The notes beneath the pieces are model-generated. The model was not told where the DNA came from, made no database searches, and saw only the letters and a program-made list of their open reading frames with translations. A DNA stretch of 64,000 nucleotides from a virus (lineage: Duplodnaviria > Caudoviricetes), in the IMG/VR virus record IMGVR_UViG_3300010885_031309, one strand, 5' to 3'. Below, piece after piece: positions 1-64,000 of this stretch (positions are counted from its first letter, which is position 1; every line of letters begins with the position of its first letter). The position numbers were made by a program, and so were the translations under genes.

Positions 1-1
1 A

Positions 2-580
2 ATTCATCCTCCGTTTGGAAGTAATGATAAGCAGTTTCATACTACTGGCCATTTTGGAAATGCTATTCGCGGTATAAGTCATGCTCACTTGACACACAAT
101 ATCAGTGTTGTCTATCGTATTAGTGATGATGTACTAGAATTATATGGCATTTATACCCATGATGATATTGGAACAGGTCAGCCGCCAAATGTTCGTCGTC
201 AGGATTCTTGGGCCGACCGTTGGAACAATAGTGTTAGTGAACCCTTTAGTACTAGCGATCTAGCACCATCGCCATCAAAATCATCTACTGCTACTGTGGC
301 GTCAAAACAGTCGTCAGTAGTATATACTCCTAAAGCTAAAAGCACAGTTCCAACGATTACAGACCGTGTTTTACCGCTGGTTCAACGGGCTCAAGAAACA
401 TATCCTCAGCGAAACTTGCTATCTAAATATCAATCATCAAATATGCAAGAATTTATGACTGTTTTGGCAGGAGAAGTACGATACTTGCAATCTATTCGCC
501 GCGATGGTGGTCGTCTATATGCTAATCAATTGGAATATTTGAGTATTCTACAAGATATTGCCAAAATAGTATCTCGTTGA
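2..580 (+). CDS. RelE/YafQ-like mRNA interferase domain protein with C-terminal extension (5' end truncated by window)
   Basis: Frame is open from base 2: ...GISHAHLTHNISVVYRISDDVLELYGIYTHDD, resembling the RelE/YafQ 'HxHI..DxLLIY...L.L..IG.H' pattern. Confidence 0.5.
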   Translation: MHPPFGSNDKQFHTTGHFGNAIRGISHAHLTHNISVVYRISDDVLELYGIYTHDDIGTGQPPNVRRQDSWADRWNNSVSEPFSTSDLAPSPSKSSTATVASKQSSVVYTPKAKSTVPTITDRVLPLVQRAQETYPQRNLLSKYQSSNMQEFMTVLAGEVRYLQSIRRDGGRLYANQLEYLSILQDIAKIVSR

Positions 581-581
581 T

Positions 582-610
582 TTGACAATAAATCGGTTCT
601 CCGATATACT
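582..610 (+). promoter_or_regulatory. sigma70-type early promoter
   Basis: TTGACA-17-TATACT; spacer starts ATAAAT. Confidence 0.85.
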
Positions 611-638
611 GTTCTCATAGTCAGTAAACCGAGTTAAT

Positions 639-1061
639 ATGAACTTGATCATGGAAATGACCCCGCTTGATCGCCAACAATTGGTAGATGCTAGTCTACA
701 TTTTATGCGGGCTATCGGTAACATTTATGGAAGTGACCGTGCAATGGAAATGTGGAATACCATTGCAGACACGGTAAACCCAGACCTTAAGGGCTGGACA
801 TTTGAGGCAATGTTGCTGGGTCGCATGAGCGAAACCATTGTGATTACCGCATTGCCCAGATATCCTCCAGACAAGGTAGGAGTGATCAAAGCGATTAGAA
901 CCTATGATCGTCGTAATCTTGGCTTAAAAGAGGCAAAGGATATGTATGAGTCATTGGCAGACAGTCGTGCTACTCCAATCACGCTAGAAGTAACTCATGG
1001 AAGAACACCCGCGGCGCGTACAGAATTAATGAAGTTGGGCTGCGTTGGAATAGGAATTTAG
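639..1061 (+). CDS. Protein with ribosomal protein bL12 (L7/L12) C-terminal-like domain
   Basis: DKVGVIKAIRTY...LGLKEAKDMYE matches the bL12 CTD signature K(I/V)xVIKxVR...LGLKEAKDLVE. Confidence 0.65.
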   Translation: MNLIMEMTPLDRQQLVDASLHFMRAIGNIYGSDRAMEMWNTIADTVNPDLKGWTFEAMLLGRMSETIVITALPRYPPDKVGVIKAIRTYDRRNLGLKEAKDMYESLADSRATPITLEVTHGRTPAARTELMKLGCVGIGI

Positions 1062-1062
1062 T

Positions 1063-1767
1063 ATGTTTAATAATTTATTTGAAACAATCTCGCTAGATGA
1101 CAATCAGACAAAAATTTTCACACAGATAGATCCATTGACTGTCAGTGTGACTTATCATCGTCTTCGTACTGCAAAATCTTCTACAATTCCATATATTGAT
1201 CATTTTGACAATAATCTGTTGTATGCTCGGGTCAATCCATCAGATTATCTTACTGCTGCAAACATACGGTCCTACTATCAAAAGAAGTTAGTGTTCTGGA
1301 AGCTAAAGGGTATTGAACTGACACGATTTAGGACCGATCTAGAGAAATATCTTGTTAGAACTGACAACTACTACTACAGTAGTGAGCTAGGTCTACTTAC
1401 TAAGCTTCCTGAGTTTTACTACTATGATCTTCAGCTAGAAGCATTCCATGAACAACACTATTGTGAAGCTACTAGTTTTGATATTAAAAACACGGATGAT
1501 GAGTATATTTTTCTGAAAAAGTTTGAACGAAATATTAGATACAGAAAGTCTGCTATCTATTGGTTCAAGCGAACGGATGGAGCGTTAGTGTCATACGGCG
1601 TGGCTCTGCCAAATACACTTGCGTCGGCGTTTGATTCCGTGGTTTCAACTTCAAAATCACTGATTTTTACTGGACAATTTGATTTTTACAACACGCCCGT
1701 TCCGCACTATCAACTGAGCAAGCTTGCTACATTACAACCAATTTTTGACAATAAATCGGTTCAGTGA
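1063..1767 (+). CDS. Hypothetical phage protein
   Basis: 234 aa ORF; its last codons (FDNKSVQ) read through the next promoter. Confidence 0.6.
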   Translation: MFNNLFETISLDDNQTKIFTQIDPLTVSVTYHRLRTAKSSTIPYIDHFDNNLLYARVNPSDYLTAANIRSYYQKKLVFWKLKGIELTRFRTDLEKYLVRTDNYYYSSELGLLTKLPEFYYYDLQLEAFHEQHYCEATSFDIKNTDDEYIFLKKFERNIRYRKSAIYWFKRTDGALVSYGVALPNTLASAFDSVVSTSKSLIFTGQFDFYNTPVPHYQLSKLATLQPIFDNKSVQ

Positions 1768-1773
1768 TATACT
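1745..1773 (+). promoter_or_regulatory. sigma70-type early promoter
   Basis: TTGACA-ATAAATCGGTTCAGTGA-TATACT, near-identical to 582-610. Confidence 0.85.
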
Positions 1774-1801
1774 GCTCTCATAGTCAGAAACGGAGAGAAA
1801 C

Positions 1802-2098
1802 ATGACCAAGTTTGACAAGTCTCAGTTTACTAGTGGTGAAGTTGCAACTTACAATGGACGATTTGTGGCTCGCTTCAAGCGTGGAGGTCGTGCTTCTTTC
1901 ATTTCGTTTCTGTGCAAGAATTTCACTGTTGAAGAGTACTTTGCAGAACTGGATGCTGGATTGACTCCACTGCAAGTTCTTCAGAATCGCGGATACATTT
2001 TGCCACACATTGTGCGATGGCTCAAGCAACAAAACTATCCAGTTACTGCGGCTGGATACAAACAATTTATCACTGATCAATCTACTGCACGGATGTAA
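1802..2098 (+). CDS. Hypothetical phage protein
   Basis: GGAG RBS, directly downstream of an early promoter. Confidence 0.65.
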   Translation: MTKFDKSQFTSGEVATYNGRFVARFKRGGRASFISFLCKNFTVEEYFAELDAGLTPLQVLQNRGYILPHIVRWLKQQNYPVTAAGYKQFITDQSTARM

Positions 2099-2229
2099 TA
2101 ATGAGTCCAGAACTGTTGGCTGGTTTGTTGTTGATTGGCTTACCGATTTGGGTAATGATTATTGTATGGATACTAGTAAAGGTTTTAAACATTACTAGTG
2201 TTTTTGACTAACTATGAACATAAAATGAC

Positions 2230-2412
2230 ATGGGAAAAATTAAAGAAATTTTGCTTGAAATTGAAGACCGACTGAACGACAATCAATCTGTTGAGAGTAT
2301 TTCCAAAGATTTGAGTGTGTCTGCGGACTACATCACAGAAGTTGAATTGGAAATGAACTGGAGCCAATTTGCTCTGGTTTGTGAAGACCCTGAATATTTG
2401 AGGACCGTATAA
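2230..2412 (+). CDS. Small acidic hypothetical protein
   Basis: 60 aa ORF coupled to the next gene (TAATG). Confidence 0.55.
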   Translation: MGKIKEILLEIEDRLNDNQSVESISKDLSVSADYITEVELEMNWSQFALVCEDPEYLRTV

Positions 2413-2588
2413 TGAAGCGTGAAATTATTTCGTTTTCTGTTGCTAAGTCGCGCAATTTTGTTGCTCGCGATATGTTGAACCGTGATGGCCCATTCAAGCC
2501 GCGAGTTGAGAACACACAACGAGAATATCGTCGTAATGACAAACATCGTAAGAACTATTCGGATTACAACGACCGTTTTTATCGGTAA
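2412..2588 (+). CDS. ArfA-like small basic protein (58 aa, not in ORF track)
   Basis: MKREIISFSVAKSRNFVARDMLNRDGPFKPRVENTQREYRRNDKHRKNYSDYNDRFYR; N..A..L..P.F+.RVE...Y.R..KH resembles ArfA but lacks KKGKGS. Confidence 0.4.
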   Translation: MKREIISFSVAKSRNFVARDMLNRDGPFKPRVENTQREYRRNDKHRKNYSDYNDRFYR

Positions 2589-2606
2589 TTTGGAAGAGTT
2601 AATTGG

Positions 2607-2635
2607 TTGACAAATAATCGTCGTTGAGTTATACT
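2607..2635 (+). promoter_or_regulatory. sigma70-type early promoter
   Basis: TTGACA-17-TATACT. Confidence 0.8.
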
Positions 2636-2713
2636 ACTGTTTACTGTTGAGCAATTGGGATCTTCCCGAGTTCTGATTGTTCATTTTTAATCATCGGGTT
2701 ATAAGGAAATTTC

Positions 2714-3172
2714 ATGGCTACTCTTAATACTCTTTGGACTTGTGTTGGAATCACCAAGCATGTTGGTGCTAATGGTAAGGAAGTTGTAAAAGTTCGTTGC
2801 GGCGTTGACTTGGCTCGTCGCATCAAGTCTAGTCAGTCTGCGTCTTATGTAAAGAGTCGCGGCGAAAAACTTAAAGAAGTTCGTACTGACTTTATTTCTC
2901 TACCTACTCCCATGTTGCGTCTGGATGCACTAAAATTTGCTCTTGCTGCATCTGAGTTTCAATCTTCATCGGATCAGGCACTAATTCAGGACGCTATTGA
3001 TAGTCGCGTACCAAAGACTGCAAAGACTACCAAGGTAACTGCTACCCGTTCTTCAAAGAAGACTGCTCCAAGTCTGGACAGCATCAAGAGTCGTGTTCGT
3101 AAGAGCCGTGCTACTGCCGATGATGTTCTGGCTGCGGTAGTCGCGACTGAAACTGTAACAAAAACAGTTTAA
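2714..3172 (+). CDS. Basic hypothetical protein with K/T/S-rich tail
   Basis: AAGGA RBS; 152 aa; strongly biased, early-gene-like codon use. Confidence 0.65.
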   Translation: MATLNTLWTCVGITKHVGANGKEVVKVRCGVDLARRIKSSQSASYVKSRGEKLKEVRTDFISLPTPMLRLDALKFALAASEFQSSSDQALIQDAIDSRVPKTAKTTKVTATRSSKKTAPSLDSIKSRVRKSRATADDVLAAVVATETVTKTV

Positions 3173-3181
3173 GGACTTATA

Positions 3182-3403
3182 ATGAGTAGGTTATCCTCGG
3201 TTGGTCGTCAGTGGGTCAGCTTTGATCCAATGAACGAAAATCATCGTCGTTGGTATGCGGACTTTGAGCGAACAAAAACTTGGGGTAGTTGTCCCGTTAG
3301 GTTCTTTGTCAACGAGGACCACGGGGATCTACTCAGTATGATCAGGTCTCAGCTAATTCAGTACTATATTAAGAGAGAATTCCAAGACAAAATTTGTCAA
3401 TAA
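3182..3403 (+). CDS. Hypothetical phage protein
   Basis: AAGGA RBS; 73 aa. Confidence 0.6.
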   Translation: MSRLSSVGRQWVSFDPMNENHRRWYADFERTKTWGSCPVRFFVNEDHGDLLSMIRSQLIQYYIKREFQDKICQ

Positions 3404-3422
3404 ATTGGAATTCTGATATACT
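3394..3422 (+). promoter_or_regulatory. sigma70-type early promoter
   Basis: TTGTCA-ATAAAT...-TATACT with the GCTCTCATAGT tail shared with 1745. Confidence 0.75.
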
Positions 3423-3451
3423 GCTCTCATAGTAGATAAGAGGATGCAGCG

Positions 3452-3655
3452 ATGAAGACCAGCACCAAAATTCGTGGTTACTCTGTGCAAGGTCGCGATG
3501 AGATACTTAGAGTTACCTTTGTCACTGGCTTGGAAAGCACGGAAAAACAGGACAGAAAGAGTCTGGGACAGATGCTTGCAAGTCATCAGTATTCCGAAAA
3601 AGAGAAAAAGACTCTGCGAGTTGTTCGTATCTCTGAAGTTATTGAAGAAATTTGA
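3452..3655 (+). CDS. Hypothetical protein
   Basis: GAGG RBS; stop codon is the TGA of the next -35 box. Confidence 0.55.
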   Translation: MKTSTKIRGYSVQGRDEILRVTFVTGLESTEKQDRKSLGQMLASHQYSEKEKKTLRVVRISEVIEEI

Positions 3656-3680
3656 CAATAATTCGGTTTGGTGATACACT
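3652..3680 (+). promoter_or_regulatory. sigma70-type early promoter
   Basis: TTGACA-17-TACACT. Confidence 0.8.
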
Positions 3681-3711
3681 GTATTCAAGTTAGAAAAACA
3701 GGAGAAACATC

Positions 3712-3954
3712 ATGAACGGCAAGATCAAGTTTCATAAGGCAACGGGTCCCGCGTTCAATGTGGGCGAAGTGTGGGTTAGCGTCACTGGCGTCAAGGTGGA
3801 AATCGTTGAGGTGGTCAAGTATCCTGGTGTCACCGAGGATCACACTGACGACTATAGCGTGACCTATCGTAACACCGTTGATGGAAGCCTTCACGAAAAG
3901 GATGCCTGGAATTTCCAGGTTCGCTACACCCACAACGCCGACCAGTTTGTGTGA
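3712..3954 (+). CDS. Hypothetical protein
   Basis: GGAG RBS; higher GC than flanks. Confidence 0.6.
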   Translation: MNGKIKFHKATGPAFNVGEVWVSVTGVKVEIVEVVKYPGVTEDHTDDYSVTYRNTVDGSLHEKDAWNFQVRYTHNADQFV

Positions 3955-3973
3955 TGTGGGCAAGGAGCACACA

Positions 3974-4168
3974 ATGAACGAACAAATCAAAGAACTGGCG
4001 AGAGAATGCGGACTCCCTACTGATTCTGATAGAACCTTAACCCATGAGGTCGAGAGGTTCGCAGAAGATATGGTGAGGAAATGTAGCCTCTACCTTTGGA
4101 AGAATGAACCAGAATGGACTGCCTTCAAGGAAGATCGTCTGTTCAAACATTTCGGAGTTTCGGAATGA
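3974..4168 (+). CDS. 'MNERIKEL...EKFAELIVREC...EHFGV' family small protein (copy 1)
   Basis: MNEQIKELARECG...ERFAEDMVRKC...KHFGVSE; AAGGAG RBS supports start at 3974. Confidence 0.65.
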   Translation: MNEQIKELARECGLPTDSDRTLTHEVERFAEDMVRKCSLYLWKNEPEWTAFKEDRLFKHFGVSE

Positions 4169-4552
4169 CTACTCAGATAAACGAATTAAAAAAATATCCG
4201 AACTGGATTGATACTCTCACGAAAGAACAACAGTATGCATGGTATGTGAGCATCAAGAAATCTTTGTCGCAGTGGCAAGAGCTGGGTGACATCACTGAGC
4301 TAGAACTAGCAATCAAAGAGTACGAAATCAAAAACAACATTGTATGAAGATTGCTGAAGTCACCAGCGATGCAAGAAAAGTAATCAGACGGCTACAAAAT
4401 CTGTACTTGACATACTCGTTAAATGCTAATACATATAATGAACTTATGAATTTTATATTGGAAATTAGTAACACAGGTGATGCTGATGTGCTTAAAGAGA
4501 TTGCTATTATCAAAGCAAAATTGTATAATGAATTGATTGTCATACTGAGAAA

Positions 4553-4825
4553 ATGAACGAACGAATCCTTGAACTTGTTAATCAAGCTGACATCAAATTT
4601 GATGTTTCTTCTGACAATTACGGTGTTGATACTGCTACAGTAACACCTTATGATTTAGAGAAGTTCGCCGAGTTGATTGTGCGTGAGTGCCTAAGGATCG
4701 TGGACGAAAATACCTACGGTCCGGGTGGTCTATACGATTATAGCTACTCCAGCGCGTCGGCTGCTGCTGACGACAGAGCAACCGCAATTTACACTAATAT
4801 CAGGGAACATTTCGGAGTCAAGTGA
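4553..4825 (+). CDS. MNERI family small protein (copy 2)
   Basis: MNERILEL...EKFAELIVREC...EHFGVK. Confidence 0.7.
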   Translation: MNERILELVNQADIKFDVSSDNYGVDTATVTPYDLEKFAELIVRECLRIVDENTYGPGGLYDYSYSSASAAADDRATAIYTNIREHFGVK

Positions 4826-5046
4826 TGAACGAACGAATTAAGGAACTCAAGCATCAAGCATCGCTATGGTGTGATAAGAATATTCCCGAGCAATATTCTG
4901 AAGAAACAAATGGATATGGTCGGGTTTGGGAGGACAAGTTCGCCGTTCTGATTATTCAGGAATGTGCTCGTAAAGTTGAAGATATGATTGACAATGGATG
5001 GTATGCTGATACCGGAGAAATGAAGGAACATTTCGGAGTTGAATGA
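4822..5046 (+). CDS. MNERI family small protein (copy 3)
   Basis: MNERIKEL...DKFAVLIIQEC...EHFGVE. Confidence 0.7.
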   Translation: MMNERIKELKHQASLWCDKNIPEQYSEETNGYGRVWEDKFAVLIIQECARKVEDMIDNGWYADTGEMKEHFGVE

Positions 5047-5252
5047 TGAAAGTATCAGAATCTCCCTATGGTATGACAGAATCTTACAGTGTAAAGTTTT
5101 GGTATATAAATCAAGAAGGATTTTATAGTCAAATTGAAGAGACTATTTGGGCTAATAGCAAAAGTGCCCATGATGCGGTAGAGAAGTATTGTAATAAAAA
5201 TCTATCAAAATTCTATAAGAATTTCAGAATTATCAGTGTAACTTATCAATAA
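5043..5252 (+). CDS. Hypothetical protein
   Basis: ATGA-overlap coupling with the upstream gene. Confidence 0.5.
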   Translation: MMKVSESPYGMTESYSVKFWYINQEGFYSQIEETIWANSKSAHDAVEKYCNKNLSKFYKNFRIISVTYQ

Positions 5253-5404
5253 ACATGTTGGAGTTGAATGATGACACGGGCATACGAACGCACCAGCCAA
5301 CGACTGTTAGTTGGACTATCCAAACCCAAGAAGTACTGTCGGGTATGGGAAGGTAGGCTTATTTGTGGGACACAGAGCCTGCACCGGAGTCGTTCAGGTT
5401 GCCG

Positions 5405-5902
5405 TTACCGTATGTTCTGGCGTATCAAGAGTCTGCGCACCATTCTGACCAAGATTGACCCTATGAGTGAAAGAGTTTGACAATAAATCTGAGAAAGCTT
5501 AGATAATTTTCTTATTTCCCCTGTCGTCTTATGTTTGGCAGTGATCATCCCTGAATTTACTTTTGAAGCCGCTAACGATGCCGAATATCCGCCACCCGCA
5601 CAGTGCCCATTTAGGTAATTTTTGTTAGCCGGGACTTTCAATTTTTTAAGAACTCTTGACTCTCATGACACGGTTTCTTTTGGGTTATTTCCAAAAACTC
5701 GTCGAATTTCTTTTATATCAGGTTCGCCGTGCTGACTTGTCATCCTTTTGACTAGGGTACTCGATGTATAATACGTCACCCAAAAGTCAGACGGGTCACA
5801 GCCCTTAGCATAGCGGGACCCATAATAATTTATATTCAGTTTTGACCAACCTATTCTGTAGGTGTAACAATTTCTACTGTGGCAATTTTTCTTAGAGGGC
5901 AT
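5405..5902 (-). pseudogene. Inactivated GIY-YIG/Seg-like homing endonuclease
   Basis: YTYRIGWSKLNINYYGSRYAKGCDPSDFWVTYYTSS N-terminus; in-frame TGA at 5663-5665 (TVS*ESRVLKKLKVPANKNYLN, where related proteins have WE); same frame resumes and degenerates at the promoter repeat near 5480. Confidence 0.65.
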
Positions 5903-5923
5903 AAATTATTTATTACATATCAC

Positions 5924-5951
5924 TTGACAATAAACTTTTTTTCAGTATAAT
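5924..5951 (+). promoter_or_regulatory. sigma70-type early promoter for RNA ligase
   Basis: TTGACA-16-TATAAT. Confidence 0.7.
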
Positions 5952-5980
5952 ACTAAGTATTGAGATTACAAGGATAAATC

Positions 5981-6991
5981 ATGACTGACCGCAAGATGGC
6001 ATGGATTGCCAAAATAGACGAAGTTTCTCCTATTCCTAATGCCGACTCAATTGAGGCATATCGTGTTGGTGGATGGTGGGTAGTAGACAAGAAAAGTGCC
6101 TACAAAGTCAACGACATCTGCGTATATGTTTCCGTTGACAGTTGGGTGCCCACTGAACTAGCACCATTCTTGACCAAAGGTAGTGAGCCACGTGAATACA
6201 ATGGTGTCAAGGGTGAACGTCTGCGTACTGTGCGTTTGAGAAACACTCTATCACAAGGTTTGCTTATTCCTGCACTGGGTACTTTTTCAGAAGGCACGGA
6301 TATGACTGAAGCACTTGGCATCCAAAAGTGGGAAGCACCTGTTCCTGCGCAATTGGCTGGTCAAGTTCGTGGTATGTTCCCTTCGTGGGGTAAGCGGACT
6401 GATGCAGAACGGTGTCAGAATATTACCACAGAAATTACAGAAGCATACAATAATGATGTAAAATTTGAGGTTACCATTAAGTTGGATGGAACTTCAATGT
6501 CTGCGGGGATTGGACCAGATGGTGAATTTCATGTATGTTCACGTAATCTTTCATTGAAACTGGATCAAATTGGAAACACTTATGTTGATGTAGCCAAGAT
6601 GTATAACCTAGAAGACAAGATGCGGTCACTTGGACGACCACTTATGATTTCTGGGGAGTGCCTCGGCGAAGGAATTCAGAAGAACCAGGAAAAGATTAAG
6701 GGGCATGATTTCTATGTGTTTAACATTTGGGACCCTGTTCGCGGAGAATACATTTCAAGTGAAGAGCGTATGATTATTGTACGAGAACTTGGTCTTAAGC
6801 ATGCTCCAGTAATTCATGATTCTGTTACCCTGCGTGATCTAGGATTGGAAACAGTTGAACAGATTTTGAAGTTCGCTGAGGGTCCATCTTTGAATGCAGC
6901 ATCTCGTGAAGGTGTGGTATTTAAGTCAATTGATGGGTCATTTATGTTTAAGGCTGTGAGTAATTCATGGCTAATCAAACATGGAGAGTAA
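5981..6991 (+). CDS. ATP-dependent RNA ligase (DRB0094/Rnl2-like, N-terminal OB-like domain)
   Basis: Motif I KLDGTS, SRN, GE, FNIW, EGVVFK, FKAVS; N-terminal IPNADSIEAYRVGGWWVV. Confidence 0.85.
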   Translation: MTDRKMAWIAKIDEVSPIPNADSIEAYRVGGWWVVDKKSAYKVNDICVYVSVDSWVPTELAPFLTKGSEPREYNGVKGERLRTVRLRNTLSQGLLIPALGTFSEGTDMTEALGIQKWEAPVPAQLAGQVRGMFPSWGKRTDAERCQNITTEITEAYNNDVKFEVTIKLDGTSMSAGIGPDGEFHVCSRNLSLKLDQIGNTYVDVAKMYNLEDKMRSLGRPLMISGECLGEGIQKNQEKIKGHDFYVFNIWDPVRGEYISSEERMIIVRELGLKHAPVIHDSVTLRDLGLETVEQILKFAEGPSLNAASREGVVFKSIDGSFMFKAVSNSWLIKHGE

Positions 6992-6993
6992 AC

Positions 6994-7197
6994 ATGCGTG
7001 ATGATGAAAAAACACTGAGTGACTATCCTTTAGGATCCGTGTTCCTTCTGGGAGTGTTTCTGGTTATGGTGTTTTGGGCAGCAGTGTTCCTAGGATGGGC
7101 TGTTGCTCACAACACTGTTGCAAAAGAGTGTCAACGACTTGGTTCATTCTACGTGGGCAACACTGTATATGAGTGTAAAGCAAAGACAGGAGAGTAA
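6994..7197 (+). CDS. Small membrane-anchored protein
   Basis: One long hydrophobic helix; GGAG RBS. Confidence 0.55.
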   Translation: MRDDEKTLSDYPLGSVFLLGVFLVMVFWAAVFLGWAVAHNTVAKECQRLGSFYVGNTVYECKAKTGE

Positions 7198-7199
7198 AC

Positions 7200-7418
7200 A
7201 TGAGTGAAGATATCCAAGACTCGGGCAGTAGCAAGGCCCGAGCACAATTACAAAAGATTGACGAGCAGATTGCTGCCTACAACCGTAAGGTGTCCAAAGA
7301 GCGCTCTGTTGACATTGAGCGACATTGGCGGGCACGTGCTGAACGCAAGCGTCAATTGATGATCAAGGTGCGTGAACTGTTCACTCAGTCTGAACTTGAT
7401 GATCTTGGATTGTATTGA
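7200..7418 (+). CDS. Hypothetical coiled-coil protein
   Basis: GGAG RBS; 72 aa. Confidence 0.55.
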   Translation: MSEDIQDSGSSKARAQLQKIDEQIAAYNRKVSKERSVDIERHWRARAERKRQLMIKVRELFTQSELDDLGLY

Positions 7419-7505
7419 AAACCCGAATGGCTGATGGATACTTTTTCCAAATAGTCACGCAATAATTTAGATATCTGATATAATATTTGTTCAAAGGAGT
7501 AAATC

Positions 7506-7721
7506 ATGGAAAATGAAGTTCGCGTTGTAAATGGTTATGTTCAAAACAGTGATGGCAAGTGGGTTCTTACTGAAGAAGCAAAGGCAGAATCTAAGGCACT
7601 ATACTACAGTGGTCGTCTTGCATATGACAGGGAAGATACCAGTCATGCTATTGGTCGCTACAATTCCATTGGCGAAGTTATTCCGTTCAAGCCCTGGCCA
7701 TCCAAGTCCGTCGTTGAGTAA
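7506..7721 (+). CDS. Hypothetical protein
   Basis: AAGGAG RBS. Confidence 0.55.
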   Translation: MENEVRVVNGYVQNSDGKWVLTEEAKAESKALYYSGRLAYDREDTSHAIGRYNSIGEVIPFKPWPSKSVVE

Positions 7722-7735
7722 ACGCTGACGCAATC

Positions 7736-8143
7736 ATGGGACTAGATCAATACGCATATGTCGCGGCCCGAGCCGACACAGAACATGGTGATCTCAGTAG
7801 GCGAGAATTGGCTTACTGGAGGAAACATCCGAACCTTCAAGGATGGATGGAGCGACTTTGGCTTAAAAAACTTGATGTGCCCAATAACGAAGGTGATCGG
7901 TTTATTGAATATAATTATCCGCCGCAAGATTTCAATTGTGTTGAACTCCAACTAAGTTGGGATGATATTGACAGACTTGAAAAGGATATTCTGTCCGGTG
8001 TGGTAGCTAAACTGGATACGCGAGGATTCTTTTTTGGTAATCATAGCGATTATCACTACCGTGAATATGATTTGAAATTTTGCAGAACGGCTAAAGCAGA
8101 GTTGTTTACTGGTCTAAAAGTATTTTATAATTCAAGTTGGTAA
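7736..8143 (+). CDS. Conserved phage hypothetical protein (MGLD...YWRK family)
   Basis: MGLDQY...LAYWRKHPNLQGWM...GFFFG...YNSSW pattern. Confidence 0.65.
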   Translation: MGLDQYAYVAARADTEHGDLSRRELAYWRKHPNLQGWMERLWLKKLDVPNNEGDRFIEYNYPPQDFNCVELQLSWDDIDRLEKDILSGVVAKLDTRGFFFGNHSDYHYREYDLKFCRTAKAELFTGLKVFYNSSW

Positions 8144-8487
8144 CTAAAATGGCTGGATATAGTCTTGTTCGCAAAGTGCATGAACTAGAAGAACGCTGTG
8201 AGAGATTGGGTTTTATGATGTGTCCTAGCAGGCATAATTATACAGATTCAGTAGCGGTAATTCCCAAGTGTGCGAATAGTCTGCCAATCTATAGTCGCGA
8301 TGCTGAATTGTTTGTGGGCACACTTGAACAACTTGAAGTCTGGATACACGGCATTGAGTGGGCACGAGATTATGACAGAATGATTAAGTTAAGTGATAAT
8401 ACCAAGCGTGAGCGCAAAGAACAGGATGAACGAAATCGCATATTAGTTTCTATCTTGCGCGATGAAGAAATAAAAATTAAGGAGTAG
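8137..8487 (+). CDS. Hypothetical protein
   Basis: 116 aa ORF in operon. Confidence 0.55.
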   Translation: MVTKMAGYSLVRKVHELEERCERLGFMMCPSRHNYTDSVAVIPKCANSLPIYSRDAELFVGTLEQLEVWIHGIEWARDYDRMIKLSDNTKRERKEQDERNRILVSILRDEEIKIKE

Positions 8488-8585
8488 TGATGAATTATAA
8501 ATATCATTGCGAGATATTACTTTTAGTGAAGGCGAACGTTGAACTAGCACAATGAAAAATGGTACACCAATTAGTGTACTACGTG

Positions 8586-9056
8586 CTGATGATTCGGATG
8601 ATTACAAAGAATTTTGGATTAATCTTGGTTGAAAACTAATTTAATTCATTTAAATATTTTTAGGAGAAACATATGGACTACTTATTAGGTTCTATTATTT
8701 GGTTAACATTTCAGTGGGCTCCCGTGGGCACCATGCTTGCAGAAGGTCAATGTTTAAGTATTGCTCAAAATGCAGCATTATATAGTTTAGTGGGCAATAG
8801 ATACGGTGGTGATGGTCGTCAGACATTCTGTGTACCAGATCTACGTCCAAAAAATCAAAATGGACAAGCTGACTGGGGTAATGGTCCTCGTGCAGTAATT
8901 GTCACTAGCGGTATATATCCAAGTCGTCCTTGATAGAGTAGAAAAACAATCTCTATTATAGAGATAAAGTTATTAATCATTATTAAAATCCCATAAATGT
9001 TGATACTTTGATAAGTCTGATGATTCAGATGATTACAAAGAATTTTGAATTGATCT
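8586..9056. repeat. 40-bp imperfect direct repeats (8586-8625 and 9017-9056) flanking the tail-collar gene
   Basis: ctgatgattcggatgattacaaagaattttggattaatct vs ctgatgattcagatgattacaaagaattttgaattgatct, 37/40 identical. Confidence 0.85.
8673..8933 (+). CDS. Stand-alone phage tail collar domain protein
   Basis: GSIIW...AP.GTMLAEGQCLSIAQNAALYSLVGNRYGGDGRQTFCVPDLR...GIYPSRP. Confidence 0.85.
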   Translation: MDYLLGSIIWLTFQWAPVGTMLAEGQCLSIAQNAALYSLVGNRYGGDGRQTFCVPDLRPKNQNGQADWGNGPRAVIVTSGIYPSRP

Positions 9057-9087
9057 GTACTAACCGTTCTAAAAATTAGGAATAGTA

Positions 9088-9504
9088 ATGAATGAAATTG
9101 TAGATAGCTCAGCGGGCACAGTGTCTGAATGGAATGATGAACAATGGGCAAATTTCAAGTACTGGCTGAAAAATTTGCTACACAATGAGATTGTAGAGTT
9201 GGTTTTTATCAAAAGTGATGGAACTCAGCGAGTAATGAAGTGTACGCTTGATGCTCTAATACTAACTTCTGGTGTAATGCTGTTAGAAGAAAAGCGAGTC
9301 AGTAAGTCAGAAACTACTGGTCAATCTGAGCCAAAAAAGTCTCGTCCTAAACCAAGAGAAAACAAAGAAAATATCACAGTGTGGGATGTAGAAGCTGAAG
9401 ACTGGCGTAGTTTTAAAGTCCGCAGTCTAACGAATATTTTGACGCTAATTATTAAATATGATTATCGTGAGCCTAGCGTAGACGAATTTGAGGTAGCATT
9501 CTAA
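9088..9504 (+). CDS. DUF2693/WYL-like (SH3-fold) phage protein
   Basis: VELVFIKSDGTQRVMKCTL...VWDVEAEDWRSF. Confidence 0.6.
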   Translation: MNEIVDSSAGTVSEWNDEQWANFKYWLKNLLHNEIVELVFIKSDGTQRVMKCTLDALILTSGVMLLEEKRVSKSETTGQSEPKKSRPKPRENKENITVWDVEAEDWRSFKVRSLTNILTLIIKYDYREPSVDEFEVAF

Positions 9505-10133
9505 TGAAACAAGAACTAGATAAACAACTTTGTGAAAAGTATCCAAAGATTTTTGTGAATCGTCACGCGGATATGCGCGTCACAGCTATGTGCTGGGGGT
9601 TCGAGCACGGTCCCGGATGGTACAATATTATTGATCGACTGTGCTCGAATATTCAAGGGCATATTGACTATTCACGAAAAGAACGAGCCCGTGTATTGAG
9701 ATACAATCGTGCATTGAAACGTGCATTGAATGGTGATGTAGCTGCGCTAGAACGGTATTACATGTATCCTGGTAATAAGAAATGGACTAAGTGGGCTGAA
9801 GAACGTACAGCAGAGGACCTATTGAAGCCTGTATTCAAGACCGTTCCTGAAGCTGTTCCACAAGTTGTTGCCGAACAAGTAAAAGAAAAGTTCGGTGGTC
9901 TACGTTTTTATTACCGTGGCGGCAATGATGTTATTGACGGTATGCTTCAAATGGCAGAATCTATGTCATATGTAACTTGTGAAGAATGCGGCAGCCCTGC
10001 TAAATCTACTACAGACGGTTGGATTGTTACAAACTGTCAATCATGTACTGATTCACGCGAAGAACGTAGACAAAGAGAACTAGCTGAATATAACGATAAA
10101 CACAAGGCTGAATACGAAAAAACAAATCAGTAG
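9504..10133 (+). CDS. Conserved phage hypothetical protein with C-terminal Zn-ribbon
   Basis: GWYNII...QVKEKFGGLRFY...CEECG...NCQSC. Confidence 0.65.
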   Translation: MKQELDKQLCEKYPKIFVNRHADMRVTAMCWGFEHGPGWYNIIDRLCSNIQGHIDYSRKERARVLRYNRALKRALNGDVAALERYYMYPGNKKWTKWAEERTAEDLLKPVFKTVPEAVPQVVAEQVKEKFGGLRFYYRGGNDVIDGMLQMAESMSYVTCEECGSPAKSTTDGWIVTNCQSCTDSREERRQRELAEYNDKHKAEYEKTNQ

Positions 10134-10159
10134 CACTCTTGGTCAAAGCTATCATGTAG

Positions 10160-10188
10160 TTGACAATAATTCTAACAAGTGTTATACT
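10160..10188 (+). promoter_or_regulatory. sigma70-type early promoter for DNA ligase
   Basis: TTGACA-17-TATACT. Confidence 0.8.
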
Positions 10189-10213
10189 CTAATCTTAATA
10201 TATAGGAGTAATC

Positions 10214-11539
10214 ATGCCTGCACAATGGATTGAACGACTAAATGCTTCAGATAGTCGTCTACATAAAGAAGATGTACTTAAGCAGGCTCTGACTGCTGCC
10301 ACACTGGGTGATTATGGAAGTCAAGTGTTTCTTGGTCTTACAAACGCGGCATATAATCCAATGATTACTTGGGGAATCAAGCAAGTACCCAACACGGTTG
10401 GAATTGTTGATGCGGAAAACCCATGGGATGACTTCAATGCTCTACTGAATGATCTTAGATTGCGTGTACTCACGGGTAACGCGGCACGAGACGCTATCTC
10501 AAGTATGAGTCAGCGTTTCAACAGTAATGATTGGAACGATTTTTGTGCAGCAGTTCTACGCAAAGACTTGCGCTCTGGAATCAGTGATAAAACTATCAAT
10601 AAAGTTTGTAAGGGCACTAATTATCAAGTTCCGGTGTTCTCTTGTCAATTGGCAACCAGTTGTGAGGATCGCCCAGAAATGCGCGGTCCAAAGCGTCTTG
10701 AGCCTAAACTGGATGGTGTTCGCGTACTCATGCTATGTACTATTAGTGATGATGGCGGCCGATTGGTCACTAGCTACAGTAGAAATGGAAAAGTATTTGA
10801 AAACTTTGGACATATTGAAGAACAATTGATGTCAGTTATGGAACCGCTATCTGTTAAGACTGGTTGTACTAGCTTTGTGCTGGATGGAGAGGTTGTAGGA
10901 AATACATTTCAAGAATTGATGAAGCAAGCCAGACGCAAAGAAAATGTTCAGGCTACTGATAGTACATTTCATGTGTTTGACTTTATTCCACTCACAGACT
11001 TTATTAATGGATACTGGAACGCTAAGCTTAGCAAGCGACTGCTAGTTTTGGAAAAAATTCGCAGCGTTATTGAAAATCTCACAAGTGTAAAATTACTATC
11101 GCATATCAAGGTTGATCTTGATACTGCATCTGGACGAGAACAGTTAGACCGTTATGCCAATGATTGCGTTGCTCAAGGATTTGAAGGAATCATGATCAAA
11201 AATCTTGATGCTCCTTATGAGTGTAAACGCAACACATTCTGGCTAAAATGGAAACCTACCATTACTGTAGATCTGAAAGTAATTGACATTGAAGAGGGAA
11301 CTGGTAGAAATATTGATCGTATGGGAGCATTGGTATGTTCTGGAACTGATCAAGATAAACAGATTTCGGTAAATGTCGGTAGTGGTTTTAGCGATGAGCA
11401 GCGACATGATTTTTGGATCAATCGTAATTTTGTAATTGGTCAAACGGCCGAGATTCTTGCTGATGCTGTAACAAGAAATCAGGATGGTACATATTCACTT
11501 CGGTTTCCCCGTTTTTTTAGATTTCGTGAGGATAAATGA
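10214..11539 (+). CDS. ATP-dependent DNA ligase
   Basis: EPKLDGVR (motif I), SRNGK, LDGE, FDFI, EGIMIK, WLKWK, VGSGFS, SLRFPRF. Confidence 0.93.
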   Translation: MPAQWIERLNASDSRLHKEDVLKQALTAATLGDYGSQVFLGLTNAAYNPMITWGIKQVPNTVGIVDAENPWDDFNALLNDLRLRVLTGNAARDAISSMSQRFNSNDWNDFCAAVLRKDLRSGISDKTINKVCKGTNYQVPVFSCQLATSCEDRPEMRGPKRLEPKLDGVRVLMLCTISDDGGRLVTSYSRNGKVFENFGHIEEQLMSVMEPLSVKTGCTSFVLDGEVVGNTFQELMKQARRKENVQATDSTFHVFDFIPLTDFINGYWNAKLSKRLLVLEKIRSVIENLTSVKLLSHIKVDLDTASGREQLDRYANDCVAQGFEGIMIKNLDAPYECKRNTFWLKWKPTITVDLKVIDIEEGTGRNIDRMGALVCSGTDQDKQISVNVGSGFSDEQRHDFWINRNFVIGQTAEILADAVTRNQDGTYSLRFPRFFRFREDK

Positions 11540-11784
11540 TGCATAATCGTAATGGTGTTGAATACAGTTTTGAAAAGGTAGGTAAGAATACTTACACTAT
11601 CAAGGGCGCTCTTGAGTATTGGCGATATGGTGGTCAGGAAGGTCAGGATAGAATTGACTACAATAATCTAGGATTTGTTGATCCCAGCGGCGGCCCTTTC
11701 ATCAGTGTGGGATATCCAATTGATGGACGCAAAGTTGTTCGTATCAGTATGGCAGAAGATCAGCTACACTTTGAGGTAGAATAA
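11536..11784 (+). CDS. Hypothetical protein
   Basis: Coupled to ligase stop. Confidence 0.55.
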   Translation: MMHNRNGVEYSFEKVGKNTYTIKGALEYWRYGGQEGQDRIDYNNLGFVDPSGGPFISVGYPIDGRKVVRISMAEDQLHFEVE

Positions 11785-11880
11785 TGAAACTAATAAATGA
11801 TAAGTCAAAGACTTATCCAAATATATTGAAGTTAAATCACTCTATGTTTTATAATTGTGTTTCAATAACGGGAGATTTTA

Positions 11881-12126
11881 GTGAGCAAATTTAATACCTG
11901 GTTAGTAGAAAGTCTGGATCTTTTGAATAAGATTTTAGCTGGAATATTCCTAGCACTAGGAACATTCAAGTTTATTGATACTGTAGCAGACAATTTAATT
12001 GGTGCGGTGTTTGAGTCATTGACTATTGTGGGTGTTGGAATTCTAACTTGCGGATACATTGCACTAATGATTAACATTAATAACAATGTAGAAGCAATTC
12101 GCAATAAAATTCATGGAAGTGAGTAA
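11881..12126 (+). CDS. Small two-TM membrane protein
   Basis: Two hydrophobic segments; GGAG RBS. Confidence 0.55.
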   Translation: MSKFNTWLVESLDLLNKILAGIFLALGTFKFIDTVADNLIGAVFESLTIVGVGILTCGYIALMININNNVEAIRNKIHGSE

Positions 12127-12418
12127 TAAAATGCCATTATTCGTAGTTGAAACAATTCAAACATTTCGCCATCGGTATGTAGTAGAATGCAAGTCATTGG
12201 ATCATGCGTATGATACAGTGGCAATGGAGGAGGCAGATGAATTTAGTCAAATGCATCTAGGTGAACAGATCGTCACTGGTCGTGAGATTACTCAGGAACA
12301 ATTTCATGCTATGAACGAATCACTGAAAATTCACGGTGACGGAACACATTATCGGCCAGAACGTGGCAGTCCATGGATGGGTGAAAAGATGATTCACGTG
12401 GTAGAGTATGATCAATGA
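12113..12418 (+). CDS. Hypothetical protein (likely start 12130 MPLFVVET)
   Basis: ORF in operon. Confidence 0.55.
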   Translation: MEVSNKMPLFVVETIQTFRHRYVVECKSLDHAYDTVAMEEADEFSQMHLGEQIVTGREITQEQFHAMNESLKIHGDGTHYRPERGSPWMGEKMIHVVEYDQ

Positions 12419-12520
12419 CTGAGAAATCGTTGAACTTGAAATGATTGTCAAGTACATCAGGCAAATAATTGATGTAGTTGATCCAAAGAAAATTGTTGAA
12501 ATTCTAGCGAGGTAACCATA

Positions 12521-12757
12521 ATGGGACAATATAGATCTATTACAGTAGAAGCAGAAGTTAATCTGGATGAGTTTGACACGGAAGACCTAATTGAAGAACT
12601 AGAAAGTCGCGGCGTGGACTACAACACTAAAGGTGTTGATGCCTATGAAATGCGTGAACTTCTAGAGCAGATTTGGCTAAAGCGCCGAAATGGTCGCACT
12701 GACTACCAGCGTGACTTGGATGATTTGATTTGGGGCGTTTTGGGAAAAATGGCGTGA
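12521..12757 (+). CDS. Hypothetical protein
   Basis: GAGG RBS; acidic. Confidence 0.55.
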   Translation: MGQYRSITVEAEVNLDEFDTEDLIEELESRGVDYNTKGVDAYEMRELLEQIWLKRRNGRTDYQRDLDDLIWGVLGKMA

Positions 12758-13212
12758 AGAAAACTTTTTATGAAAAAGTAGGCAACAAGTATGTCCCAGT
12801 CCGAGAATATGACTCGGATTTTTCTTCTGCTTTTCCCGCTGGATCTCATCTTGTTGTAAGTGGTCCAGGCTATGGTCTAACACGATACAATATTGATCCG
12901 GCTTTTGCTCCACTGGTGGCTGCTGGTACTTTTGCCACTGATAAAATCGCCTCTAAGATTTCAGAAGCAAGTAGTTTGCGGCTGAGTAGTGAAATTCGTC
13001 GCGATGAGATTACACTAGAACAACGGTCAGCCTGGGAACATCTAGTGGACGTGTTCGGAGATTCTGCAAAAAGATTGGAGTGGCCTTCTACAATGGAGGC
13101 CGCTGAAGCCGGCGTAAATGCTCTGATTGAAGAAGCTAACAAAAAATTACAACATCCAGAAGTTAAAAAGGCATATGAGCAGTTTCTCCTAGTGTATAGT
13201 CTAGCAAAGTAG
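12730..13212 (+). CDS. Conserved phage hypothetical protein
   Basis: KKTFYEKVGNKYVPVREYD start; probable GTG at 12754. Confidence 0.6.
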   Translation: MGRFGKNGVKKTFYEKVGNKYVPVREYDSDFSSAFPAGSHLVVSGPGYGLTRYNIDPAFAPLVAAGTFATDKIASKISEASSLRLSSEIRRDEITLEQRSAWEHLVDVFGDSAKRLEWPSTMEAAEAGVNALIEEANKKLQHPEVKKAYEQFLLVYSLAK

Positions 13213-13250
13213 TCTAGCGATGCTAGGTATTTTTTCGCTAAATACTGTCT

Positions 13251-14804
13251 ATGATTGAAAAATATTTTTCTTTAAGTACCTTTACTCTACTAGTGGCACT
13301 GTGTATCAGTGCCATTGCCGCTTGGTACAGTGTGGCTGGTCTAGCAACTATATTTGCCGGCGCTGTTGTTCCTATTATTATCATGGGAACAATTCTTGAA
13401 ATCGCGAAAATAACCACTACTGTGTGGTTACATAAGTATTGGAATTACGCTAGTGTAGTAATTAAAACTTATCTTACTGCTGCTGTAATAATACTGGCGT
13501 TTTTGACTAGTATGGGAATATTTGGATTTTTATCAAAATCACATAGTGACACTGGAGTAACCGGCGGTGATGTAGCAGCACAAATTGCAATGCTTGACGA
13601 AAAAATAAAAACACAGCGTGACAATATTGACACTGTACGCCGAGCACTACAGCAAATGGACGATCAGGTAAATCAACGACTGGCGCGCAGTGATAACGAA
13701 CAAGGAGCAGAACGTGCAGTGCAAATTCGCAGGCAACAATCTCCAGAAAGAGCAAAGCTGCAAAAAGAAATCGCAGATGCACAGGCAATCATATCTAAAC
13801 TCAACGAAGAAAGAGCACCTATCGCGGCAAATCAACGAAAAGTTGAAGCGGATATCGGCCCAATAAAATATATAGCTGCTCTAATATATGGTGATAATCC
13901 AGATTCCAACTTATTAGAGCGCTCAGTTCGTTGGGTTATCATAGTCATAGTAATTGTGTTTGATCCGTTGGCAATAATATTGATTCTTGCTGCAAACAGT
14001 AGTCTAAAAATTGACAGTGAGCGAAAAAATAAAACCGAGACAACTGATAGCAGTACTGTTACTACAACAGAAACAGTGACAGTTTCTCAGAAAGAGATAG
14101 AAATCTCAGCGGTTTCAGAAGAAATCTTAGATGACAAAGTTAAATCAACGAACAATTTTAATCTGAGTGATTACCCATATCTGTTCAAAACACCAGAATC
14201 TAGACATCCTCCTGGAGTTGAACCAGTTTTGCCTCAAGTGTATAAAGATACAAAATCAATAGTTGTTACGGACAACACGCTTGATTATGCTCAGGCTCAA
14301 TATGATACCAAGTACACACTAAATCCAACTACGATTAAATTAGAAGAAGTAACCGATGAAACTAATATCAATGATATCAAACAAATTCATGAGACTGATA
14401 GTACAGATGATTTAGTGGAAACAGTTGAAAAACCGCGATTTGATGAAAATCAAGAATATGTACATTTTGATGGGAAACTAACAAGTATCAAAGCTCTCAA
14501 GGAGACTCGTCCTGATTTGATAGTAAAAGATAAAAATAGTTCTATAATAAATTTTGGTTCAAAGTTTCCACAATATGCTTTTAGTGGAGAGTTCTGTATA
14601 AGAACTGACACCAAGCCGCATAAGATGTACAAATTTGAATCTAAGAAATGGGTAAATGTTGATAAAAATGCTGTAACAATCTATTTACAAAATGTTCAGT
14701 ATATAAGATACTTGATCAATCAAATAGAAGCTGGAGAGTATCATCTAGACTATCTAACAGATAGTGAGCAGCATGAAATTACTAATTATCTCAATCGTAA
14801 CTAA
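13251..14804 (+). CDS. Large membrane protein: 3 N-terminal TM helices, coiled coil, further TM, acidic tail
   Basis: Hydropathy pattern; CTAAATA late-promoter-like motif at 13238-13244. Confidence 0.7.
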   Translation: MIEKYFSLSTFTLLVALCISAIAAWYSVAGLATIFAGAVVPIIIMGTILEIAKITTTVWLHKYWNYASVVIKTYLTAAVIILAFLTSMGIFGFLSKSHSDTGVTGGDVAAQIAMLDEKIKTQRDNIDTVRRALQQMDDQVNQRLARSDNEQGAERAVQIRRQQSPERAKLQKEIADAQAIISKLNEERAPIAANQRKVEADIGPIKYIAALIYGDNPDSNLLERSVRWVIIVIVIVFDPLAIILILAANSSLKIDSERKNKTETTDSSTVTTTETVTVSQKEIEISAVSEEILDDKVKSTNNFNLSDYPYLFKTPESRHPPGVEPVLPQVYKDTKSIVVTDNTLDYAQAQYDTKYTLNPTTIKLEEVTDETNINDIKQIHETDSTDDLVETVEKPRFDENQEYVHFDGKLTSIKALKETRPDLIVKDKNSSIINFGSKFPQYAFSGEFCIRTDTKPHKMYKFESKKWVNVDKNAVTIYLQNVQYIRYLINQIEAGEYHLDYLTDSEQHEITNYLNRN

Positions 14805-14828
14805 ATATCTATATAATAAATCAAATTC

Positions 14829-16040
14829 ATGTCAGAAGTAATTCATTTTCAAGAATGTTCATTTTGTGGGAAACACAAAAGTGTAGTAAAAAAACTAATA
14901 GTTGGAGACGGAACTGCTATTTGTAGTGACTGTGTTGAACTTTGTAATAGTCTCTTACTAGAAGAGAATGATTCTATTTCAAGTGTAGACAACGAAAAAA
15001 CCAGTTTGTATCCAGATAATATTAAATCATATTTGGATCAATATATTATTGGACAAGATCGTGCCAAGATGATTCTTAGCGTGGCGGTCAGTAATCATTA
15101 CAAAAGAATTAAAAATAAAGAATCAACTATAAAAATTCAAAAAAGCAATGTATTGATTCTAGGCCCAACTGGAGGCGGCAAAACATTGTTGGCAAAAACC
15201 GTAGCCAATTATCTGGATGTACCGTTTGTTGTGGCCGATGCAACAAGTCTTACTGAGGCCGGGTATGTAGGAGACGATGTTGAATCAATGATTGTTAGAC
15301 TGTTGGCGGCAGCAGATGGTGACATTGAAAAAGCACAATGTGGAATTGTATTTATTGATGAGATAGATAAGATTGCTCGTAAAAGCGAAAGTGCTAGTAT
15401 TACTAGAGATGTTTCTGGCGAGGGTGTACAACAGGCTCTACTCAAGCTGGTTGAAGGAACAGTTTGTCGTATTCCTCAAAGCGGTAAAAGAAAGAATCCA
15501 AACAATGACATGATAGAAATAGACACAAGCAATATTTTGTTTATATCTGGTGGTGCATTTGTTGGATTAAATGAAATTATTGCAAAAAGAGTTGATGGAA
15601 ATAGTATTGGATTTGAAGCAAAAATTCAAACACACAAAGATGAGATTGATTATTTGAGTCTAACTACCCCTGATGATCTTACTAAATTCGGAATGATACC
15701 AGAATTTACGGGAAGATTTACCAGTAGAGTTGCTATTAGTCAGTTAACCAAAGAACAATTAATTCAAATCTTGTTGAATGTTAAAAACAGTTACATAGAG
15801 CAGTATCAATATTTGTTTCAACTTGACGGAATTAAATTACTGTTTGACAGCAGTGCAATAGAAATCATAGCGGAAAATTGTCTTGCTCTAAAGACTGGCG
15901 CTCGTGGCTTGCACAGTGAAATAGAAAGAGTATTATTACCACATATGTTTAACATTCAAAGTTATTTGAAGCAAGATATCAAAAGCATAAATATTACAGC
16001 ACAATTGGTAAATGAACCAAAATGTTTATTGGAGAAATAA
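14829..16040 (+). CDS. clpX: ATP-dependent Clp protease ATP-binding subunit ClpX
   Basis: CSFCGK...ICSDCVELC zinc finger, GPTGGGKT Walker A, FIDEIDKI Walker [18 protein letters not shown] loop, TGARGL. Confidence 0.96.
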
Positions 16041-16246
16041 TGAAAGTAGTTAATACAAAGGATAATTTTGACCAGGCAATGCGTAAGTTTAAGAAGAAAG
16101 TAATTGACAGCGGATTACTTCAAACTTTGCGTGACCGTGAGTTTTATGTTAAACCAAGCATTGCCAAGAAAATTGCAAAGGGCAAAGCGGTTAATCGTTG
16201 GAAAAAATATCTGCAAAGTCAAGAGCTTCCAAAGAAGATGTTTTGA
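16022..16246 (+). CDS. rpsU: Ribosomal protein bS21
   Basis: FDQAMRKFKKKV...GLL..LRDREFYVKPS..KK..K.KA..R; likely start at ATG 16040. Confidence 0.88.
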   Translation: MFIGEIMKVVNTKDNFDQAMRKFKKKVIDSGLLQTLRDREFYVKPSIAKKIAKGKAVNRWKKYLQSQELPKKMF

Positions 16247-16282
16247 TACCAAAATACTTGTATTTTTTGCGTAAAACTGTAT

Positions 16283-16391
16283 CATAAATATACAAGTTAG
16301 CAGAATGGTTCTGTTAACTATCTCAGTAACGCCTATTACAGGGTTACAAATTAAATGTCATAACTTGCTTATATGAAAGGAGAAAACAATG
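16283..16391 (+). promoter_or_regulatory. Late promoter (CATAAATA), 5' hairpin and ROSE-like RNA thermometer of hsp20
   Basis: Hairpin 16295-16319; CTTGCTT (16364-16370) pairs with SD AAGGAG (16377-16382) with a bulged G, the ROSE UUGCU hallmark. Confidence 0.6.
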
Positions 16392-16823
16392 ACAAATCTT
16401 CAACTTCGTTCTATTGATATTCCTCAGTTACATCGTGTCGGTGTAGGTTTTGATCGTGTATTTGATCATTTTGACGAAATGCTTCGTGCAAATCAAACTA
16501 ATTATCCCCCGTTTAATATCGTTAAGACTGATGAGAATAATTGGTTGATTGAAATTGCAGTTGCTGGGTTCAAACAGGGTGATATCAATATCACTGTCAA
16601 AGATCAGCAGCTAACTATAGAGGGCAAACAAGTAACAGAAGAAAATCGTGACTATGTTCATCGTGGATTGAGTAGTCGCGACTTTATTCGTAGCTGGACT
16701 CTTGCAGAGTATGTAGAAGTTCGTGATGCTTTTCAAGAGAATGGAATACTCAGTCTACATTTAGAGCGTGTGATTCCAGAGAATAAGAAGCCTCGTTCTA
16801 TTGCTATTACTTACATTAAATAA
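16389..16823 (+). CDS. ibpA: Small heat shock protein Hsp20 (IbpA-like)
   Basis: YPPFNIVK...IEIAVAGF...LTIEG...YVHRGLSSRDF.RSWTLAEYVEV..A..ENGILSLHLER.IPE.KKPRSI.I. Confidence 0.93.
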   Translation: MTNLQLRSIDIPQLHRVGVGFDRVFDHFDEMLRANQTNYPPFNIVKTDENNWLIEIAVAGFKQGDINITVKDQQLTIEGKQVTEENRDYVHRGLSSRDFIRSWTLAEYVEVRDAFQENGILSLHLERVIPENKKPRSIAITYIK

Positions 16824-16828
16824 TATAA

Positions 16829-16865
16829 TATAAATACACAGTAGAGAGAATGGTTCTCTCTACTG
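16829..16865 (+). promoter_or_regulatory. T4-type late promoter TATAAATA followed by a 12-bp hairpin
   Basis: TATAAATA 16829-16836; cagtagagagaa-tgg-ttctctctactg. Confidence 0.7.
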
Positions 16866-16881
16866 CACATAGGACTACAAC

Positions 16882-17187
16882 ATGGCAAATACCGATACCA
16901 AGACAAAAATTAAACCAAATCTAAAAATCTCTGAACCATCAATGTTCAAAGTTATCTATGTGAATGATGATGTTACAACAATGGAATTTGTAGTAGAGAG
17001 TCTAATGCAACACTTTGATTACTCATCCACTACGGCACTTGAAGTAACAGAAAATATTCACGCTAGTGGAAGTGCAGTAGTTGCAGTACTACCGTATGAA
17101 ATTGCTGAACAAAAAGGGATTGAAGTAACACTAGATGCAAGAAATCAAGGTTACCCGCTTCAAATTAAAATTGAAAGCGAAGCTTAA
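16882..17187 (+). CDS. clpS: ClpS adaptor protein (copy 1)
   Basis: PSMFKVIYVNDDVTTMEFVVESL..HF...A...T..IH..GSAVVAV.PYEIAEQK...YPL. Confidence 0.92.
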   Translation: MANTDTKTKIKPNLKISEPSMFKVIYVNDDVTTMEFVVESLMQHFDYSSTTALEVTENIHASGSAVVAVLPYEIAEQKGIEVTLDARNQGYPLQIKIESEA

Positions 17188-17882
17188 ATTTCAATTCTTT
17201 TTGGCCAATAGGGCTGTCCGGCTACATATGGATTATTAACATATCGTCTATTATTGAGCTTTATGTCAACACTTAATTCAGAGCCGCCAAACAGCCAATT
17301 TTTTACTTTACTTGTTTGATCACTGACTAAAGCAATTGCCGGATCTATTTTTTCATTTAATAAATGCTCTGAGTGATATAAAAAATCTTCTGCTGGTATA
17401 GAACTGGTAATTGCTACAATCTTTTTTGTCTCTTTGTGTGATTGTAAATTTCTTATTGTGTTGGTCAAATAACCAACATCCTCTACTTTTAACTCAGACA
17501 CTATGGCAACATCATCAATATTTTGAATGTTTGGATTATTTCTGAACCAACCGTTACAAGCAACAAAAGCAACACCATTTAGTACTACTACATGATTATG
17601 TAGAAATACAACATTGTTTATATTGTTACAAATTTCCTTGATGTTTTCTATAGTTTCTTGGTACTCTGATATTATTTCATGCTCAAATGCACCATCAATG
17701 TAAAATACCCCACGATAGTGCTTGCTTAAATGTTCTAGAACTGTTTTTATTTTTTTTATACTATGACTGATGCCCCCACCAATTACGCAGAACAAGCTTG
17801 TTGGCTTGTCAGTCCAATCAAATTCTTGATCCTCGTCTAAGTTAAGGTCACTAATGAAGTCTATAGCCAGCGAGGATTTCAT
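17184..17882 (-). CDS. Degenerate calcineurin-like metallophosphoesterase
   Basis: DFISDLNL, GGIS, YIDGAFEH, WLFGG, NNPY: altered versions of the DxH/GD/GNHE/GHxH motifs. Confidence 0.6.
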   Translation of the reverse strand: MKSSLAIDFISDLNLDEDQEFDWTDKPTSLFCVIGGGISHSIKKIKTVLEHLSKHYRGVFYIDGAFEHEIISEYQETIENIKEICNNINNVVFLHNHVVVLNGVAFVACNGWFRNNPNIQNIDDVAIVSELKVEDVGYLTNTIRNLQSHKETKKIVAITSSIPAEDFLYHSEHLLNEKIDPAIALVSDQTSKVKNWLFGGSELSVDIKLNNRRYVNNPYVAGQPYWPKRIEI

Positions 17883-18235
17883 TATTTTTTAGTCTTTGTT
17901 GTCTTTGACTTTTGTTCCTTCATTGGTTTTGTTTCTGAAGGCTTTTTAGTTGCTGTAGATTTAGCTGCACTTTTTTTAGCGACTGGTACTGGGTTTTGCT
18001 TCACTGATTGCTTTCTTGCTCTTTTTGGCTTATCAGCAACGGGTTTAGCGGGATTTAATTCCAATTTTTTCTTTTCCCATTCATCCAGTGTCAATGCATG
18101 ATATCCAACACACACGCCAGATGGACTTCTGCCACAGCCACACATTTTTGGTTCAGCGGGCCGAATTGGATCTTCTTGTTTTTGTTCTTGCTCTTGTTTT
18201 TTTCCGAACAGCTTCATAAAAAATTCTTTAATCAT
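17882..18235 (-). CDS. CDGSH-like 3Cys-1His motif protein with K/A/T-rich tail
   Basis: CGCGRSPSGVCVGYH; one residue shorter than canonical CDGSH spacing. Confidence 0.5.
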   Translation of the reverse strand: MIKEFFMKLFGKKQEQEQKQEDPIRPAEPKMCGCGRSPSGVCVGYHALTLDEWEKKKLELNPAKPVADKPKRARKQSVKQNPVPVAKKSAAKSTATKKPSETKPMKEQKSKTTKTKK

Positions 18236-18346
18236 TGTATAAACTCCTTATATTAATATTTATTGGTTTTAATACAATCAAATATTTTCTCTAATTGCTT
18301 GCTATTACTAAATCATTAGTGTAGACTACATTAATGGAGACTTTCT

Positions 18347-18955
18347 ATGACAGAAACACAAGAGACTGATATCACTTCTTACTCAGAAGAGTTGAATAAA
18401 GCTGGAATATATATATTCATGAATGAAGTTAACAGTGAAACTGTTAAGCCAGTAGTTGAATGGATACTACATGAAAATTATGTTTCTAAACAAAAGAAAA
18501 AAGAATTATTGTTAATGATATGCAGTCATGGCGGAGATTTGGCGGCTGCTTTTGCACTGATTGATGTAATGCACAACAGCGCTATTCCAATTAAAACTGT
18601 TGGCCTTGGCCAAATTGGAAGTTCTGGTCTGTTGATATTTATGGCTGGCACTCGCGGCAGGCGTATACTAACACCAAACACAAGTATTCTTAGTCATCAA
18701 TTTAGTTGGCACAACGAGGGTAAAGCTCATGAACTTTTTGCTACACTCCGTGAGCTTGAATTAACGCAGACACGCATGATTGATCATTATAGAAAATGCA
18801 CTGGTGCAGATGACAGCACTATAAAAGAATATTTATTGCCCGCACAAGATCGGTGGCTCAGTGCTGAAGAGGCGTTGAATCTTAAAATCTGTGATGCGAT
18901 CAACATGTCAAATCAAGTAATAACTCAATCAACCATTAATAGAAAGGTAAAATAA
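18347..18955 (+). CDS. clpP: ClpP-family protease (divergent subunit)
   Basis: SHGG, GSSG (catalytic Ser), SHQ (His), [10 protein letters not shown] (Asp). Confidence 0.85.
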
Positions 18956-18956
18956 A

Positions 18957-19565
18957 ATGGCATTAGTACCAATTGTTATTGAACAAACAAGCAAAGGCGA
19001 GAGAAGCTACGATATATATTCCAGATTATTGCGAGACCGAATCGTCATGCTTACAACAGATGTTAATGAAGTATCGGCAAGTTTAATTGCTGCTCAACTC
19101 TTGTTTCTAGAGAGTGAAGATGATAAAAAGGACATTTACTTTTACATCAATAGTCCCGGAGGTAGTGTCACTGCTGGTCTAAGTATTCTTGACACAATGA
19201 ATTTCATAAGACCAGATATCAGCACCATTGTAATGGGACAAGCATGTAGTATGGGTAGTTTGCTTGCTAGTAGTGGAGCAAAAGGTAAGCGTTATATGTT
19301 ACCTAACAGTCGTCATCTAATTCATCAACCACTTGGCGGAGCCAGTGGGCAAGCAAGTGATATTCAGATCCAGGCAAAAGAAATTCTTCGTATGAAGAAA
19401 CAACTAACCGAGATATATGTACAAAACACAGGCAAGCCTTACGAGCAACTAGAGCGAGACATGGACCGTGATAACATCATGACTCCCGATGAATCAATTG
19501 CTTATGGATTAGCTGATAAGATTATCACCGCTAGAGAGGCGCGCCCAGAGACTTCGTTAATTTGA
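18957..19565 (+). CDS. clpP: ATP-dependent Clp protease proteolytic subunit ClpP
   Basis: [47 protein letters not shown]. Confidence 0.96.
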
Positions 19566-19571
19566 TAAATA
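19564..19571 (+). promoter_or_regulatory. Late promoter-like motif
   Basis: GATAAATA ~20 nt before the start at 19593. Confidence 0.5.
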
Positions 19572-19592
19572 TTAGATACGGGAGTAATTATC

Positions 19593-21146
19593 TTGGATCC
19601 AATAGCAATAAGAAATATACTTAACAAAGTTAATATGATCACTGAAAGCACTGGCTTGGCTGGACGCAAGCCGGGTGCTGTGTTTACTGATAGTCAAACG
19701 AATGAACAAATAACATTCGTTGATCTACAGTTTTATCCTGAGGAGGGTGGAAAATTTCTCCCAGATGATTTAACAAAGGCGATCACACATATTGAATCCA
19801 AGATAGATGATCCTATTCAGTGGGAAAATCAGCGTGGACCAAGAACTGGCGGTTTTGCAATTGCTACTTTTACGACATCAGATAATAAAACTCTGGCTGT
19901 AGGAACATATCTACAAGAAATAAAGCAAATAGCAACACAAAATTATGTGTCTAACACAGTGTTGGGCAGATATAAGTTTTCTGGGAAAGCAGCAGCAAAA
20001 ACTCAAGCTGGATTAACTCCACAGGATCTATTGGAAAAAAGAAATGGCTTGTCTGTAGCAGAAATAATGAATCAACTTGCAAAGAAATTGGGCACAGATG
20101 ATGCACTATATCATGTTGCTCATCATGTTGCTCTTGGACAGCCATTGCCATTTGAATTTGATGCACCAGAGGGACAAAGCTTCACGGCATTTCGTGATTA
20201 CTTCTGTGAGATACTACAGCCGATTGCACTACACAAGGGCTTGTATAGTGGAAACGCTGGAGAAGCAGCAGAAATATTCTTGGGTGCAAGAGGGTTTGAA
20301 TCAACCAAGATTAACTTTGACGCTGCAAAAAATGCTGGTCTAAGTGATAGCATTCTCGATACTGCAGATGGTAAGTATGTAAAAGTAAGCAGTAAGGGTG
20401 ATAAGGGTGCAGAAGCCAGTGCTAAGAACTTGATTGATAGCGTAGATGAATTGGCCGAAACAGATCGTGGCAAAAAATTATTGGACAAGTATAAAACGAC
20501 TATTGATATAGTCAGAGAAATTCAGAAGCAGGGTCAAAGTGGAGCTCCATTGTATCTAGGAGTAAAATATGACGTGATCACTGAACAGGAATCAACTATT
20601 GTAAAGGGTCTAAAGAATGCTGGTCCAGTAGATATTAATAATGTAGAGCAATTAAAGGAAGCCAAGTTAACATCCACGCTGATAGAGTTGGCACAGAGTC
20701 GTGGAACAAAAACTCCCGAACGCACCAGTCTGTTCTATCACTTAATTGCTGCGATAGCACATAAAGCGGCAGATCAAGTAAATGAAAAAACCAATTTCAG
20801 TGATGCTGCGTCAGACATTCTAAACAACGGTGCTCTGGTTCAAGTATATACACAGGCAAAAGAAAAAAATGGAAAATGGGTGTTAGAGGGATTTGATACA
20901 GTTTACCCAGGAACTTCGGTAAGTGGAGTTGTATTAAGTGCCAAGAAAAATTATGCTAGTACAGCTATCAAAGGAAACTTTACCTTCAAAATTCTGCGAG
21001 GTAACGCAAAAGTAGCACCAGAAGATGATACTGAAGAAGTTGCTGTGCCCACTGAAGTTGATGACACTGTTCGTGAACCCGGAGAAAGAGTGTCTGTTAC
21101 CAAGGGTGAAAAGGCTAAACTGGGAGCAGGACGCGCTCGCAGATAA
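19593..21146 (+). CDS. Large hypothetical protein, probable virion/internal protein
   Basis: N-terminal ...NMITE motif; possible PD-(D/E)xK-like GLSDSIL...VKVSSK segment. Confidence 0.65.
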   Translation: MDPIAIRNILNKVNMITESTGLAGRKPGAVFTDSQTNEQITFVDLQFYPEEGGKFLPDDLTKAITHIESKIDDPIQWENQRGPRTGGFAIATFTTSDNKTLAVGTYLQEIKQIATQNYVSNTVLGRYKFSGKAAAKTQAGLTPQDLLEKRNGLSVAEIMNQLAKKLGTDDALYHVAHHVALGQPLPFEFDAPEGQSFTAFRDYFCEILQPIALHKGLYSGNAGEAAEIFLGARGFESTKINFDAAKNAGLSDSILDTADGKYVKVSSKGDKGAEASAKNLIDSVDELAETDRGKKLLDKYKTTIDIVREIQKQGQSGAPLYLGVKYDVITEQESTIVKGLKNAGPVDINNVEQLKEAKLTSTLIELAQSRGTKTPERTSLFYHLIAAIAHKAADQVNEKTNFSDAASDILNNGALVQVYTQAKEKNGKWVLEGFDTVYPGTSVSGVVLSAKKNYASTAIKGNFTFKILRGNAKVAPEDDTEEVAVPTEVDDTVREPGERVSVTKGEKAKLGAGRARR

Positions 21147-21147
21147 C

Positions 21148-21194
21148 TTGACAATAAGAGTTAACTGAGTTACAATAGTATTGCTCAGTTAACT
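21148..21194 (+). promoter_or_regulatory. sigma70 promoter overlapped by an 11-bp inverted repeat
   Basis: TTGACA-17-TACAAT; AGTTAACTGAG (21159-21169) / CTCAGTTAACT (21184-21194). Confidence 0.65.
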
Positions 21195-21206
21195 ATTACA
21201 CTTACT

Positions 21207-21773
21207 ATGTCAACTTGGAAATATACCTGTAGTGGATGCAACATTGAAATACCATGGGGTGGCCCTACATACTGTAGTACTTGCAGACTTGAACGAGCAA
21301 TAGAACGAAATTCAACTGGCCCGGGTTTAGTTGAACGCAGTCAGTCTTCTTATAAAACAAGAAGCAATCTTGACGGTCTAGTAGAACTAGGTTCTTTGCT
21401 TGGCGTCATCTACGGTCAAGATGTCAAAACAAAAATGCGAGAATTGGAGATTCGTGAGCGAGAATTAGCTATTCGCGAAGCACAACTTGGAAAAAAGTAT
21501 TCCGCGCCCACTTCATCTTCGCGTACCTCAAGTTTCAATTACAGCCCTACAGTCTCACGTTCATCTGTTTCTTCTTTGCCAGCGGCATCACCACTTGACA
21601 CAAAAGCTCAGATAGTAGACGCGACTGAACCAAAATCATACGACACTGACTATACCAGGTTCAAGAAACCGACTATCAGAAATAATAGCTCTATATGGGA
21701 AGATAACGATGTATTCATCATTTTATTCACAATTGCGTGTATTATTATTCTGGTAATTATCAAATCCTTATAA
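21207..21773 (+). CDS. Zn-finger-like N-terminus, Ser-rich linker, C-terminal TM anchor
   Basis: CSGC...YCSTC; terminal hydrophobic helix. Confidence 0.55.
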   Translation: MSTWKYTCSGCNIEIPWGGPTYCSTCRLERAIERNSTGPGLVERSQSSYKTRSNLDGLVELGSLLGVIYGQDVKTKMRELEIRERELAIREAQLGKKYSAPTSSSRTSSFNYSPTVSRSSVSSLPAASPLDTKAQIVDATEPKSYDTDYTRFKKPTIRNNSSIWEDNDVFIILFTIACIIILVIIKSL

Positions 21774-21958
21774 ATATTATCATGACCACAAACGAAGAAA
21801 AAATTACATACGAAGTAACTACAGTTGAAGATCCAGAAACTGGAGATATTTTACTTCCATTTCCACCAGAACTTTTAGAAAAGTTGAACTGGAAAGAGGG
21901 CGACGAGATTAATTGGAATCAGTCAGATGACGGTGCTTGGATTTTAACAAAAAAATAA
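21737..21958 (+). CDS. AbrB/MazE-like small protein (likely start 21782 MTTNEE)
   Basis: GDILLPFPPELLEKLNWKEGDEINW. Confidence 0.55.
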   Translation: MYYYSGNYQILINIIMTTNEEKITYEVTTVEDPETGDILLPFPPELLEKLNWKEGDEINWNQSDDGAWILTKK

Positions 21959-21959
21959 T

Positions 21960-22406
21960 ATGAGTAACATGAGTTATCAAAATTCATCACTGCAAGATCT
22001 GTTAACAGAGACAATAACAATAACTGCTGGCCCCACTATTCAAAGTGGTGTATATGATACCAGTTATATCTACAATTCTGCACAAAATTCTACGGTCACT
22101 AATACAGTAATAACAAACAATACTGGAGGACCATATGGATGGTACGGCGACAATACTACATTTGGCTCAAATCTTAGTTCAACTTTGGATGTTAAAGGTG
22201 ATGTTGAAATCGCTGGTGCTCTAAAACTTCAAGGAAGAGATATTGGGTTTATTTTGGATAAAATATCTGAGCGTCTTGGAATTTTACAAACTAATCCAGA
22301 ATTAGAATCTCGTTGGGAACGACTGCGAGAGCTTCGTGAAGAATATCTAAAAGTAGAAGCCGAAATCAAAGAAAAAGAAGAAATCTTTCGTGCTTTGAAG
22401 ACTTGA
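21960..22406 (+). CDS. Hypothetical protein (tail-chaperone-like C-terminus)
   Basis: Thr/Asn-rich N-terminus then LDKISERLGIL..NPELE.RW..L; stop inside the -35 box. Confidence 0.55.
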   Translation: MSNMSYQNSSLQDLLTETITITAGPTIQSGVYDTSYIYNSAQNSTVTNTVITNNTGGPYGWYGDNTTFGSNLSSTLDVKGDVEIAGALKLQGRDIGFILDKISERLGILQTNPELESRWERLRELREEYLKVEAEIKEKEEIFRALKT

Positions 22407-22431
22407 CAATAAATCTTCGGTATGATAGACT
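22403..22431 (+). promoter_or_regulatory. sigma70-type early promoter
   Basis: TTGACA-ATAAAT...-TAGACT, 17 bp spacer. Confidence 0.75.
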
Positions 22432-22462
22432 ATAAAGATAGTAACAACACTATTTCAACAAC

Positions 22463-22843
22463 ATGAGTTTAGTTAAGGGTCTTACTCTTTCTGGCAAGAA
22501 ACGCGGCAAAGTTAAATTTGCAAGTGCAGAGGCAAAACGACAATACGAGCAATTGCAAAAAGATTGGGCCGATCTAAAAACTAAATGGGGCGTCACTGAC
22601 ACTTCCAAGCGTAAAACTACAGTGGTTGAATTGCCAACTATTGCCAAGTCACAAATTCGTGATAGTGCAAACGGCAAGCCAAAATCACTAAATTCTTGGG
22701 TTGTCGGTCCAGCGGCAAAAAAAGAAAGTAAGCAGTATACTGGAAACAAAATGGTAGGCATTGGAACTCTTCATAAGAGCAATGCCGTACCAGTGTTTTC
22801 TGATCAGGAGGCAAAGGAAATCGCTACAATGCGACGAAACTAA
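22463..22843 (+). CDS. Conserved T4-like phage hypothetical protein
   Basis: [22 protein letters not shown]-terminal motif. Confidence 0.65.
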
Positions 22844-22845
22844 TT

Positions 22846-23064
22846 ATGGCAAAAACAGACACTATTAAACTTGAAGGTACCGTGGTAGACTTACTACCGA
22901 ACGCAATGTTTCGCGTAAAGCTACTTGAAAATGAACAAGTAATCATTGGGCACATCAGCGGGCGAATTCGTCAAAACGAAATTCGTATTCTACTTGGTGA
23001 TGCTGTTCAAATGGAATTTAGTCCATATGACTTAACTAAAGGTCGCATAGTCAAGCGACTGTGA
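22846..23064 (+). CDS. infA: Translation initiation factor IF-1
   Basis: [27 protein letters not shown]...IGHISGRIR...[19 protein letters not shown]. Confidence 0.95.
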
Positions 23065-23093
23065 TTATCTCTTACAGCATGATAAATACATGC

Positions 23094-23654
23094 ATGAGAG
23101 AAATTATTAATTTGGTTGAAAGTAAATCTCAGTCAAAAGATGAGATTGAAATAGTAAATCTTTCTTATTCGTCTAGTGCTCTTAGTCCAGTATTTTCATC
23201 ATCTCTGATGAAGCTGCACTACGAAAAGCTAGCTCATGGGTATGCAGAAAGATTTAATAAAAAAGAGGGTGACCCAACCTTCAATTATGCTGGCGCCTGG
23301 CTGCATAATGTGTTCTTTACGCAATTCAGACCTTCGCGTATGAACAATGTTCCCAACGGTCCAATTGGGAATATGATAAAAACCAAATTCAAAAGCTTTG
23401 ACGCATTCAAAGATGCATTTGAGCAAGAAGCCATGAAGCTACATGGCAGCGGATGGTTATACTTGGCTCGCGATGCTAGTATTAAAAGTATAAATAATCA
23501 TCAAGTCCGTAATGATATTCTAATCTTGGTAGACATGTGGGAACATGCTTATCAGCATGATTATGGTTCTAATAAACAAAAATATCTGGATAATATCTGG
23601 AAAATAATGGACTGGAATGTGTTGAACACAAGATGGGGACAGGGATACAAATGA
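23094..23654 (+). CDS. sod: Fe/Mn superoxide dismutase with capsid-targeting-like N-terminus
   Basis: LHYEK, LHNVFF, GSGW, DMWEHAY metal ligands; GATAAATA at 23081-23088 supports start MREIINLVE. Confidence 0.88.
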   Translation: MREIINLVESKSQSKDEIEIVNLSYSSSALSPVFSSSLMKLHYEKLAHGYAERFNKKEGDPTFNYAGAWLHNVFFTQFRPSRMNNVPNGPIGNMIKTKFKSFDAFKDAFEQEAMKLHGSGWLYLARDASIKSINNHQVRNDILILVDMWEHAYQHDYGSNKQKYLDNIWKIMDWNVLNTRWGQGYK

Positions 23655-24205
23655 AAGCCCACGAGTTCTTAACTGAAATTGGTTCATTTAATTACAAGTT
23701 CAAAGAAGAGCCATATTACTTAGAAGACAACAAGAATTGGCAAAGAATACTATTCAATATTGCGAACAAAGTGGCTAGCTATTTTTCCAGACCTGTAGCT
23801 GGTAAAAAATATACATTCAGCACTGACAGTGGTGCGAAATACGAGGTGTATTTGGATCTATATATGAAATCGGGTCTAAACATACGATTTTTTTATGTTA
23901 ATCGTAGTGGAATCAGATTGCACAAACTTACTGGAACTGCTGCTGGAGAAGAGTTGAGAATCATAAGCACAGTAAGACAAATAGCAAAAAAATACATAGA
24001 CGAAGTACATCCGTCTGTTATAGCCTTTAGTGCCGTTGAATTAAAAGAAACATCCAGATTCAGCTTGTATGACAGAATTGCTAGAGATTTTAGCAGATAT
24101 TTTCCAGAATACAAGTTTCGCTCTAGTAAAGACACTCAACACGGAAAGACTTGGTTTTTTGGAAGAACAGAAAATTATGACAATACAGCTAACACAAGAA
24201 GCTAA
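23651..24205 (+). CDS. Putative internal head protein (MKAHEFLTE)
   Basis: CTS-like N-terminus; F..LTG..GE..RIISTV...R.SLY.R body. Confidence 0.6.
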   Translation: MKAHEFLTEIGSFNYKFKEEPYYLEDNKNWQRILFNIANKVASYFSRPVAGKKYTFSTDSGAKYEVYLDLYMKSGLNIRFFYVNRSGIRLHKLTGTAAGEELRIISTVRQIAKKYIDEVHPSVIAFSAVELKETSRFSLYDRIARDFSRYFPEYKFRSSKDTQHGKTWFFGRTENYDNTANTRS

Positions 24206-24506
24206 ACTAAAAATCATAGACATACTAGCCACTACTGATGAAAACACTAGACTTCGTATTGCTGTAGTGGGCGGTGGTTGTGCTGGGCTAAATTATCATT
24301 TTGTACTGGACGAAGATTATAGTGAAGATGACTTTCTAATTGATTCTGGACCGGCACGAGTAGTAGTAGATTCTGTTAGCGCTCAATACCTAGAACAAGC
24401 GACAGTTGACTATGTAGACGAACTATGGGAAAAAAAGTTTGTTGTTGATAATCCAAATGCCGAAGTAAGTTGTGGATGTGGTAGCAGTTTTCGTCCGAAA
24501 ACTTAA
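24177..24506 (+). CDS. erpA: A-type Fe-S cluster carrier (ErpA/IscA/HesB)
   Basis: LRIAVVGGGCAGLNY, VDSVSAQYL..ATVDY, NPNA..SCGCGSSF. Confidence 0.92.
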   Translation: MTIQLTQEAKLKIIDILATTDENTRLRIAVVGGGCAGLNYHFVLDEDYSEDDFLIDSGPARVVVDSVSAQYLEQATVDYVDELWEKKFVVDNPNAEVSCGCGSSFRPKT

Positions 24507-24704
24507 TTATTCTTTTTTGTTGATTTTTGTAATTTCAGAGTAGGTTACAATTTTTCCGTTACTCAAAAGATATTTTGAACCTTCAACAGCAGTGACACTA
24601 CATGATTGTCCTTTATATTGTACAGTGTCACCAGCTTTAATTGGATTCTGACTATATGATTTATAGCTGTTATAGCCCTCAACAAGCACTTCGTGTATTT
24701 TCAT
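24507..24704 (-). CDS. Small putative internal head protein (MKIHEVLVE), SH3/KOW-like
   Basis: CTS-like N-terminus; IKAGDTVQYKG. Confidence 0.55.
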   Translation of the reverse strand: MKIHEVLVEGYNSYKSYSQNPIKAGDTVQYKGQSCSVTAVEGSKYLLSNGKIVTYSEITKINKKE

Positions 24705-25975
24705 GATTCATCCATTTTAGTATTAAACCAGGGATCAACTATTACCAGTGTACCATCTTTGCGTTCCATGACATTTTCGGTATGTAGATCCCAGCCCTGT
24801 TTATCTAGCTTTCCACGCTTGTATAATAATCTCATCATTGAATAAAGAATATCAAACTTTACATAAGTCATTGCATCCAGGGACTTTAATTTTTTGATTA
24901 ATTCTTTATCAGTCGGCGGAGCATCCCAATGCTTCCATGTAGTTGGCTTTAACATTTCCGTGTAGGCTTGTTCCCAAGTCTTATCTTTTGCAGCTAGATC
25001 ACTCATCATCCATACTAGTGCTTGACTAAAACTACCGTCTTTTAATGGGCGTAGTCGTTCCATGCCAATCATAGTAAATTCGCGATTGTCTGCTTCAAAA
25101 GTAGCGTGATGGCCATCCTTTGTAATTTGTACAAACTTTGGTAGATTTGGTTGATCACTATTTTTCATACAGAATTCATAAAATAGCTTGAATGTTTTAA
25201 CTGCACCACTCATACTATCACGATCTTCTGGCATAATAATTTTGATAACGCTCTCGTCGTCTTTTGCCCAGACTGTTGCTTCAGCGCCACTTCCTAATTT
25301 TTTGTATCCCATTTCCTTGAATACTTTGTTTATTTCTTTTGATGCTTTGGTTCTAGTTTCTGCTTCGCTGATTAAATCAGAATTATTCAATAATTTTACT
25401 GATCCGTTATCGTTGACAAAGTATGGAAAGAATTTAATATCCGGATATTCTTGCTTTAATTTTGAAAATACACGAAGATTGGTCATGCTATCATCATACA
25501 TACTAACACGATAGTAGCGACCAGTATCTAAATATCGTCTGACAAATACTGCTTTTCTTTCTGCTGGTGTAGTTGGTTGTTCTAAATTTCCAGCACGATG
25601 TACATGTACGCGACTCATATCTATACCATACTTGGCAAAAGTTTGTAGAAATGTGTCGCGATCATCAAAATCACTACGAGCAGTAAGCATTATGATTTTA
25701 CAATTGGTTGCTACTTTAAGTATTGCTTTTAGTTTAGCTATCATTGGTCTGATAGGCTCACTCTCACGATTGAATTTTTCTGCGTTACGAAATTCTCCAA
25801 AATCAAACTGTTCATCTGGTTCTGGTTGATATGTATTGTATTCTTTATTGGTAAGACTACGAACTACTTTACCATTTTTGATGACATTTATTTTAGCCGT
25901 AGTATGAAACAGCGTGTCATCTATATCCATGATTATTAGATGTTCAGACTTTGAGTTTATATCTCTAATTCTCAT
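24701..25975 (-). CDS. HAD phosphatase fused to protein-kinase-like domain
   Basis: IMDIDDTL, LTAR, YDDS (HAD motifs I, II, IV); LGSGAEATV, VIKI, DLHTENVM, IVDPW (kinase fold). Confidence 0.72.
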   Translation of the reverse strand: MRIRDINSKSEHLIIMDIDDTLFHTTAKINVIKNGKVVRSLTNKEYNTYQPEPDEQFDFGEFRNAEKFNRESEPIRPMIAKLKAILKVATNCKIIMLTARSDFDDRDTFLQTFAKYGIDMSRVHVHRAGNLEQPTTPAERKAVFVRRYLDTGRYYRVSMYDDSMTNLRVFSKLKQEYPDIKFFPYFVNDNGSVKLLNNSDLISEAETRTKASKEINKVFKEMGYKKLGSGAEATVWAKDDESVIKIIMPEDRDSMSGAVKTFKLFYEFCMKNSDQPNLPKFVQITKDGHHATFEADNREFTMIGMERLRPLKDGSFSQALVWMMSDLAAKDKTWEQAYTEMLKPTTWKHWDAPPTDKELIKKLKSLDAMTYVKFDILYSMMRLLYKRGKLDKQGWDLHTENVMERKDGTLVIVDPWFNTKMDES

Positions 25976-26090
25976 ACAGTATTCTATTACATTTAGTAGT
26001 AGGACTGACCGTTTGCCATAATGCTACGCAATCCCTTGGCTAAATCCGGTAGATAGGACGCGTGATATACGTAAATAATTTCATTTATTT

Positions 26091-26501
26091 TCATTGTTCA
26101 TCCAATAGCATTATAGGATCGCCACCGGCATCTCCTATTATTTCAAACCCATAATTTTTATACCAATCAACGATACTGAACTCATTACTTTCATGTACAT
26201 CAGCAATTAACAGTATCGCTTCAGCACCCCTGTCATATGAATCATCTATAGCATTATTTAGCAGATTGCTACCTAAACCCTGCCCTCTTGAATCATCATC
26301 AATATACATGTTCTTAATAATACTTATTCTGCCAAATTTACTAGCGATATTGTTTATCAGTTGTTCAGATGCACCTTGAGATTCTAAGTAATTTTTCAAT
26401 TGTGACTTATCAGTGTCTACCACGTAACCCTCAAGTGCACCACCATCAATACTTTTTGATATCATTTGTATAGATTCGATTAGTAATTCTTTGATCTTCA
26501 T
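26091..26501 (-). CDS. GNAT acetyltransferase with CTS-like N-terminus
   Basis: MYIDDDSRGQGLGSNLL (motif A), WYKNYGF; MKIKELLIE. Confidence 0.8.
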   Translation of the reverse strand: MKIKELLIESIQMISKSIDGGALEGYVVDTDKSQLKNYLESQGASEQLINNIASKFGRISIIKNMYIDDDSRGQGLGSNLLNNAIDDSYDRGAEAILLIADVHESNEFSIVDWYKNYGFEIIGDAGGDPIMLLDEQ

Positions 26502-26503
26502 AA

Positions 26504-27946
26504 TTACATCACAAATATTTTACCAACGCTGTCACTCAACACATCATTGAACAACAATTCCATTGTATATGCTAAACGTTCGGCTTTTTGCTTTCTTGAA
26601 AGTTCATCACGATATTCAGGTTTAATGTTTAGATATTTTGTAGGTGTTCCCCATGCTTGTCTTCCGTAACCTAAATTAGTTGGTAATAGATTAAACGTGA
26701 CTTTGCCTGTGCCTAAATATTGTGCAAATATTTCATATAAGAATTCATATGGACGTTTAATCTGATTACTTCTACTACTACGTTGTGTGCCTAATGCATT
26801 GAACAGTGCATTATACTCGGGGGTCAAATCCCACTTGATTAGAGTATTGTATGTGTTTGCACCCCTATATGCTTTGCCATAGTGTTCTTCTAACACTGAA
26901 TTTACAGTTTCAAAGAAATACTTTTCTGCTTCAGCCCAAGCCTTCCAATTCTTGTTTTCATATGCAGCCTCTGCCCCTATAGCGTGTCCAAATCTATGTG
27001 CCATCATCCATGGCGTAAGCATTACTTTACTATCACCCTTGTTGCCCACATACACTACAGTTATAGCATCTTCACTGCCATTGATAATTTCTTCAGCCTG
27101 TTCTTTACCAAAAATTTGCATAATCTGCTCTGGGGGCATTGCACCGTATTCACTATACTTCCCAGTGCCGGGCACGTTACTAAAGAATAAACGGAAATCG
27201 TAGGGTGTTTTTTCAAAGAATGTAGTAGCTTTTTCTATGTTCTTGGGATGTGGCACAAGGTTTTTATCTGCTCCGCGAAATGGTCCTGGCTTAGTAAAGT
27301 CACCAAACGGTTGATACTTGGCTAATGCCATTTCACCTACTGTGTCTTCCGCCACGCCTTGGTTTGGTCTGCTTAATGTATGCTTTTCTGTTCTATAATC
27401 GTATGTAGCACCTAACTTCTTATATATTTCTCTTGCTGCGTTGTTATGGTCTTGATCAGAAATGATATTGTAGTGCTTGGACAATCCTTTTAGAAAGTCA
27501 GTGTAAATGCCTTTGCCTCTTAACTTTTCATCAAAGACTTCAGAGTATTGAACTTCAACCGTATCGTTGTAAACATCGGCCCAAACACCTAATACTGTTT
27601 TACCTTTACTGTCTTTCACTCTAATAAAGGTGTTTGCTTCAGCGCCAGATTTCCAGGGTACTTCGTCACCGGGTTCAAATGACCATGTGTAGCCCGATGG
27701 TGTTTTGCCGCTGACAGATTCCGTAACATCTTGCTTGTCAAGTTTCTCTAAACGATGTATCTCATCGGCAACCTGTGTCCAATAACGATATTGTGGAGTA
27801 TTACTTTCATAACTCATGGCATGGTCGTTGGCACGTTGAGCAGCAGTATAGGAATGATCTTTATACCGATCATACATTCGTTTTGCCGTTGACTTTACTT
27901 CTAAGTCACTGGAATTATTTTCAACAATAAAATCATTTGCTCTCAT
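26504..27946 (-). CDS. Multidomain putative internal (poly)protein containing a GNAT-like module
   Basis: Start MRANDFIVE; internal DVTE/GVAE motifs; LRGKGIYTDF...IYKKLG. Confidence 0.65.
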   Translation of the reverse strand: MRANDFIVENNSSDLEVKSTAKRMYDRYKDHSYTAAQRANDHAMSYESNTPQYRYWTQVADEIHRLEKLDKQDVTESVSGKTPSGYTWSFEPGDEVPWKSGAEANTFIRVKDSKGKTVLGVWADVYNDTVEVQYSEVFDEKLRGKGIYTDFLKGLSKHYNIISDQDHNNAAREIYKKLGATYDYRTEKHTLSRPNQGVAEDTVGEMALAKYQPFGDFTKPGPFRGADKNLVPHPKNIEKATTFFEKTPYDFRLFFSNVPGTGKYSEYGAMPPEQIMQIFGKEQAEEIINGSEDAITVVYVGNKGDSKVMLTPWMMAHRFGHAIGAEAAYENKNWKAWAEAEKYFFETVNSVLEEHYGKAYRGANTYNTLIKWDLTPEYNALFNALGTQRSSRSNQIKRPYEFLYEIFAQYLGTGKVTFNLLPTNLGYGRQAWGTPTKYLNIKPEYRDELSRKQKAERLAYTMELLFNDVLSDSVGKIFVM

Positions 27947-27956
27947 ATTATTACTC

Positions 27957-28883
27957 TTAAATTGCCAATACATCAATGAACACAATATTGTTTCTACGCG
28001 GATCCCACATTACGTTATCGTCGTGAAGATCCAGTCCACCATGTTTTACCGACATTCTGAATAATTCAGTAGCTAGCTCAGACAGATCTGGATCTTTTTT
28101 GATACTGTTTTCTGCAATCACTTTCCAGTGTTTGGCATCAAAGAACCACATGTAATTTAAACGCTTTGATGGCTTACTACGCATAATATCTGTTGCTAAA
28201 TTGTCTGAAAGAAAACCGATGATATAGTTAACAAAGTTATTAATTACATCAGGATTAGTTATCTTTTCTAATTTGCGTAGATACAGTATACCTATTCTTT
28301 CATTTGTTTTAATAGTGTCGTCTTTTCTCAAGTGTTTGTATAGCTTAACGACACTACCATCTTCATATGGTATGATTTCTGGAACATATTTGTTATTTTG
28401 ATGAGCGACCATCCATCGTAAATATTCAGCATAACCACGATCATTTGAAAATATCTTTAATACTGTAGCATTGTTTTTTGGATCTTGCAGCACGGTTGCA
28501 TAGTGTCCAGTACCAACAATTTGCATACCCTCGCCCTGTTTACGAAGTGCTATCTCAGTGTGTCTTTCCGAGCTAGGCATAAATGATAGTGCTTCGTCAG
28601 TAATTTCATACTCACTTAAATCTTTCTTTGGCGGAATAAAAAATATTCTGGTTCGTCTGACATCATGTGGGTCTCGTTCCCATATAGTTTCATTATTAGC
28701 CGCATCTTTTACTAGCCAATGACTTGGAGCTTCTCCTTCTTCATCACGCACTTCTTGCTCGGCGGCTCCAATAGCTTCATCGCGATCATAAAAAGTGTCT
28801 ATTAGATGATCATAACAATACAACTGATATCTATTTTTGTAATCAGTAGCATCATATTCAGTGATAAAATCATTTGCTCTCAT
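27957..28883 (-). CDS. Protein-kinase-like putative internal protein
   Basis: MRANDFITE; VGTGHYATV, VLKIF, DLHDDNVM, FIDV. Confidence 0.7.
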   Translation of the reverse strand: MRANDFITEYDATDYKNRYQLYCYDHLIDTFYDRDEAIGAAEQEVRDEEGEAPSHWLVKDAANNETIWERDPHDVRRTRIFFIPPKKDLSEYEITDEALSFMPSSERHTEIALRKQGEGMQIVGTGHYATVLQDPKNNATVLKIFSNDRGYAEYLRWMVAHQNNKYVPEIIPYEDGSVVKLYKHLRKDDTIKTNERIGILYLRKLEKITNPDVINNFVNYIIGFLSDNLATDIMRSKPSKRLNYMWFFDAKHWKVIAENSIKKDPDLSELATELFRMSVKHGGLDLHDDNVMWDPRRNNIVFIDVLAI

Positions 28884-28904
28884 TATCTTTCCTTGAATTG
28901 TTAT

Positions 28905-30461
28905 TCATATTCTTCTCATTATTGAATAGCCACCAACTTTTGCCATTTCAAACCAAATTGGGCGTTTTGCAGTCGGACTCTGTACCGCTTCAGAATCTTT
29001 AATTTTTCTTATGTCTACATTTCTTGTTATTAAATCGGCTATATCGTTTATGCTTACTGAATCACGACCGCGACCAGATTCTGATTCTAAAGCTTTAGCG
29101 AATACTTTTTCCATGGCTATTATACTATCCATAGAATCATCGTCATCATCTTTTTCGTTGTATATCTTCATAATCTGTTTGTAATTTAGTTCAGCAACAT
29201 ACTTTACATCATTATAAAATCGTCTGGCAGAGTCGTTATAGTTCAAATAATCTAATTCAGAGTTGTCAGCTACTTTATCCCAGTCAATGCCTTCATCTTC
29301 AGTTTTGTATTCTGGGTTTTCATCTACAAACCCAACAATATAATCATAATAGTCATCATCAGACCTGTTCATATCTTCTATCATTGAATTTGCTGTGTCC
29401 ATTGCCATCTCGCCTATTGTTTTCCATATCTTTTCAACAACTTCTGAATCGGCGAATATAACAGCTTCTGATAGTTTTGGTTCCAATTTCAGAAATATCT
29501 CTCGTAATTCGGGAAATCTTTTCTCAAACAAGACGCTTACACTTATCGGGTCATCGTTCTCGTTCATAAACTGATTACTATTTACATGAACTTGATATTT
29601 TTCACCCTCATATGTAGGCGTCTGAGGTATGATAATATACATTGGACCCTGACGATTATAATAGTCAAACTGATTTGTTCTAGGAGGTATGTATGCTGTA
29701 CACCACTCAGTTGGTCCTCCTAACACACGACCAAAATATAATGATGCCGCTTTGTCTCGCGGATGTATGACTACTACATCACTTGCTATTTCTACGGCGG
29801 GAGCACCACTGATTAAATCATTAGTAACAGCTAATTTACCGTATACAACATCATACTCGCCCATGTTATAGGCAATGCCCTCTGGATCATTTGGGTTAAA
29901 TCTAGCTACGATAGAGTGTAATTGCTGTGCTGTTAAGCGAACAATATCTTTTGCTTCTTGTGGGAATCCACGACGACGCTTGTTTGCTTCGTATAGTACC
30001 AAATCGGCAGCGGCGTCGGTAACATCTTCTAACAATCTAATATTGTTATTAGCGTATTCTCTTAGTATCCACGGGATGTATTTACGAATGCTATGATTCG
30101 TATAAGTTTCAATATATTCAGCGATATATAGCGATGTCAGTTCATCATCAATTAGTTTTCTAAACTCTGGTTTTCTTATAATATCACTGTATCTTACATC
30201 ATTGATGTTAATAGTCAAATAGTTAACGTTTTGATTATAAACCATGAGTTTAAGATGATTCATCAATGATTGAGCATTATTAAGCCCTAATTGTATTTCT
30301 CTGAGAAAAATCAAATCGTGCGCGGCTTCTTCTCTCGCACGATTATAATCAATCATCAAAAACTTATCAGTTAATTTTTTACGAAACGCTGGATTACGCA
30401 GCGTAATCTCGCGATTGTATTCTAATAATACTTGTTCTGTGATAAATTGATATGCTCGCAT
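28905..30461 (-). CDS. WCT-motif (PcfJ-like?) putative internal protein, paralog 1
   Basis: MRAYQFITE..EYNREIT; YIPWILREY; EWCT; YNRQGPMYIIIP; EKYQVH; FMNEND; CATAAATA at 30485-30492. Confidence 0.65.
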   Translation of the reverse strand: MRAYQFITEQVLLEYNREITLRNPAFRKKLTDKFLMIDYNRAREEAAHDLIFLREIQLGLNNAQSLMNHLKLMVYNQNVNYLTININDVRYSDIIRKPEFRKLIDDELTSLYIAEYIETYTNHSIRKYIPWILREYANNNIRLLEDVTDAAADLVLYEANKRRRGFPQEAKDIVRLTAQQLHSIVARFNPNDPEGIAYNMGEYDVVYGKLAVTNDLISGAPAVEIASDVVVIHPRDKAASLYFGRVLGGPTEWCTAYIPPRTNQFDYYNRQGPMYIIIPQTPTYEGEKYQVHVNSNQFMNENDDPISVSVLFEKRFPELREIFLKLEPKLSEAVIFADSEVVEKIWKTIGEMAMDTANSMIEDMNRSDDDYYDYIVGFVDENPEYKTEDEGIDWDKVADNSELDYLNYNDSARRFYNDVKYVAELNYKQIMKIYNEKDDDDDSMDSIIAMEKVFAKALESESGRGRDSVSINDIADLITRNVDIRKIKDSEAVQSPTAKRPIWFEMAKVGGYSIMRRI

Positions 30462-30520
30462 AGACTAAATCTTAGTTGATTTAGTATTTATGCGTGATTT
30501 GCCGATACTGTAACTGTTAT

Positions 30521-30934
30521 TTAATCGCCAGCTTCCATCACTTCAAATGTAGTTGGCCATGATCCTTTAAACCCACCTGGTCCGTTTGGAGCTCTAGGAA
30601 TACCAGGCATGTTTCTGTAATGATCGTAATTTGTATTATCGCGACAGTGCGACATTAATCTTTCTGCCATGGTTTCTGCTACATCTGAGCTAGCATAAGT
30701 AGCTACCACGTGCCAGCCACCGCGATGTGCTCTCATCATTCTCTTAAAAGCACCCTGCTCAGATAATCCTAAAACTGAACGCAGTGCTTCAAGTACCACT
30801 TCAAATGGAGTAACATTGTCGTTTAGCAATACAACATTGAACCCACCTGGTTTGTCCAACTCAATTTCTTGTGGCTGTTTAACTGGTGGTCTATCAAGCA
30901 CTTCTAATTCATTGAGTAGTTTTCTAAAGTTCAT
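30521..30934 (-). CDS. clpS: ClpS-like adaptor (copy 2, divergent)
   Basis: GFNVVLLNDNVTPFEVVLEAL..V.GLS...A...M.RAH..G..VV. Confidence 0.75.
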   Translation of the reverse strand: MNFRKLLNELEVLDRPPVKQPQEIELDKPGGFNVVLLNDNVTPFEVVLEALRSVLGLSEQGAFKRMMRAHRGGWHVVATYASSDVAETMAERLMSHCRDNTNYDHYRNMPGIPRAPNGPGGFKGSWPTTFEVMEAGD

Positions 30935-30970
30935 CGCAATATTATAATAAGTCCTCACTTTGTCTACAGA

Positions 30971-31040
30971 ATGGCGTTAATGTAGAACTAGCAGCAGGCG
31001 CCATATACACACCGTGACTAAAAAGTCCTAAGGTAGGTGT
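30971..31040 (-). ncRNA. Candidate structured leader RNA downstream of a late promoter
   Basis: ACACC/GGTGT stem with inner GAC/GTC, then ATGGCG/CGCCAT stem; GATAAATA at 31047-31054. Confidence 0.35.
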
Positions 31041-31052
31041 TATTAGTATTTA

Positions 31053-31484
31053 TCAGCACCACGAAGCTTTTGCTTCTCCAAAGTAGGGACGAGCATATCC
31101 ACTGCCAATAAGCATTGATCTCAAACTGACTCCATCTATTAGAACATCCCCAAGTACGCGACCGCCATACTTGTCCCAGTCAATGATCACCACTTGAGTG
31201 CGTTTAGCATTACCAATCATTTTTTTAGTAAAAGCTGATGCTTCTAATCCCTTTTTATTTTCTGCATCACATTTGGCGCGAAATCCTTTTTCTGGAGTAT
31301 CAACTCCATAAACTCTTATAGACATTTCCTTTTTTAGTGGATTCGGCAGAAATCTTGCTTCAAAACCAACAGTATCACCATCAATTATTCTGGTGATTTT
31401 GTAGTCATATGCTACGCCTGTTTTTTCCGTTGCTGCAACAGCGAATGTCACGGTTGCAAGTAATAGTGTTATTAATAGTTTCAT
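31053..31484 (-). CDS. Thermonuclease (SNase-like) with signal peptide
   Basis: RIIDGDT, IRVYGVDTPE, DKYGGRVLGDV, GYARPY. Confidence 0.9.
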   Translation of the reverse strand: MKLLITLLLATVTFAVAATEKTGVAYDYKITRIIDGDTVGFEARFLPNPLKKEMSIRVYGVDTPEKGFRAKCDAENKKGLEASAFTKKMIGNAKRTQVVIIDWDKYGGRVLGDVLIDGVSLRSMLIGSGYARPYFGEAKASWC

Positions 31485-31497
31485 AATTATTCTTTAT

Positions 31498-32757
31498 TCA
31501 ATTAAAAGTAGCTACGTAGTCGTCTACAGCAATTTTTTCTACAACGTTACCAGTTTCTACTGTAGCGAGATAAAAGTTTAGCGAATTTTTAATCCACGTT
31601 GATATATTGCCAATGTCATTAGAATTCATATACAATGGCCATCTATCTCTAGGATATCTTCTATTATGATCAGCATAATCTCTAAATGTTTCGTACAGTA
31701 TTGCTTCGTATACATACTTTAAATCATACACCGTGTTCATACTAGAGTTATATTGCCGATTGTGTTGATCAATCACAATACGTATCTGTCTGGCTGTGGT
31801 ATACGCTGTGAACCAATCATCTAACTGTTCGCGGTAAGTTTCTAATGATACTTCATCCGTGTCTACTAATTGATCACTAAAATGCTTCAATATTAATCTA
31901 GTACCTGCACGATACAACTCGTGTAGAGTTTCATCTGGTATCAATTCAAGTTGATCTTTCAGACTATAACCCAATTTTTCAAACACTGATATTAATTGCG
32001 GGAATCTATTTTTGAATATCTTACTAATGTTTATTGGATCATCCTCTTCATCCATGAATTGACCGTCATCTACAAAGTGTAGTTGATACTTTTCGGTAGC
32101 CCGTATAGGATTCTTTGGTATTAGAATATACAGTGGACCCTGTGATGTATATTCGGTAAATTTATCTGGAAATGTAGTACACCATGCTGCCTTGTGTCCA
32201 CCATAATTTGCCCAAAATCTACTGGCTTGTAAATTTTTTGGCACAATCACAATCACGATATCATCTTCGTATACTTTGTCGTATATACCAGTTTCTTTTT
32301 GAGAAAATTTTGGTTTATAATTATTAACATACTCTTCTAAAGTTCTCCAATCTACACGACTTATGTCTTTTATTAATGGATTATCTCTGATGAAATCGCT
32401 TTGATTTTTATATTGATGATACTGCTCTAGCGTAAGTCTGACACGCGATAATACATCTTCAATGCGACGAATATTACCTTTACCGAATTCACGAGCAATC
32501 CATGGCATATATAATCCGCCGCTTTTGGTAACTGGATTGTATGTAGGATCACCTGCTTCTAAATACTTAAACAAACTGTCTAGGTAATCTTGATCGGTAT
32601 TGAGTGGTTTACCATCGGCTCCAATGTAATATCTACTATTAGGAATATTGCCCTGTTTGATACGGTTCATCAATTGCTGTCCATAATTACGAGAAGTCAC
32701 ATCGCGTCTATATTCACGCAATACCGCGTTGAATTTAATAAATTCAGTTACTCTCAT
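31498..32757 (-). CDS. WCT-motif putative internal protein, paralog 2
   Basis: EYRRDVT; DPT; YMPWIAREF; AWCT; YTSQGPLYILIP; EKYQLH; FMDEED. Confidence 0.65.
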   Translation of the reverse strand: MRVTEFIKFNAVLREYRRDVTSRNYGQQLMNRIKQGNIPNSRYYIGADGKPLNTDQDYLDSLFKYLEAGDPTYNPVTKSGGLYMPWIAREFGKGNIRRIEDVLSRVRLTLEQYHQYKNQSDFIRDNPLIKDISRVDWRTLEEYVNNYKPKFSQKETGIYDKVYEDDIVIVIVPKNLQASRFWANYGGHKAAWCTTFPDKFTEYTSQGPLYILIPKNPIRATEKYQLHFVDDGQFMDEEDDPINISKIFKNRFPQLISVFEKLGYSLKDQLELIPDETLHELYRAGTRLILKHFSDQLVDTDEVSLETYREQLDDWFTAYTTARQIRIVIDQHNRQYNSSMNTVYDLKYVYEAILYETFRDYADHNRRYPRDRWPLYMNSNDIGNISTWIKNSLNFYLATVETGNVVEKIAVDDYVATFN

Positions 32758-32761
32758 GTTA

Positions 32762-33961
32762 TCATTTCACCAACATTATGTAATAAGGCCCGATTTTAGT
32801 TTCTTCAATTACTGATCTATTGGATTCTTTATAGTAAGATTTCAAACGCTCAGGATTATTTTCGGTAATTCTACTATCATATACATGTATGTTACGCAGT
32901 AACATTTCTCTTATGTCATCAATTAGACTGTCATAATCATCATGTTTGATAGATATATATTCTGAATATAGTTCAAATACAAAATAATGTAAATTTTCAA
33001 CCATAAAGTGTTCGTATATATTATTCTCAAGAATGTCTAATTTGCGTAGAACTTCATCATCACTTAGTGATTTGATTTTATTTAACACTTGTTGCGAAAC
33101 AACGTTAAAATAATCTGGAAATTCATAAAACATGATAGTTTTGAGACATTGAATACCGTATTGGCAAATTGTTTTAGTAACTTCATGCAGTTCTTTTTTG
33201 TCAGCAAACATGGCCCATTTATCAATTCCGGGAATGCCTCGTATGAATTTTTCTATATTAGGAAATCTAGCTAAAATTTTCTCAACAGATACAAATCTGT
33301 TGCGCTCGTCCATTAACTCAAGATTTTCAACATGTAATTGATATTTTTCATTTTCATAGGCTTCACGCTGCGGTATAAAAATGTATAGAGGTCCGCGTTC
33401 GTTGTACACTTTGAATCTGTTGTTAGTATAACTGGCAGTACACCAATGTATAGAACCAAATTTTCTAGCAGCAGCTTCATTTTCTGGAACAATAACAGTA
33501 ACATCCGATGTTTTGTAAACTACCTTGTGTCTAGGCTCTTCTTTCTCTCGTTGTTGCTCTGGTAGTTTGTATTTTGCCAATGCAGTCATTAGACTTTGTA
33601 AATCTTTGAATTTATTAATATCTCTTTCTTCAGCACTTAGTAAATTAGCAGACTTCAAAGCATGAAATTTTTTAATTGCGTCAGCGGAAACACTTAGTAA
33701 GTCTTCTAGTATTATTGCGGTATTAGCATATAATCTAGCCAGCCACTGAGTATATTCTTTGTTTCTGGTTGGATCAACTTTTTCTATTTCTTCTAGTATT
33801 TTATTTACAGTTTCTACAGAGTTATTCTGTAATTTCTCTTGCGAGATTATACCTAGCGTAATTGCCGATTGGTCTCTTTTTATCTTGTCAATCAGTTTTG
33901 CTCCATAATTTTGAGCGGTAACATCTCTCCGATATTCTAGTATAAATTCGCGTGTTAACAT
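32762..33961 (-). CDS. WCT-motif putative internal protein, paralog 3
   Basis: MLTREFILEYRRDVT; DPTRNKEYTQWL; HWCT; YNERGPLYIFIP; EKYQLH. Confidence 0.65.
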   Translation of the reverse strand: MLTREFILEYRRDVTAQNYGAKLIDKIKRDQSAITLGIISQEKLQNNSVETVNKILEEIEKVDPTRNKEYTQWLARLYANTAIILEDLLSVSADAIKKFHALKSANLLSAEERDINKFKDLQSLMTALAKYKLPEQQREKEEPRHKVVYKTSDVTVIVPENEAAARKFGSIHWCTASYTNNRFKVYNERGPLYIFIPQREAYENEKYQLHVENLELMDERNRFVSVEKILARFPNIEKFIRGIPGIDKWAMFADKKELHEVTKTICQYGIQCLKTIMFYEFPDYFNVVSQQVLNKIKSLSDDEVLRKLDILENNIYEHFMVENLHYFVFELYSEYISIKHDDYDSLIDDIREMLLRNIHVYDSRITENNPERLKSYYKESNRSVIEETKIGPYYIMLVK

Positions 33962-33963
33962 GA

Positions 33964-34950
33964 TTATGATTTATTGTTAGCCCATTTTTTCTTGAGATAA
34001 TCTTGCAACTGTTTAAGATTCGCTAGACGATTTCTACTCATGAAATCATTGATAGGTATCAGTAACTGATATTCAGGATTATCAGGACTACGTGCTGCAT
34101 TGTGCATATCGTTCTGCAAACTACTGAATGTATCGCTGTAATAATTTAGATTATATCGCAGCTTGTCTGCTTTGTCACTCAACTTGTCCTTTTGTGGATC
34201 TTTGTTGATCAGTTCTATCCAGTATGCTGGACTGTTGTAATACAAATCAGTTCTTGAAGGGCGGAAATAAGGTGTAACAGCCTTACCAGACAGTAGAGTC
34301 TTTCCATACTGACTGTTCGGATCAATTCTATACTGTTCACGCTGAGACATCCATGACTGCTTGTTATCATACAAGTATACTGGAATATCTCGTGCGGCGC
34401 CTAATTCAATGATTCGACGAATTTCTGCTGCACGATATCCGCGGCGTTCTGGATCACTGTATGATGGCAATTTTTCTACTGGTCTGACGAACACGTGAAT
34501 GGCTAAGGTAGAACCACGTAGCGGTATAGCATTACTCTTACTGAATACACGATCTTCACTCTCACTAGTGCGACTAGGATCACTTGCGAACATACTACGC
34601 TTGCGCTCTGCTGGTATGTTCTTCCATTCACCTCGCTTCAACTTATTGGGTACCATTGACCAATAATCTACGGGCTTTGTTTCATAATGATTATTCAGCC
34701 AACGACCATCCAGCACAAACATTGCGCCACTGTCACCTGCTTTTTGAACGTGATAGTCGCCAACTTTACTGCGTGTAGTAGCAAGATACCAATGCTTGCC
34801 AGAAGGCATCATCTTTTCTTCAACATCCATTCCAGTGCTACTCTCTAGACTGTAATGATTGTCTGCGAGTGTTCGCACAGCATCGTGTGTGGGCATGTAA
34901 TGATACACAATGTCAGTTGCTGCTTCGGTGATGAAGTCGTTTGCTCTCAT
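33964..34950 (-). CDS. Putative internal protein (MRANDFITE)
   Basis: CTS-like N-terminus; VYHY...LATTRS...DYW...ESEDRV. Confidence 0.6.
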   Translation of the reverse strand: MRANDFITEAATDIVYHYMPTHDAVRTLADNHYSLESSTGMDVEEKMMPSGKHWYLATTRSKVGDYHVQKAGDSGAMFVLDGRWLNNHYETKPVDYWSMVPNKLKRGEWKNIPAERKRSMFASDPSRTSESEDRVFSKSNAIPLRGSTLAIHVFVRPVEKLPSYSDPERRGYRAAEIRRIIELGAARDIPVYLYDNKQSWMSQREQYRIDPNSQYGKTLLSGKAVTPYFRPSRTDLYYNSPAYWIELINKDPQKDKLSDKADKLRYNLNYYSDTFSSLQNDMHNAARSPDNPEYQLLIPINDFMSRNRLANLKQLQDYLKKKWANNKS

Positions 34951-34956
34951 TTTAAT

Positions 34957-35673
34957 TTACCAGAATTTACAGGACCAGTACCTAGCTTTGTGGCGAGGCC
35001 CAGGATTTGCACAGTTGTGTCTGGCTCTAAAACTCTTGCGACGAGCAGGATTGCTCTTCTTAATCTTCATATTCTTGTCGCCAAAATTAACTTTTACAAC
35101 ATTTCCTTTTGGATTTTTTACATACACACTGCGCTTTTTTGGACCATCTGGCGTAAGAAACGGTTTTCCTAATGACACTTTACGACCCTGATATTCATCT
35201 TCATCTAAAACCTTAAATGTACTCTTTAGTCTGTTTACTTTGCTCAGCACCATCTTCTTCAAAAACTCAGGATCATCACTATTAACATCATTGGCGCCAG
35301 CGCGAAAGCCCTTGACAAAACTATCATCTGCTGTTAAGTTGGGCGTAGTTTCGGCCGCTGTCTGAATAGCTCTGGCTACTATAGTCATATCATTTTCTCC
35401 AATGAAACTTCTTATAGTTTTGAACTTATCTCCTATTGCACGATCAACTCCGATAATGTATCCAATGCTTTCTAATCCCCCATGCCCCGCATGACGCTCT
35501 ACTTGTCGTTTAAGAAAATCAAATACATTCTCGTTTACGATCTCAATAACATATCCATCATGTGTTGTGTCACTAATAGTTGCTTCAATTAGCGTATCAC
35601 CACACTCTACTTGAAGTATGTCTCCCACAGTGGGTTCATAAGTTGTAATGTCTTTAATCATCATAATGATCAT
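34957..35673 (-). CDS. Hypothetical protein with basic Cys/Trp C-terminal domain
   Basis: KVNFGD...RRKSFRARHNC...KARYWSCKFW; AGGAG RBS. Confidence 0.65.
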   Translation of the reverse strand: MIIMMIKDITTYEPTVGDILQVECGDTLIEATISDTTHDGYVIEIVNENVFDFLKRQVERHAGHGGLESIGYIIGVDRAIGDKFKTIRSFIGENDMTIVARAIQTAAETTPNLTADDSFVKGFRAGANDVNSDDPEFLKKMVLSKVNRLKSTFKVLDEDEYQGRKVSLGKPFLTPDGPKKRSVYVKNPKGNVVKVNFGDKNMKIKKSNPARRKSFRARHNCANPGPRHKARYWSCKFW

Positions 35674-35781
35674 TCTCCTCTACTATTTAGCATAATACTA
35701 TGTATTACGCTAATCAAATATATGAGACTATATACCAAAAACTGCCAATATTAAATACTATACTGAAGTATGGGAATATTA

Positions 35782-36140
35782 TGACTGATCCTTCTAGTTA
35801 TATTACAGCAAAGCTAGCGGCAATGATAGGTGGATTCATTGGAGGGTCAACCATATTAACATTTATTAGACCTAAAACAATAGGTGAAGCATTCATGCGT
35901 GGTGGAACTAGCGTTGGCAGTTCCATGATTTTTAGTACACCTCTACTGCATGCGCTCGGGTGGCCAACTGATTGGGAAACACAATTAATGGCAGGATTCT
36001 GCATTGGGTTTGTATCCTACAGTATTCTTGGAATGGTTGCTAATTTTTTCATAAAGAAAAAGGACAACGACATAGTAGAAGTTGTTACTGATCTAAGATC
36101 AGCTATATCATCAAAAACAGATAAACCCAAATCGGAGTAA
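35782..36140 (+). CDS. Holin-like membrane protein (3 TM)
   Basis: AMIGGFIGG...; charged C-tail; function inferred only. Confidence 0.45.
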
Positions 36141-36143
36141 CAA

Positions 36144-36500
36144 ATGTTTGGTTCTATTTCGTTGTTCTTTTTTACAATACAAGGCTACGCACTATATCTT
36201 AATTTTGCGTTTTTGCTCATGGCATTTATTGGAAGTCTGTATGTGGCAATACATTCCGAAACCATTCCAAATTGGATTAGAACTCCATTATGGTATATTG
36301 GATGCTCATGTTTTATTGTAGCAATATCAATAGTGTGTGAATGGACACTTGGTCCACAGTACCTATTTTCTTATAGCAGATTTGGATTAATTGGTCAAAC
36401 AGCAGTAAACTTTTTTATAGCACTGACATCATTGATTATGTTAATTCATACTGTTTGGGTAGATATTAAACGAGCGAAGTTAAGAAGAAAAGACAAATGA
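36144..36500 (+). CDS. Membrane protein (3 TM, basic tail)
   Basis: Hydrophobic helices, C-terminal KRAKLRRKDK. Confidence 0.55.
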   Translation: MFGSISLFFFTIQGYALYLNFAFLLMAFIGSLYVAIHSETIPNWIRTPLWYIGCSCFIVAISIVCEWTLGPQYLFSYSRFGLIGQTAVNFFIALTSLIMLIHTVWVDIKRAKLRRKDK

Positions 36501-36645
36501 TATACGATATGTATTTTGATTTGTTAATGATGATGTGGCTACAGTGCTACTACACACCATTTCTAATCATTGGTGCCACTGCTTGATTTTTTAAGAATCA
36601 CGACAATCACAAACTATATATTTTTAGTCTGTGAGTAGTTCATTT

Positions 36646-36840
36646 TCATGCCCACCTCAACACTGCCCACATTCTATCTTGTGCATTGCCGATATACCAA
36701 GTATCTAGATTTTTGTGATCAAAAGAATTTGTAGGGTCGCCCGTACTTGCGCCCATGTACTCGCAAACAACGTCATTTTCCTGGCACCAGTACCAAAACT
36801 GCTCACGATATTGATATTGAATTTTAAACATTAGCTCCAT
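36646..36840 (-). CDS. 'WC...F.LRW' family small protein (copy 1)
   Basis: WYWCQEN...DRMWAVLRWA. Confidence 0.55.
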   Translation of the reverse strand: MELMFKIQYQYREQFWYWCQENDVVCEYMGASTGDPTNSFDHKNLDTWYIGNAQDRMWAVLRWA

Positions 36841-37058
36841 CTCAACACAAACAAAGTAGCATCTCGGTCATTACGAAAAGTAAAATAAATGTTTCCATAA
36901 CTTTGATCAACAGACCACAACACTTCGGGATCCCAAAATGCTCTGCTGTCAAAATATGCTCCCTTGCCGATTTGCGTTTCACACCACTTATAACGCTGAT
37001 CTGGTTGGGTAAAGTTAGATGCTATAGTTCCTAAGTTTATGGTTTTCACGACAACCAC
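36831..37058 (-). CDS. 'WC...F.LRW' family small protein (copy 2)
   Basis: KWCETQIG...FRNDRDATLFVLRWS. Confidence 0.6.
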   Translation of the reverse strand: MVVVKTINLGTIASNFTQPDQRYKWCETQIGKGAYFDSRAFWDPEVLWSVDQSYGNIYFTFRNDRDATLFVLRWS

Positions 37059-37279
37059 CTTAACGCAAACAGTGCAGCATCTTTATCGTTCTTAAAAAAC
37101 CATTGATAGGTTCCTGGATTCTTACTGCGAGTGCCTGCCCAAAATACGCACCACTTTCCGTTACGATTTCGCGTAGCAACCCAACGCTCTCCGAATTGTT
37201 CTTCGCACCACCGTTTAGCAGGCTCAACAATCTTTTTTGATGTAATGACCTGGTGTGGTAAATCTTTCACGGCAACCAC
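37046..37279 (-). CDS. 'WC...F.LRW' family small protein (copy 3)
   Basis: RWCEEQFG...FKNDKDAALFALRWL. Confidence 0.6.
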   Translation of the reverse strand: MVAVKDLPHQVITSKKIVEPAKRWCEEQFGERWVATRNRNGKWCVFWAGTRSKNPGTYQWFFKNDKDAALFALRWLS

Positions 37280-37467
37280 CTCAACGCAAAGAATACGGCA
37301 TCTTTCTCTTCACCGAAATAGTAACTAATACTGTCACAGCCTCCATGAACAGATTTCATTTTTCCGTGATGAGCCATAGCGTTAGTAATATAACTAGGAC
37401 AGTTCTCCTTAGCCCAATCTAGTGCTTGCCACACGGGATCATAAGGCAGTGTAACAACAGCACTCAT
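37267..37467 (-). CDS. 'WC...F.LRW' family small protein (copy 4)
   Basis: DWAKENC...FGEEKDAVFFALRWL. Confidence 0.6.
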   Translation of the reverse strand: MSAVVTLPYDPVWQALDWAKENCPSYITNAMAHHGKMKSVHGGCDSISYYFGEEKDAVFFALRWLP

Positions 37468-37470
37468 TTA

Positions 37471-37824
37471 TCACTTATTTTTCTTGTGTTGTTCTAACTC
37501 AGAAATTGATTTCTTTATTGTCTCTGAAAAATTCAGCGCCGCCTGCTTACTCAGTAGCATACTATGCTGCTGTTTATGAATGCCCTTGAACAATATGTTC
37601 CATGCTGCTGCTACACGATCAAGAAAATTATTAAATACGGGAGTCCATAAATTAGCATAGATGATCATTTCAATGAGTTGAGTATCATCTGCGTTTACTT
37701 CAATCCATACATCCAGTGCGTGATCCGCACTTGTACATTCACACTCAACATGATAACTTTTATAAGTGTCTGTGTCAGATGTTTGAGAAATTCCCTCTGC
37801 GGGTCGTTGATATTCTATGTCCAT
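37471..37824 (-). CDS. Hypothetical protein
   Basis: VECECTSADH motif. Confidence 0.55.
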   Translation of the reverse strand: MDIEYQRPAEGISQTSDTDTYKSYHVECECTSADHALDVWIEVNADDTQLIEMIIYANLWTPVFNNFLDRVAAAWNILFKGIHKQQHSMLLSKQAALNFSETIKKSISELEQHKKNK

Positions 37825-38675
37825 AAATGATTCCTAATCTTAATTAATCTGACCATCATCGCTTCTTCTTCGTCATTTTGCTCTTTTTCAATCTTACCGA
37901 GTAGTTCTAAAACGCGGCTAGTTTCTTCACGCTCGCTTTTGCTCTCATTGTCTGAACCTAAGATTGAAAAATCATCAGCATCTGGGTCTTCTTCTTTGAT
38001 TTTTTGACGACGATGATCACACAGCGCACTCCATCCACTTAGTTCATGTGGATCTTTGCGATTTGGATAAACTTCCTTCCACCAGATATACAATTCTAAA
38101 ATTTCTTTAGCTGCGATTGCTTGTCCGGTTTGCTCTGCTAGATGCTTTTCATCTTCATCTAACCACTCTTCGTTAGTTAGTGTAATCTCCCACTTTAGAT
38201 GTTCAAGTCCAGCTTCTGCTGAGCGCCAGTTGCGCCAGCGAAACCAACCCCAACTCCAAAATGGCACATTGTATTTTTTACGAGCTTCTTTGCTCCAAGC
38301 AATATTGCTCCAAGCTTTTTCTATTTCAACAAAATCAACAAGCTCATTGAAAAGACAAGGCAGAAAACGGTTCCCCACATCTCTCCAAGTACCAGGTTTG
38401 ATATCCTTCGGATGAGCAGTAAGACTATGAGTACGAGTAACAAAGCGATTATTAATGTAGTATTTAATATCATATAGTTTGTCTGTGGGCCACCAAATAG
38501 CGCCCTGAATTTTATCTAACGCTTCTTCTGCTAGCCAATAGCGTAGTGGATGTGTAGTTTTGGCCTGCTTATTCCACTTACGCCACCCTTCTCCAGTTTG
38601 AGCACCTGGCTTTGCAGTTCCGCGCAACCAGTTAGCAAATTTAGTGCAACTCCAATAATGTGTTCTTGATCTCAT
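37815..38675 (-). CDS. Trp-rich conserved phage hypothetical protein
   Basis: HYWSCTKFANWLRG...LIKIRNHLWT. Confidence 0.65.
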   Translation of the reverse strand: MRSRTHYWSCTKFANWLRGTAKPGAQTGEGWRKWNKQAKTTHPLRYWLAEEALDKIQGAIWWPTDKLYDIKYYINNRFVTRTHSLTAHPKDIKPGTWRDVGNRFLPCLFNELVDFVEIEKAWSNIAWSKEARKKYNVPFWSWGWFRWRNWRSAEAGLEHLKWEITLTNEEWLDEDEKHLAEQTGQAIAAKEILELYIWWKEVYPNRKDPHELSGWSALCDHRRQKIKEEDPDADDFSILGSDNESKSEREETSRVLELLGKIEKEQNDEEEAMMVRLIKIRNHLWT

Positions 38676-38728
38676 GTTTGATATTTTAATTTAAGTTTTA
38701 AAAAAAAGCAAGTGATTACTTGTCCTAA

Positions 38729-38977
38729 TTATATTTGAACTGGACCTAAATCTGAATGTTTCAACAGAAATGTAAGTGCTAATTTTTCGTTATATAGTGT
38801 AATGTGAAGTCTAGAGGGAGTGTTAACATAATTATGTTCTACGAATTTTTCTTCTGAGCGATAATAAGAAAAATCCCAATCAACGCCCTGTACAAAATTG
38901 TCAATTCGTAACTGTTCAACTAACTTTAAGCAGTCAGTGACTTCTACATTATAGATACAATAGGTAATCATAGCCAA
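38729..38977 (-). CDS. 'WC...F.LRW' family-related protein (copy 5)
   Basis: G.DWDFSY...LYNEKLALTFLLKH. Confidence 0.5.
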   Translation of the reverse strand: MAMITYCIYNVEVTDCLKLVEQLRIDNFVQGVDWDFSYYRSEEKFVEHNYVNTPSRLHITLYNEKLALTFLLKHSDLGPVQI

Positions 38978-39273
38978 TTAAAAGTAAATGCGGTAGCTGT
39001 TTCGTCATCAAGTAGATAGATACGCAGATTAAATTCGCTTACTTCCCAACACCATTTTTTATTGAAATAGTCTTTAGATGCATCATAAAAATCAAGTTCG
39101 CAACTTGGTCCCCATGTGTTCCAACACCACACTCTCCAATTACAAAAGATTTCATTTCTATCAGATACTTTCGGGCTATATACAAACGGAACAGAAACAA
39201 AAAACTTGAATTTACCGTATGCTTTATGTCTTTTGTCTAATGTTGTAAGTGCAAATTCTTTTTTCATGTCCAT
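38968..39273 (-). CDS. 'WC...F.LRW' family-related protein (copy 6)
   Basis: WCWNTWG...LDDETATAFTFNWL. Confidence 0.55.
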   Translation of the reverse strand: MDMKKEFALTTLDKRHKAYGKFKFFVSVPFVYSPKVSDRNEIFCNWRVWCWNTWGPSCELDFYDASKDYFNKKWCWEVSEFNLRIYLLDDETATAFTFNWL

Positions 39274-39476
39274 CTTAAACTAAACGCTGTAACATCGTGT
39301 TCATCATCAAATGAGAACTCATATGCATTGCCATACTGAAAGCAATCTGCCTGATAATTTGTTATAGACCAATTTCCACGACAATTATCTCTGCACCAAT
39401 TCATAATGTGTTTTAGTTGTCCAAACTCAACTGTAACATTAACTTGTGTGCTGATAGTGTTCAACATTAACGCCAC
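39264..39476 (-). CDS. 'WC...F.LRW' family small protein (copy 7)
   Basis: NWCRDNC...FDDEHDVTAFSLRWT. Confidence 0.6.
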   Translation of the reverse strand: MALMLNTISTQVNVTVEFGQLKHIMNWCRDNCRGNWSITNYQADCFQYGNAYEFSFDDEHDVTAFSLRWT

Positions 39477-39981
39477 TCTTTTCTAAGAATTCCACTCCAG
39501 CCGAGTCGCGATATGATGCACGATAAAACAACTTAGTTACACCACTCTGATATATCAATTTAGCACACTGTAAACATGGAGCATGAGTACAAAACATTGT
39601 TGATTCGGCACTACTCTCTGCACTTTTAGCAATTTTCATCAAGCAATTTGCCTCTGAATGTAGAACTTCTGGTTTAGTTTTGAGTCTATAGCGACCTTGC
39701 ATTTCGTTACCAGCGGCATCTAAGTATGTGCCCTCATGGGGCCAGCCCTCTTCTATTTCTTCAGAACTTAGCCAGCCACCACCACTGCACCACTCTACAT
39801 CTTCACAGTCATTGTCCCAACCGCTGGGCATACCATTCCAACCGTAACTGATAATGTTGTTGTTTTTGACTAGAATACTTCCAACTTTTAGTCTGTTAGC
39901 ATAACTCATCTGCGAAACTCGCAATGCAATATCCATATAAAAATCATTATATTTTTTATTTTTAGCTAAGATATCAGTCAT
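39439..39981 (-). CDS. dCMP deaminase
   Basis: MSYANRLKVG.ILVK..IIS.GWNG.PSG, LHSEAN, THAPCLQCAKLI.QSG. Confidence 0.9.
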   Translation of the reverse strand: MTDILAKNKKYNDFYMDIALRVSQMSYANRLKVGSILVKNNNIISYGWNGMPSGWDNDCEDVEWCSGGGWLSSEEIEEGWPHEGTYLDAAGNEMQGRYRLKTKPEVLHSEANCLMKIAKSAESSAESTMFCTHAPCLQCAKLIYQSGVTKLFYRASYRDSAGVEFLEKSGVNVEHYQHTS

Positions 39982-40204
39982 ACTAATTAGTTCTTTATGT
40001 AATTATCTTTAATCCAACGGTCAGAAATATTTGTGTCTTTGAAATAATACAATGTACCAAATAGATTGTATTTCTCGCAAAATGCTTGTCCAAATCTTTT
40101 ATCGGCCAATGCGTACATTACATATTCTCGTTTGAATAGTTCATATTCCTGTGTTGAAATGATGAAGTCTTCACGCGGCAACAACTGACTGTAGTGTGCA
40201 TTAA

Positions 40205-40600
40205 TCATGTTTCAACATCCTGATCGGCAATAACTACTTTTCCGTCAATAAAACAATAATATTGATTATCAATGATATTCTTAAACATAGCTACTAGCTT
40301 AGCATCTAGCCTACAAAATGCACCGGCTGCATCATCCAAGCTTGCACCCTGACACACAAAAGCATTGCTTTCCTTGTCAAAGAAATAATGCACATTATTA
40401 ATGTGCTCATGAACAAGCATGATTCCATCTCTGACGATATCCTCAGATGCGTTGTCTGTAGTCTCTGTTTGAGCAATCTTGTTGTTGACACTATTATAGA
40501 ACTGTTTAACATTATGCAACATAGAATAGTGAGCGTAGAAATATCCCCCAGCCCAACAAATTGCCATAATAACTGCCAGAATTAATGCATCGTAAATCAT
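40205..40600 (-). CDS. Membrane-anchored hypothetical protein
   Basis: N-terminal TM; FVCQGASLDD. Confidence 0.55.
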   Translation of the reverse strand: MIYDALILAVIMAICWAGGYFYAHYSMLHNVKQFYNSVNNKIAQTETTDNASEDIVRDGIMLVHEHINNVHYFFDKESNAFVCQGASLDDAAGAFCRLDAKLVAMFKNIIDNQYYCFIDGKVVIADQDVET

Positions 40601-40604
40601 AGTA

Positions 40605-40883
40605 TTACTTATTCAGAATAGATTGATCAATGTTACTCCAGCACTTGAGTTTTTCAAGTTTTGCTTGTTTTGCACACATCAAACTATCATATGACACTAT
40701 ATTCATGTCCTGTAATAATTCAATCATACATAGCAAGTCTCCAAATTCTTCTTCTAGGTGTTCGCGATTTGTTTTTGGTTTGCCTGGTTTATAAGCGTCC
40801 ATACCAAATCGTTGACATTTTGAAATTGCCTGAATAACTTCAGCACACTCTTCAGATAGTATCAATAGTAGTTCGTCTTGCAT
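40605..40883 (-). CDS. MazG-like NTP pyrophosphohydrolase
   Basis: ILSEECAEVIQAISK..RFG...LEEEFGDL. Confidence 0.8.
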   Translation of the reverse strand: MQDELLLILSEECAEVIQAISKCQRFGMDAYKPGKPKTNREHLEEEFGDLLCMIELLQDMNIVSYDSLMCAKQAKLEKLKCWSNIDQSILNK

Positions 40884-40894
40884 AGTTAGAAAAT

Positions 40895-40922
40895 AAAAAA
40901 GGCAAAGCGTTGCCTTGCCTTT
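40895..40922 (-). terminator. Rho-independent terminator
   Basis: aaggcaag...ctttgcc hairpin followed by TTTTTTATTTT on -. Confidence 0.65.
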
Positions 40923-40940
40923 GTGTTACACGATTACCTA

Positions 40941-41207
40941 TCAAGCTTGCTCTGAAGCTAGAGCACGATAGCCTGCTGCAACAACCTCACGACTTGGAGT
41001 GCCAAGCCGATACTTGAAGCTGCGACGACCCTCACTGTTGGTATATGGATTAGCATAGATTGCAAATCCACCACGCAAACGAAGATCACTGATGGTAGCA
41101 GTTGGGTTTCCAATACCAAAACGGGTTGCAATTTGCTTGGCAGTTAGTTGTTCTCCGCTCTTCAAAGTTTCTAGTAGACGAGATTGCTTAGTTAGTGTTT
41201 TGTTCAT
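40941..41207 (-). CDS. Winged helix-turn-helix protein
   Basis: LL..LKSGE.LTAKQIA.RFGI.NP.ATISDLR. Confidence 0.65.
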   Translation of the reverse strand: MNKTLTKQSRLLETLKSGEQLTAKQIATRFGIGNPTATISDLRLRGGFAIYANPYTNSEGRRSFKYRLGTPSREVVAAGYRALASEQA

Positions 41208-41289
41208 GTTTTTTCCTTCTAATTGTTCGTTGTTTTCTCAACGTAGAACGATTATTGCACGACGCGCATGTCATGTCAATATAGAACGG

Positions 41290-42147
41290 TCAAATCTCTA
41301 CCGAAATCAGCAGATACGGTTCTTCCTGTTGTGTTCCACGATCAACGCCTACATATCCACGTGGATTAGAAATCACCCGAGTATCTCCAATTTCATAATT
41401 TACTGAATCATGCATGTGTCCATGTAACCAGTACTTAATCTGCGGCCGATCCAAAATGAATTCGCTCAAGTCACTATAGTATGCACCATTCATTAGTGTT
41501 TCATGCTTGAAACGTTCATTGACACTTAAGTGTGATGGCGCCATGTGACTAACTACTACAATCTTGTGATCCTTGCGTTCATCAATAACAGTTTTGAAGT
41601 AGTCTAGTGTATCACGATGTCGTCTTAGCACATGAACAGGGCGAATTTTAGCGTAGTTCATACCATCGTGTCTGATCATGCGATAATCATTCATCATGTC
41701 GCGGATGGCATGAATAGTCATTGGATCACCTTTATTGAAATCGGTCCATAGTGTTCCGCCAACAAAAGTAACTTCGTCAATAGTAACAAGATCTCGCTCT
41801 AGAAAGTGTACGTTAGTACACTTGCCGTACTCATTTCGCAGCGTTTGAATGCTCGCTATCCACTTGCCGTGATAAAATTCATGGTTTCCCGCGATCACAA
41901 CAACATGCTTAAACTGAAAGCTAACACGCTTGATGAAGTCACGATACTCCATAGCTTTGCGCTGTCTAGATCCAAGTATTTTGATGATTTCTGGCTTGTA
42001 CGGTGTAGCTGGTTCCGGATGATCGTGTAGATCAGCAGCAACCATGATATCGCCAGCCAACACCAATACATCTGCATCAACTGTATTTTGCAGATTTAGA
42101 TCACCGAATTCCAGATGTAAATCACTGGCGATTGCAATTTTGAGCAT
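41290..42147 (-). CDS. Calcineurin-like metallophosphoesterase
   Basis: SDLHLE, AGDI, GNHE, SHMAP, HGHMH, NPRGY. Confidence 0.9.
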   Translation of the reverse strand: MLKIAIASDLHLEFGDLNLQNTVDADVLVLAGDIMVAADLHDHPEPATPYKPEIIKILGSRQRKAMEYRDFIKRVSFQFKHVVVIAGNHEFYHGKWIASIQTLRNEYGKCTNVHFLERDLVTIDEVTFVGGTLWTDFNKGDPMTIHAIRDMMNDYRMIRHDGMNYAKIRPVHVLRRHRDTLDYFKTVIDERKDHKIVVVSHMAPSHLSVNERFKHETLMNGAYYSDLSEFILDRPQIKYWLHGHMHDSVNYEIGDTRVISNPRGYVGVDRGTQQEEPYLLISVEI

Positions 42148-42158
42148 GAATATATTTA

Positions 42159-42524
42159 TTAATTCACTGATTCAGTGTGCTTACACTTTCGCCTAAAGGC
42201 AAATCCGGGACATGTGCAAGTAATTCTACCAGCAATCTTACTTACAAAATACTTCTTTCCGCCGCTGCCAGTAATCTCAATTACTTCACCCACTGGCTTG
42301 TCTTCTGTCTTGGGAAAGTAAACACTATCACTTTCACCTCGCTCTGACAGCACAACAAACTTGCGACCCTTGGCATCAAAATTCATTGGCTTACTGAACT
42401 TGACTAACTTTTTTGTTCCAGATTTTATATAACCTACCATCTTACGCTTGTCATCAGTAAGATAATAGATATGATTTTGAACACTACCGGTGTTCCACTC
42501 AGTAACTTCTTGAAAGTATTTCAT
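42159..42524 (-). CDS. SWIM zinc-finger protein
   Basis: CTCPGFAFRRKCKH. Confidence 0.7.
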   Translation of the reverse strand: MKYFQEVTEWNTGSVQNHIYYLTDDKRKMVGYIKSGTKKLVKFSKPMNFDAKGRKFVVLSERGESDSVYFPKTEDKPVGEVIEITGSGGKKYFVSKIAGRITCTCPGFAFRRKCKHTESVN

Positions 42525-42745
42525 TGCTCAGCCAAACTCAGCATAAATCTCAGCAGCATCGGCCTGCTGAAGATCGCGAATTGCCATTACCGCATCGTAT
42601 TCAGTGTCAGTCTCACAGACGATTTCCCAGTAACGATTTCCTTTTCCATCATCGGTAATGAGCTCCAGAACCATATAAGTCTGTTCGTCACTGTCAAACC
42701 GAATCTCGTACTTGGACATATCTATCTCCTATCTAACTTGAATGC

Positions 42746-42774
42746 AGTATATCACCGAACCAATTTATTGTCAA
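42746..42774 (-). promoter_or_regulatory. sigma70-type early promoter
   Basis: TTGACA-ATAAAT...-TATACT. Confidence 0.85.
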
Positions 42775-43004
42775 GCGAGTACCACAATACGTGGAAATTC
42801 TGGATTGTCCATAAATGAATTACCCTGCACTGGGGCCGTAAAAAAATCAGTTTTAAATTTCCGATCTTCTACGCCTTGCCATACACGCTTGATGAATCGT
42901 GCACGAAAAGCACCGTCCCACTGAATGGCTACAACCTTACCAACCATGTAGCAGTCATCAATGCCATTGAAATCCAAGGACTTGACGATATCACCAACAC
43001 GCAT
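42771..43004 (-). CDS. Hypothetical protein
   Basis: GGAG RBS; stop inside the -35 box. Confidence 0.55.
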   Translation of the reverse strand: MRVGDIVKSLDFNGIDDCYMVGKVVAIQWDGAFRARFIKRVWQGVEDRKFKTDFFTAPVQGNSFMDNPEFPRIVVLA

Positions 43005-43135
43005 TTTTTGCTCCGTTGTCTAACTCAATGAATACTTTTACTTCCTTGGTCCTGGCAATACAGCAATCAAAAAACTCACAACAATGTAAGCCAGAGCACC
43101 AAGCAAAAACATAACAGTCATCATTTTATTTTCTA

Positions 43136-43408
43136 TCACAGTACATCAAATTGTACGTAGAATTCTTGGTTGTCTACAGTAATCAAATGAGAAATCCCAT
43201 TAGGAACGCCGCTCCAACCATGCTTGACGCGCCCCATTTGACGCTCACCAGCCAGCTTCTCAGCAGTGAGCCACACTGCAACACGGTGCTTGGTAGTGGC
43301 GAACCGATCAGAAATCTCGCCTACAGTCATGTAGAGGCCCAATCCGTCAATCATAACGCGAATCTTTTGGCTATTCTTGAAACCGTTGATCAGAGTCTTG
43401 GTACGCAT
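43136..43408 (-). CDS. Hypothetical protein
   Basis: GAGG RBS after an early promoter. Confidence 0.55.
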   Translation of the reverse strand: MRTKTLINGFKNSQKIRVMIDGLGLYMTVGEISDRFATTKHRVAVWLTAEKLAGERQMGRVKHGWSGVPNGISHLITVDNQEFYVQFDVL

Positions 43409-43436
43409 AACTAACCTCGTTTTCTAACTTGAATAC

Positions 43437-43465
43437 AGTATATCAGAATTGGGATTTATTGTCAA
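43437..43465 (-). promoter_or_regulatory. sigma70-type early promoter
   Basis: TTGACA-ATAAAT...-TATACT-GTATTCAAGTTAGA. Confidence 0.85.
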
Positions 43466-43704
43466 ATTATCTTGCAAGAATTTTTACGGTCTCTACATGA
43501 AGAGTGTTCATTTCTTCAGTTGACATATAGAAGTCAGTCAGTGGGTTCCAATACTCACCTTCCTTGGGATCGTAGTAAAGAACTTGACCAGTCACATAGA
43601 AGAAAGGACCTTCCAATCCTACACGAGGTTGCCACTTTGCATCGCGATTAGTCAGAATCTTGTATCCCACGAAAATCTCCGATCTGTCAGTGTCAATACT
43701 TAGT

Positions 43705-43733
43705 ATTGTATTGAAAAATTGATTTATTGTCAA
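43705..43733 (-). promoter_or_regulatory. sigma70-type early promoter
   Basis: TTGACA-ATAAAT...-TACAAT. Confidence 0.8.
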
Positions 43734-44485
43734 ATAATTTGTTTATCTTCTGACAGATCGGGAATATCAAAAATCCACTGTTCAAGCATGTATTCGTTAT
43801 AGTAATCAAATGGCATATAGAAATAACCACTATCGCCCCAGTTTTTCCCAAAACTGTTCTCAACGATAAACACTTTTTTGGAAATGTCGTATCCAACTAA
43901 TAACACCGCGTGACCATCTGTTGATCCGCCATCTTCGGTTATTATTGAACGCTCTTCGGTCAAATCGTAAAATGATTCAAAAACTTCAATGCCAGAAACA
44001 ACAGGGTAATAATTATTTATGGCATCTATTGCGTCCGCGATACTGATCAATCGTTCATATTTAGTAATTTGTCTATGTTTTGCCTCAGCGTATGCTTCAT
44101 CGCTTGGTTTAGCAAACAAATTGTTTAATGTATATGACCAAATAGATTCTTTACACACTCCGTATGTTTTTAAGCCACGCAGACCACTTTTGATGCTAGC
44201 CCCACTGTCCCAAGTTACAGTGTCTTCGTATATTCGTGCGTTGTAATATACAAACATTCTACTAAGTTCGGTATAGTGTTCTGGATATAAACGTTGAGTC
44301 ATTAATTCATACGCACTAACCAACGCATTTCCGGTACAACTGCCAACTTGTTGTTGATTCTCAATCAACATTCCCCATTGACGTAAATCAATCGCATCGG
44401 TTGATTGTTTTCCGGAATTAGAATATATGTAATTGTTAATATCCGGATCGCTGCTCTTGTATCTTAGAGTTTTTAAAATATTCAT
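43730..44485 (-). CDS. Papain-like C1A cysteine protease
   Basis: ENQQQVGSCTGNA (Gln, Cys), GHAVLLVGYD (His), ENSFGKNWGDSGY (Asn). Confidence 0.9.
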   Translation of the reverse strand: MNILKTLRYKSSDPDINNYIYSNSGKQSTDAIDLRQWGMLIENQQQVGSCTGNALVSAYELMTQRLYPEHYTELSRMFVYYNARIYEDTVTWDSGASIKSGLRGLKTYGVCKESIWSYTLNNLFAKPSDEAYAEAKHRQITKYERLISIADAIDAINNYYPVVSGIEVFESFYDLTEERSIITEDGGSTDGHAVLLVGYDISKKVFIVENSFGKNWGDSGYFYMPFDYYNEYMLEQWIFDIPDLSEDKQII

Positions 44486-44549
44486 CAGTCACCCGCTCTG
44501 TATAATGCTTGAATGTGAAAAATATGACATGTTGTTTTCTTATGATTTG

Positions 44550-45179
44550 TTATTTTTTCTTAAACGAATCTAGAATATCAGTTATTATTCTCGTTGACGT
44601 TGGAGTTCTGTTCTCTATCTCATTGGCAACTTTTAGACGAGTGTATGCTAACAAATTATCAGGCAGATTGAAGTTTTTCATGCCAGGAATTTTTTGACTA
44701 TCATTTTCAAATGCTTCAATTTGAGATACATTTGATTTAACTTCATCTGGTTTATTCTCTACTGTTTCTGTTTTATTTTCTGTTGGTGGAAGTTCTTTAA
44801 CTTCTTCTTTAACTTCTTCTTTAACTTCTTCTTTAACTTCTGTAACTGGCTCGGAAACTGTATTCGCAGAGATGTCTTCAGTATTTTTAAGTTCTTCTTT
44901 CGGCTCTTCTATGATAGATTTAATCATTGGTTTTAATTTTTCTTCTTTTGATATTTGAGTATCAACGAATTCCATTAGACTACGAGCCTTTTCCAAAATT
45001 AGCGTTTCTGTTGGGAATGGAGGGAATGAAGGATGTTCTAACTTTGTTCTACTAATCATCCATGCCTTCTCGCTTTCAATTATCCACCGATTATGATCTT
45101 GCGCTTTCTTATCGTGATACTCAAGCATCAAGAGTTCTTTTGCTATTTCTAGCATCTTAACATTAATATCTTTACTCAT
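44550..45179 (-). CDS. Hypothetical protein with EVKE repeats
   Basis: LEIAKELL...PPFPTE..ILEKA..L..FV; VKEE x3. Confidence 0.6.
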   Translation of the reverse strand: MSKDINVKMLEIAKELLMLEYHDKKAQDHNRWIIESEKAWMISRTKLEHPSFPPFPTETLILEKARSLMEFVDTQISKEEKLKPMIKSIIEEPKEELKNTEDISANTVSEPVTEVKEEVKEEVKEEVKELPPTENKTETVENKPDEVKSNVSQIEAFENDSQKIPGMKNFNLPDNLLAYTRLKVANEIENRTPTSTRIITDILDSFKKK

Positions 45180-45424
45180 GGGTATCTACGTCTTTCTGCT
45201 CTTAATTGATTTACGATAGAGTTTTGTTGAACATCATACATATAACCGAAATTGCTTATATTTTGGCTTACATTTGATAATTGACTATCATATATGTAGT
45301 TATTGTATGGATATGGATTATAGTATGGACGATAGTATGGATATGGATTATAGTATGGACGATAATAATTATCATATCTACGTCTAAACATAACATCAGT
45401 ATAGTAGTCGCCTAATCTTTTCAT
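45176..45424 (-). CDS. Small Tyr/Pro/Asn-rich protein
   Basis: YYRPYYNPYP x2 encoded by a perfect 2x30-bp tandem repeat at 45305-45364. Confidence 0.5.
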   Translation of the reverse strand: MKRLGDYYTDVMFRRRYDNYYRPYYNPYPYYRPYYNPYPYNNYIYDSQLSNVSQNISNFGYMYDVQQNSIVNQLRAERRRYP

Positions 45425-45434
45425 AATAATTCTC

Positions 45435-46043
45435 CTAGATAATGTGACATGAGCTGTCGCGATAAAGTGGCGAGACACTTTCGCATGACGCACTCATTGC
45501 GTATTCCTTGTGAAATACGAATGTAATATTACGATTGCTTGATGAGTTCTCTTCTTTTACCACAAGAGCTTTACAATCTTTAATATTTCTGGGAAGTGTA
45601 ATAGTAACCGATCCATCACTAGTAACGCCAATATAATAATCATCCATCGTAGCAGTGCGGTCTTGTGATACCAGAATTGTCTTGCTCCTCCAATTACACT
45701 TTCCAGTCGGGCCAGTAAATTCTGAAGACTCTGATTTTCCACGAGTGCCAGATTTTCCAGATGAGTCACTCTCTTCACTATATCCGTGTGAATTATCATT
45801 TCCAGATGTAGTAGCCGGTCCTCCATGTCTCTGTGAACTTGTTGATCCGGTCGGTTCGGTAGGTTCAGTGAGTCCTGAGAGAGATTTGTATCCATTATTA
45901 TCTCCTTGATTTATTATAACGATGTCGTTTTCGAGATCATCGTTAATGCGATTGTCGGCGAAGTTAATACTGGTGTCAGCTTGAACTACGTCTAAACTTG
46001 AAGTAGTTGCTATGAGAAATAAGTATGTCATAGTATATTCCAA
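45435..46043 (-). CDS. Degenerate collagen-like / beta-domain fiber protein (possibly decaying)
   Basis: Eroded G-X-Y tract; DYYIGV...ITLP domain lacks the terminal IDG...W segment. Confidence 0.45.
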   Translation of the reverse strand: MEYTMTYLFLIATTSSLDVVQADTSINFADNRINDDLENDIVIINQGDNNGYKSLSGLTEPTEPTGSTSSQRHGGPATTSGNDNSHGYSEESDSSGKSGTRGKSESSEFTGPTGKCNWRSKTILVSQDRTATMDDYYIGVTSDGSVTITLPRNIKDCKALVVKEENSSSNRNITFVFHKEYAMSASCESVSPLYRDSSCHII

Positions 46044-46507
46044 CGTGTTCCATCAAACACCACAATCATACCAGACTCGCTACCTAAAGTTTTGAAAGCA
46101 GCACTGTCAAGAGTTTGCCCGCCCGATCCTTGAACTTTAATATTTCCATTTGATTGATTTTTTACATAATAAACTCTACCACGAATACCTTTAGGTAGAG
46201 TAATGGTTATGTTACCAGTAGTAGCACCTACATAATAATCATCATCGGTAATTGTGTAATTTGTACTAGTTAATTTAACGTTGACCTTTTCACAGCAATC
46301 ATCGTCTCCGCCGGTAGCACTTAATACACCACTTGAAGTAATAGACAACCCATTACCAATCTGAACAACGCCCAAGCCAGTGGTAGTTGCTATAACAGCA
46401 TCCAATGTGACAGGAACAATACCTGCCGGCTGAATTACACCTGATGGGGGATTTTGTTTTAACGCAGTCCCCGCCAAGACAGTTTGCGGTTGTCTATTGT
46501 AAGCCAT
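46028..46507 (-). CDS. Short fiber-like protein with C-terminal 'ITLP...W' beta domain
   Basis: IATTTGLGVVQIGNGLSIT; DYYVG..ITITLP..YYVKN..FDGTRWNIL. Confidence 0.65.
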   Translation of the reverse strand: MAYNRQPQTVLAGTALKQNPPSGVIQPAGIVPVTLDAVIATTTGLGVVQIGNGLSITSSGVLSATGGDDDCCEKVNVKLTSTNYTITDDDYYVGATTGNITITLPKGIRGRVYYVKNQSNGNIKVQGSGGQTLDSAAFKTLGSESGMIVVFDGTRWNIL

Positions 46508-46508
46508 A

Positions 46509-46910
46509 TTATAAAATCAACCACTGTGTGCCGTTATACACAAGTGTCAATGATCCGTATGGTGCGTTGATAACAGCAGTTGGTGACCCGTCGATTGTAC
46601 CAGCAGTTGGTGTAATAGTAATAGGAGTTGCCGGAGCAGCCAATCCTAAACCATCTTTGATTGTGAACTCTTGGCCCAGTACACCAGCTGGTAATGTTAC
46701 TGCGACAGCAACTGGTCCGGGAACTGCTACGTCAATTATATTATCAGTTGCGGCTACTACTGTAATAGGAGTTGCCACTGCGGTTCTAATATCTACGATT
46801 GTAGCGCCACTTGAACTGATGGTAATAGTAGTAGCACCTGTAGCGGTTGTTGGTGTTACTGTGATGCCTGCTCCCGCGGCGATTGATAACGAGTTATTTG
46901 TATATGACAT
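46509..46910 (-). CDS. Short fiber-like protein with 'ITLP...W' beta domain
   Basis: VTLPAG..FTIKDG..TIDG..SLTLVYNGTQWLIL; AGGAG RBS. Confidence 0.65.
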   Translation of the reverse strand: MSYTNNSLSIAAGAGITVTPTTATGATTITISSSGATIVDIRTAVATPITVVAATDNIIDVAVPGPVAVAVTLPAGVLGQEFTIKDGLGLAAPATPITITPTAGTIDGSPTAVINAPYGSLTLVYNGTQWLIL

Positions 46911-46929
46911 TTAGTTTCTCCTTTTATGT

Positions 46930-47496
46930 TTATACTTGTAATAGTGTCACTCTGACACTGGGGCTTGCAGGCCGTATCGGGTCTACTTGTGTCGGCACTG
47001 CCAGTAAAATAGCATTGGCACTAGTGCTGTGCCAGGCTAATTCTAAATATTGTTCTGCCGTGATTGTCAACGTGTAGTTGGCTGCGATGATCTGTGCGGC
47101 ATTATTATTACTGATAGTAAAATTACTATTACTATCAGCAATGTCAACACCATTTAATCTTAACCATACATCGACATTAGCAGCAGTTCCGCCTGCTGTT
47201 TTAGCAAACTGCATAGTGTAGGATAATGTATAGTTTCCTGTTTTACTTACTGTAAATTGTGTTCCCGCGACTAGTGTAACACCTTGACTTAATGTAGTGT
47301 TGGTACAACTAACAATGTTAGTGACTAATAAATTTGTCTGCGTTAATGTACTGTAAAAGTATCCAACATCTAATGCGGCTGCGAGATCAACGCTAACTAT
47401 GCCATTTGAGACATTCAGTCCAGTGTCGGCTCGCATAATGCCCCAGTTGGAACTGGTTGCGAATGACTCCTTGTAAGTCATCACGCTATACTCCAA
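46930..47496 (-). CDS. BclA C-terminal/TNF-like jelly-roll domain protein
   Basis: [39 protein letters not shown]. Confidence 0.55.
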
Positions 47497-48020
47497 TTAG
47501 TTCCGTTGAATACTAATTGTAAGCTACCAAAATTAGTGTTAATCGTAGCTGTGCCTCCATCAACTAGTTGTCCACCTGTACCTTGTACAGTAATTGGATT
47601 ATTTGCCGCATCGCCAAAACAATCTTTAACTATGTAAACTGTGCCTAATATTCCAGTTGGTAGAGTAATTGTAACTGGAGCATTGGTCAACACACATAAA
47701 AAATAATCAGTGCTTAGTGCTGTATACGTTGCGGTGGCAACATCAGTTACTGTTACTGGGCTAGGATTACCACTTGGTCCCGGTGGTCCTGGTGGACCTT
47801 CCGATCCAATTTCTCCTTGTGGGCCTGGAGGGCCTGGAGGGCCTGGAGGGCATTCGCAATTTTGTTCTTGTATTACTTGTCTGACGTTAATAATATCATC
47901 ACCTCCAGTTTGAAACTGTTCGGCATAATTTATCGCCTGTACGGCATAAGAAACTTCACTGGTCCTTAATTGTTCCATTAAAGTTCTTAGTTCTATTAAT
48001 CGTCTCTCTAATGAATCCAT
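47481..48020 (-). CDS. Collagen-like protein with 'ITLP...W' beta domain
   Basis: [30 protein letters not shown]; [22 protein letters not shown]. Confidence 0.75.
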
Positions 48021-48035
48021 TTACAATCTCCAAGC

Positions 48036-48060
48036 AAAAAAGGCGGGCAATTGCCCGCCT
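48036..48060 (-). terminator. Rho-independent terminator
   Basis: AGGCGGGC-AATT-GCCCGCCT followed by a T-run. Confidence 0.8.
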
Positions 48061-48071
48061 TGAAGCTCACT

Positions 48072-48761
48072 TTAGCGAACGTTGTTTGATGTTGAAGTTT
48101 GTCCAACACCAGCCATTGTGCCAAAGTTTACCATTCCTTGACGAGTCTCTTGTAGTTGACTCTGAAATGCCTGTAGCTGACTGTTTAGAGCCTGCCACTG
48201 ACCTTGGTCATAACGACCGCGCCAATGACGACCGTCATCAAGAGCGGCAACCAATTCAGTATTACGCTCAATCAGATTACGATTCAACCCATCATCGTTG
48301 AGTTTATTGATCAACTCGCGAGTTTTTTCTGCTTGTCCGTCAATCTTATCGCTTAGATAAGTTGACTGTCTAGCCAAATCTACTTGCGTCTTGAGTGCGT
48401 TGATCTCAGCGTCCTTAGATGCGCCCATAAATCCGGCGACCATTGCCTGCTGCGCAGCGATGACTTGAGCACGGATGTCTTGCGTGTCGCGAGCAACGTC
48501 AAAGAACCGAGAGTCTAGACGATCTGCGTTGCGATCTACGTCTGCTGAGATTCTTGATGTAGATTCACTAACACGACTGTTGATATCAAAGCGTGCGTCT
48601 TTGATAGCGCCCTGAGTGCTGTAATCGCCCTTTAGGCCTTCTTTAACGATTTCATTTGTGTGCTCGGCTCCTTCACGACGAATGTCGCTTAGACTTGCGG
48701 TGGTTTGTTCTGGGTAGTTGTTTACATAGCCAGTAACTGTACCTGATACGATATCTGCCAT
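48072..48761 (-). CDS. Alpha-helical coiled-coil protein, probably highly expressed
   Basis: AGGAG RBS, own terminator, higher GC; KIDGQAEKTRELI...L...N..L..QLQ...Q pattern. Confidence 0.7.
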   Translation of the reverse strand: MADIVSGTVTGYVNNYPEQTTASLSDIRREGAEHTNEIVKEGLKGDYSTQGAIKDARFDINSRVSESTSRISADVDRNADRLDSRFFDVARDTQDIRAQVIAAQQAMVAGFMGASKDAEINALKTQVDLARQSTYLSDKIDGQAEKTRELINKLNDDGLNRNLIERNTELVAALDDGRHWRGRYDQGQWQALNSQLQAFQSQLQETRQGMVNFGTMAGVGQTSTSNNVR

Positions 48762-48865
48762 TTTTATTTTCTCCTAAAAAATATGAGAGATTTTTATGTC
48801 TCTCATATCTACTTACTTGGAGAAAAAAGCAGGTAAGCACTACTATAGTATATTATGTACCAAAT

Positions 48866-49600
48866 TTACACAATTGTTCTTTCACACTCAGAGTGATCTT
48901 TTGCAAACACTGCAAGTTGAGTTCTGTTACGCACTTTGTATTTTTTTAACAGAGCACCCATGTGTAACTTTACGGTGCTTTCGCTAATGTTTAACATTTT
49001 TGCAATAACTTTATTACTAACACCGCGACTGGCAACAATGTTAAAAATTTGCCGCTGTCTTGGAGTAAGATTAATGAAATTTTTAACTTGATCCGTTCTT
49101 TTTTTACGAGTCAGCATTTCTTGTACTTGTGCGGGTAGCGTGTTATCATTGATAATGATGCTTCGCAGTGAATTGGAAACTTCATCGTCGCTGTACCCAT
49201 CTCCAGATCTTAACCCAATAAAAGAAATCATCGGTAGCGACATAATTTCTTTAATAAGCTCAGTTGGTGTTTTTGTTCCAACTAAAATAACAATCTTGGT
49301 TTCTCTGCAACACAGTGTTTGCGTATCATCTTTGACATGAGTGCATGCCAGTAAAGTTGCTAGTGTGTTTAGTACAGCAAACACATCAACATTGTTTACA
49401 CAGTGTAACTGTTCCAAATCAATACTTATATAATCACAGTAAAAAGTTTCACTACTAAGTAGCGGTAATAATTCATTTATCGTGTTCAATAAAATAAACG
49501 AGATTGGAAATTCTGTGGTCAGTCTATCTATTAATATTTTTTTCTGCTCATGCTCAACATTCGGACAAATAGTTACCATGATTTTTTTATTTTCAGTCAT
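48866..49600 (-). CDS. LuxR/NarL-family HTH regulator with degenerate receiver-like N-terminus
   Basis: LTPRQRQIF..VA.RG.SNK.IA.MLNISESTVKLHM..LLKK.KVRNRTQLA. Confidence 0.85.
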   Translation of the reverse strand: MTENKKIMVTICPNVEHEQKKILIDRLTTEFPISFILLNTINELLPLLSSETFYCDYISIDLEQLHCVNNVDVFAVLNTLATLLACTHVKDDTQTLCCRETKIVILVGTKTPTELIKEIMSLPMISFIGLRSGDGYSDDEVSNSLRSIIINDNTLPAQVQEMLTRKKRTDQVKNFINLTPRQRQIFNIVASRGVSNKVIAKMLNISESTVKLHMGALLKKYKVRNRTQLAVFAKDHSECERTIV

Positions 49601-50107
49601 TTTAGTTCCTTCGGTAGTATACTAAGTATATAGAATAATTGTAGAGTTGAATAGCTATGCCCAAGTATGACATATACTAAAGTACTAGTATGTTATACTG
49701 TAAAAAAATAGTGTTCAACACAACAGTAACTAATTTTAGTAGTGTTTGTATTAATATACAAATTCAAAATCATTGGTGTTTGATCTAGATCAAGAACATA
49801 CTGTTCCAATCTAAGATCATGTCGTTTTCTCAGTCTAAATGAATTATTTCTTAGAATTTTGTTTAATCTTAACGATTACAAATTGAGCATCGTATAAGTT
49901 ATCGTCTCCTTCCGTTACTTCATCAATATACTCAGCAATCATTAAATCTTGTAGAGCAATTGACAATTTAAATTCTTCTTGAGTCAATGATTGTTGCCAT
50001 GCGTTCAACTCGGTGACCGAATTGATTGACCACATTTTTACAATCATCTCACGCTGTCGCGTTGTTAGATTGTCTATGTTCACTCGTGTTAAAAGATAAT
50101 TATGACT

Positions 50108-50392
50108 TTAGTGTAATACTTCTACTATATTTCCAAAATCATCAATTGCTTTTTTCAGTTCTTCAGGAGACCAACCATTATCTACAAGAATTTCTATCAT
50201 TCTGGTGTAGAGTGTAAAGCATGCCATACCAGGAACATAATTCTCGTCGTTGTTTTCAAAGTCAAACTTTTCCAATTTTGGTAGTATGTCATCATCTAAA
50301 AACTCTTCAGCAATATGATGAGTATAATCAAATTCCCAATCTTCGTAAGTAACTTCTTCAGTAGAAATAATTTCGCTGTTGTCGTTTTTCAT
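50108..50392 (-). CDS. Acidic hypothetical protein
   Basis: GGAG RBS; GATAAATA upstream. Confidence 0.55.
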   Translation of the reverse strand: MKNDNSEIISTEEVTYEDWEFDYTHHIAEEFLDDDILPKLEKFDFENNDENYVPGMACFTLYTRMIEILVDNGWSPEELKKAIDDFGNIVEVLH

Positions 50393-50467
50393 TATAAACT
50401 CCTGTATAGACTATAGTATTTATCTACTATAACACTATACGAGAGTAGTGTCACTATTTTTAAGTAA

Positions 50468-50899
50468 TTAGCGATATCTGTAATTTACCGAATCCTGATT
50501 CTCTCTGAATATTACTGCTCCGTTTTTTAGATGAAATTTACGAGCCATTTCTGTTTTTGGACTTAGCGTCACAAAGGTATTGATATCGCTGTATCGCTGA
50601 TTTATTGCAGATAAACATTCACGCAACAATTTAGCTCCATCACCTGGGCGGTAACTCCATATGGAGTAGAAAACGGCAGTAGTTGGGCACGATGATGTTT
50701 TTATCAAATCAGTAACTGATTCAGGAATAAAATCATGCAAACTAATGCACACCATGCTTGTTGGTCGCTGATCTTCTACCAACGCTGCAATAAATCTATT
50801 TTCAGAAACGCGAAATTCTCTTGAAATTTCCGGCCGTACTGGATCATCAGAAACGAACGCGAGAAGTGGGTCTTGTGAGGTAGTAATAAGATGTAGCAT
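50468..50899 (-). CDS. GNAT-like fold hypothetical protein
   Basis: DDPVRP...FYSIWSY..G.G..L..VTLSPKTEMARKFHLKNGA. Confidence 0.55.
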   Translation of the reverse strand: MLHLITTSQDPLLAFVSDDPVRPEISREFRVSENRFIAALVEDQRPTSMVCISLHDFIPESVTDLIKTSSCPTTAVFYSIWSYRPGDGAKLLRECLSAINQRYSDINTFVTLSPKTEMARKFHLKNGAVIFRENQDSVNYRYR

Positions 50900-51006
50900 A
50901 ATAATCGTATTTATGATGTAGTTAAAAAAATAGCATATTATGTGAAAATAGAGACTATAGTATTTCTACCATAGTCTCCATGTCAAAGTTATTTCAAAGT
51001 CTATTT

Positions 51007-52392
51007 TTAGACAACAGCATATCGTGGCTGATTGATTGTGTCAAGCATGATACTTTGTGGTGTAAACTCGCCTGCTGCAAGTATGCTTTTCATAATAGCA
51101 GGACTAAATCCACTGACTAGCGCAACGCCACTCTTGTTAAATTCAACCGGAACATTACTGTGACTACTGAGATTCCAGAATACAATTCGTGGCACGCTGT
51201 ATCCAGCGGCCTCATACTTGCGTTCAATCATCCGAATTGCGCTATCATTATGTGATGTACACTCGTCAAATTGCATGTCACTTAAAATCAAAATATACTT
51301 TGGCATATCCGATGCTGACACCCGCTGATTGACGGCAACGTTCAACACCGCTTCAAAAGCACCATGCAAATTAGTGCTCATGCCCCAATCAGCCGACTGT
51401 AGTTGGCTGCATTTGCTTAGGATATCTCCTCGCAGGACTTCCAATCGTGTATTCTCACTGAAGGTCAAGAACATATCCTTGAATGGTCCACGATTCTTGT
51501 CTGCACAATATAAACCAAGTGCCACACTGATGTCAATGCACTGTAGATTACGATTTCCACCAACAGGACAACACATGCTGCCACTAACATCTACCATAGG
51601 CAGCACATTAGCATCAGACATATAGTTAGGCAATGCCTCCCATTGTGCTGCGGCAACCTCCGCATCTCCTGCACCAATGCTGCGCACAACATCATGTGGG
51701 TATACGGCAGCAGCATTTACCTTGGCTTGTCCAGTCTTTAGTGCCGTCTTGTATGCAGTATACGCAACTGAAGCATTGCGACTAAAAGCCTTTTGATAAC
51801 GTGCAGCCGCCACGCTTGGCACATGACTAAAGTTGATATTATCCCAATCCTTGGCACACATTTGTGTTTCTACAACCTTAGTCAAATTGACCAGTGTCTT
51901 ACGATATTGCTTTGGAGACATACCAAGATGATCGCGCAATTCAATTGCGATATCACCCTTTCTCGGTAGCCACTTAGCACACAGAGCTTGATTATCTGCT
52001 AGTGCTGCGTCAATCATGTCGTATGCCTTGGTCTTGAATTCCTTAGTTTGGAACACAAGTAGATCATCCCAACGTCCCCATTCTGGAACATGCGGTAGTA
52101 CCCGATCCAATGCTTCTGGATGTAGATTTTCCAAATGCAACAGAATGTCACGGAAAATCTGCCGTTCTCCAGCACCACCACGAACATCCCGCGCCCATGC
52201 AGCAACACGAAGTGCTAGTGTGCGATCAAACTGAAATGCTCGTTCAAACTCTGGGACAATTTGCTTTCCACGACTTGCGCCGATCTTGTAAAAAAGATCC
52301 ACCACTGGGTTTGTGGTTGACTCTAGTGCCGCCATACCGTTAGTGGTACGTGCTTCTACTACTGTGCTTTGTACTGCTTGTGCGAATGTCAT
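51007..52392 (-). CDS. TROVE-like/vWA protein (DUF2828-like, Ro60-related architecture)
   Basis: RDVRGGAGER, GRWDDL, AKWLPR, VDVSGSM (MIDAS), FLTFS, STNL, ILSDMQFD, FWNL, SGFSP. Confidence 0.85.
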   Translation of the reverse strand: MTFAQAVQSTVVEARTTNGMAALESTTNPVVDLFYKIGASRGKQIVPEFERAFQFDRTLALRVAAWARDVRGGAGERQIFRDILLHLENLHPEALDRVLPHVPEWGRWDDLLVFQTKEFKTKAYDMIDAALADNQALCAKWLPRKGDIAIELRDHLGMSPKQYRKTLVNLTKVVETQMCAKDWDNINFSHVPSVAAARYQKAFSRNASVAYTAYKTALKTGQAKVNAAAVYPHDVVRSIGAGDAEVAAAQWEALPNYMSDANVLPMVDVSGSMCCPVGGNRNLQCIDISVALGLYCADKNRGPFKDMFLTFSENTRLEVLRGDILSKCSQLQSADWGMSTNLHGAFEAVLNVAVNQRVSASDMPKYILILSDMQFDECTSHNDSAIRMIERKYEAAGYSVPRIVFWNLSSHSNVPVEFNKSGVALVSGFSPAIMKSILAAGEFTPQSIMLDTINQPRYAVV

Positions 52393-52522
52393 TTCTTTTT
52401 TCCTTTCAGATTAAAGCCCACTTGGGCGATTTTTATACTATAAACTAATTGCTGAATTTAATCTAAGATATAACAGGATGAGCGATACAGATAATTTATT
52501 TGCTGTACTCATCCTACAAAAA

Positions 52523-52551
52523 ATTATACTACACGTTCTTCTGCATTTCAA
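52523..52551 (-). promoter_or_regulatory. sigma70 promoter for the hairpin 2 / hairpin 1 / DUF2828 transcript
   Basis: TTGAAA-17-TATAAT; predicted +1 (~52516) coincides with the first base of hairpin 2. Confidence 0.65.
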
Positions 52552-52748
52552 TAACTTTCGGCTATTCTCTCAGTTGTAGTAGTATAAAAAACAACAGGGT
52601 AGTTTTTGCCTTTTTAGTTCAAGTGAGAAGTCTAACTCACCTTAACTGAACGAAAACAAGATACGCTTCGCTGATTTCTCAGTGCTTATCATGTTTACTT
52701 TAACAGTCGTTGCTGTAATAGAATTCGCTGAACCTACCCTAAAACTCA

Positions 52749-53171
52749 CTAATTTTGTCCTTGATTCTCACCCAGATCATTTTCAAAGATATAGTGGCCA
52801 CCACGCCGACTTTGAACCCAACAGAAACTCCACAACATGTTGTTTTTCATCATGGCTTCAATAATATCTTCGTTGCCACTCCACCCCGCGGTGGAAATAT
52901 TATATTGCCTGAGAGTTTTGCTAGAGTTGTCATCTTTGATCTCTACCTCATGCCATCCCCAGCTAGCAAGATGCCACACTGACTTGATGAACTCAAACCA
53001 GCCACTGGCATCCTCCCAATCCCAAATTTCAATTGCCCTCAAACAATCACGTGTGGGATATCCATCGTTGTCTAATAGATTATTGTCGGCTAAGATACTA
53101 TCTACTTCAGAAATTACGCTTTCGCGCCTCTGTTGTGTCAGATGACGAAACTCTACAATTTTTTCGTTCAT
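52749..53171 (-). CDS. Trp-rich conserved phage hypothetical protein
   Basis: ISTAGWSGNEDII.AM...W...RGGHY. Confidence 0.6.
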   Translation of the reverse strand: MNEKIVEFRHLTQQRRESVISEVDSILADNNLLDNDGYPTRDCLRAIEIWDWEDASGWFEFIKSVWHLASWGWHEVEIKDDNSSKTLRQYNISTAGWSGNEDIIEAMMKNNMLWSFCWVQSRRGGHYIFENDLGENQGQN

Positions 53172-53317
53172 ATCTTATCCGAGAAATAATCAAATTAACA
53201 CATAATCTTCTTTACCACAGCCACACTCTGGGCACACAAAGTCATCGGGAAGTGTTTCCCACACGCCTTCTAGCTCTTCGTTGTGTACGTGATCACATAC
53301 TACACAAACATGATCCA

Positions 53318-53767
53318 TTATAGTGTCTCCAATACTTCTTTGTACGCAGCGGCATGTCGCTGCTCAACTTTTGTCAATGCAGAAAAACGCTTTTCAGCCT
53401 TGAGTAGAACAGCCCTAAATTGTTCAGCATGTTCACGACTCTCTGCTGTTTGCTCTGCTGCAATGTTCGCAGCTTCTAGCTCGCCCTCACGCATTGCCAA
53501 TGATTGAAATTGTGGATACATTTCAGTGTACTCATATGTTTCACCAGCGATTGCCTTTTCTAGGCATTCCTTAGTTGATGGTTTACCAACTAGCAATTCA
53601 AGATGACTCCACGCATGTAGAATTTCCTGATCCGCTGTGTATTCAAAATGCTTTGCTACTTCCTCAAAGCCCTCTGCACGTGCCAACTTAGCAAAGTAAC
53701 GATACTTTACGTGAGCCATGCTTTCGCCGGCCAATGCCGACTCAAGGTTTTTTAGTGTTACTGACAT
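53318..53767 (-). CDS. rbr: Rubrerythrin (ferritin-like, no rubredoxin domain)
   Basis: TLKNL..ALAGES.A..KY.YFA..A..EG, QEILHA, GETYEYTEMYP, ESREHA, VEQRHA. Confidence 0.9.
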   Translation of the reverse strand: MSVTLKNLESALAGESMAHVKYRYFAKLARAEGFEEVAKHFEYTADQEILHAWSHLELLVGKPSTKECLEKAIAGETYEYTEMYPQFQSLAMREGELEAANIAAEQTAESREHAEQFRAVLLKAEKRFSALTKVEQRHAAAYKEVLETL

Positions 53768-53928
53768 ATATTCCTTTTTGTAAAAATAAAACGGGATAGT
53801 TTTTGTCTTTTTAGTTCAAGTGAGAAAACTAACTCACCTCGTCAGGCGAACCCGATCATCCATAGTTTTATAAAATTCGCTGAACCTATCCCAAATCTGT
53901 TTGTTGTTGCGATTTATGTATTATGTCA

Positions 53929-54117
53929 TCATTTGACTTTGTTTTCAACTGTTTTGGATGTATTACTTGACTTAGTTTTAACCAAGTTAGCGAGATTCAT
54001 CCATACCAATCTACTATTGTCTGGGCGATGAACTTCAACAAAATCAACGCCATCAACGCGGCGCCGATTATCAAAGTTTTCACACACCCACATTTCACCA
54101 GTGCGAGGATTAGCAAG
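53929..54117 (-). CDS. Hypothetical protein
   Basis: MKTKSVTL...; AAGGAG RBS. Confidence 0.5.
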   Translation of the reverse strand, partial: LANPRTGEMWVCENFDNRRRVDGVDFVEVHRPDNSRLVWMNLANLVKTKSSNTSKTVENKVK

Positions 54118-54150
54118 AGTTACAGATTTTGTCTTCATAAATATTCTCCT

Positions 54151-54639
54151 TTATGTCGCAATGGCACGAATGCCAACAATTTCTTTCCAACGGTCCGCAG
54201 CATACGATGCAGCAAAAGCACGTGGCTTTACCAATGGCACTACATTACACATGCCCTTTACATAACCAATAGCTTCATTAACAACGATGCTGCTGTTATG
54301 CATTTCATTTGGATTAATGTCCAAGTGAACCTCAACATCAAACGGTACCTCTTTTGCCAACGCTAGATATAGATTGCTGACACGATATACTTCATTCATT
54401 AGTCGCATGCGAGGGCGATCAGCACGTTGATCATAATCACGCTCACGATCAACAGCACCGAAGATTTTACATCCATTTTTGCCATTGACATGTATAACAA
54501 CCGCAGTAATATAATCAGCATACCAAACATTGTTATACTGTAGTCGTTCACTGTCGCAACCAATGTAGATTTTTGTATTGTCGGCCAGATTTTCGCAAAA
54601 TGCGACAACTTCATCAATGTCAATATGCTTCTTATGCAT
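54151..54639 (-). CDS. RNase H-like YkuK family protein
   Basis: IYIGCDS...RLMNEV...EVHLDIN...FAASYAAD. Confidence 0.8.
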   Translation of the reverse strand: MHKKHIDIDEVVAFCENLADNTKIYIGCDSERLQYNNVWYADYITAVVIHVNGKNGCKIFGAVDRERDYDQRADRPRMRLMNEVYRVSNLYLALAKEVPFDVEVHLDINPNEMHNSSIVVNEAIGYVKGMCNVVPLVKPRAFAASYAADRWKEIVGIRAIAT

Positions 54640-54651
54640 GATTATATCTCC

Positions 54652-54939
54652 TTAAAAAACATCATGTCTCTTTGGTTTATTTCTTTCACTGCGGTCTTTA
54701 ATCTTATTTAGATACTCGCGGCCAACTCTACCCGATTCAATATCATTTAGTGCCACTTTAGTTGGAATATGCTGTTGCTTTCGTTGCTCTAAATATTCAT
54801 TCACACTCATATCACTATTTTTCATAGCATCATCTTCGTGCTTGCGAATGCGATGTAGTTCACGCAAACGCTCACTGGCAACCAGAATTAAATCAAATCT
54901 GTTACCAATCATGTCACACATTTTGTTAAAATCATTCAT
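54652..54939 (-). CDS. rpoZ: RNA polymerase omega subunit-like protein
   Basis: IGNRFDLILVASERLREL...PTKVALNDIESGRVG. Confidence 0.78.
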   Translation of the reverse strand: MNDFNKMCDMIGNRFDLILVASERLRELHRIRKHEDDAMKNSDMSVNEYLEQRKQQHIPTKVALNDIESGRVGREYLNKIKDRSERNKPKRHDVF

Positions 54940-54974
54940 ATTTTATCCTAAGTATAATGTTAAATTATAGTATG

Positions 54975-55751
54975 TTATATTATTTTGTCAAGTAAGCTGT
55001 CAACTATTTTACGGCGATGTTCTGAATTCTTGGCACCCATTACTATTAAGAAATATCTAGTGTTATTGTGTACAAACAACATGGTCAAACATCTACCAGC
55101 CGAATTTGTAAATCCAGTTTTGGCTGCCACGATATTTAATCGCCCAGCATACCAATTAGTATTGTTGCTCTGTATCAATACGCTTTTTTTGAGTCCCATA
55201 GCACTGAAAAGCGTAGACCTGACATTAGCCGCCATTTTGTACACCGCCCAATTCTCTACTTCAAGTACTAATTTTTTAATGTCATCTGCACTGCTTTTAT
55301 TATCAGATAATAATCCAGTTGTATCACTGTATCTAGTATTACTCATGCCCAATTCTTGGGCTAATTGATTCATAGTAGCAAGAAAAGCAGTGTATCCACC
55401 TGGAAAAGTTTCTGCTAGTGTTCTGGTCGCAAGATTATCACTTGAAATAAGAGCCAACTCAATCAAATGATTACGGGTAATCTTCATCCCGGATCTTATA
55501 TGTTTACTGGATTCTTTACCTACAACAGTTAACACTTCATCTAAGTCTAGATTGCCTCGTAATACAACCAACACACTCATTAACTTTGTAATACTGGCTA
55601 TAGAACGAATTTGTGCCTCGTTATGACTATCAACTACAACATTGTTGTCTAAATTCAATAACATATAAGACGGAATAGACTCAGACACTCTCTGTGCAGA
55701 ATAACAATTCAATCCAAAAAGAATTAACAATAATGCAATTACAACTCGCAT
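54975..55751 (-). CDS. Peptidase S11 D-Ala-D-Ala endo/carboxypeptidase (PBP7/PbpG-like), secreted
   Basis: Signal peptide; SIASITKLM (SxxK), SDN, KTGFTNSAGRCL. Confidence 0.9.
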   Translation of the reverse strand: MRVVIALLLILFGLNCYSAQRVSESIPSYMLLNLDNNVVVDSHNEAQIRSIASITKLMSVLVVLRGNLDLDEVLTVVGKESSKHIRSGMKITRNHLIELALISSDNLATRTLAETFPGGYTAFLATMNQLAQELGMSNTRYSDTTGLLSDNKSSADDIKKLVLEVENWAVYKMAANVRSTLFSAMGLKKSVLIQSNNTNWYAGRLNIVAAKTGFTNSAGRCLTMLFVHNNTRYFLIVMGAKNSEHRRKIVDSLLDKII

Positions 55752-56144
55752 ATATTATTTACTAAATAACTGTGTGATATCACATACTATACACACCGAA
55801 AACGAATACATATTCCATATATCACTCAGTGAACATGGAATATGCTATATTATAGTTTTTGATCTGTATACAAATGCGATTAGTATGAAATACTTCTGCG
55901 ATTACTCTAGTGCAATAGAGTTTATCAACACTCTAGAACATTAAAGCATTTCTTTTAATTGTTTGCGTTGCTCTGGTGTCAACACCAACTCAAATCGCAT
56001 TTCGGTATTATCATTCCATTGTGTATAAAATCTCAAATGATCAGAAACATTTCCCACGGAAATTGGTTTGACCAATTCAGCATATACACGATAATTTCCA
56101 TTTTCACTGATTAATGTTTTATTACTCATTATTTTCCTTTTGTT

Positions 56145-56234
56145 TGGCGGATAGTGAGGGATTCGAACCCCCGAGGATATCGCTACCCTAACTGCTTAGT
56201 AGGCAGCCGCCATCGTCCACTCGGCCAACTATCC
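56145..56234 (-). tRNA. tRNA-Ser with anticodon ACT (ACU), CCA encoded
   Basis: GGATAGT/ACTATCC acceptor, G73, GCTGC-CTACTAA-GCAGT anticodon arm, long variable arm, TTCGAAT T-loop. Confidence 0.85.
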
Positions 56235-56312
56235 TTATACCATATCGAAACACACTGCCGCAAACTTTCAATGCTGTAGTGAAGTCTATGCCACTCGCAA
56301 TATGCTTCGATA

Positions 56313-56634
56313 TGGTGCCCGGAGCCGGACTCGAACCGGCACGCCTTTTACGGCGAGGGATTTTAAGCGTGTTGTCTCAAAGTTTCCTAAGAGCACGGAC
56401 TATCTCTTTACCTTCAACATTACTTGTTAAGGTAGTGGGCGTTCATGCTGGTTATTAAGAGGGCTTTACCTCTCCAGTAGTCTCTACACCTTCAAGGAAT
56501 GTATTCCTTGCTTGGCTCGCGATTGCCATTTTACAGGCTCTCCCGAGTTAACCCACAGTTTACTCAAACATTTCTGTCTGAGGGGGACGGGCTTTCTGGT
56601 CCTCCCTTGTGTCTACCTATTTCACCATCCGGGC
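56313..56634 (-). tRNA. tRNA-Leu(TAA) interrupted by a group I intron (exons 56603-56634 and 56313-56367)
   Basis: GCCCGGA/TCCGGGC acceptor, A73-CCA, AGGGA/TCCCT anticodon stem, CTTAAAA loop, long variable arm. Confidence 0.88.
56368..56602 (-). mobile_element. Group I intron (235 nt) at tRNA position 31/32
   Basis: P2 CAGACA-GAAA-TGTTTG, P3 GTGGGT/GCCCAC, P7 GACTA/TAGTC, P7.1, P8, P9, P9.0 GTG/CAC followed by the omega G. Confidence 0.88.
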
Positions 56635-56637
56635 AAT

Positions 56638-57288
56638 TTAATTTTTAAAACTCTTTCCGTGTTTCCTTGTTTCATTATACTCAATCACATATTTTTTCCA
56701 TAGCATAGTCAATCTAGGCTGTGAAGTTTTTATGGATTTAGCAAACGAAGTCACAGATTTGCAATCTGATTTAAGAAAAGTTTCATATAATTGATATGCC
56801 AATTTTCTTGATTCTTCATTTCTATCTGTTAAATAGTCTTCTCTTGATCTTAAATTTTCTTTATCAAAATTTATAACTCTACCTAACTCCCATCCTTCTT
56901 CAACTTTGAAATTTTTTGGGACTCTTTTTGACAGTCTCAACTTTTTATTGTGAATCCAAAAAGAGCCATATTGAGAATTATTTTCTCCTGATTGAGCAAA
57001 AGACATTGCTTCAGATAATTTTCTGCGTAGCCAGCCATATAATTTGTTGGATGGTCTGTCTGGAATCATCATTGCGGCTGCCTTTACCAAGGCAAAATTT
57101 TTTGGATACATTTTGACTAATAGTTGATGAGCAACATAATGTTCTTCAGGTGTTAATGGTGCCAAATTAGAAGGATCATCAGATCCACCCAAACATTTGG
57201 GAACAATATGATGATACTCAACATAATCACTTAATGATCTTGATTTAGCCTTTTCAATCAAAAGATTGTAGTGTTTTACATAATTCAT
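56638..57288 (-). CDS. Free-standing HNH homing endonuclease
   Basis: YVEYHHIVPKCLGGSDDPSNLAPLTPEEHYVAHQLL; GENNSQYGSFWIHN. Confidence 0.88.
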   Translation of the reverse strand: MNYVKHYNLLIEKAKSRSLSDYVEYHHIVPKCLGGSDDPSNLAPLTPEEHYVAHQLLVKMYPKNFALVKAAAMMIPDRPSNKLYGWLRRKLSEAMSFAQSGENNSQYGSFWIHNKKLRLSKRVPKNFKVEEGWELGRVINFDKENLRSREDYLTDRNEESRKLAYQLYETFLKSDCKSVTSFAKSIKTSQPRLTMLWKKYVIEYNETRKHGKSFKN

Positions 57289-57344
57289 AATTGTAATAAT
57301 AAAGTTATAACTTTATTTATCACATTTATGAGTTTTTAAATTTT

Positions 57345-57632
57345 TGGTAGGCCCCCTGGGGATCGAACCCAGACTCTATCGATTATGCTTACCACTATAG
57401 TTTTCACTACCAGATTACCCTGTTTGTGGTCTGGACTATGCCTTCACCATCGCTTTCGCATTAGGTGGGTGATTATAGTCTCTACACGTTCCCTTGCGGG
57501 CTTCGCTCGGCGTTGGCATCAGCATTACCTGTTAAGCGTTCACCGAATTTACACCTTACTACTATACCGTTTCCAGTATAGCGACCCATTATTACTTAAG
57601 TCGATTGCATTTACCAATTATGCTAGAGGCCC
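57345..57632 (-). tRNA. tRNA-Ile2(CAT) interrupted by a group I intron (exons 57599-57632 and 57345-57387)
   Basis: GGGCCTC/GGGGCCT acceptor, ATCGA-CT^CATAA-TCGAT; C4-G69/C5-G68 as in E. coli Ile2; lacks fMet C1:A72 and 3 GC pairs; adjacent to tilS. Confidence 0.82.
57388..57598 (-). mobile_element. Group I intron (211 nt) at tRNA position 33/34
   Basis: Canonical P1 with U33-G wobble (CGACT/GGTCG), P10 CAT/ATG, P7 GACTA/TAGTC, terminal G. Confidence 0.9.
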
Positions 57633-57690
57633 ATTTATTTCTTAAAGAGCGTTTGCTGACTAACTATTTGTTTTATCAGCGTATGAATAC

Positions 57691-57719
57691 ATTGTATTCT
57701 TATCTTACTTATCTGTCAA
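57691..57719 (-). promoter_or_regulatory. sigma70 promoter driving the tRNA cluster
   Basis: TTGACA-17-TACAAT-GTATTCA. Confidence 0.75.
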
Positions 57720-58328
57720 GTCATGTTCTTCCATTTTTTGTCTAGCTTCTAACTTTTTACGCAGCATAGTATGAATACCAGGATTTACTCTAAGAATACC
57801 AGGCATAAGTTGATGCCTAATATAATTGCGAGTATACTCAATATCATTATTACTAGTATCCTCAATCCACTCAACATTTTTGCGCCGCGCCCAATCTTCT
57901 AGATCATATTTTCTATTTAGAAGTAGTGGTCTAATCACATTAGCACGACTGTAGGGCATTAAACTACTAGTGCCGTGTAAGCTACTCCACACCCAAGTTT
58001 CAGCAACATCGTCTAAGTGATGTGCTGTCGCTACGGTTTCAAAGTTACTAAAAAACTTGTATCGCTCATTGCGCCAATGTTCCTCCGAACTAAGATTTTT
58101 TGGCTTGTTGGCATCAATCACATACACATGAACGGGCATCTTGTATTGTTTACACACTGTGCTAGTTACAAACTTGTAGGCTCGTTCACTATTCTCAGTT
58201 CTGTGATGCACGAATGCCACGCTTACATCATGGTTTTTACGCAAGAAGTCAAACAACACCATGCTATCTACACCGCCGCTTAGTGCGACGGTGATTTTTC
58301 GCGGCACAGTTTCTAACAGCTTAATCAC
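57705..58328 (-). CDS. tilS: tRNA(Ile)-lysidine synthetase, catalytic domain only
   Basis: VALSGGVDSM PP-loop, RNERY, TAHHLDDVAET, IRPLL, WIEDTSN...YTRNYIR. Confidence 0.9.
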   Translation of the reverse strand: MIKLLETVPRKITVALSGGVDSMVLFDFLRKNHDVSVAFVHHRTENSERAYKFVTSTVCKQYKMPVHVYVIDANKPKNLSSEEHWRNERYKFFSNFETVATAHHLDDVAETWVWSSLHGTSSLMPYSRANVIRPLLLNRKYDLEDWARRKNVEWIEDTSNNDIEYTRNYIRHQLMPGILRVNPGIHTMLRKKLEARQKMEEHDLTDK

Positions 58329-58445
58329 TTAACGAACATGTAGTGAAAGAACAAGAATGCGATTACGCCTACGACAGTAATGTGTCCACAATTTTGCCAG
58401 AAGGAAAAATCCTTACTGTAGAACCAATTAGCAATTTTCTTCATT

Positions 58446-58859
58446 TTACTTCTCCAGAATGTAGGGTTGATCCCACTTGCCGATATTGACATCAACGTAC
58501 CAACCCACCGAAAAGTAGTCAGTTTGAATGTCCGAGTTGTCATAGTTGCCGTAGTTCATCAGAGGGATAACTTCGGACAAGAACTTCAGAGCCACACCGC
58601 TGTAATGATTCTTGTAGTGATAGACATTTACATTATCATACTTGTTCTTGTTGGGAGTGAAGCCACGAGACACTTGATAGTGATCGTTGCCGCACACCTC
58701 GTTGGCATTGCCAATGAAGTCAATGACACCACTCTTGATGTTCAGGCACAGAGTGCTATGATTACGCACAGACAAGGTAGCCTTGACGCCATACTTCTTG
58801 CACACAGCCTTGATATGAGGTGCCAGAGTCTTTTTGAGGTCTTGAGATACAAAAGCCAT
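58446..58859 (-). CDS. Conserved phage hypothetical protein
   Basis: GGAG RBS; KYGVKATLSVRNHS...SDIQTDYF.VGWY. Confidence 0.65.
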   Translation of the reverse strand: MAFVSQDLKKTLAPHIKAVCKKYGVKATLSVRNHSTLCLNIKSGVIDFIGNANEVCGNDHYQVSRGFTPNKNKYDNVNVYHYKNHYSGVALKFLSEVIPLMNYGNYDNSDIQTDYFSVGWYVDVNIGKWDQPYILEK

Positions 58860-58893
58860 TTGTTTACTCCAGGTGTTTATCTACTATGAATAC

Positions 58894-58922
58894 AGTATAT
58901 CAAAGAACCGATTTATTGTCAA
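58894..58922 (-). promoter_or_regulatory. sigma70-type early promoter
   Basis: TTGACA-ATAAATCGGTTCTTTGA-TATACT. Confidence 0.85.
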
Positions 58923-59931
58923 ATAATTCTGATTTCTGTTTTTTATAAACAACAGTGGTATCGCTACTTTTTTGATTTTTATTTATAGATGATTGATTAC
59001 TTTGACGTTTACTGCTTATAACCTCAAGTACATCGGCTTCCTGATATTTAAATTCTGTATGATATTTCAATACATCCTCATTCATATCTCGGCTTCGCAC
59101 TTTACCTACATTCCAACAACTTACACCATGTGGGTTTAAGTGGTCTATTCCAAGTTTAATGATATCTCTTAGAAAGCCGTCAGCCCATTGTTGATAGGTT
59201 GATGCTTCGCTAACACTCTGAGTGGATTCGTGTGAGTATACTTCTAAATTAAAATAAGGAGGACTGGTGAGTACCATATCAAAAGTAGACAAATTATATT
59301 TTGTCATGTTTCTGGCGTCATCACAAATAAGCGTTACACTATTCTGAATACCGAGAAACTGTACAATATTCATCAGATTTGCATATGTAGTGGTGTTGGG
59401 TTCAAAAGCAGTGTAATGTGCCCCATAGGCAACCGCGCCCAACATTCGTCCTCCCCAACCTGCACACGGGTCCAAAACTCGTTTTGGTTGGTACTTGATA
59501 CATGCTAGTTTCATCATCTGAGGGCGATACATTGTGTTTTTTGTAAGCCCGCAGCAAAAATATATACCACGCTTTAGTTCGCTGAGATATGGAGTAGTAT
59601 GTGACTTACGATTCCAGCGTAAGATTTTTTCTAGATTCTTAGCCTTCCATAGACTAGCAAAACTTACACCTCTATCGTTTTCAATGTTATAAAAGTTGGG
59701 ACAGTAATGTTCACTCAACTTCATACCAAGTCTAGACGTTGAATTTATGTTATTTTCACTGGTTGTCCATTTGAGTAATTTATTCCAGTCTTCTGATAAT
59801 TCTTTGTCGCTATACAGTGTATGAAAATTGACTTGCTCTAACTCAGTTGCTAACTGAGACACTTTGCTCTCAAAATCAGCATCAGTTAGATTTCGTGTAG
59901 AATTTTTTTTGTTCAGAAAGTTATTTATCAC
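58900..59931 (-). CDS. Amino (N4-C/N6-A) DNA methyltransferase
   Basis: VLDPCAGWGGR (motif I), TSPPYF (motif IV). Confidence 0.85.
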   Translation of the reverse strand: MINNFLNKKNSTRNLTDADFESKVSQLATELEQVNFHTLYSDKELSEDWNKLLKWTTSENNINSTSRLGMKLSEHYCPNFYNIENDRGVSFASLWKAKNLEKILRWNRKSHTTPYLSELKRGIYFCCGLTKNTMYRPQMMKLACIKYQPKRVLDPCAGWGGRMLGAVAYGAHYTAFEPNTTTYANLMNIVQFLGIQNSVTLICDDARNMTKYNLSTFDMVLTSPPYFNLEVYSHESTQSVSEASTYQQWADGFLRDIIKLGIDHLNPHGVSCWNVGKVRSRDMNEDVLKYHTEFKYQEADVLEVISSKRQSNQSSINKNQKSSDTTVVYKKQKSELFDNKSVL

Positions 59932-60502
59932 CGCGTTCCTTAAAAAATCGTGCTAGTGAAGTTGTCAGGCAATTTGTTTTATTTATTACTTCTTCGTTGT
60001 AGAAATGAATTTTTACCTGAGTTGAATTAATTATATCTTTGTATGAAAATGGACAGACAATTCGCTTTCCGAGTTTTGCGTTTATAATAGGGATTTTCAG
60101 GCGTTCGTAAATATCACTTATAGGAAATTCCACAATAAACAGCAAATCATTTGCCATAAAAGAACTGCAAATAATATCACAATCTTTCTTCTTTTCTAAC
60201 AATGAAAGTGTCAGATCATTGAAATTGCCACCTAAACTTACTTTTTTGTCAGTGAAAAATCTAGGCTTTATCTCTTTTTGACGTCCGGTTGTTGGATCAA
60301 ATCCATCAAATCCGTGTTTGCTATCATATGACTGATATTTCAAATAATGTAATGTTACGGCCTCGCGAATAGATGATGAATTGCAATCTGAAATGTAATT
60401 GATAAATGTTTCTTTATCAATAGAATGCATGCTATCAAAGCGATCTCTATTGCCAAGAAAAAAACTGGTATAAAAATCCAGAGCGTCCTTACTGAAGGCC
60501 AT
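59921..60502 (-). CDS. PD-(D/E)xK restriction-endonuclease-like protein
   Basis: HGFDGFD...KEIKP; overlaps the MTase start. Confidence 0.5.
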   Translation of the reverse strand: MAFSKDALDFYTSFFLGNRDRFDSMHSIDKETFINYISDCNSSSIREAVTLHYLKYQSYDSKHGFDGFDPTTGRQKEIKPRFFTDKKVSLGGNFNDLTLSLLEKKKDCDIICSSFMANDLLFIVEFPISDIYERLKIPIINAKLGKRIVCPFSYKDIINSTQVKIHFYNEEVINKTNCLTTSLARFFKERGDK

Positions 60503-60526
60503 ATATGAAATTTATTGTCAAATATT

Positions 60527-60757
60527 TTAGTACGAAAAAGTGCCGGGTGCAATAAAATCGTAGGAGGTGTCGTACACACCGACCTTGCCGTAAGCGATTG
60601 CGACGGTTACACGTTCTCGCAGAGCATTGAAAACTTGCGTGGCAATTTTGGAATCTTGGGTTTCCAAGAACAGTGTGCCCTCGTAAAAATACGCGGGAAC
60701 AGTAGTTACAGACTTGACAACATTCAGAACCGTCTTTTCAAAGGCCATTTTGTTCAC
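60527..60757 (-). CDS. Hypothetical protein
   Basis: GAGG RBS after an early promoter. Confidence 0.55.
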   Translation of the reverse strand: MNKMAFEKTVLNVVKSVTTVPAYFYEGTLFLETQDSKIATQVFNALRERVTVAIAYGKVGVYDTSYDFIAPGTFSY

Positions 60758-60777
60758 CTCATCAACTCAATGAATAC

Positions 60778-60806
60778 AGTATAACCGAAATCTGATTTAT
60801 TGTCAA
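60778..60806 (-). promoter_or_regulatory. sigma70-type early promoter
   Basis: TTGACA-ATAAAT...-TATACT-GTATTCA. Confidence 0.85.
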
Positions 60807-61018
60807 GTTTCAACAAAATAACGATTGTAGAATTCAGTGTCCAATTCTGCTGAGAAAATGTCCCAAAGATTTTTTTGTTGTCTAAGAGCAATTTGAATAC
60901 TAGACATAATACCGTGCGTTTCACGGGCTTTCAAATAATATTCCAGATAGCTATTCAAATCACCGTGTCGGTCGGCAATTTGCTCAGCAATTTGCATAGA
61001 CTTGGAAATAGTATTCAT
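60803..61018 (-). CDS. Hypothetical protein
   Basis: Stop inside the -35 box of the next promoter. Confidence 0.55.
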   Translation of the reverse strand: MNTISKSMQIAEQIADRHGDLNSYLEYYLKARETHGIMSSIQIALRQQKNLWDIFSAELDTEFYNRYFVET

Positions 61019-61051
61019 ATGATTATCGCCTTGTTTAGTGACTGTGAATAC

Positions 61052-61080
61052 AGTATAGCAAGTCGGTTATTTATTGTCAA
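61052..61080 (-). promoter_or_regulatory. sigma70-type early promoter
   Basis: TTGACA-ATAAAT...-TATACT-GTATTCA. Confidence 0.85.
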
Positions 61081-61082
61081 AC

Positions 61083-61373
61083 TCAGGCGGCAGAGAGCAT
61101 GTTTGCAGGAACGCGCCACTGCATGCTGTAGAAGCTGGTAGACTTTTCCCGAACAATGATGAACTTGCGGTTGACCTTTTCTACGGTGCCAAAAACCGTT
61201 TGGCCAGTGCGGCTGCTGGTGAACTTCACCTCGGATCCAGCACGGAAGGTATACTTATTCTTTTTAGCGATTTGATTACGAGCGAACTTTACTGCTGTCA
61301 TAATAGAATCCAGTTGGTCGTTAGTGAATTGACCCTGAATGATGCTAGAATTGATTTCCTGAATGGTAGCCAT
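61083..61373 (-). CDS. Conserved phage hypothetical protein (SH3-like)
   Basis: FRAGSEVKFTS..G.VEKVNRK..W.VPA.ML. Confidence 0.6.
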   Translation of the reverse strand: MATIQEINSSIIQGQFTNDQLDSIMTAVKFARNQIAKKNKYTFRAGSEVKFTSSRTGQTVFGTVEKVNRKFIIVREKSTSFYSMQWRVPANMLSAA

Positions 61374-61407
61374 TTGTTAACTCCTGTTGTTTTCTGACAG
61401 TGAATAC

Positions 61408-61436
61408 AGTATAACAGTATTTGGATTTATAGTCAA
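61408..61436 (-). promoter_or_regulatory. sigma70-type early promoter
   Basis: TTGACT-ATAAAT...-TATACT-GTATTCA. Confidence 0.8.
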
Positions 61437-61629
61437 GTCTTGGAAAGTGACAGAATGATCTTGGCTTGCAACAACAGTTCTTCTCTACTGCTATTGCTCA
61501 AGCTAAGTTGACTAAAGTTGTACCAATTCTTGTTGATAATATCAACTTGAGTGTCGTTGAAAAACTCGGACAAGAACAACACAATCCAACGAGGAAGATT
61601 CATCACAACTCCTTATCAACTAGACACAC

Positions 61630-61658
61630 AGTATATCAAACCACTGAATTATCGTCAA
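61630..61658 (-). promoter_or_regulatory. sigma70-type early promoter
   Basis: TTGACG-17-TATACT. Confidence 0.7.
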
Positions 61659-61827
61659 GTTTTCTGTTGTCTAATTGCGATCTTAACAGCTCTATTTCAT
61701 CTGCTGCCTGTTCTAAAATCTCTGCTATACGGTCAGGTTTACCCTCTTGTACGCTCTTTCTACCAGGAATTTGACGGCGAATTTCTGCCCGTTTTCTCAA
61801 TCTGTATACTATGTCTTGTTCATTCAT
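61636..61827 (-). CDS. Conserved phage hypothetical protein
   Basis: LVYRLRKRAEIRRQI..RKSVQEG.PDRIA.LLE.AA.EIE. Confidence 0.6.
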   Translation of the reverse strand: MNEQDIVYRLRKRAEIRRQIPGRKSVQEGKPDRIAEILEQAADEIELLRSQLDNRKLDDNSVV

Positions 61828-62132
61828 GTATGCTCTACGATTTTTATTTCAGTTGCATCAATAGCAGATTGACAAACATTACAGGGTTTTGCCAATGCTG
61901 GATTCCCATGTCTGTCATATCTTATGATAAGAATTCTGTGAGCCCTACTCAAATCTCTACATTTGGTGATAGCTGAGATTTCAGCATGCAAGAATACCTT
62001 GTGCTCTTCGCCAACCTGCGAAGCATATTTCGCCTGTAGTGGATGAGTTTTTACATACGAATTCTGTCCTACCGATAACACGCGACCGCGCTTATCATAG
62101 ATGAACGCGGTCATATTTTGTCGCTGAGTCAT
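61824..62132 (-). CDS. Small Zn-dependent cytidine/adenosine deaminase-fold protein
   Basis: SVGQNSY.KTHP, LHAEI, KPCNVC. Confidence 0.75.
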   Translation of the reverse strand: MTQRQNMTAFIYDKRGRVLSVGQNSYVKTHPLQAKYASQVGEEHKVFLHAEISAITKCRDLSRAHRILIIRYDRHGNPALAKPCNVCQSAIDATEIKIVEHT

Positions 62133-62210
62133 TATTCTTAATGCCGTTCAAAATACTGTCGGATCCAATCAAGCCGAGATTGCTCATCCATAGCAGTATA
62201 CTGTTCAATA

Positions 62211-62543
62211 TTAGCGCGAATAGCACCTACAAGTGGATAATACTCCTAGTAGTTCCTTGATTAGGGTCTTTTTATCTTCCGTTGACATACCATCAACTCC
62301 GAAATGTTTCTTTACAACATAACCAACATCATTGCCAGTTAGTTTTTCTTCGCCCCATTCTATTTCAAACAATCCGGCACATTCCCTAACAATCAACTCG
62401 GCGAACTTTTCCAATTGAAAATCAAGTAGTCCGATGTTTTTAACATACCTTGGACCTTTGTCATCGTTTTGTTCCGATATTTTGGTTAATACTTCCTGCA
62501 TCGGACCGGCCTGTTCAGCAAGTTCTTTAATTCTTTCTCTCAT
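62211..62543 (-). CDS. MNERI family small protein (copy 4)
   Basis: MRERIKELAEQAG...EKFAELIVREC...KHFGV. Confidence 0.7.
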   Translation of the reverse strand: MRERIKELAEQAGPMQEVLTKISEQNDDKGPRYVKNIGLLDFQLEKFAELIVRECAGLFEIEWGEEKLTGNDVGYVVKKHFGVDGMSTEDKKTLIKELLGVLSTCRCYSR

Positions 62544-62566
62544 TTATATACTTTCAGTTGTTTCGG

Positions 62567-62603
62567 TATAAATAAGTATAGCATAAAACAAAGTTTATGT
62601 CAA
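62567..62603. promoter_or_regulatory. Back-to-back promoters: late TATAAATA (+, 62567-62574) and early TTGACA-17-TATACT (-, 62575-62603)
   Basis: Direct motif reading. Confidence 0.65.
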
Positions 62604-62667
62604 CAAAAATGTCCTTCGCGGTTCTCCCAAACCCAAGGACTCTAACAGTTTGTAAGGAACTATCAGC

Positions 62668-63339
62668 ATGAGTATTTATTGCGTCTACCTAACCATATAT
62701 CGAGGAACAAAACTTCCGCCATTTTATATTGGATCCAGTTCAGTAGAAAAAGTCCAAAACGGGTATCACGGTTCAGTCTGTTCAAAACAGTTTAAGGATA
62801 TTTGGAAATCTGAACTTAGATTTAATCCTAACTTATTTGAAACCAAAATCATTTCAACGCATTCGGATAGAAAAGAAGCAACACTTAAAGAGCGAACTTT
62901 TCAAAAGAAAGTCAATGCGGTTAGAAACCCCCTTTACATCAATCAGTCATTTGCCGCTTATGACAGTTTTACTGACAGAGATCAATCTGGTAAGAATAAT
63001 CCAATGTATGGGACTTCCCGAAAAGGAGAAGCAAATCCGTTTTATGGGCAAACTCATACCGAAGAGACTCTTGCCAAAATGCGTGGAAGAAAATGCTCCG
63101 AAGCAAACAAAAAGTTATACAGTAAACTCAAAAAAGGTATTCCCGATTCTGAAGAAACAAAACTGAAAAAGAGTATTGCTAAGAAAGGAAAGCCGCCAAA
63201 CAGTTCCAAAGTGCTCAACTCAGTATCAAAACAGAAGTTTATCTGTATGATTGATACTAAGAAAGAATACACTTATGTAAATGCTTGTCAGCGGCTTCCT
63301 GACATTAAACATCTCTTTTGGACAAAGAAGTTAGGATAG
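62668..63339 (+). CDS. GIY-YIG/Seg-like homing endonuclease with NUMOD3 repeats
   Basis: YCVYLTIY...FYIGSS...GYHGS; GEANPFYGQTHTEETLAKM, SEETKLKKS. Confidence 0.8.
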   Translation: MSIYCVYLTIYRGTKLPPFYIGSSSVEKVQNGYHGSVCSKQFKDIWKSELRFNPNLFETKIISTHSDRKEATLKERTFQKKVNAVRNPLYINQSFAAYDSFTDRDQSGKNNPMYGTSRKGEANPFYGQTHTEETLAKMRGRKCSEANKKLYSKLKKGIPDSEETKLKKSIAKKGKPPNSSKVLNSVSKQKFICMIDTKKEYTYVNACQRLPDIKHLFWTKKLG

Positions 63340-63999
63340 GAACTCTCGAACCCAAGCCAATCGTTCTTGTTCAGTCTTTGCTGTGTATGCCTCTATGTCT
63401 GCTTGTATCGCAGAAAGCAAAGGATAATATTCTTCATCGATTTGCTTCTTAAAGTCTTCACGCATCAACTTGTCAGTCCGTGGATTACGAGCCACCCACT
63501 TATTTGTTAGATAATAAGGGCTCTTAATCTTGAAGGATACGCCGTCATCGGTGTATGCTACATAACCTTCGTGCTTACATTCCTTTGCTAGTTCCTTTAA
63601 ACGGATCATGTTAGTAGTTACACCTTCTGCCCAGAAGCAGTTAAGTGTATCACGAGCAAAGTCCATTAGGAAATATGGGTCACGCATGATCTTAGAGCCC
63701 CAAGAGTTTTCACGAGCTCCTAGCAAATACATGCCTGACTTTTCTGGTATGATGTGTGGGTCACCTGGATGAACGCACTCGAACATAAAAGTCATTCCTA
63801 AGCAATCTGCTGTGCCTAACGCCATGCGCCAATCTGTCAAAGGCATGTGTGTTGCCATCATTTCCTTTGCCATATCAACAAATGGGCTGTCTGTGCTACC
63901 AGTAGTAGACACCAACAGTTCACCGTTATGAACAGTCATAGCAACCATAAAGCCGTTGACCTTACGGAATGCAGTCACTTGAGTATCGTCAGCCAGCAC
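63331..63999 (-). CDS. T4 Rnl1-like RNA ligase (C-terminal part, 5' end outside window)
   Basis: RKVNGFM (KxNG motif I), TFMFEC..P.DPHII, EGYV, FKIKSPYY. Confidence 0.75.
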   Translation of the reverse strand: MLADDTQVTAFRKVNGFMVAMTVHNGELLVSTTGSTDSPFVDMAKEMMATHMPLTDWRMALGTADCLGMTFMFECVHPGDPHIIPEKSGMYLLGARENSWGSKIMRDPYFLMDFARDTLNCFWAEGVTTNMIRLKELAKECKHEGYVAYTDDGVSFKIKSPYYLTNKWVARNPRTDKLMREDFKKQIDEEYYPLLSAIQADIEAYTAKTEQERLAWVREFLS

Positions 64000-64000
64000 T

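What the first reader, a model, noticed from the sequence alone, without database searches (positions are those of the whole stretch)
51007..53893. TROVE/vWA (Ro60-like architecture) gene preceded by four related hairpin RNAs
Four elements on the transcribed strand have different stem sequences that still pair (AGATTAAA/TTTAATCT, AGGATGAG/CTCATCCT, AGGGTAG/CTACCCT, GGGATAG/CTATCCC). Each 5' arm is followed by an invariant T(A/T)CAGC(A/G)A. Copies 3 and 4 also share a ~32-nt hairpin segment (GGTGAGTTAGnnTTCTCACTTGAACTAAAAAG). A TTGAAA-17-TATAAT promoter starts exactly at copy 2, and copy 1 ends at the RBS of the TROVE/vWA gene. Established: Ro60/Rsr TROVE proteins bind the terminal stems of adjacent Y RNAs. 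Inference: a phage RNP system in which the DUF2828-like protein binds a novel class of stem RNAs, acting as Y-RNA analogues or autoregulatory sites.
Basis: partly seen in the sequence, partly recalled or inferred. Interest (0 to 1): 0.75.

Follow-up and report, generated by a model that had tools for sequence, protein, structure and literature searches.

The report
Phage Ro60-like protein with partner RNAs
A freshwater phage encodes a ring-shaped relative of the RNA-binding protein Ro60, preceded by four small structured RNAs of a widespread RNA family absent from Rfam 15 and from the papers I searched; they are probably the protein's RNA partners, a viral variant of the Ro60/Y-RNA particle.

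Summary
All four elements lie on the minus strand at the stated places. They are the only such elements in the 64-kb window.

They belong to a large RNA family with a fixed frame: a 7-bp terminal stem, 2 nt, then YCAGCRA, a variable body, the 3' arm, then G(UU).
- In 60 distinct related phage loci, 54 carry at least one element within 800 nt upstream of the homologous gene. In 43 an element ends just before the ribosome-binding site.
- My scanner found 223 elements on the gene strand, 8 on the opposite strand, and 6-17 in shuffles.
- A covariance model built only from relatives recovers copies 2, 1 and 4 as the top window hits. In Listeria phage P100 and Salmonella phage Felix O1 its only genome-wide hits lie next to the homologous gene.

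The protein (Pfam DUF2828 + DUF7788) folds like Ro60: the top 12 PDB matches are all Ro60/TROVE proteins. Many relatives' RNAs carry tRNA-like bodies, and one matches Rfam YrlA below threshold.

Best reading (about 60%): these are Y-RNA-like partners of the protein, and the gene-proximal copy also serves as a leader. Binding is inferred, not shown. Rfam 15 has no family for these RNAs. Two papers only guess that such RNAs exist. This scan has already reported the same family on other DNA many times.

The parts
51007..52392 (-). Gene for a 461-aa Ro60-like protein: an N-terminal helical-repeat domain (DUF2828) and a C-terminal vWA domain (DUF7788) with an intact MIDAS motif D268-x-S270-x-S272
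   Evidence: ORF. Pfam DUF7788 at 1e-48 and DUF2828 at 4e-29. phrog_850 'RNA-binding protein' at 3e-150. AlphaFold2 model with pLDDT 76. The Foldseek PDB top 12 are all Ro60/TROVE proteins. The MIDAS residues are invariant in 18 homologues.
52408..52464 (-). Copy 1: the gene-proximal RNA, 57 nt. It has an 8-bp terminal stem, UUCAGCAA and an inner GCCC-AAGU-GGGC hairpin. Its 3' arm ends 3 nt before the ribosome-binding site, so it is a leader element and a candidate operator.
   Evidence: Sequence. Covariance model R1 built from relatives only: 31.3 bits, E 9e-5. A homologous gene-proximal element is present in 43 of 60 loci. A 95%-identical relative has a different 73-nt body between the same arms (joint 52406/52448).
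52475..52515 (-). Copy 2: a minimal 41-nt RNA, little more than the terminal stem and the UACAGCAA motif. It is an internal-deletion derivative (about 200 nt lost) of a roughly 240-nt family member.
   Evidence: R1 gives 41.4 bits, E 4e-7, the best hit in the window. An alignment with L081 and L001 shows that only the first ~21 nt and last ~34 nt of their 240-nt element are kept.
52523..52551 (-). Sigma-70-type promoter TTGAAA-17-TATAAT. The predicted start falls at about the first base of copy 2 and would drive copy 2, copy 1 and the Ro60-like gene.
   Evidence: Consensus scan, 11 of 12 positions. The surrounding 50 nt (52580-52531) are 88% identical to intergenic DNA of T4-type coliphages JS98 and JS10. 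Several related loci have a promoter placed the same way before an element.
52596..52740 (-). Copy 3: a 145-nt RNA with a 7-bp terminal stem, UUCAGCGAA, a roughly 80-nt inserted body and the conserved 3' module (GUGAG hairpin, A-rich strand). It is followed by a U-rich tail.
   Evidence: Sequence. The 32-nt module is shared with copy 4. It aligns with class relatives in A3. R1 finds only its 3' half (13.6 bits) because of the long insert.
52749..53171 (-). 140-aa ORF of no known family. It is a cassette gene lying between copy 4 and copy 3 and is absent from the closest relatives.
   Evidence: ORF. No Pfam or PHROG hit. Absent in L081 and L083. An identical 229-nt contig is present in a lake metatranscriptome.
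53190..53767 (-). Rubrerythrin (53767-53318) and rubredoxin (53318-53190) cassette between copy 4 and copy 3
   Evidence: Pfam PF02915 at 1e-18 and PF00301 at 9e-7. Present in L081 and absent in L083, which carries copy-4-type and copy-1-type elements back to back.
53793..53892 (-). Copy 4: a 100-nt structured RNA. It has a 7-bp terminal stem, UUCAGCGAA, a conserved ACUAUGGAUG stretch, hairpin 1 (UCGG / GUUCGC loop / CUGA), hairpin 2 (GGUGAG...CUCACU) and an A-rich 3' strand, followed by a U-rich tail.
   Evidence: R1 gives 28.0 bits, E 5e-4. In a 13-sequence alignment with relatives, 11 of 16 pairs across the three helices show compensatory changes.
53920..53948 (-). Promoter-like site TTGAAA-17-(TG)CATAAT, 28 nt upstream of copy 4
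   Evidence: Consensus scan, 10 of 12 positions with an extended -10 TG. This is a consensus match only.

Best explanation
The four elements are genes or transcript segments for small structured RNAs of one family. Every member has the same terminal module: a 7-bp stem joining the 5' and 3' ends, two nucleotides, an unpaired YCAGCRA next to the 5' arm, an A-rich strand before the 3' arm, and a G(UU) after it. The interior is free to vary. In relatives it is an anticodon-arm-like hairpin, a whole tRNA-like body in normal or permuted (YrlA-like) order, or other hairpins. In this window it is a three-helix body (copy 4), the same with an insert (copy 3), a short hairpin (copy 1) or almost nothing (copy 2).

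I infer that the terminal module is the binding site of the adjacent Ro60-fold protein. This would parallel Ro60, which binds the stem and the 5'-strand motif (GGUCCGA, GNCGAA/CGAA) of Y RNAs. Together they would form a phage ribonucleoprotein.

Transcription from the promoter at 52551-52523 would give copy 2, copy 1 and the mRNA. Copy 1 sits against the ribosome-binding site, so it could be cut off as an RNA partner or serve as an operator through which the protein limits its own translation.

The repeated modules also act as direct repeats between which gene cassettes (rubrerythrin-rubredoxin, ORF140) have come and gone.

Shown: the family, its covariation, its linkage to the gene, and the protein's fold. 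Inferred: expression as discrete RNAs here, binding, autoregulation, and the downstream function (RNA quality control, decoy or counter-defence).
For: - Specificity in the window: only four elements in 64 kb, all within 1.5 kb upstream of the gene on its strand. R1, built from relatives alone, ranks copies 2, 1 and 4 first, and copy 3's 3' half ties for next with a chance-level match; nothing else scores below E 1.
- Family size: in 85 related loci (678 kb) there are 223 elements on the gene strand, 8 on the other strand, and 6-17 in shuffles.
- Linkage: 54 of 60 distinct loci have at least one element within 800 nt upstream, and 43 of 60 have a gene-proximal one.
- Covariation: 6 of 7 terminal-stem pairs change on both sides, with a covariation score of 0.70 against 0.17 in shuffles and 0.05-0.11 for slid partners. 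The internal helices of the copy-4 class also covary.
- Non-circular linkage tests by whole-genome R1 search. In P100 (131 kb) the only 2 hits lie 227 and 315 nt upstream of the homologue. In Felix O1 (86 kb) the only 2 hits lie 345 and 512 nt downstream. In RSP15 the 3 hits lie within 3.7 kb.
- Pattern search: of 80 IMG/VR loci matching a 14-nt 5' pattern, 35 also have the 3' arm. Of these, 14 have the gene in the fetched stretch, and 3 of 5 others tested have it elsewhere on the contig. None of the 45 chance matches has the gene.
- Protein fold: Ro60/TROVE-vWA, with the top 12 PDB hits all Ro60 and an intact MIDAS motif.
- Y-RNA likeness: a relative's 116-nt element with T arm, hairpin and D arm matches Rfam YrlA end to end at 35.7 bits, E 2e-6. 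Copies 3 and 4 carry CGAA inside CAGCGAA, the core of the Ro-binding motif described in PMC4201824 and PMC12135203.
- Precedent: Thermus phage phiLo Ro60 binds two Y-like RNAs encoded upstream of its gene (PMC12135203).
Against: - No binding or expression data exist for this phage. The one metatranscriptome that holds related words covers none of the four RNAs.
- The protein does not match the Pfam TROVE model. By sequence it reaches PDB TROVE chains only at E 0.8.
- No window copy matches YrlA or any other Rfam family even at E 10. The family motif is CAGCAA rather than GNCGAA.
- In many relatives the gene lies inside tRNA arrays. Part of the linkage could therefore come from shared residence in the tRNA region. 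In Vibrio phage nt-1 the single model hit is 9 kb from the gene.
- Bas63 gp130, the Ro60-like protein of another Felix O1-type phage, counters the ppl defence when expressed alone from a plasmid or from T7 (preprint 10.1101/2024.10.10.617714). I tested the family homologue only in Felix O1 itself, not in Bas63. If gp130 is a homologue, at least that activity may not need the phage's own RNAs.
- Copy 2 is a deletion remnant and may be non-functional.
Confidence: 0.6

Rival explanations
1. The elements are processing or termination punctuation of the tRNA-region operons. They would be tRNA-like stems recognised by host RNases (RNase P, E or III) or acting as leaky terminators that cut polycistronic transcripts. 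They would have no specific tie to the Ro60-like protein. The linkage would arise because the gene lives in the tRNA region.
For: - In many relatives the elements are interspersed with dozens of tRNAs on the same strand, up to 4 kb from the gene.
- The stems are 7 bp like acceptor stems, and the elements are spaced by short U-rich linkers.
- Copies 3 and 4 are followed by U-rich tails.
Against: - This window has a single tRNA, 2.2 kb further upstream, yet keeps four elements stacked on the gene.
- In P100 and Felix O1 the only genome-wide model hits are beside the gene rather than spread through the tRNA arrays.
- The conserved unpaired CAGCAA and the A-rich strand are not features of known RNase P, E or III sites (my knowledge).
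- Gene-proximal copies lack U tails.
Confidence: 0.15
2. The RNAs act on their own as tRNA decoys. Their anticodon-arm-like or tRNA-like bodies would soak up host anticodon nucleases or tRNA-modifying enzymes. The shared terminal module would serve only stability or processing, and the neighbouring protein would work independently.
For: - 31 of 68 short relatives contain a 5-bp stem with a 7-nt loop of anticodon-loop form, such as CUUUUAA, CUUCUAA or CUUGUAA, against 0.9 expected from shuffles.
- Other relatives carry full D, anticodon and T arms.
- gp130 of Bas63 works alone against ppl.
Against: - None of the four window copies has an anticodon-arm-like hairpin or a recognisable tRNA body.
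- Copy 2 has essentially no body at all, yet keeps a perfect terminal module. This suggests the module itself is the selected part.
- The module stays conserved from Listeria phages to freshwater phages while the bodies vary freely. That points to a common binding partner.
Confidence: 0.1
3. The elements are selfish or recombinogenic intergenic repeats, like the promoter-early stem-loop (PeSL) cassettes of T4-type phages. Their main effect would be to shuffle gene cassettes, with no function as RNA.
For: - Copies 4 and 3 are direct repeats (shared 5' ~20 nt and 3' ~50 nt) flanking the rubrerythrin-rubredoxin-ORF140 block.
- Relatives with 89% and 84% identical proteins lack ORF140, or lack all three genes, exactly between such elements.
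- Promoters sit next to copies 2 and 4.
Against: - There is strong compensatory covariation in the stems.
- Strand bias is strict, 223 against 8.
- An unpaired motif is conserved across phages of unrelated hosts.
- Sub-threshold matches to YrlA and to Class I RNA models indicate selection on an RNA structure.
- Cassette turnover is better read as a by-product of the repeats.
Confidence: 0.05

Closest known systems
Ro60 (Rsr) with Y RNAs, especially bacterial and phage YrlA (Rfam RF02553; Chen et al. 2014, PMC4201824) and Thermus phage phiLo Ro60 with Yrl1/Yrl2 (PMC12135203)
   Same: - A ring-type helical-repeat plus vWA protein.
- One to several small RNAs encoded next to it on the same strand.
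- Each RNA is closed by a stem pairing its 5' and 3' ends, with a short conserved motif in or next to the 5' strand and a variable, often tRNA-like interior.
- In phiLo the RNAs also lie upstream of the gene.
   Different: - The protein is not recognised by the TROVE sequence model; it belongs to Pfam DUF2828/DUF7788.
- The conserved motif is YCAGCRA after a 7-bp stem plus 2 nt, not GNCGAAN0-1G in a bulged helix.
- The window copies have no tRNA-like domain and no Rfam YrlA match.
- Relatives show far more body types and copy numbers, and often sit inside large tRNA arrays.
- Binding is untested.
Class I RNAs of Dictyostelia (Rfam RF01414; Kjellin et al. 2021, PMC7919456)
   Same: - A short RNA of about 42-65 nt with a short terminal stem whose sequence varies but whose pairing is kept.
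- An unpaired conserved motif directly after the 5' arm that ends in ACAGCAA.
- A CUGU at the 3' end whose C pairs with a conserved 5' G.
- A free interior.
- Short relatives of the window's elements hit RF01414 over the full length at 26.2 and 21.7 bits.
   Different: - Those RNAs are eukaryotic, nuclear-encoded, driven by the DUSE promoter and linked to development, and their known binder is the RRM protein Rnp1A.
- The scores are below the gathering threshold of 41.5.
- No window copy reaches E 10.
- Whether dictyostelids have a DUF2828-type protein bound to them could not be tested here, because organism names were hidden.
Bas63 gp130, the Ro60-like protein of a Felix O1-type coliphage (PhageMaP preprint 10.1101/2024.10.10.617714)
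   Same: - A Ro60-like fold, with the gene next to a tRNA array.
- The authors guess that some neighbouring 'tRNAs' are Y RNAs.
- Felix O1 itself encodes a homologue of the window protein (40% identity, E 1e-92), and the only two model hits in its genome lie just after that gene.
   Different: - gp130 has a measured phenotype: it counters the ppl defence, also when moved alone into T7.
- Nothing is measured for the window's protein.
- I did not test Bas63's own sequence.
- In Felix O1 the RNAs follow the gene, whereas here they precede it.
Listeria phage CKA15 gene CKA15_055 and nearby abundant non-coding transcripts (PMC12282133)
   Same: - CKA15_055 lies at the place homologous to the P100 homologue of the window protein (36% identity).
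- The authors note an HHpred match to Rsr and propose that nearby abundant RNAs are Y RNAs.
- I find three tandem family members at 25552-25290, directly upstream of the gene.
   Different: - The region the paper names as most transcribed (26,236-26,727) holds no family member.
- Whether the three elements are among the paper's abundant transcripts is not stated in the text I read.

Membership tests
Ro60 / TROVE-vWA proteins | Ring of helical repeats followed by a vWA domain (three-dimensional fold) | tested here: met
   AlphaFold2 model with pLDDT 76 and pTM 0.70. The 12 best Foldseek PDB matches are all Ro60/TROVE chains, aligned over about 500 columns: 9kop at E 4e-8 and TM 0.56, 9l5y, 2nvo, 9nen, 1yvr, 1yvp and 2i91.
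Ro60 / TROVE-vWA proteins | Match to the TROVE sequence family (Pfam PF05731) | tested here: not met
   Pfam reports only DUF7788 and DUF2828. A profile search of PDB sequences reaches TROVE chains only at E 0.78, over 38 residues.
Ro60 / TROVE-vWA proteins | MIDAS motif (DxSxS) in the vWA domain | tested here: met
   D268, S270 and S272 are invariant in 18 homologues, as are T340 and D372.
Ro60 / TROVE-vWA proteins | Binds Y RNA stems and misfolded RNA ends | not testable with these tools
   Needs EMSA, CLIP or RIP.
Y RNA / YrlA (Rfam RF02553) | Encoded close to, and on the same strand as, the Ro60-type gene | tested here: met
   All four copies lie within 1.5 kb upstream on the gene strand. 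The same holds in 54 of 60 related loci, and in P100 and Felix O1.
Y RNA / YrlA (Rfam RF02553) | Stem formed by the 5' and 3' ends, kept by compensatory change | tested here: met
   6 of 7 pairs show changes on both sides in 63 relatives, and 5 of 7 in the copy-4 class. Caveat: the elements were selected for pairing. The independent support is 223 against 8 hits by strand and 6-17 in shuffles.
Y RNA / YrlA (Rfam RF02553) | Ro-binding motif GNCGAAN0-1G / CGAA near the 5' end | tested here: inconclusive
   Copies 3 and 4 have CAGCGAA, which contains CGAA. Copies 1 and 2 and most relatives have CAGCAA. The motif definition is taken from PMC4201824 and PMC12135203.
Y RNA / YrlA (Rfam RF02553) | tRNA-like domain (T arm, hairpin, D arm) and a score above the Rfam gathering threshold | tested here: not met
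   No YrlA hit in 50000-55000 even at E 10. ARAGORN finds no tRNA-like gene there. A relative (L053:3867-3980) reaches 35.7 bits against a threshold of 69.
Dictyostelid Class I RNA (Rfam RF01414) | Short terminal stem, an adjacent conserved motif ending in ACAGCAA, and a 3' CUGU | tested here: met
   Copy 2 has an 8-bp stem, UACAGCAA and CUGUU. Copy 1 has UUCAGCAA and CUGAA. The features are as described in PMC7919456.
Dictyostelid Class I RNA (Rfam RF01414) | Score above the Rfam gathering threshold (41.5 bits); eukaryotic gene with a DUSE promoter | tested here: not met
   No hit in the window at E 10. The best relative scores 26.2 bits. The context here is a bacteriophage with sigma-70-type promoters.

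The most novel reading that the evidence does not exclude
The terminal module (short stem, unpaired ...ACAGCAA, 3' CUGU) is the recognition signal of the whole DUF2828/DUF7788 protein family, in eukaryotes as well as phages. On this reading the enigmatic Class I RNAs of Dictyostelium would be the cellular counterparts of these phage RNAs. Both would belong to an unrecognised second branch of Ro/Y-RNA particles shared by viruses and eukaryotes.
Probability: 0.08. Interest if true: 0.9.

Novelty: new variant of a known kind. Interest (0 to 1): 0.68.

Why it matters
The DUF2828/DUF7788 family (phrog_850) is found in 711 of the 50,697 cultured-phage records searched and in thousands of metagenomic proteins. 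Its Pfam domains are named 'of unknown function', although the PHROG family and several phage records label it 'RNA-binding protein'.

A defined RNA partner family would make the protein's biochemistry directly testable: a 41-nt natural minimal version such as copy 2 is an obvious binding substrate. It would also extend the Ro60/Y-RNA system to a much larger set of viruses. It would give a mechanistic lead for the reported counter-defence activity of a Felix O1-type homologue. And it would explain many unannotated 'gaps' in phage tRNA regions.

The tRNA-like bodies of relatives suggest an interplay with tRNA-directed host enzymes or defences.

Tried and rejected
- **Hammerhead ribozyme.** Copy 4 contains CUGACGA followed by a hairpin and GAA. 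There is no Rfam hammerhead hit at E 10, and the core is not conserved in relatives. Rejected.
- **Known RNA families.** An Rfam 15 scan of 50000-55000 at E 10 returned only chance-level hits.
- **Close cultured relatives.** Megablast of 24 kb against 50,697 phage records found none.
- **Whole genome of the window.** None is held.
- **Expression.** One lake metatranscriptome held 6% of the words. Laying its contigs showed only a 229-nt identical piece over ORF140 and conserved bits of relatives, and nothing on the four RNAs. Contigs cannot show RNA ends in any case.
- **Sequence-level link to Ro60.** A profile against PDB sequences gave only E 0.78. The link needed the fold search.
- **A DUF2828-type protein in Dictyostelium.** The AlphaFold DB cluster search hides organism names, so this could not be tested.
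- **Literature on DUF2828.** Only plant and tardigrade gene lists were found.
- **CKA15's most transcribed non-coding region (26,236-26,727).** It contains no family member.
- **6-nt arm scan.** Too noisy. It was replaced by a 7-nt arm with G-U rules and a 3' G.

Full report
**What is there**

On the minus strand, a 461-aa gene (52392-51007) is preceded by four inverted-repeat elements:
- copy 1 at 52464-52408 (57 nt);
- copy 2 at 52515-52475 (41 nt);
- copy 3 at 52740-52596 (145 nt);
- copy 4 at 53892-53793 (100 nt).

Each has a 7-8-bp terminal stem of different sequence, and each 5' arm is followed within 0-1 nt by T(A/T)CAGC(A/G)A. I scanned all 64 kb on both strands for a 7-nt arm, this motif and the reverse complement within 320 nt. 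The scan returned these four and nothing else.

The 32-nt block shared by copies 3 and 4 occurs exactly twice, with 0 expected. A TTGAAA-17-TATAAT promoter (52551-52523) ends 7 nt before copy 2. A second promoter-like site (53948-53920) lies 28 nt before copy 4. Copy 1 ends 3 nt before the AAGGA of the gene's ribosome-binding site. Folding of the single sequences is only modestly better than shuffles.

**The protein**

Pfam assigns DUF7788 (vWA-like, 1e-48) and DUF2828 (4e-29), not TROVE. PHROGs places it in phrog_850, 'RNA-binding protein'.

An AlphaFold2 model from an 18-sequence alignment has pLDDT 76. Against the PDB, its 12 best Foldseek matches are all Ro60/TROVE proteins over the full length. 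They are led by Thermus phage phiLo Ro60 (E 4e-8, TM about 0.55), followed by D. radiodurans Rsr, human Ro60 and Xenopus Ro60. The MIDAS residues D268, S270 and S272 are invariant. Sequence alone does not show the relationship (E 0.78). So the protein has the Ro60 architecture but belongs to a separate sequence family.

**The RNAs are a family tied to this gene**

I fetched 85 loci encoding relatives of the protein (53-95% identity). The region just upstream of nearly every gene shows the same frame with different stems, for example AGGTTAA, AGGATGC, AGAATGC, AGATTAG or TGGTTGG, each with its exact complement.

The frame is a 7-nt arm, 2 nt, YCMGCRA, the complementary arm with at most one G-U, then G. 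A scanner for it gave the following.
- It found 223 elements on the gene strand, 8 on the opposite strand, and 6-17 in shuffled sequence.
- Among 60 distinct loci with enough upstream sequence, 54 have at least one element within 800 nt upstream, most often two or one, and up to five.
- 43 of those 60 have one ending 45 nt or less before the start codon.

In an alignment of 63 short members, 6 of 7 stem pairs show changes on both sides. The covariation score is 0.70, against 0.17 for shuffles and 0.05-0.11 for slid partners. Because members were selected for pairing, I give more weight to the strand and shuffle controls and to the following independent tests.

**Independent tests**

I built covariance model R1 only from those 63 relatives and ran it over the whole window without filters.
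- The best hits were copy 2 (41.4 bits, E 4e-7), copy 1 (31.3 bits) and copy 4 (28.0 bits).
- Copy 3 was found only in its 3' half (13.6 bits, tied with a chance-level match) because of its long insert.
- Nothing else scored below E 1.

Whole-genome searches of cultured phages with R1 gave these results.
- Listeria phage P100 (131 kb): exactly two hits, 227 and 315 nt upstream of the homologous gene.
- Salmonella phage Felix O1 (86 kb): exactly two hits, 345 and 512 nt downstream of it.
- Ralstonia phage RSP15: three hits within 3.7 kb. The scanner finds six there.
- Vibrio phage nt-1: one hit, 9 kb away.

In the reverse direction, I searched IMG/VR with a 14-nt 5' pattern.
- Of 80 loci returned, 35 also have the 3' arm.
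- 14 of these carry the gene within the fetched stretch, and 3 of 5 others tested carry it elsewhere on the contig.
- None of the 45 chance matches has the gene.

**What the bodies look like**

The terminal module is constant and the interior is not.
- Short members (49-62 nt) often hold a 5-bp stem with a 7-nt loop of anticodon-loop form: 31 of 68, against 0.9 in shuffles.
- Members of about 100 nt hold D, anticodon and T arms in tRNA order.
- Members of about 115 nt hold a T arm, a hairpin and a D arm in the permuted order of YrlA. One of these (L053:3867-3980) matches Rfam YrlA end to end at 35.7 bits, E 2e-6, below the threshold of 69.
- Many relatives place the gene inside arrays of dozens of tRNAs.

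The window's copies belong to other classes.
- Copy 4 is a conserved three-helix RNA. In a 13-sequence alignment, 11 of 16 pairs show compensatory changes.
- Copy 3 is the same class with an inserted body of about 80 nt that itself contains further ACAGCAA and TCAGCGAA remnants.
- Copy 1 is a short version of the gene-proximal class. A relative with a 95%-identical protein carries a different 73-nt body between the same arms.
- Copy 2 is an internal-deletion derivative of a class of about 240 nt. It keeps only the first ~21 nt and last ~34 nt, that is, essentially the module alone.

**Cassettes**

A relative with an 84%-identical protein (L083) has a copy-4-type and a copy-1-type element back to back. 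One at 89% (L081) has rubrerythrin and rubredoxin between a copy-4-type and a copy-2-type element. The window has in addition ORF140 and copy 3. Copies 4 and 3 are thus direct repeats around a three-gene block. I read cassette turnover as a by-product of the repeated modules, not as their function.

**How it most likely works**

I draw an analogy with Ro60. It binds the terminal stem and a 5'-strand motif of Y RNAs (GGUCCGA; GNCGAA or CGAA in bacteria and phage phiLo). On that basis I infer that the Ro60-like protein binds the terminal module, and that the RNAs' bodies provide the variable, often tRNA-mimicking, effector part.

The promoter in front of copy 2 would give one transcript: copy 2, copy 1, then the mRNA. 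Copy 1, pressed against the ribosome-binding site, could be released as an RNA or could act as an operator for translational feedback. I put about 60% on the partnership as a whole, and about 40% on the autoregulation detail.

The rivals are:
- operon punctuation, 15%;
- free-standing tRNA decoys, 10%;
- recombinogenic repeats without RNA function, 5%.

All three are weakened by the same facts. The window has almost no tRNAs yet keeps four elements on the gene. Copy 2 keeps the module but not a body. And there is covariation and strict strand bias.

The points against the main reading are these.
- There is no binding or expression evidence. The one metatranscriptome was uninformative.
- There is no TROVE sequence match.
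- The motif differs from the canonical one.
- Bas63 gp130, of the Felix O1 type, counters the ppl defence when expressed alone (preprint 10.1101/2024.10.10.617714).

**Comparison with what is known**

The closest known system is Ro60/Rsr with YrlA-type Y RNAs, including phage phiLo. This case works like it, but the window's RNAs fail YrlA membership: they have no tRNA-like domain and give no Rfam hit.

The module also resembles the Class I RNAs of dictyostelids (short covarying stem, a motif ending in ACAGCAA, 3' CUGU; PMC7919456). Short relatives hit that Rfam model at 26.2 and 21.7 bits, below the threshold of 41.5. I could not test whether that resemblance is more than convergence.

Two publications guess that Y RNAs accompany such phage proteins without identifying them. 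In CKA15 I find three family members directly upstream of CKA15_055.

This scan has reported the same protein-RNA pairing on many other genomes. From those notes I took the leads to the Class I RNAs and to the PhageMaP preprint, and I checked both myself.

**Verdict**

The finding is real and the reading is supported. It is a new variant of a known kind (Ro60/Y-RNA). It is well defined computationally and still needs a binding experiment.

Noticed in passing
window 52531-52580 (-): The 50 nt around the promoter in front of copy 2 are 88% identical to unannotated intergenic DNA of T4-type coliphages (JS98, JS10 and about 50 more Escherichia phage records), although the rest of the window has no near match to any cultured phage.
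   Followed up: no
window 53190-53767 (-): A phage-borne rubrerythrin plus rubredoxin pair (oxidative-stress-type auxiliary genes) sits as a cassette between two of the RNAs. It is present in some close relatives and absent in others.
   Followed up: partly
window 52749-53171 (-): A 140-aa ORF with no Pfam or PHROG family, absent from the closest relatives. An identical 229-nt contig occurs in a lake-water metatranscriptome.
   Followed up: partly
window 52596-52740 (-): Copy 3 contains further internal copies of the motif (ACAGCAAC closely followed by CTGTT, and TCAGCGAA). This looks as if collapsed remnants of other family members are nested in its body.
   Followed up: no
window 56145-56234 (-): This is the only tRNA in the window. 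ARAGORN calls it tRNA-Ser with anticodon ACT, an unusual A at the wobble position. A homing-endonuclease-like gene lies just upstream at 56638-57288.
   Followed up: no
L211 (Listeria phage cka15, OR088597.1) record 26236-26727: The region reported as by far the most transcribed in CKA15 (small ORFs 059-061, probably non-coding) is not a member of this RNA family. It remains unexplained here. It lies between two tRNAs, about 1 kb upstream of the three family members.
   Followed up: partly
L005, L026, L029, L053, L063, L076: In these relatives the Ro60-like gene sits inside same-strand arrays of about 20-30 tRNA genes, interspersed with short family members whose hairpin loops look like anticodon loops (UUU, UCU, UGU, CAU, UAU).
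   Followed up: partly
PMC12282133, Table 1 (CKA15_055): The Listeria phage homologue was detected by mass spectrometry in purified virions (20 peptides, 57% coverage). This raises the possibility that the protein is packaged and delivered with the DNA.
   Followed up: no

Follow-up and report, generated by a model that had tools for sequence, protein, structure and literature searches.

The window, here the whole 64,000-nucleotide stretch of phage DNA that was analysed, carries on its minus strand (56634-56313) a tRNA-Leu(UAA) gene with an encoded CCA that is interrupted by a group I intron. The insertion site follows A31, with which the anticodon stem ends, and precedes C32, the complete loop CUUAAAA being kept in the 3′ exon. 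Comparison with related sequences points to a functional intron of a previously uncatalogued class, characterized by an A31/C32 site with no U-G wobble at the 5′ splice junction; the probability of this reading is put at about 0.7. A new splice-site design is the option favored by the comparative data, because the 31/32 site and an A at the −1 position, A(−1), are kept in 30 genes along with a covarying core, P1, P9.0, and cloverleaf. The parts of the gene are as follows:

56603-56634, minus strand: tRNA-Leu(UAA) 5′ exon, G1 to A31, 32 nt owing to a long D loop
56368-56602, minus strand: group I intron, 235 nt, with an IC3-like core and an extra P7.1-type hairpin
56313-56367, minus strand: tRNA-Leu(UAA) 3′ exon, comprising C32, the rest of the loop CUUAAAA, a long variable arm, the T arm, and CCA
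Landmarks, minus strand: G1, 56634; A31, 56603; terminal G, 56368; C32, 56367; CCA end, 56313

Once joined, the exons form a cloverleaf with a long variable arm, a seven-nucleotide loop CUUAAAA, and an encoded CCA, as expected of a tRNA-Leu(UAA); the intron carries no ORF. The Rfam model Intron_gpI (RF00028) matched 56376-56624 (−) with 53.5 bits (cut-off 50; E = 1.4e-12), a match gained only by a 1-kb search with lax filters, and ARAGORN with introns allowed returned tRNA-Leu(taa) with the intron placed after gene position 32; a whole-window Rfam scan with fast filters and ARAGORN at its default settings did not call the gene. Together with 30 relatives, these matches uphold the group I intron at 31/32 of tRNA-Leu(UAA) that a first-pass annotation of the window had proposed. 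The 5′ exon is without U throughout its last 12 nt, and thus no junction that yields a seven-nucleotide anticodon loop can provide a U-G wobble, the absence of which that annotation had also recognized. [quoted passage not shown] In the present introns the −1 base is an A, paired to U, in 30 of 30 sequences, and the insertion site of the window intron is A31/C32, not the classical 34/35.

Relatives were sought by pattern scans of public phage-contig, metagenome, and bacterial-genome collections. Two close relatives came from the first pattern scan, and further members were obtained through a 21-nt core motif independent of the exons; the eight viral members recovered by the exon-independent core pattern likewise read A31^intron...G^CUUAAAA, where ^ marks a splice junction. 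A pattern running from J8/7-P7′ to the 3′ junction recruited 10 viral loci, 22 metagenome loci, and seven bacterial genomes, the last all beta-proteobacteria and including the cultured Curvibacter microcysteis RS43 and C. cyanobacteriorum HBC61. The common architecture was found in 34 complete genes, which represent 31 distinct sequences, and 30 of these were taken into the alignment, A1. Since the search pattern fixed C32 and the terminal G in 29 fetched loci, the invariance of these two bases is partly by construction. The first base of the intron is G in eight, A in seven, and U in 15 of the 30 sequences but C in none, and A31 is not the same base as the terminal G; the junction therefore cannot be slid. 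An exact intron-free join of these exons was present in at least 120 viral contigs and in two of 301 genomes of the Curvibacter family. DNA of the window phage is present in freshwater metagenomes, and among the phage genomes of INPHARED neither the locus nor its surrounding 12 kb had a near relative; the only matches were partial ones to the cores of introns from crAss-like and other phages. Against RF00028 the Curvibacter copies scored 46.8 and 47.4 bits, just under the cut-off of 50. Each of the two Curvibacter genomes also contained one more match to the group I intron model, at G001:C3:244551-244819 (locus L162; 77.2 bits, above the cut-off of 50) and at G002:C6:186012-186218 (locus L165; 30.8 bits, E = 1.1e-5).

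The secondary-structure model was scored on A1 against 500 shuffles and against controls in which partner strands were slid by 1-3 columns. Standard pairs occupied 93.1% of cells, and 53 of 73 pairs showed compensatory changes; the covariation score was 0.486, compared with 0.171 for shuffles (none of the 500 reached the observed value) and ≤0.083 for the slid controls, in which the paired fraction fell to 35-43%. The elements of the core are:

56563-56582, minus strand: P2, 8 bp with a GAAA loop, compensatory changes at 8 of 8 pairs
56551-56556, minus strand: P3 5′ strand, partner 56435-56440, 99.4% paired, 4 of 6 pairs compensatory
56435-56440, minus strand: P3 3′ strand
56518-56545, minus strand: P4 (56541-56545 with 56518-56522), J4/5 and J5/4, and P5 (56525-56538)
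56488-56516, minus strand: P6 and P6a, with P6a 100% paired and 7 of 7 pairs compensatory
56478-56482, minus strand: P7 5′ strand GACUA, partner 56398-56402, invariant in 30 of 30
56398-56402, minus strand: P7 3′ strand UAGUC
56448-56477, minus strand: extra P7.1-type hairpin between P7 and P3′, a subfamily signature
56409-56434, minus strand: P8
56369-56396, minus strand: P9.0 (56394-56396 GUG with 56369-56371 CAC) around P9 (56376-56393, GAAA loop)
56368, minus strand: terminal (omega) G of the intron, directly after the P9.0 3′ strand in 30 of 30

Compensatory changes were found in each of P3, P4, P5, P6a, P8, and P9 across the 30 sequences; every pair varies in P2, P6a, and P9, and P7 and J8/7 are invariant. 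Covariation thus bears out the P3-P9 core with its P3/P7 pseudoknot that defines a group I intron, and P3, P4, P7 (GACUA/UAGUC), P8, P9, and P9.0 (GUG/CAC) all lie where the first-pass annotation had placed them. Five combinations occur in P9.0 (GUG/CAC, AUG/CAU, GGG/ACC, GCG/CGU, and AAA/CUU); because these covary and the terminal G always follows directly, the 3′ splice site is fixed, and the omega G at 56368, which had been read from P9.0 in the window, stands. With respect to IC3 architecture, P2 is present, P2.1 and P5abc are absent, and a 30-nt hairpin stands between P7 and P3′; a hairpin in that place is a trait usually ascribed to subgroup IA. Within P4, pairs 1, 2, 4, and 5 covary and the third (56543/56520) is a G-G mismatch in 30 of 30, a position that is G-C in 67 of the 80 IC3-type introns in which it could be placed unambiguously. 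The mismatch was considered as a marker of wobble-less introns and rejected, as one viral intron (L034) combines G-G with an apparently canonical GGU/GCC P1. The tRNA is conserved in the same manner: joined at A31^C32, the cloverleaf of the 30 relatives is 99.8% paired, with compensatory changes at 14 of 20 pairs, including all seven of the acceptor stem. This covariation indicates that ribozyme and tRNA are both under selection.

The 5′ splice site was read from the pairing between the exon and the guide strand, for which the features are:

56603-56606, minus strand: P1 exon strand GGGA (tRNA 28-31), partner 56584-56587, splice site after A 56603
56584-56587, minus strand: P1 guide strand UCCC, which is UCCG wherever the exon is CGGA
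56588, minus strand: guide-strand G (G46), a G in 30 of 30, facing the splice site without a partner
56589-56602, minus strand: P1 extension hairpin (intron +1 to +14), GGAC-CAGAAA-GCCC

Exon and guide read GGGA/UCCC in 24 sequences and CGGA/UCCG in six and are unpaired in none, and position 28 covaries with the guide and, by the same switch, with tRNA position 42. A31 forms a Watson-Crick pair with the guide U at 56587, a pair kept in 30 of 30; since GGGA (28-31) pairs with UCCC, the base before the cut is the A of an A-U pair, not the U of a U-G pair. As P1 uses bases of the anticodon stem, it excludes that stem. In single-sequence folding of the P1-P2 segments, A31 paired with U47 in 25 of 30, and G46 was unpaired in 16 of 30. 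The invariant G at 56588 is without a partner in the exon; in canonical introns the guide G in this place pairs with U(−1). The first-pass annotation saw no wobble G in the guide; a guide G does exist and is invariant, but it has no exon U to pair with. Intron +1 usually pairs with N45, the base beyond the invariant G (UA in 15, GC in seven, AU in four, other in four), and the G is thus a one-base bulge facing the scissile phosphate; apart from this closing pair the sequence of the P1 extension is freely variable. An A precedes the invariant G in 19 of 30 sequences, and the G and this A complement C32 and U33, so that the guide AG-UCCC is complementary without a break to the joined exons GGGA^CU. 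Such a continuous complement across the junction corresponds to P1 plus P10 of ordinary group I introns.

Covariation between G46 and N32 was also sought, and no U32 variant bearing the intron was found among the loci, most of which had been fetched by a pattern that fixed C32; one extra locus (L168) was a chance match in coding DNA. Metatranscriptome contigs from two runs (X22 and X24) that matched the Curvibacter locus L156 showed a tRNA-Leu(UAA) with the same 5′ exon and the loop UUUAAAA, that is, with U32, and intron-free U32 alleles thus exist in related organisms.

By the favored reading, free guanosine would attack after A31; the 3′ exon would then replace the 5′ hairpin of the intron, with C32 pairing to the invariant G to form P10, which could be extended by U33 pairing to the A present in 19 of 30 sequences; and attack on the phosphate after the terminal G would leave the normal seven-nucleotide anticodon loop CUUAAAA. 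We infer from the guide complementarity that G 56588 serves P10 as its first pair, with C32. More speculatively, the bulge may also supply the local irregularity normally given by the wobble pair, so that the bulged G would replace the wobble G as the feature read by the core. That a widespread ribozyme clade sets its 5′ site in this way, by an A-U pair and a bulged G with no wobble, the same G then capturing C32, is a proposal to which we give slightly better than even odds.

Four other explanations were weighed. A sound core might be combined with a weak, wobble-less 5′ site at the same 31/32 junction, so that removal of the intron would depend on a general factor of the cell (an RNA chaperone, for example, or a tRNA-binding protein) or on a slow first step or hydrolysis. 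Replacement of the U-G pair is known to leave the Tetrahymena intron impaired or inactive, and the P1 described here has only four exon-guide pairs, which compete with the anticodon stem for the same bases. Williams (2020; bioRxiv 10.1101/2020.01.27.920355) likewise gives such impairment or inactivation for the Tetrahymena intron, and non-wobble cleavage-site pairs are reported there to lower or abolish the activity of model ribozymes. Any such factor could not be specific to the phage, however, as the same design occupies the only tRNA-Leu(UAA) match in free-living bacteria, and no dedicated protein is indicated by the sequence: there is no ORF in the intron, and the HNH endonuclease gene that lies next to the tRNA in the window is missing from the relatives L001 and L002. 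This explanation is regarded as unlikely, although as the most credible of the four. Least credible is the reading of the gene as a tRNA pseudogene with a dead or decaying intron, an idea that draws on the non-canonical 5′ site and on the failure of default tRNA and Rfam scans to find the gene; against it stand the strong compensatory covariation in ribozyme and tRNA across 30 lineages, the invariant P7 and J8/7, and the position of the intron in the sole tRNA-Leu(UAA) match of two bacteria. The argument of the first-pass annotation that the covarying core speaks against decay thus extends to all 30 sequences.

The two remaining explanations concern the 5′ site itself. A cut one base later would put intron +1 opposite the invariant G and would produce an eight-nucleotide anticodon loop, or call for later trimming. 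The G stands 6 nt upstream of P2, the spacing of the wobble G in canonical phage tRNA-Leu introns at 34/35; +1 is U in 15 of 30 and could wobble with it; and a related class, Leu.1Ug, uses GGAU/GUCU with U32 as its −1 base. The 6-nt spacing was set aside as a ruler for a later cut, because the corresponding spacing in the Azoarcus intron is, we presume, different. In the other sequences with a purine at +1 (G in eight, that of the window included, and A in seven) a wobble with the G is impossible, and the partner with which +1 covaries is N45 (UA, GC, AU) and not the G. It is implausible that a sole-copy tRNA would carry an eight-nucleotide loop whose extra base varies, the guide is complementary to GGGA^CU and not to GGGAN^C, and no contig with an eight-nucleotide loop occurred among the RNA contigs on the Curvibacter locus. 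A later cut is therefore considered improbable, more so than removal by a host factor. More doubtful still is the P1 drawn in the first-pass annotation, AGGG(A)GGAC/GUCCCCCU, in which A31 is bulged, or mismatched with C, at the scissile phosphate. It is the minimum-free-energy fold of the window precursor and of five of the 30 relatives, all in the subgroup of the window; in the window's own sequence it is near-isoenergetic with the conserved fold (−16.4 versus −16.1 kcal/mol); a gap of 0.3 kcal/mol in its favor does not allow thermodynamics to choose between the two. Over 30 sequences, however, it was only 66.5% paired, and 193 of 500 shuffles did as well. In 20-22 of the 30 sequences the intron half of this P1, GGAC/GUCC, does not hold; it is confined to the GGAC subgroup of the window, introns outside it beginning UCAG, UCGU, AAGG, ACAA, and others. 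The fold also fails in the six CGGA sequences. Its 3′ strand overlaps the covarying P2 by two bases and would cost P2 one to two pairs; in L001 the first three P2 pairs read UCU/AGA in place of CUC/GAG. Within the same subgroup, L001 and L147, which have four Cs, fold to A31-U47. The pattern scans found the 31/32 site and A(−1) kept in 30 distinct genes and the bulged A not conserved, and the first-pass annotation's suggestion of a new subclass with different splice-site recognition is favored by comparison even though the structure on which it was built, with A31 bulged and not paired to U 56587, was wrong.

Splicing was considered in the Curvibacter genomes and in metatranscriptomes. When both genomes were scanned with a general pattern of the tRNA-Leu(UAA) 3′ half, the split gene was the only match, a count that rests on a sequence pattern and not on full tRNA annotation. 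UUA codons are unreadable without tRNA-Leu(UAA). Because the split gene is the only match, Curvibacter probably excises the intron in vivo with no phage protein involved; a need for phage proteins such as RNA ligases, raised as one option in the first-pass annotation, is accordingly disfavored for this type of intron. Of the two RNA ligases counted there, one is an RNA ligase (5981-6991) and the other is an ATP-dependent DNA-ligase-type enzyme (10214-11539). In six metatranscriptome runs only small parts of the window's stretch were present. On the Curvibacter locus L156, which carries the gene of C. microcysteis RS43 at 6947-7275, four RNA runs contained the unspliced form, and one RNA contig joined 6978 to 7223, exactly A31 to C32, skipping 244 nt, with five mismatches downstream; several other RNA contigs represented intron-free tRNA-Leu with different variable arms. 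Given the mismatches and the differing variable arms, the intron-free RNA contigs may stem from intron-free genes of other organisms.

The classical intron of tRNA-Leu(UAA), Leu.3Ug of subgroup IC3, interrupts the same host gene and has in common with the present introns the core motifs GAGCCAAG in P6 and AAGGUGUAGAGACUA at J6/7-P7, GNRA loops on P2 and P9, the terminal G, and mimicry of part of the anticodon arm by the guide. It differs in lying at 34/35, after U34, with a wobble U-G (exon ACUU, guide GAGU), whereas the present intron lies at 31/32 and has A(−1) in an A-U pair, an unpaired guide G, an extra hairpin between P7 and P3′, and a P1 drawn from the anticodon stem. The survey of Williams (2020) tested every one of the eight positions around the anticodon loop in 81,441 genomes; for bacterial tRNA introns it reports the combination of U(−1) and terminal G in 98.5% of raw calls, and its sole non-U class consists of 72 Leu.3Cg introns, apart from four cases put down to errors. 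Like the present class, Leu.3Cg, from proteobacterial tRNA-Leu(CAA), is conserved and, at the 5′ site, has a Watson-Crick pair in place of the U-G wobble, splicing being predicted in both; unlike it, Leu.3Cg has C(−1) paired to the guide G at 34/35 of tRNA-Leu(CAA), whereas here the anticodon is UAA, the −1 pair is A-U, the guide G is left over, and the insertion is at loop position 0. The text and seed alignment of that survey contain no A(−1) 31/32 class, and the alignment has no position-0 entry, and no sequence in that seed alignment carries the present hairpin motif.

Closer in structure are the P7.1-bearing seeds Lys.2Ug, Phe.2Ug, Asn.4Ug, and Leu.1Ug, which, in that seed alignment, possess an extra hairpin after P7 and a similar J8/7-P7 stretch, GAUAGUCC. 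Leu.1Ug, moreover, has a guide G followed by the complement of anticodon-stem bases (ucggau/gucuga), and differs in that U32 is the −1 base, with a U-G wobble at 32/33; on sequence, the present class looks like the Leu.1Ug design with the U missing from the exon. No sister of the Leu.1Ug type at 32/33 (G^UUAAAA) with the present P7′ motif was found in the viral contigs. The phage tmRNA T-loop introns (L126 and L129) and the cyanophage psbA intron (S-PM2 type; L124 and L128) have a 21-nt stretch in common with the present introns, from J6/7 through P7 into the P7.1-type hairpin, and therefore belong to the same intron subfamily; both differ in their host genes, and the psbA intron has a P1 that is, as read here, a canonical CUACAU/GUGUAG with U-G.

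Further observations were made on these and other phage introns. The tmRNA genes with a T-loop intron of the same subfamily lie at L126:9403-9954 (−) and L129:13106-13646 (−), and their P1 has an internal U-G (GGGUUCG/CGAGCCC); UCG is repeated at both junctions, giving four equivalent placements, of which the one with a terminal G has a G-C 5′ site and the one with U(−1) ends in A. For a tRNA-Thr(UGU) with an IC3 intron on the minus strand of one viral contig (L045), U(−1), a terminal G, and a seven-nucleotide loop could not be reconciled on reading; with a terminal G the junction would again be 31/32, with G31 as the −1 base and A32 in the loop. Among the matches listed for viral contigs L003-L121, canonical 34/35 introns of tRNA-Leu(UAA) predominated, and the other hosts, as called by ARAGORN, were Arg(CCU), Lys(CUU), Asn(GUU), Pro(UGG), and “Tyr(AUA)”. 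Group I introns are thus common in phage tRNA genes, although a 2014 review stated that none were known, the phage introns of that time all being in protein genes (Hausner et al., 2014; PMC3984707).

The surroundings of the gene include the following:

56638-57288, minus strand: free-standing HNH homing-endonuclease gene (phrog_655, E = 1.5e-47; weak Pfam HNH match)
5981-6991, plus strand: RNA ligase, PF09414 with a PHA02142 OB domain
10214-11539, plus strand: ATP-dependent DNA-ligase-type enzyme
51007-52392, minus strand: 461-aa DUF2828/DUF7788 protein, named RNA-binding protein in PHROGs

The HNH gene, whose phage homologues are annotated as homing endonucleases, ends 3 nt upstream of tRNA-Leu(UAA), an arrangement that recalls free-standing endonucleases targeting intron insertion sites, and it is possibly linked to the mobility of the intron. 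The RNA ligase, the ligase-type enzyme, and the PHROGs RNA-binding protein together suggest that this freshwater phage has a set of genes for RNA repair or for tRNA-related functions. A tRNA-Ser gene called by both ARAGORN and Rfam (51.7 bits) was also found 78 nt downstream of tRNA-Leu (56145-56234, −), with the loop CUACUAA and the anticodon ACU, which has an unusual A34.

The textbook account of how a group I ribozyme finds its cut site rests on the U-G wobble. Among catalogued bacterial tRNA introns, the only natural exception found is C(−1); the A(−1) class adds a different insertion site and a leftover guide G, and its conservation, accompanied by covariation, extends over phages and cultured bacteria. 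For Curvibacter, the split gene seems to be the only route to tRNA-Leu(UAA). Programs that look for tRNAs and introns on the expectation of U(−1) and of an anticodon-loop site miss genes of the 31/32 type. If the proposed mechanism is true, the bulged G would solve, in a second and independent way, the recognition problem for which nearly all other group I introns use the U-G wobble, and the class makes the question of how the site is chosen without a wobble directly testable.
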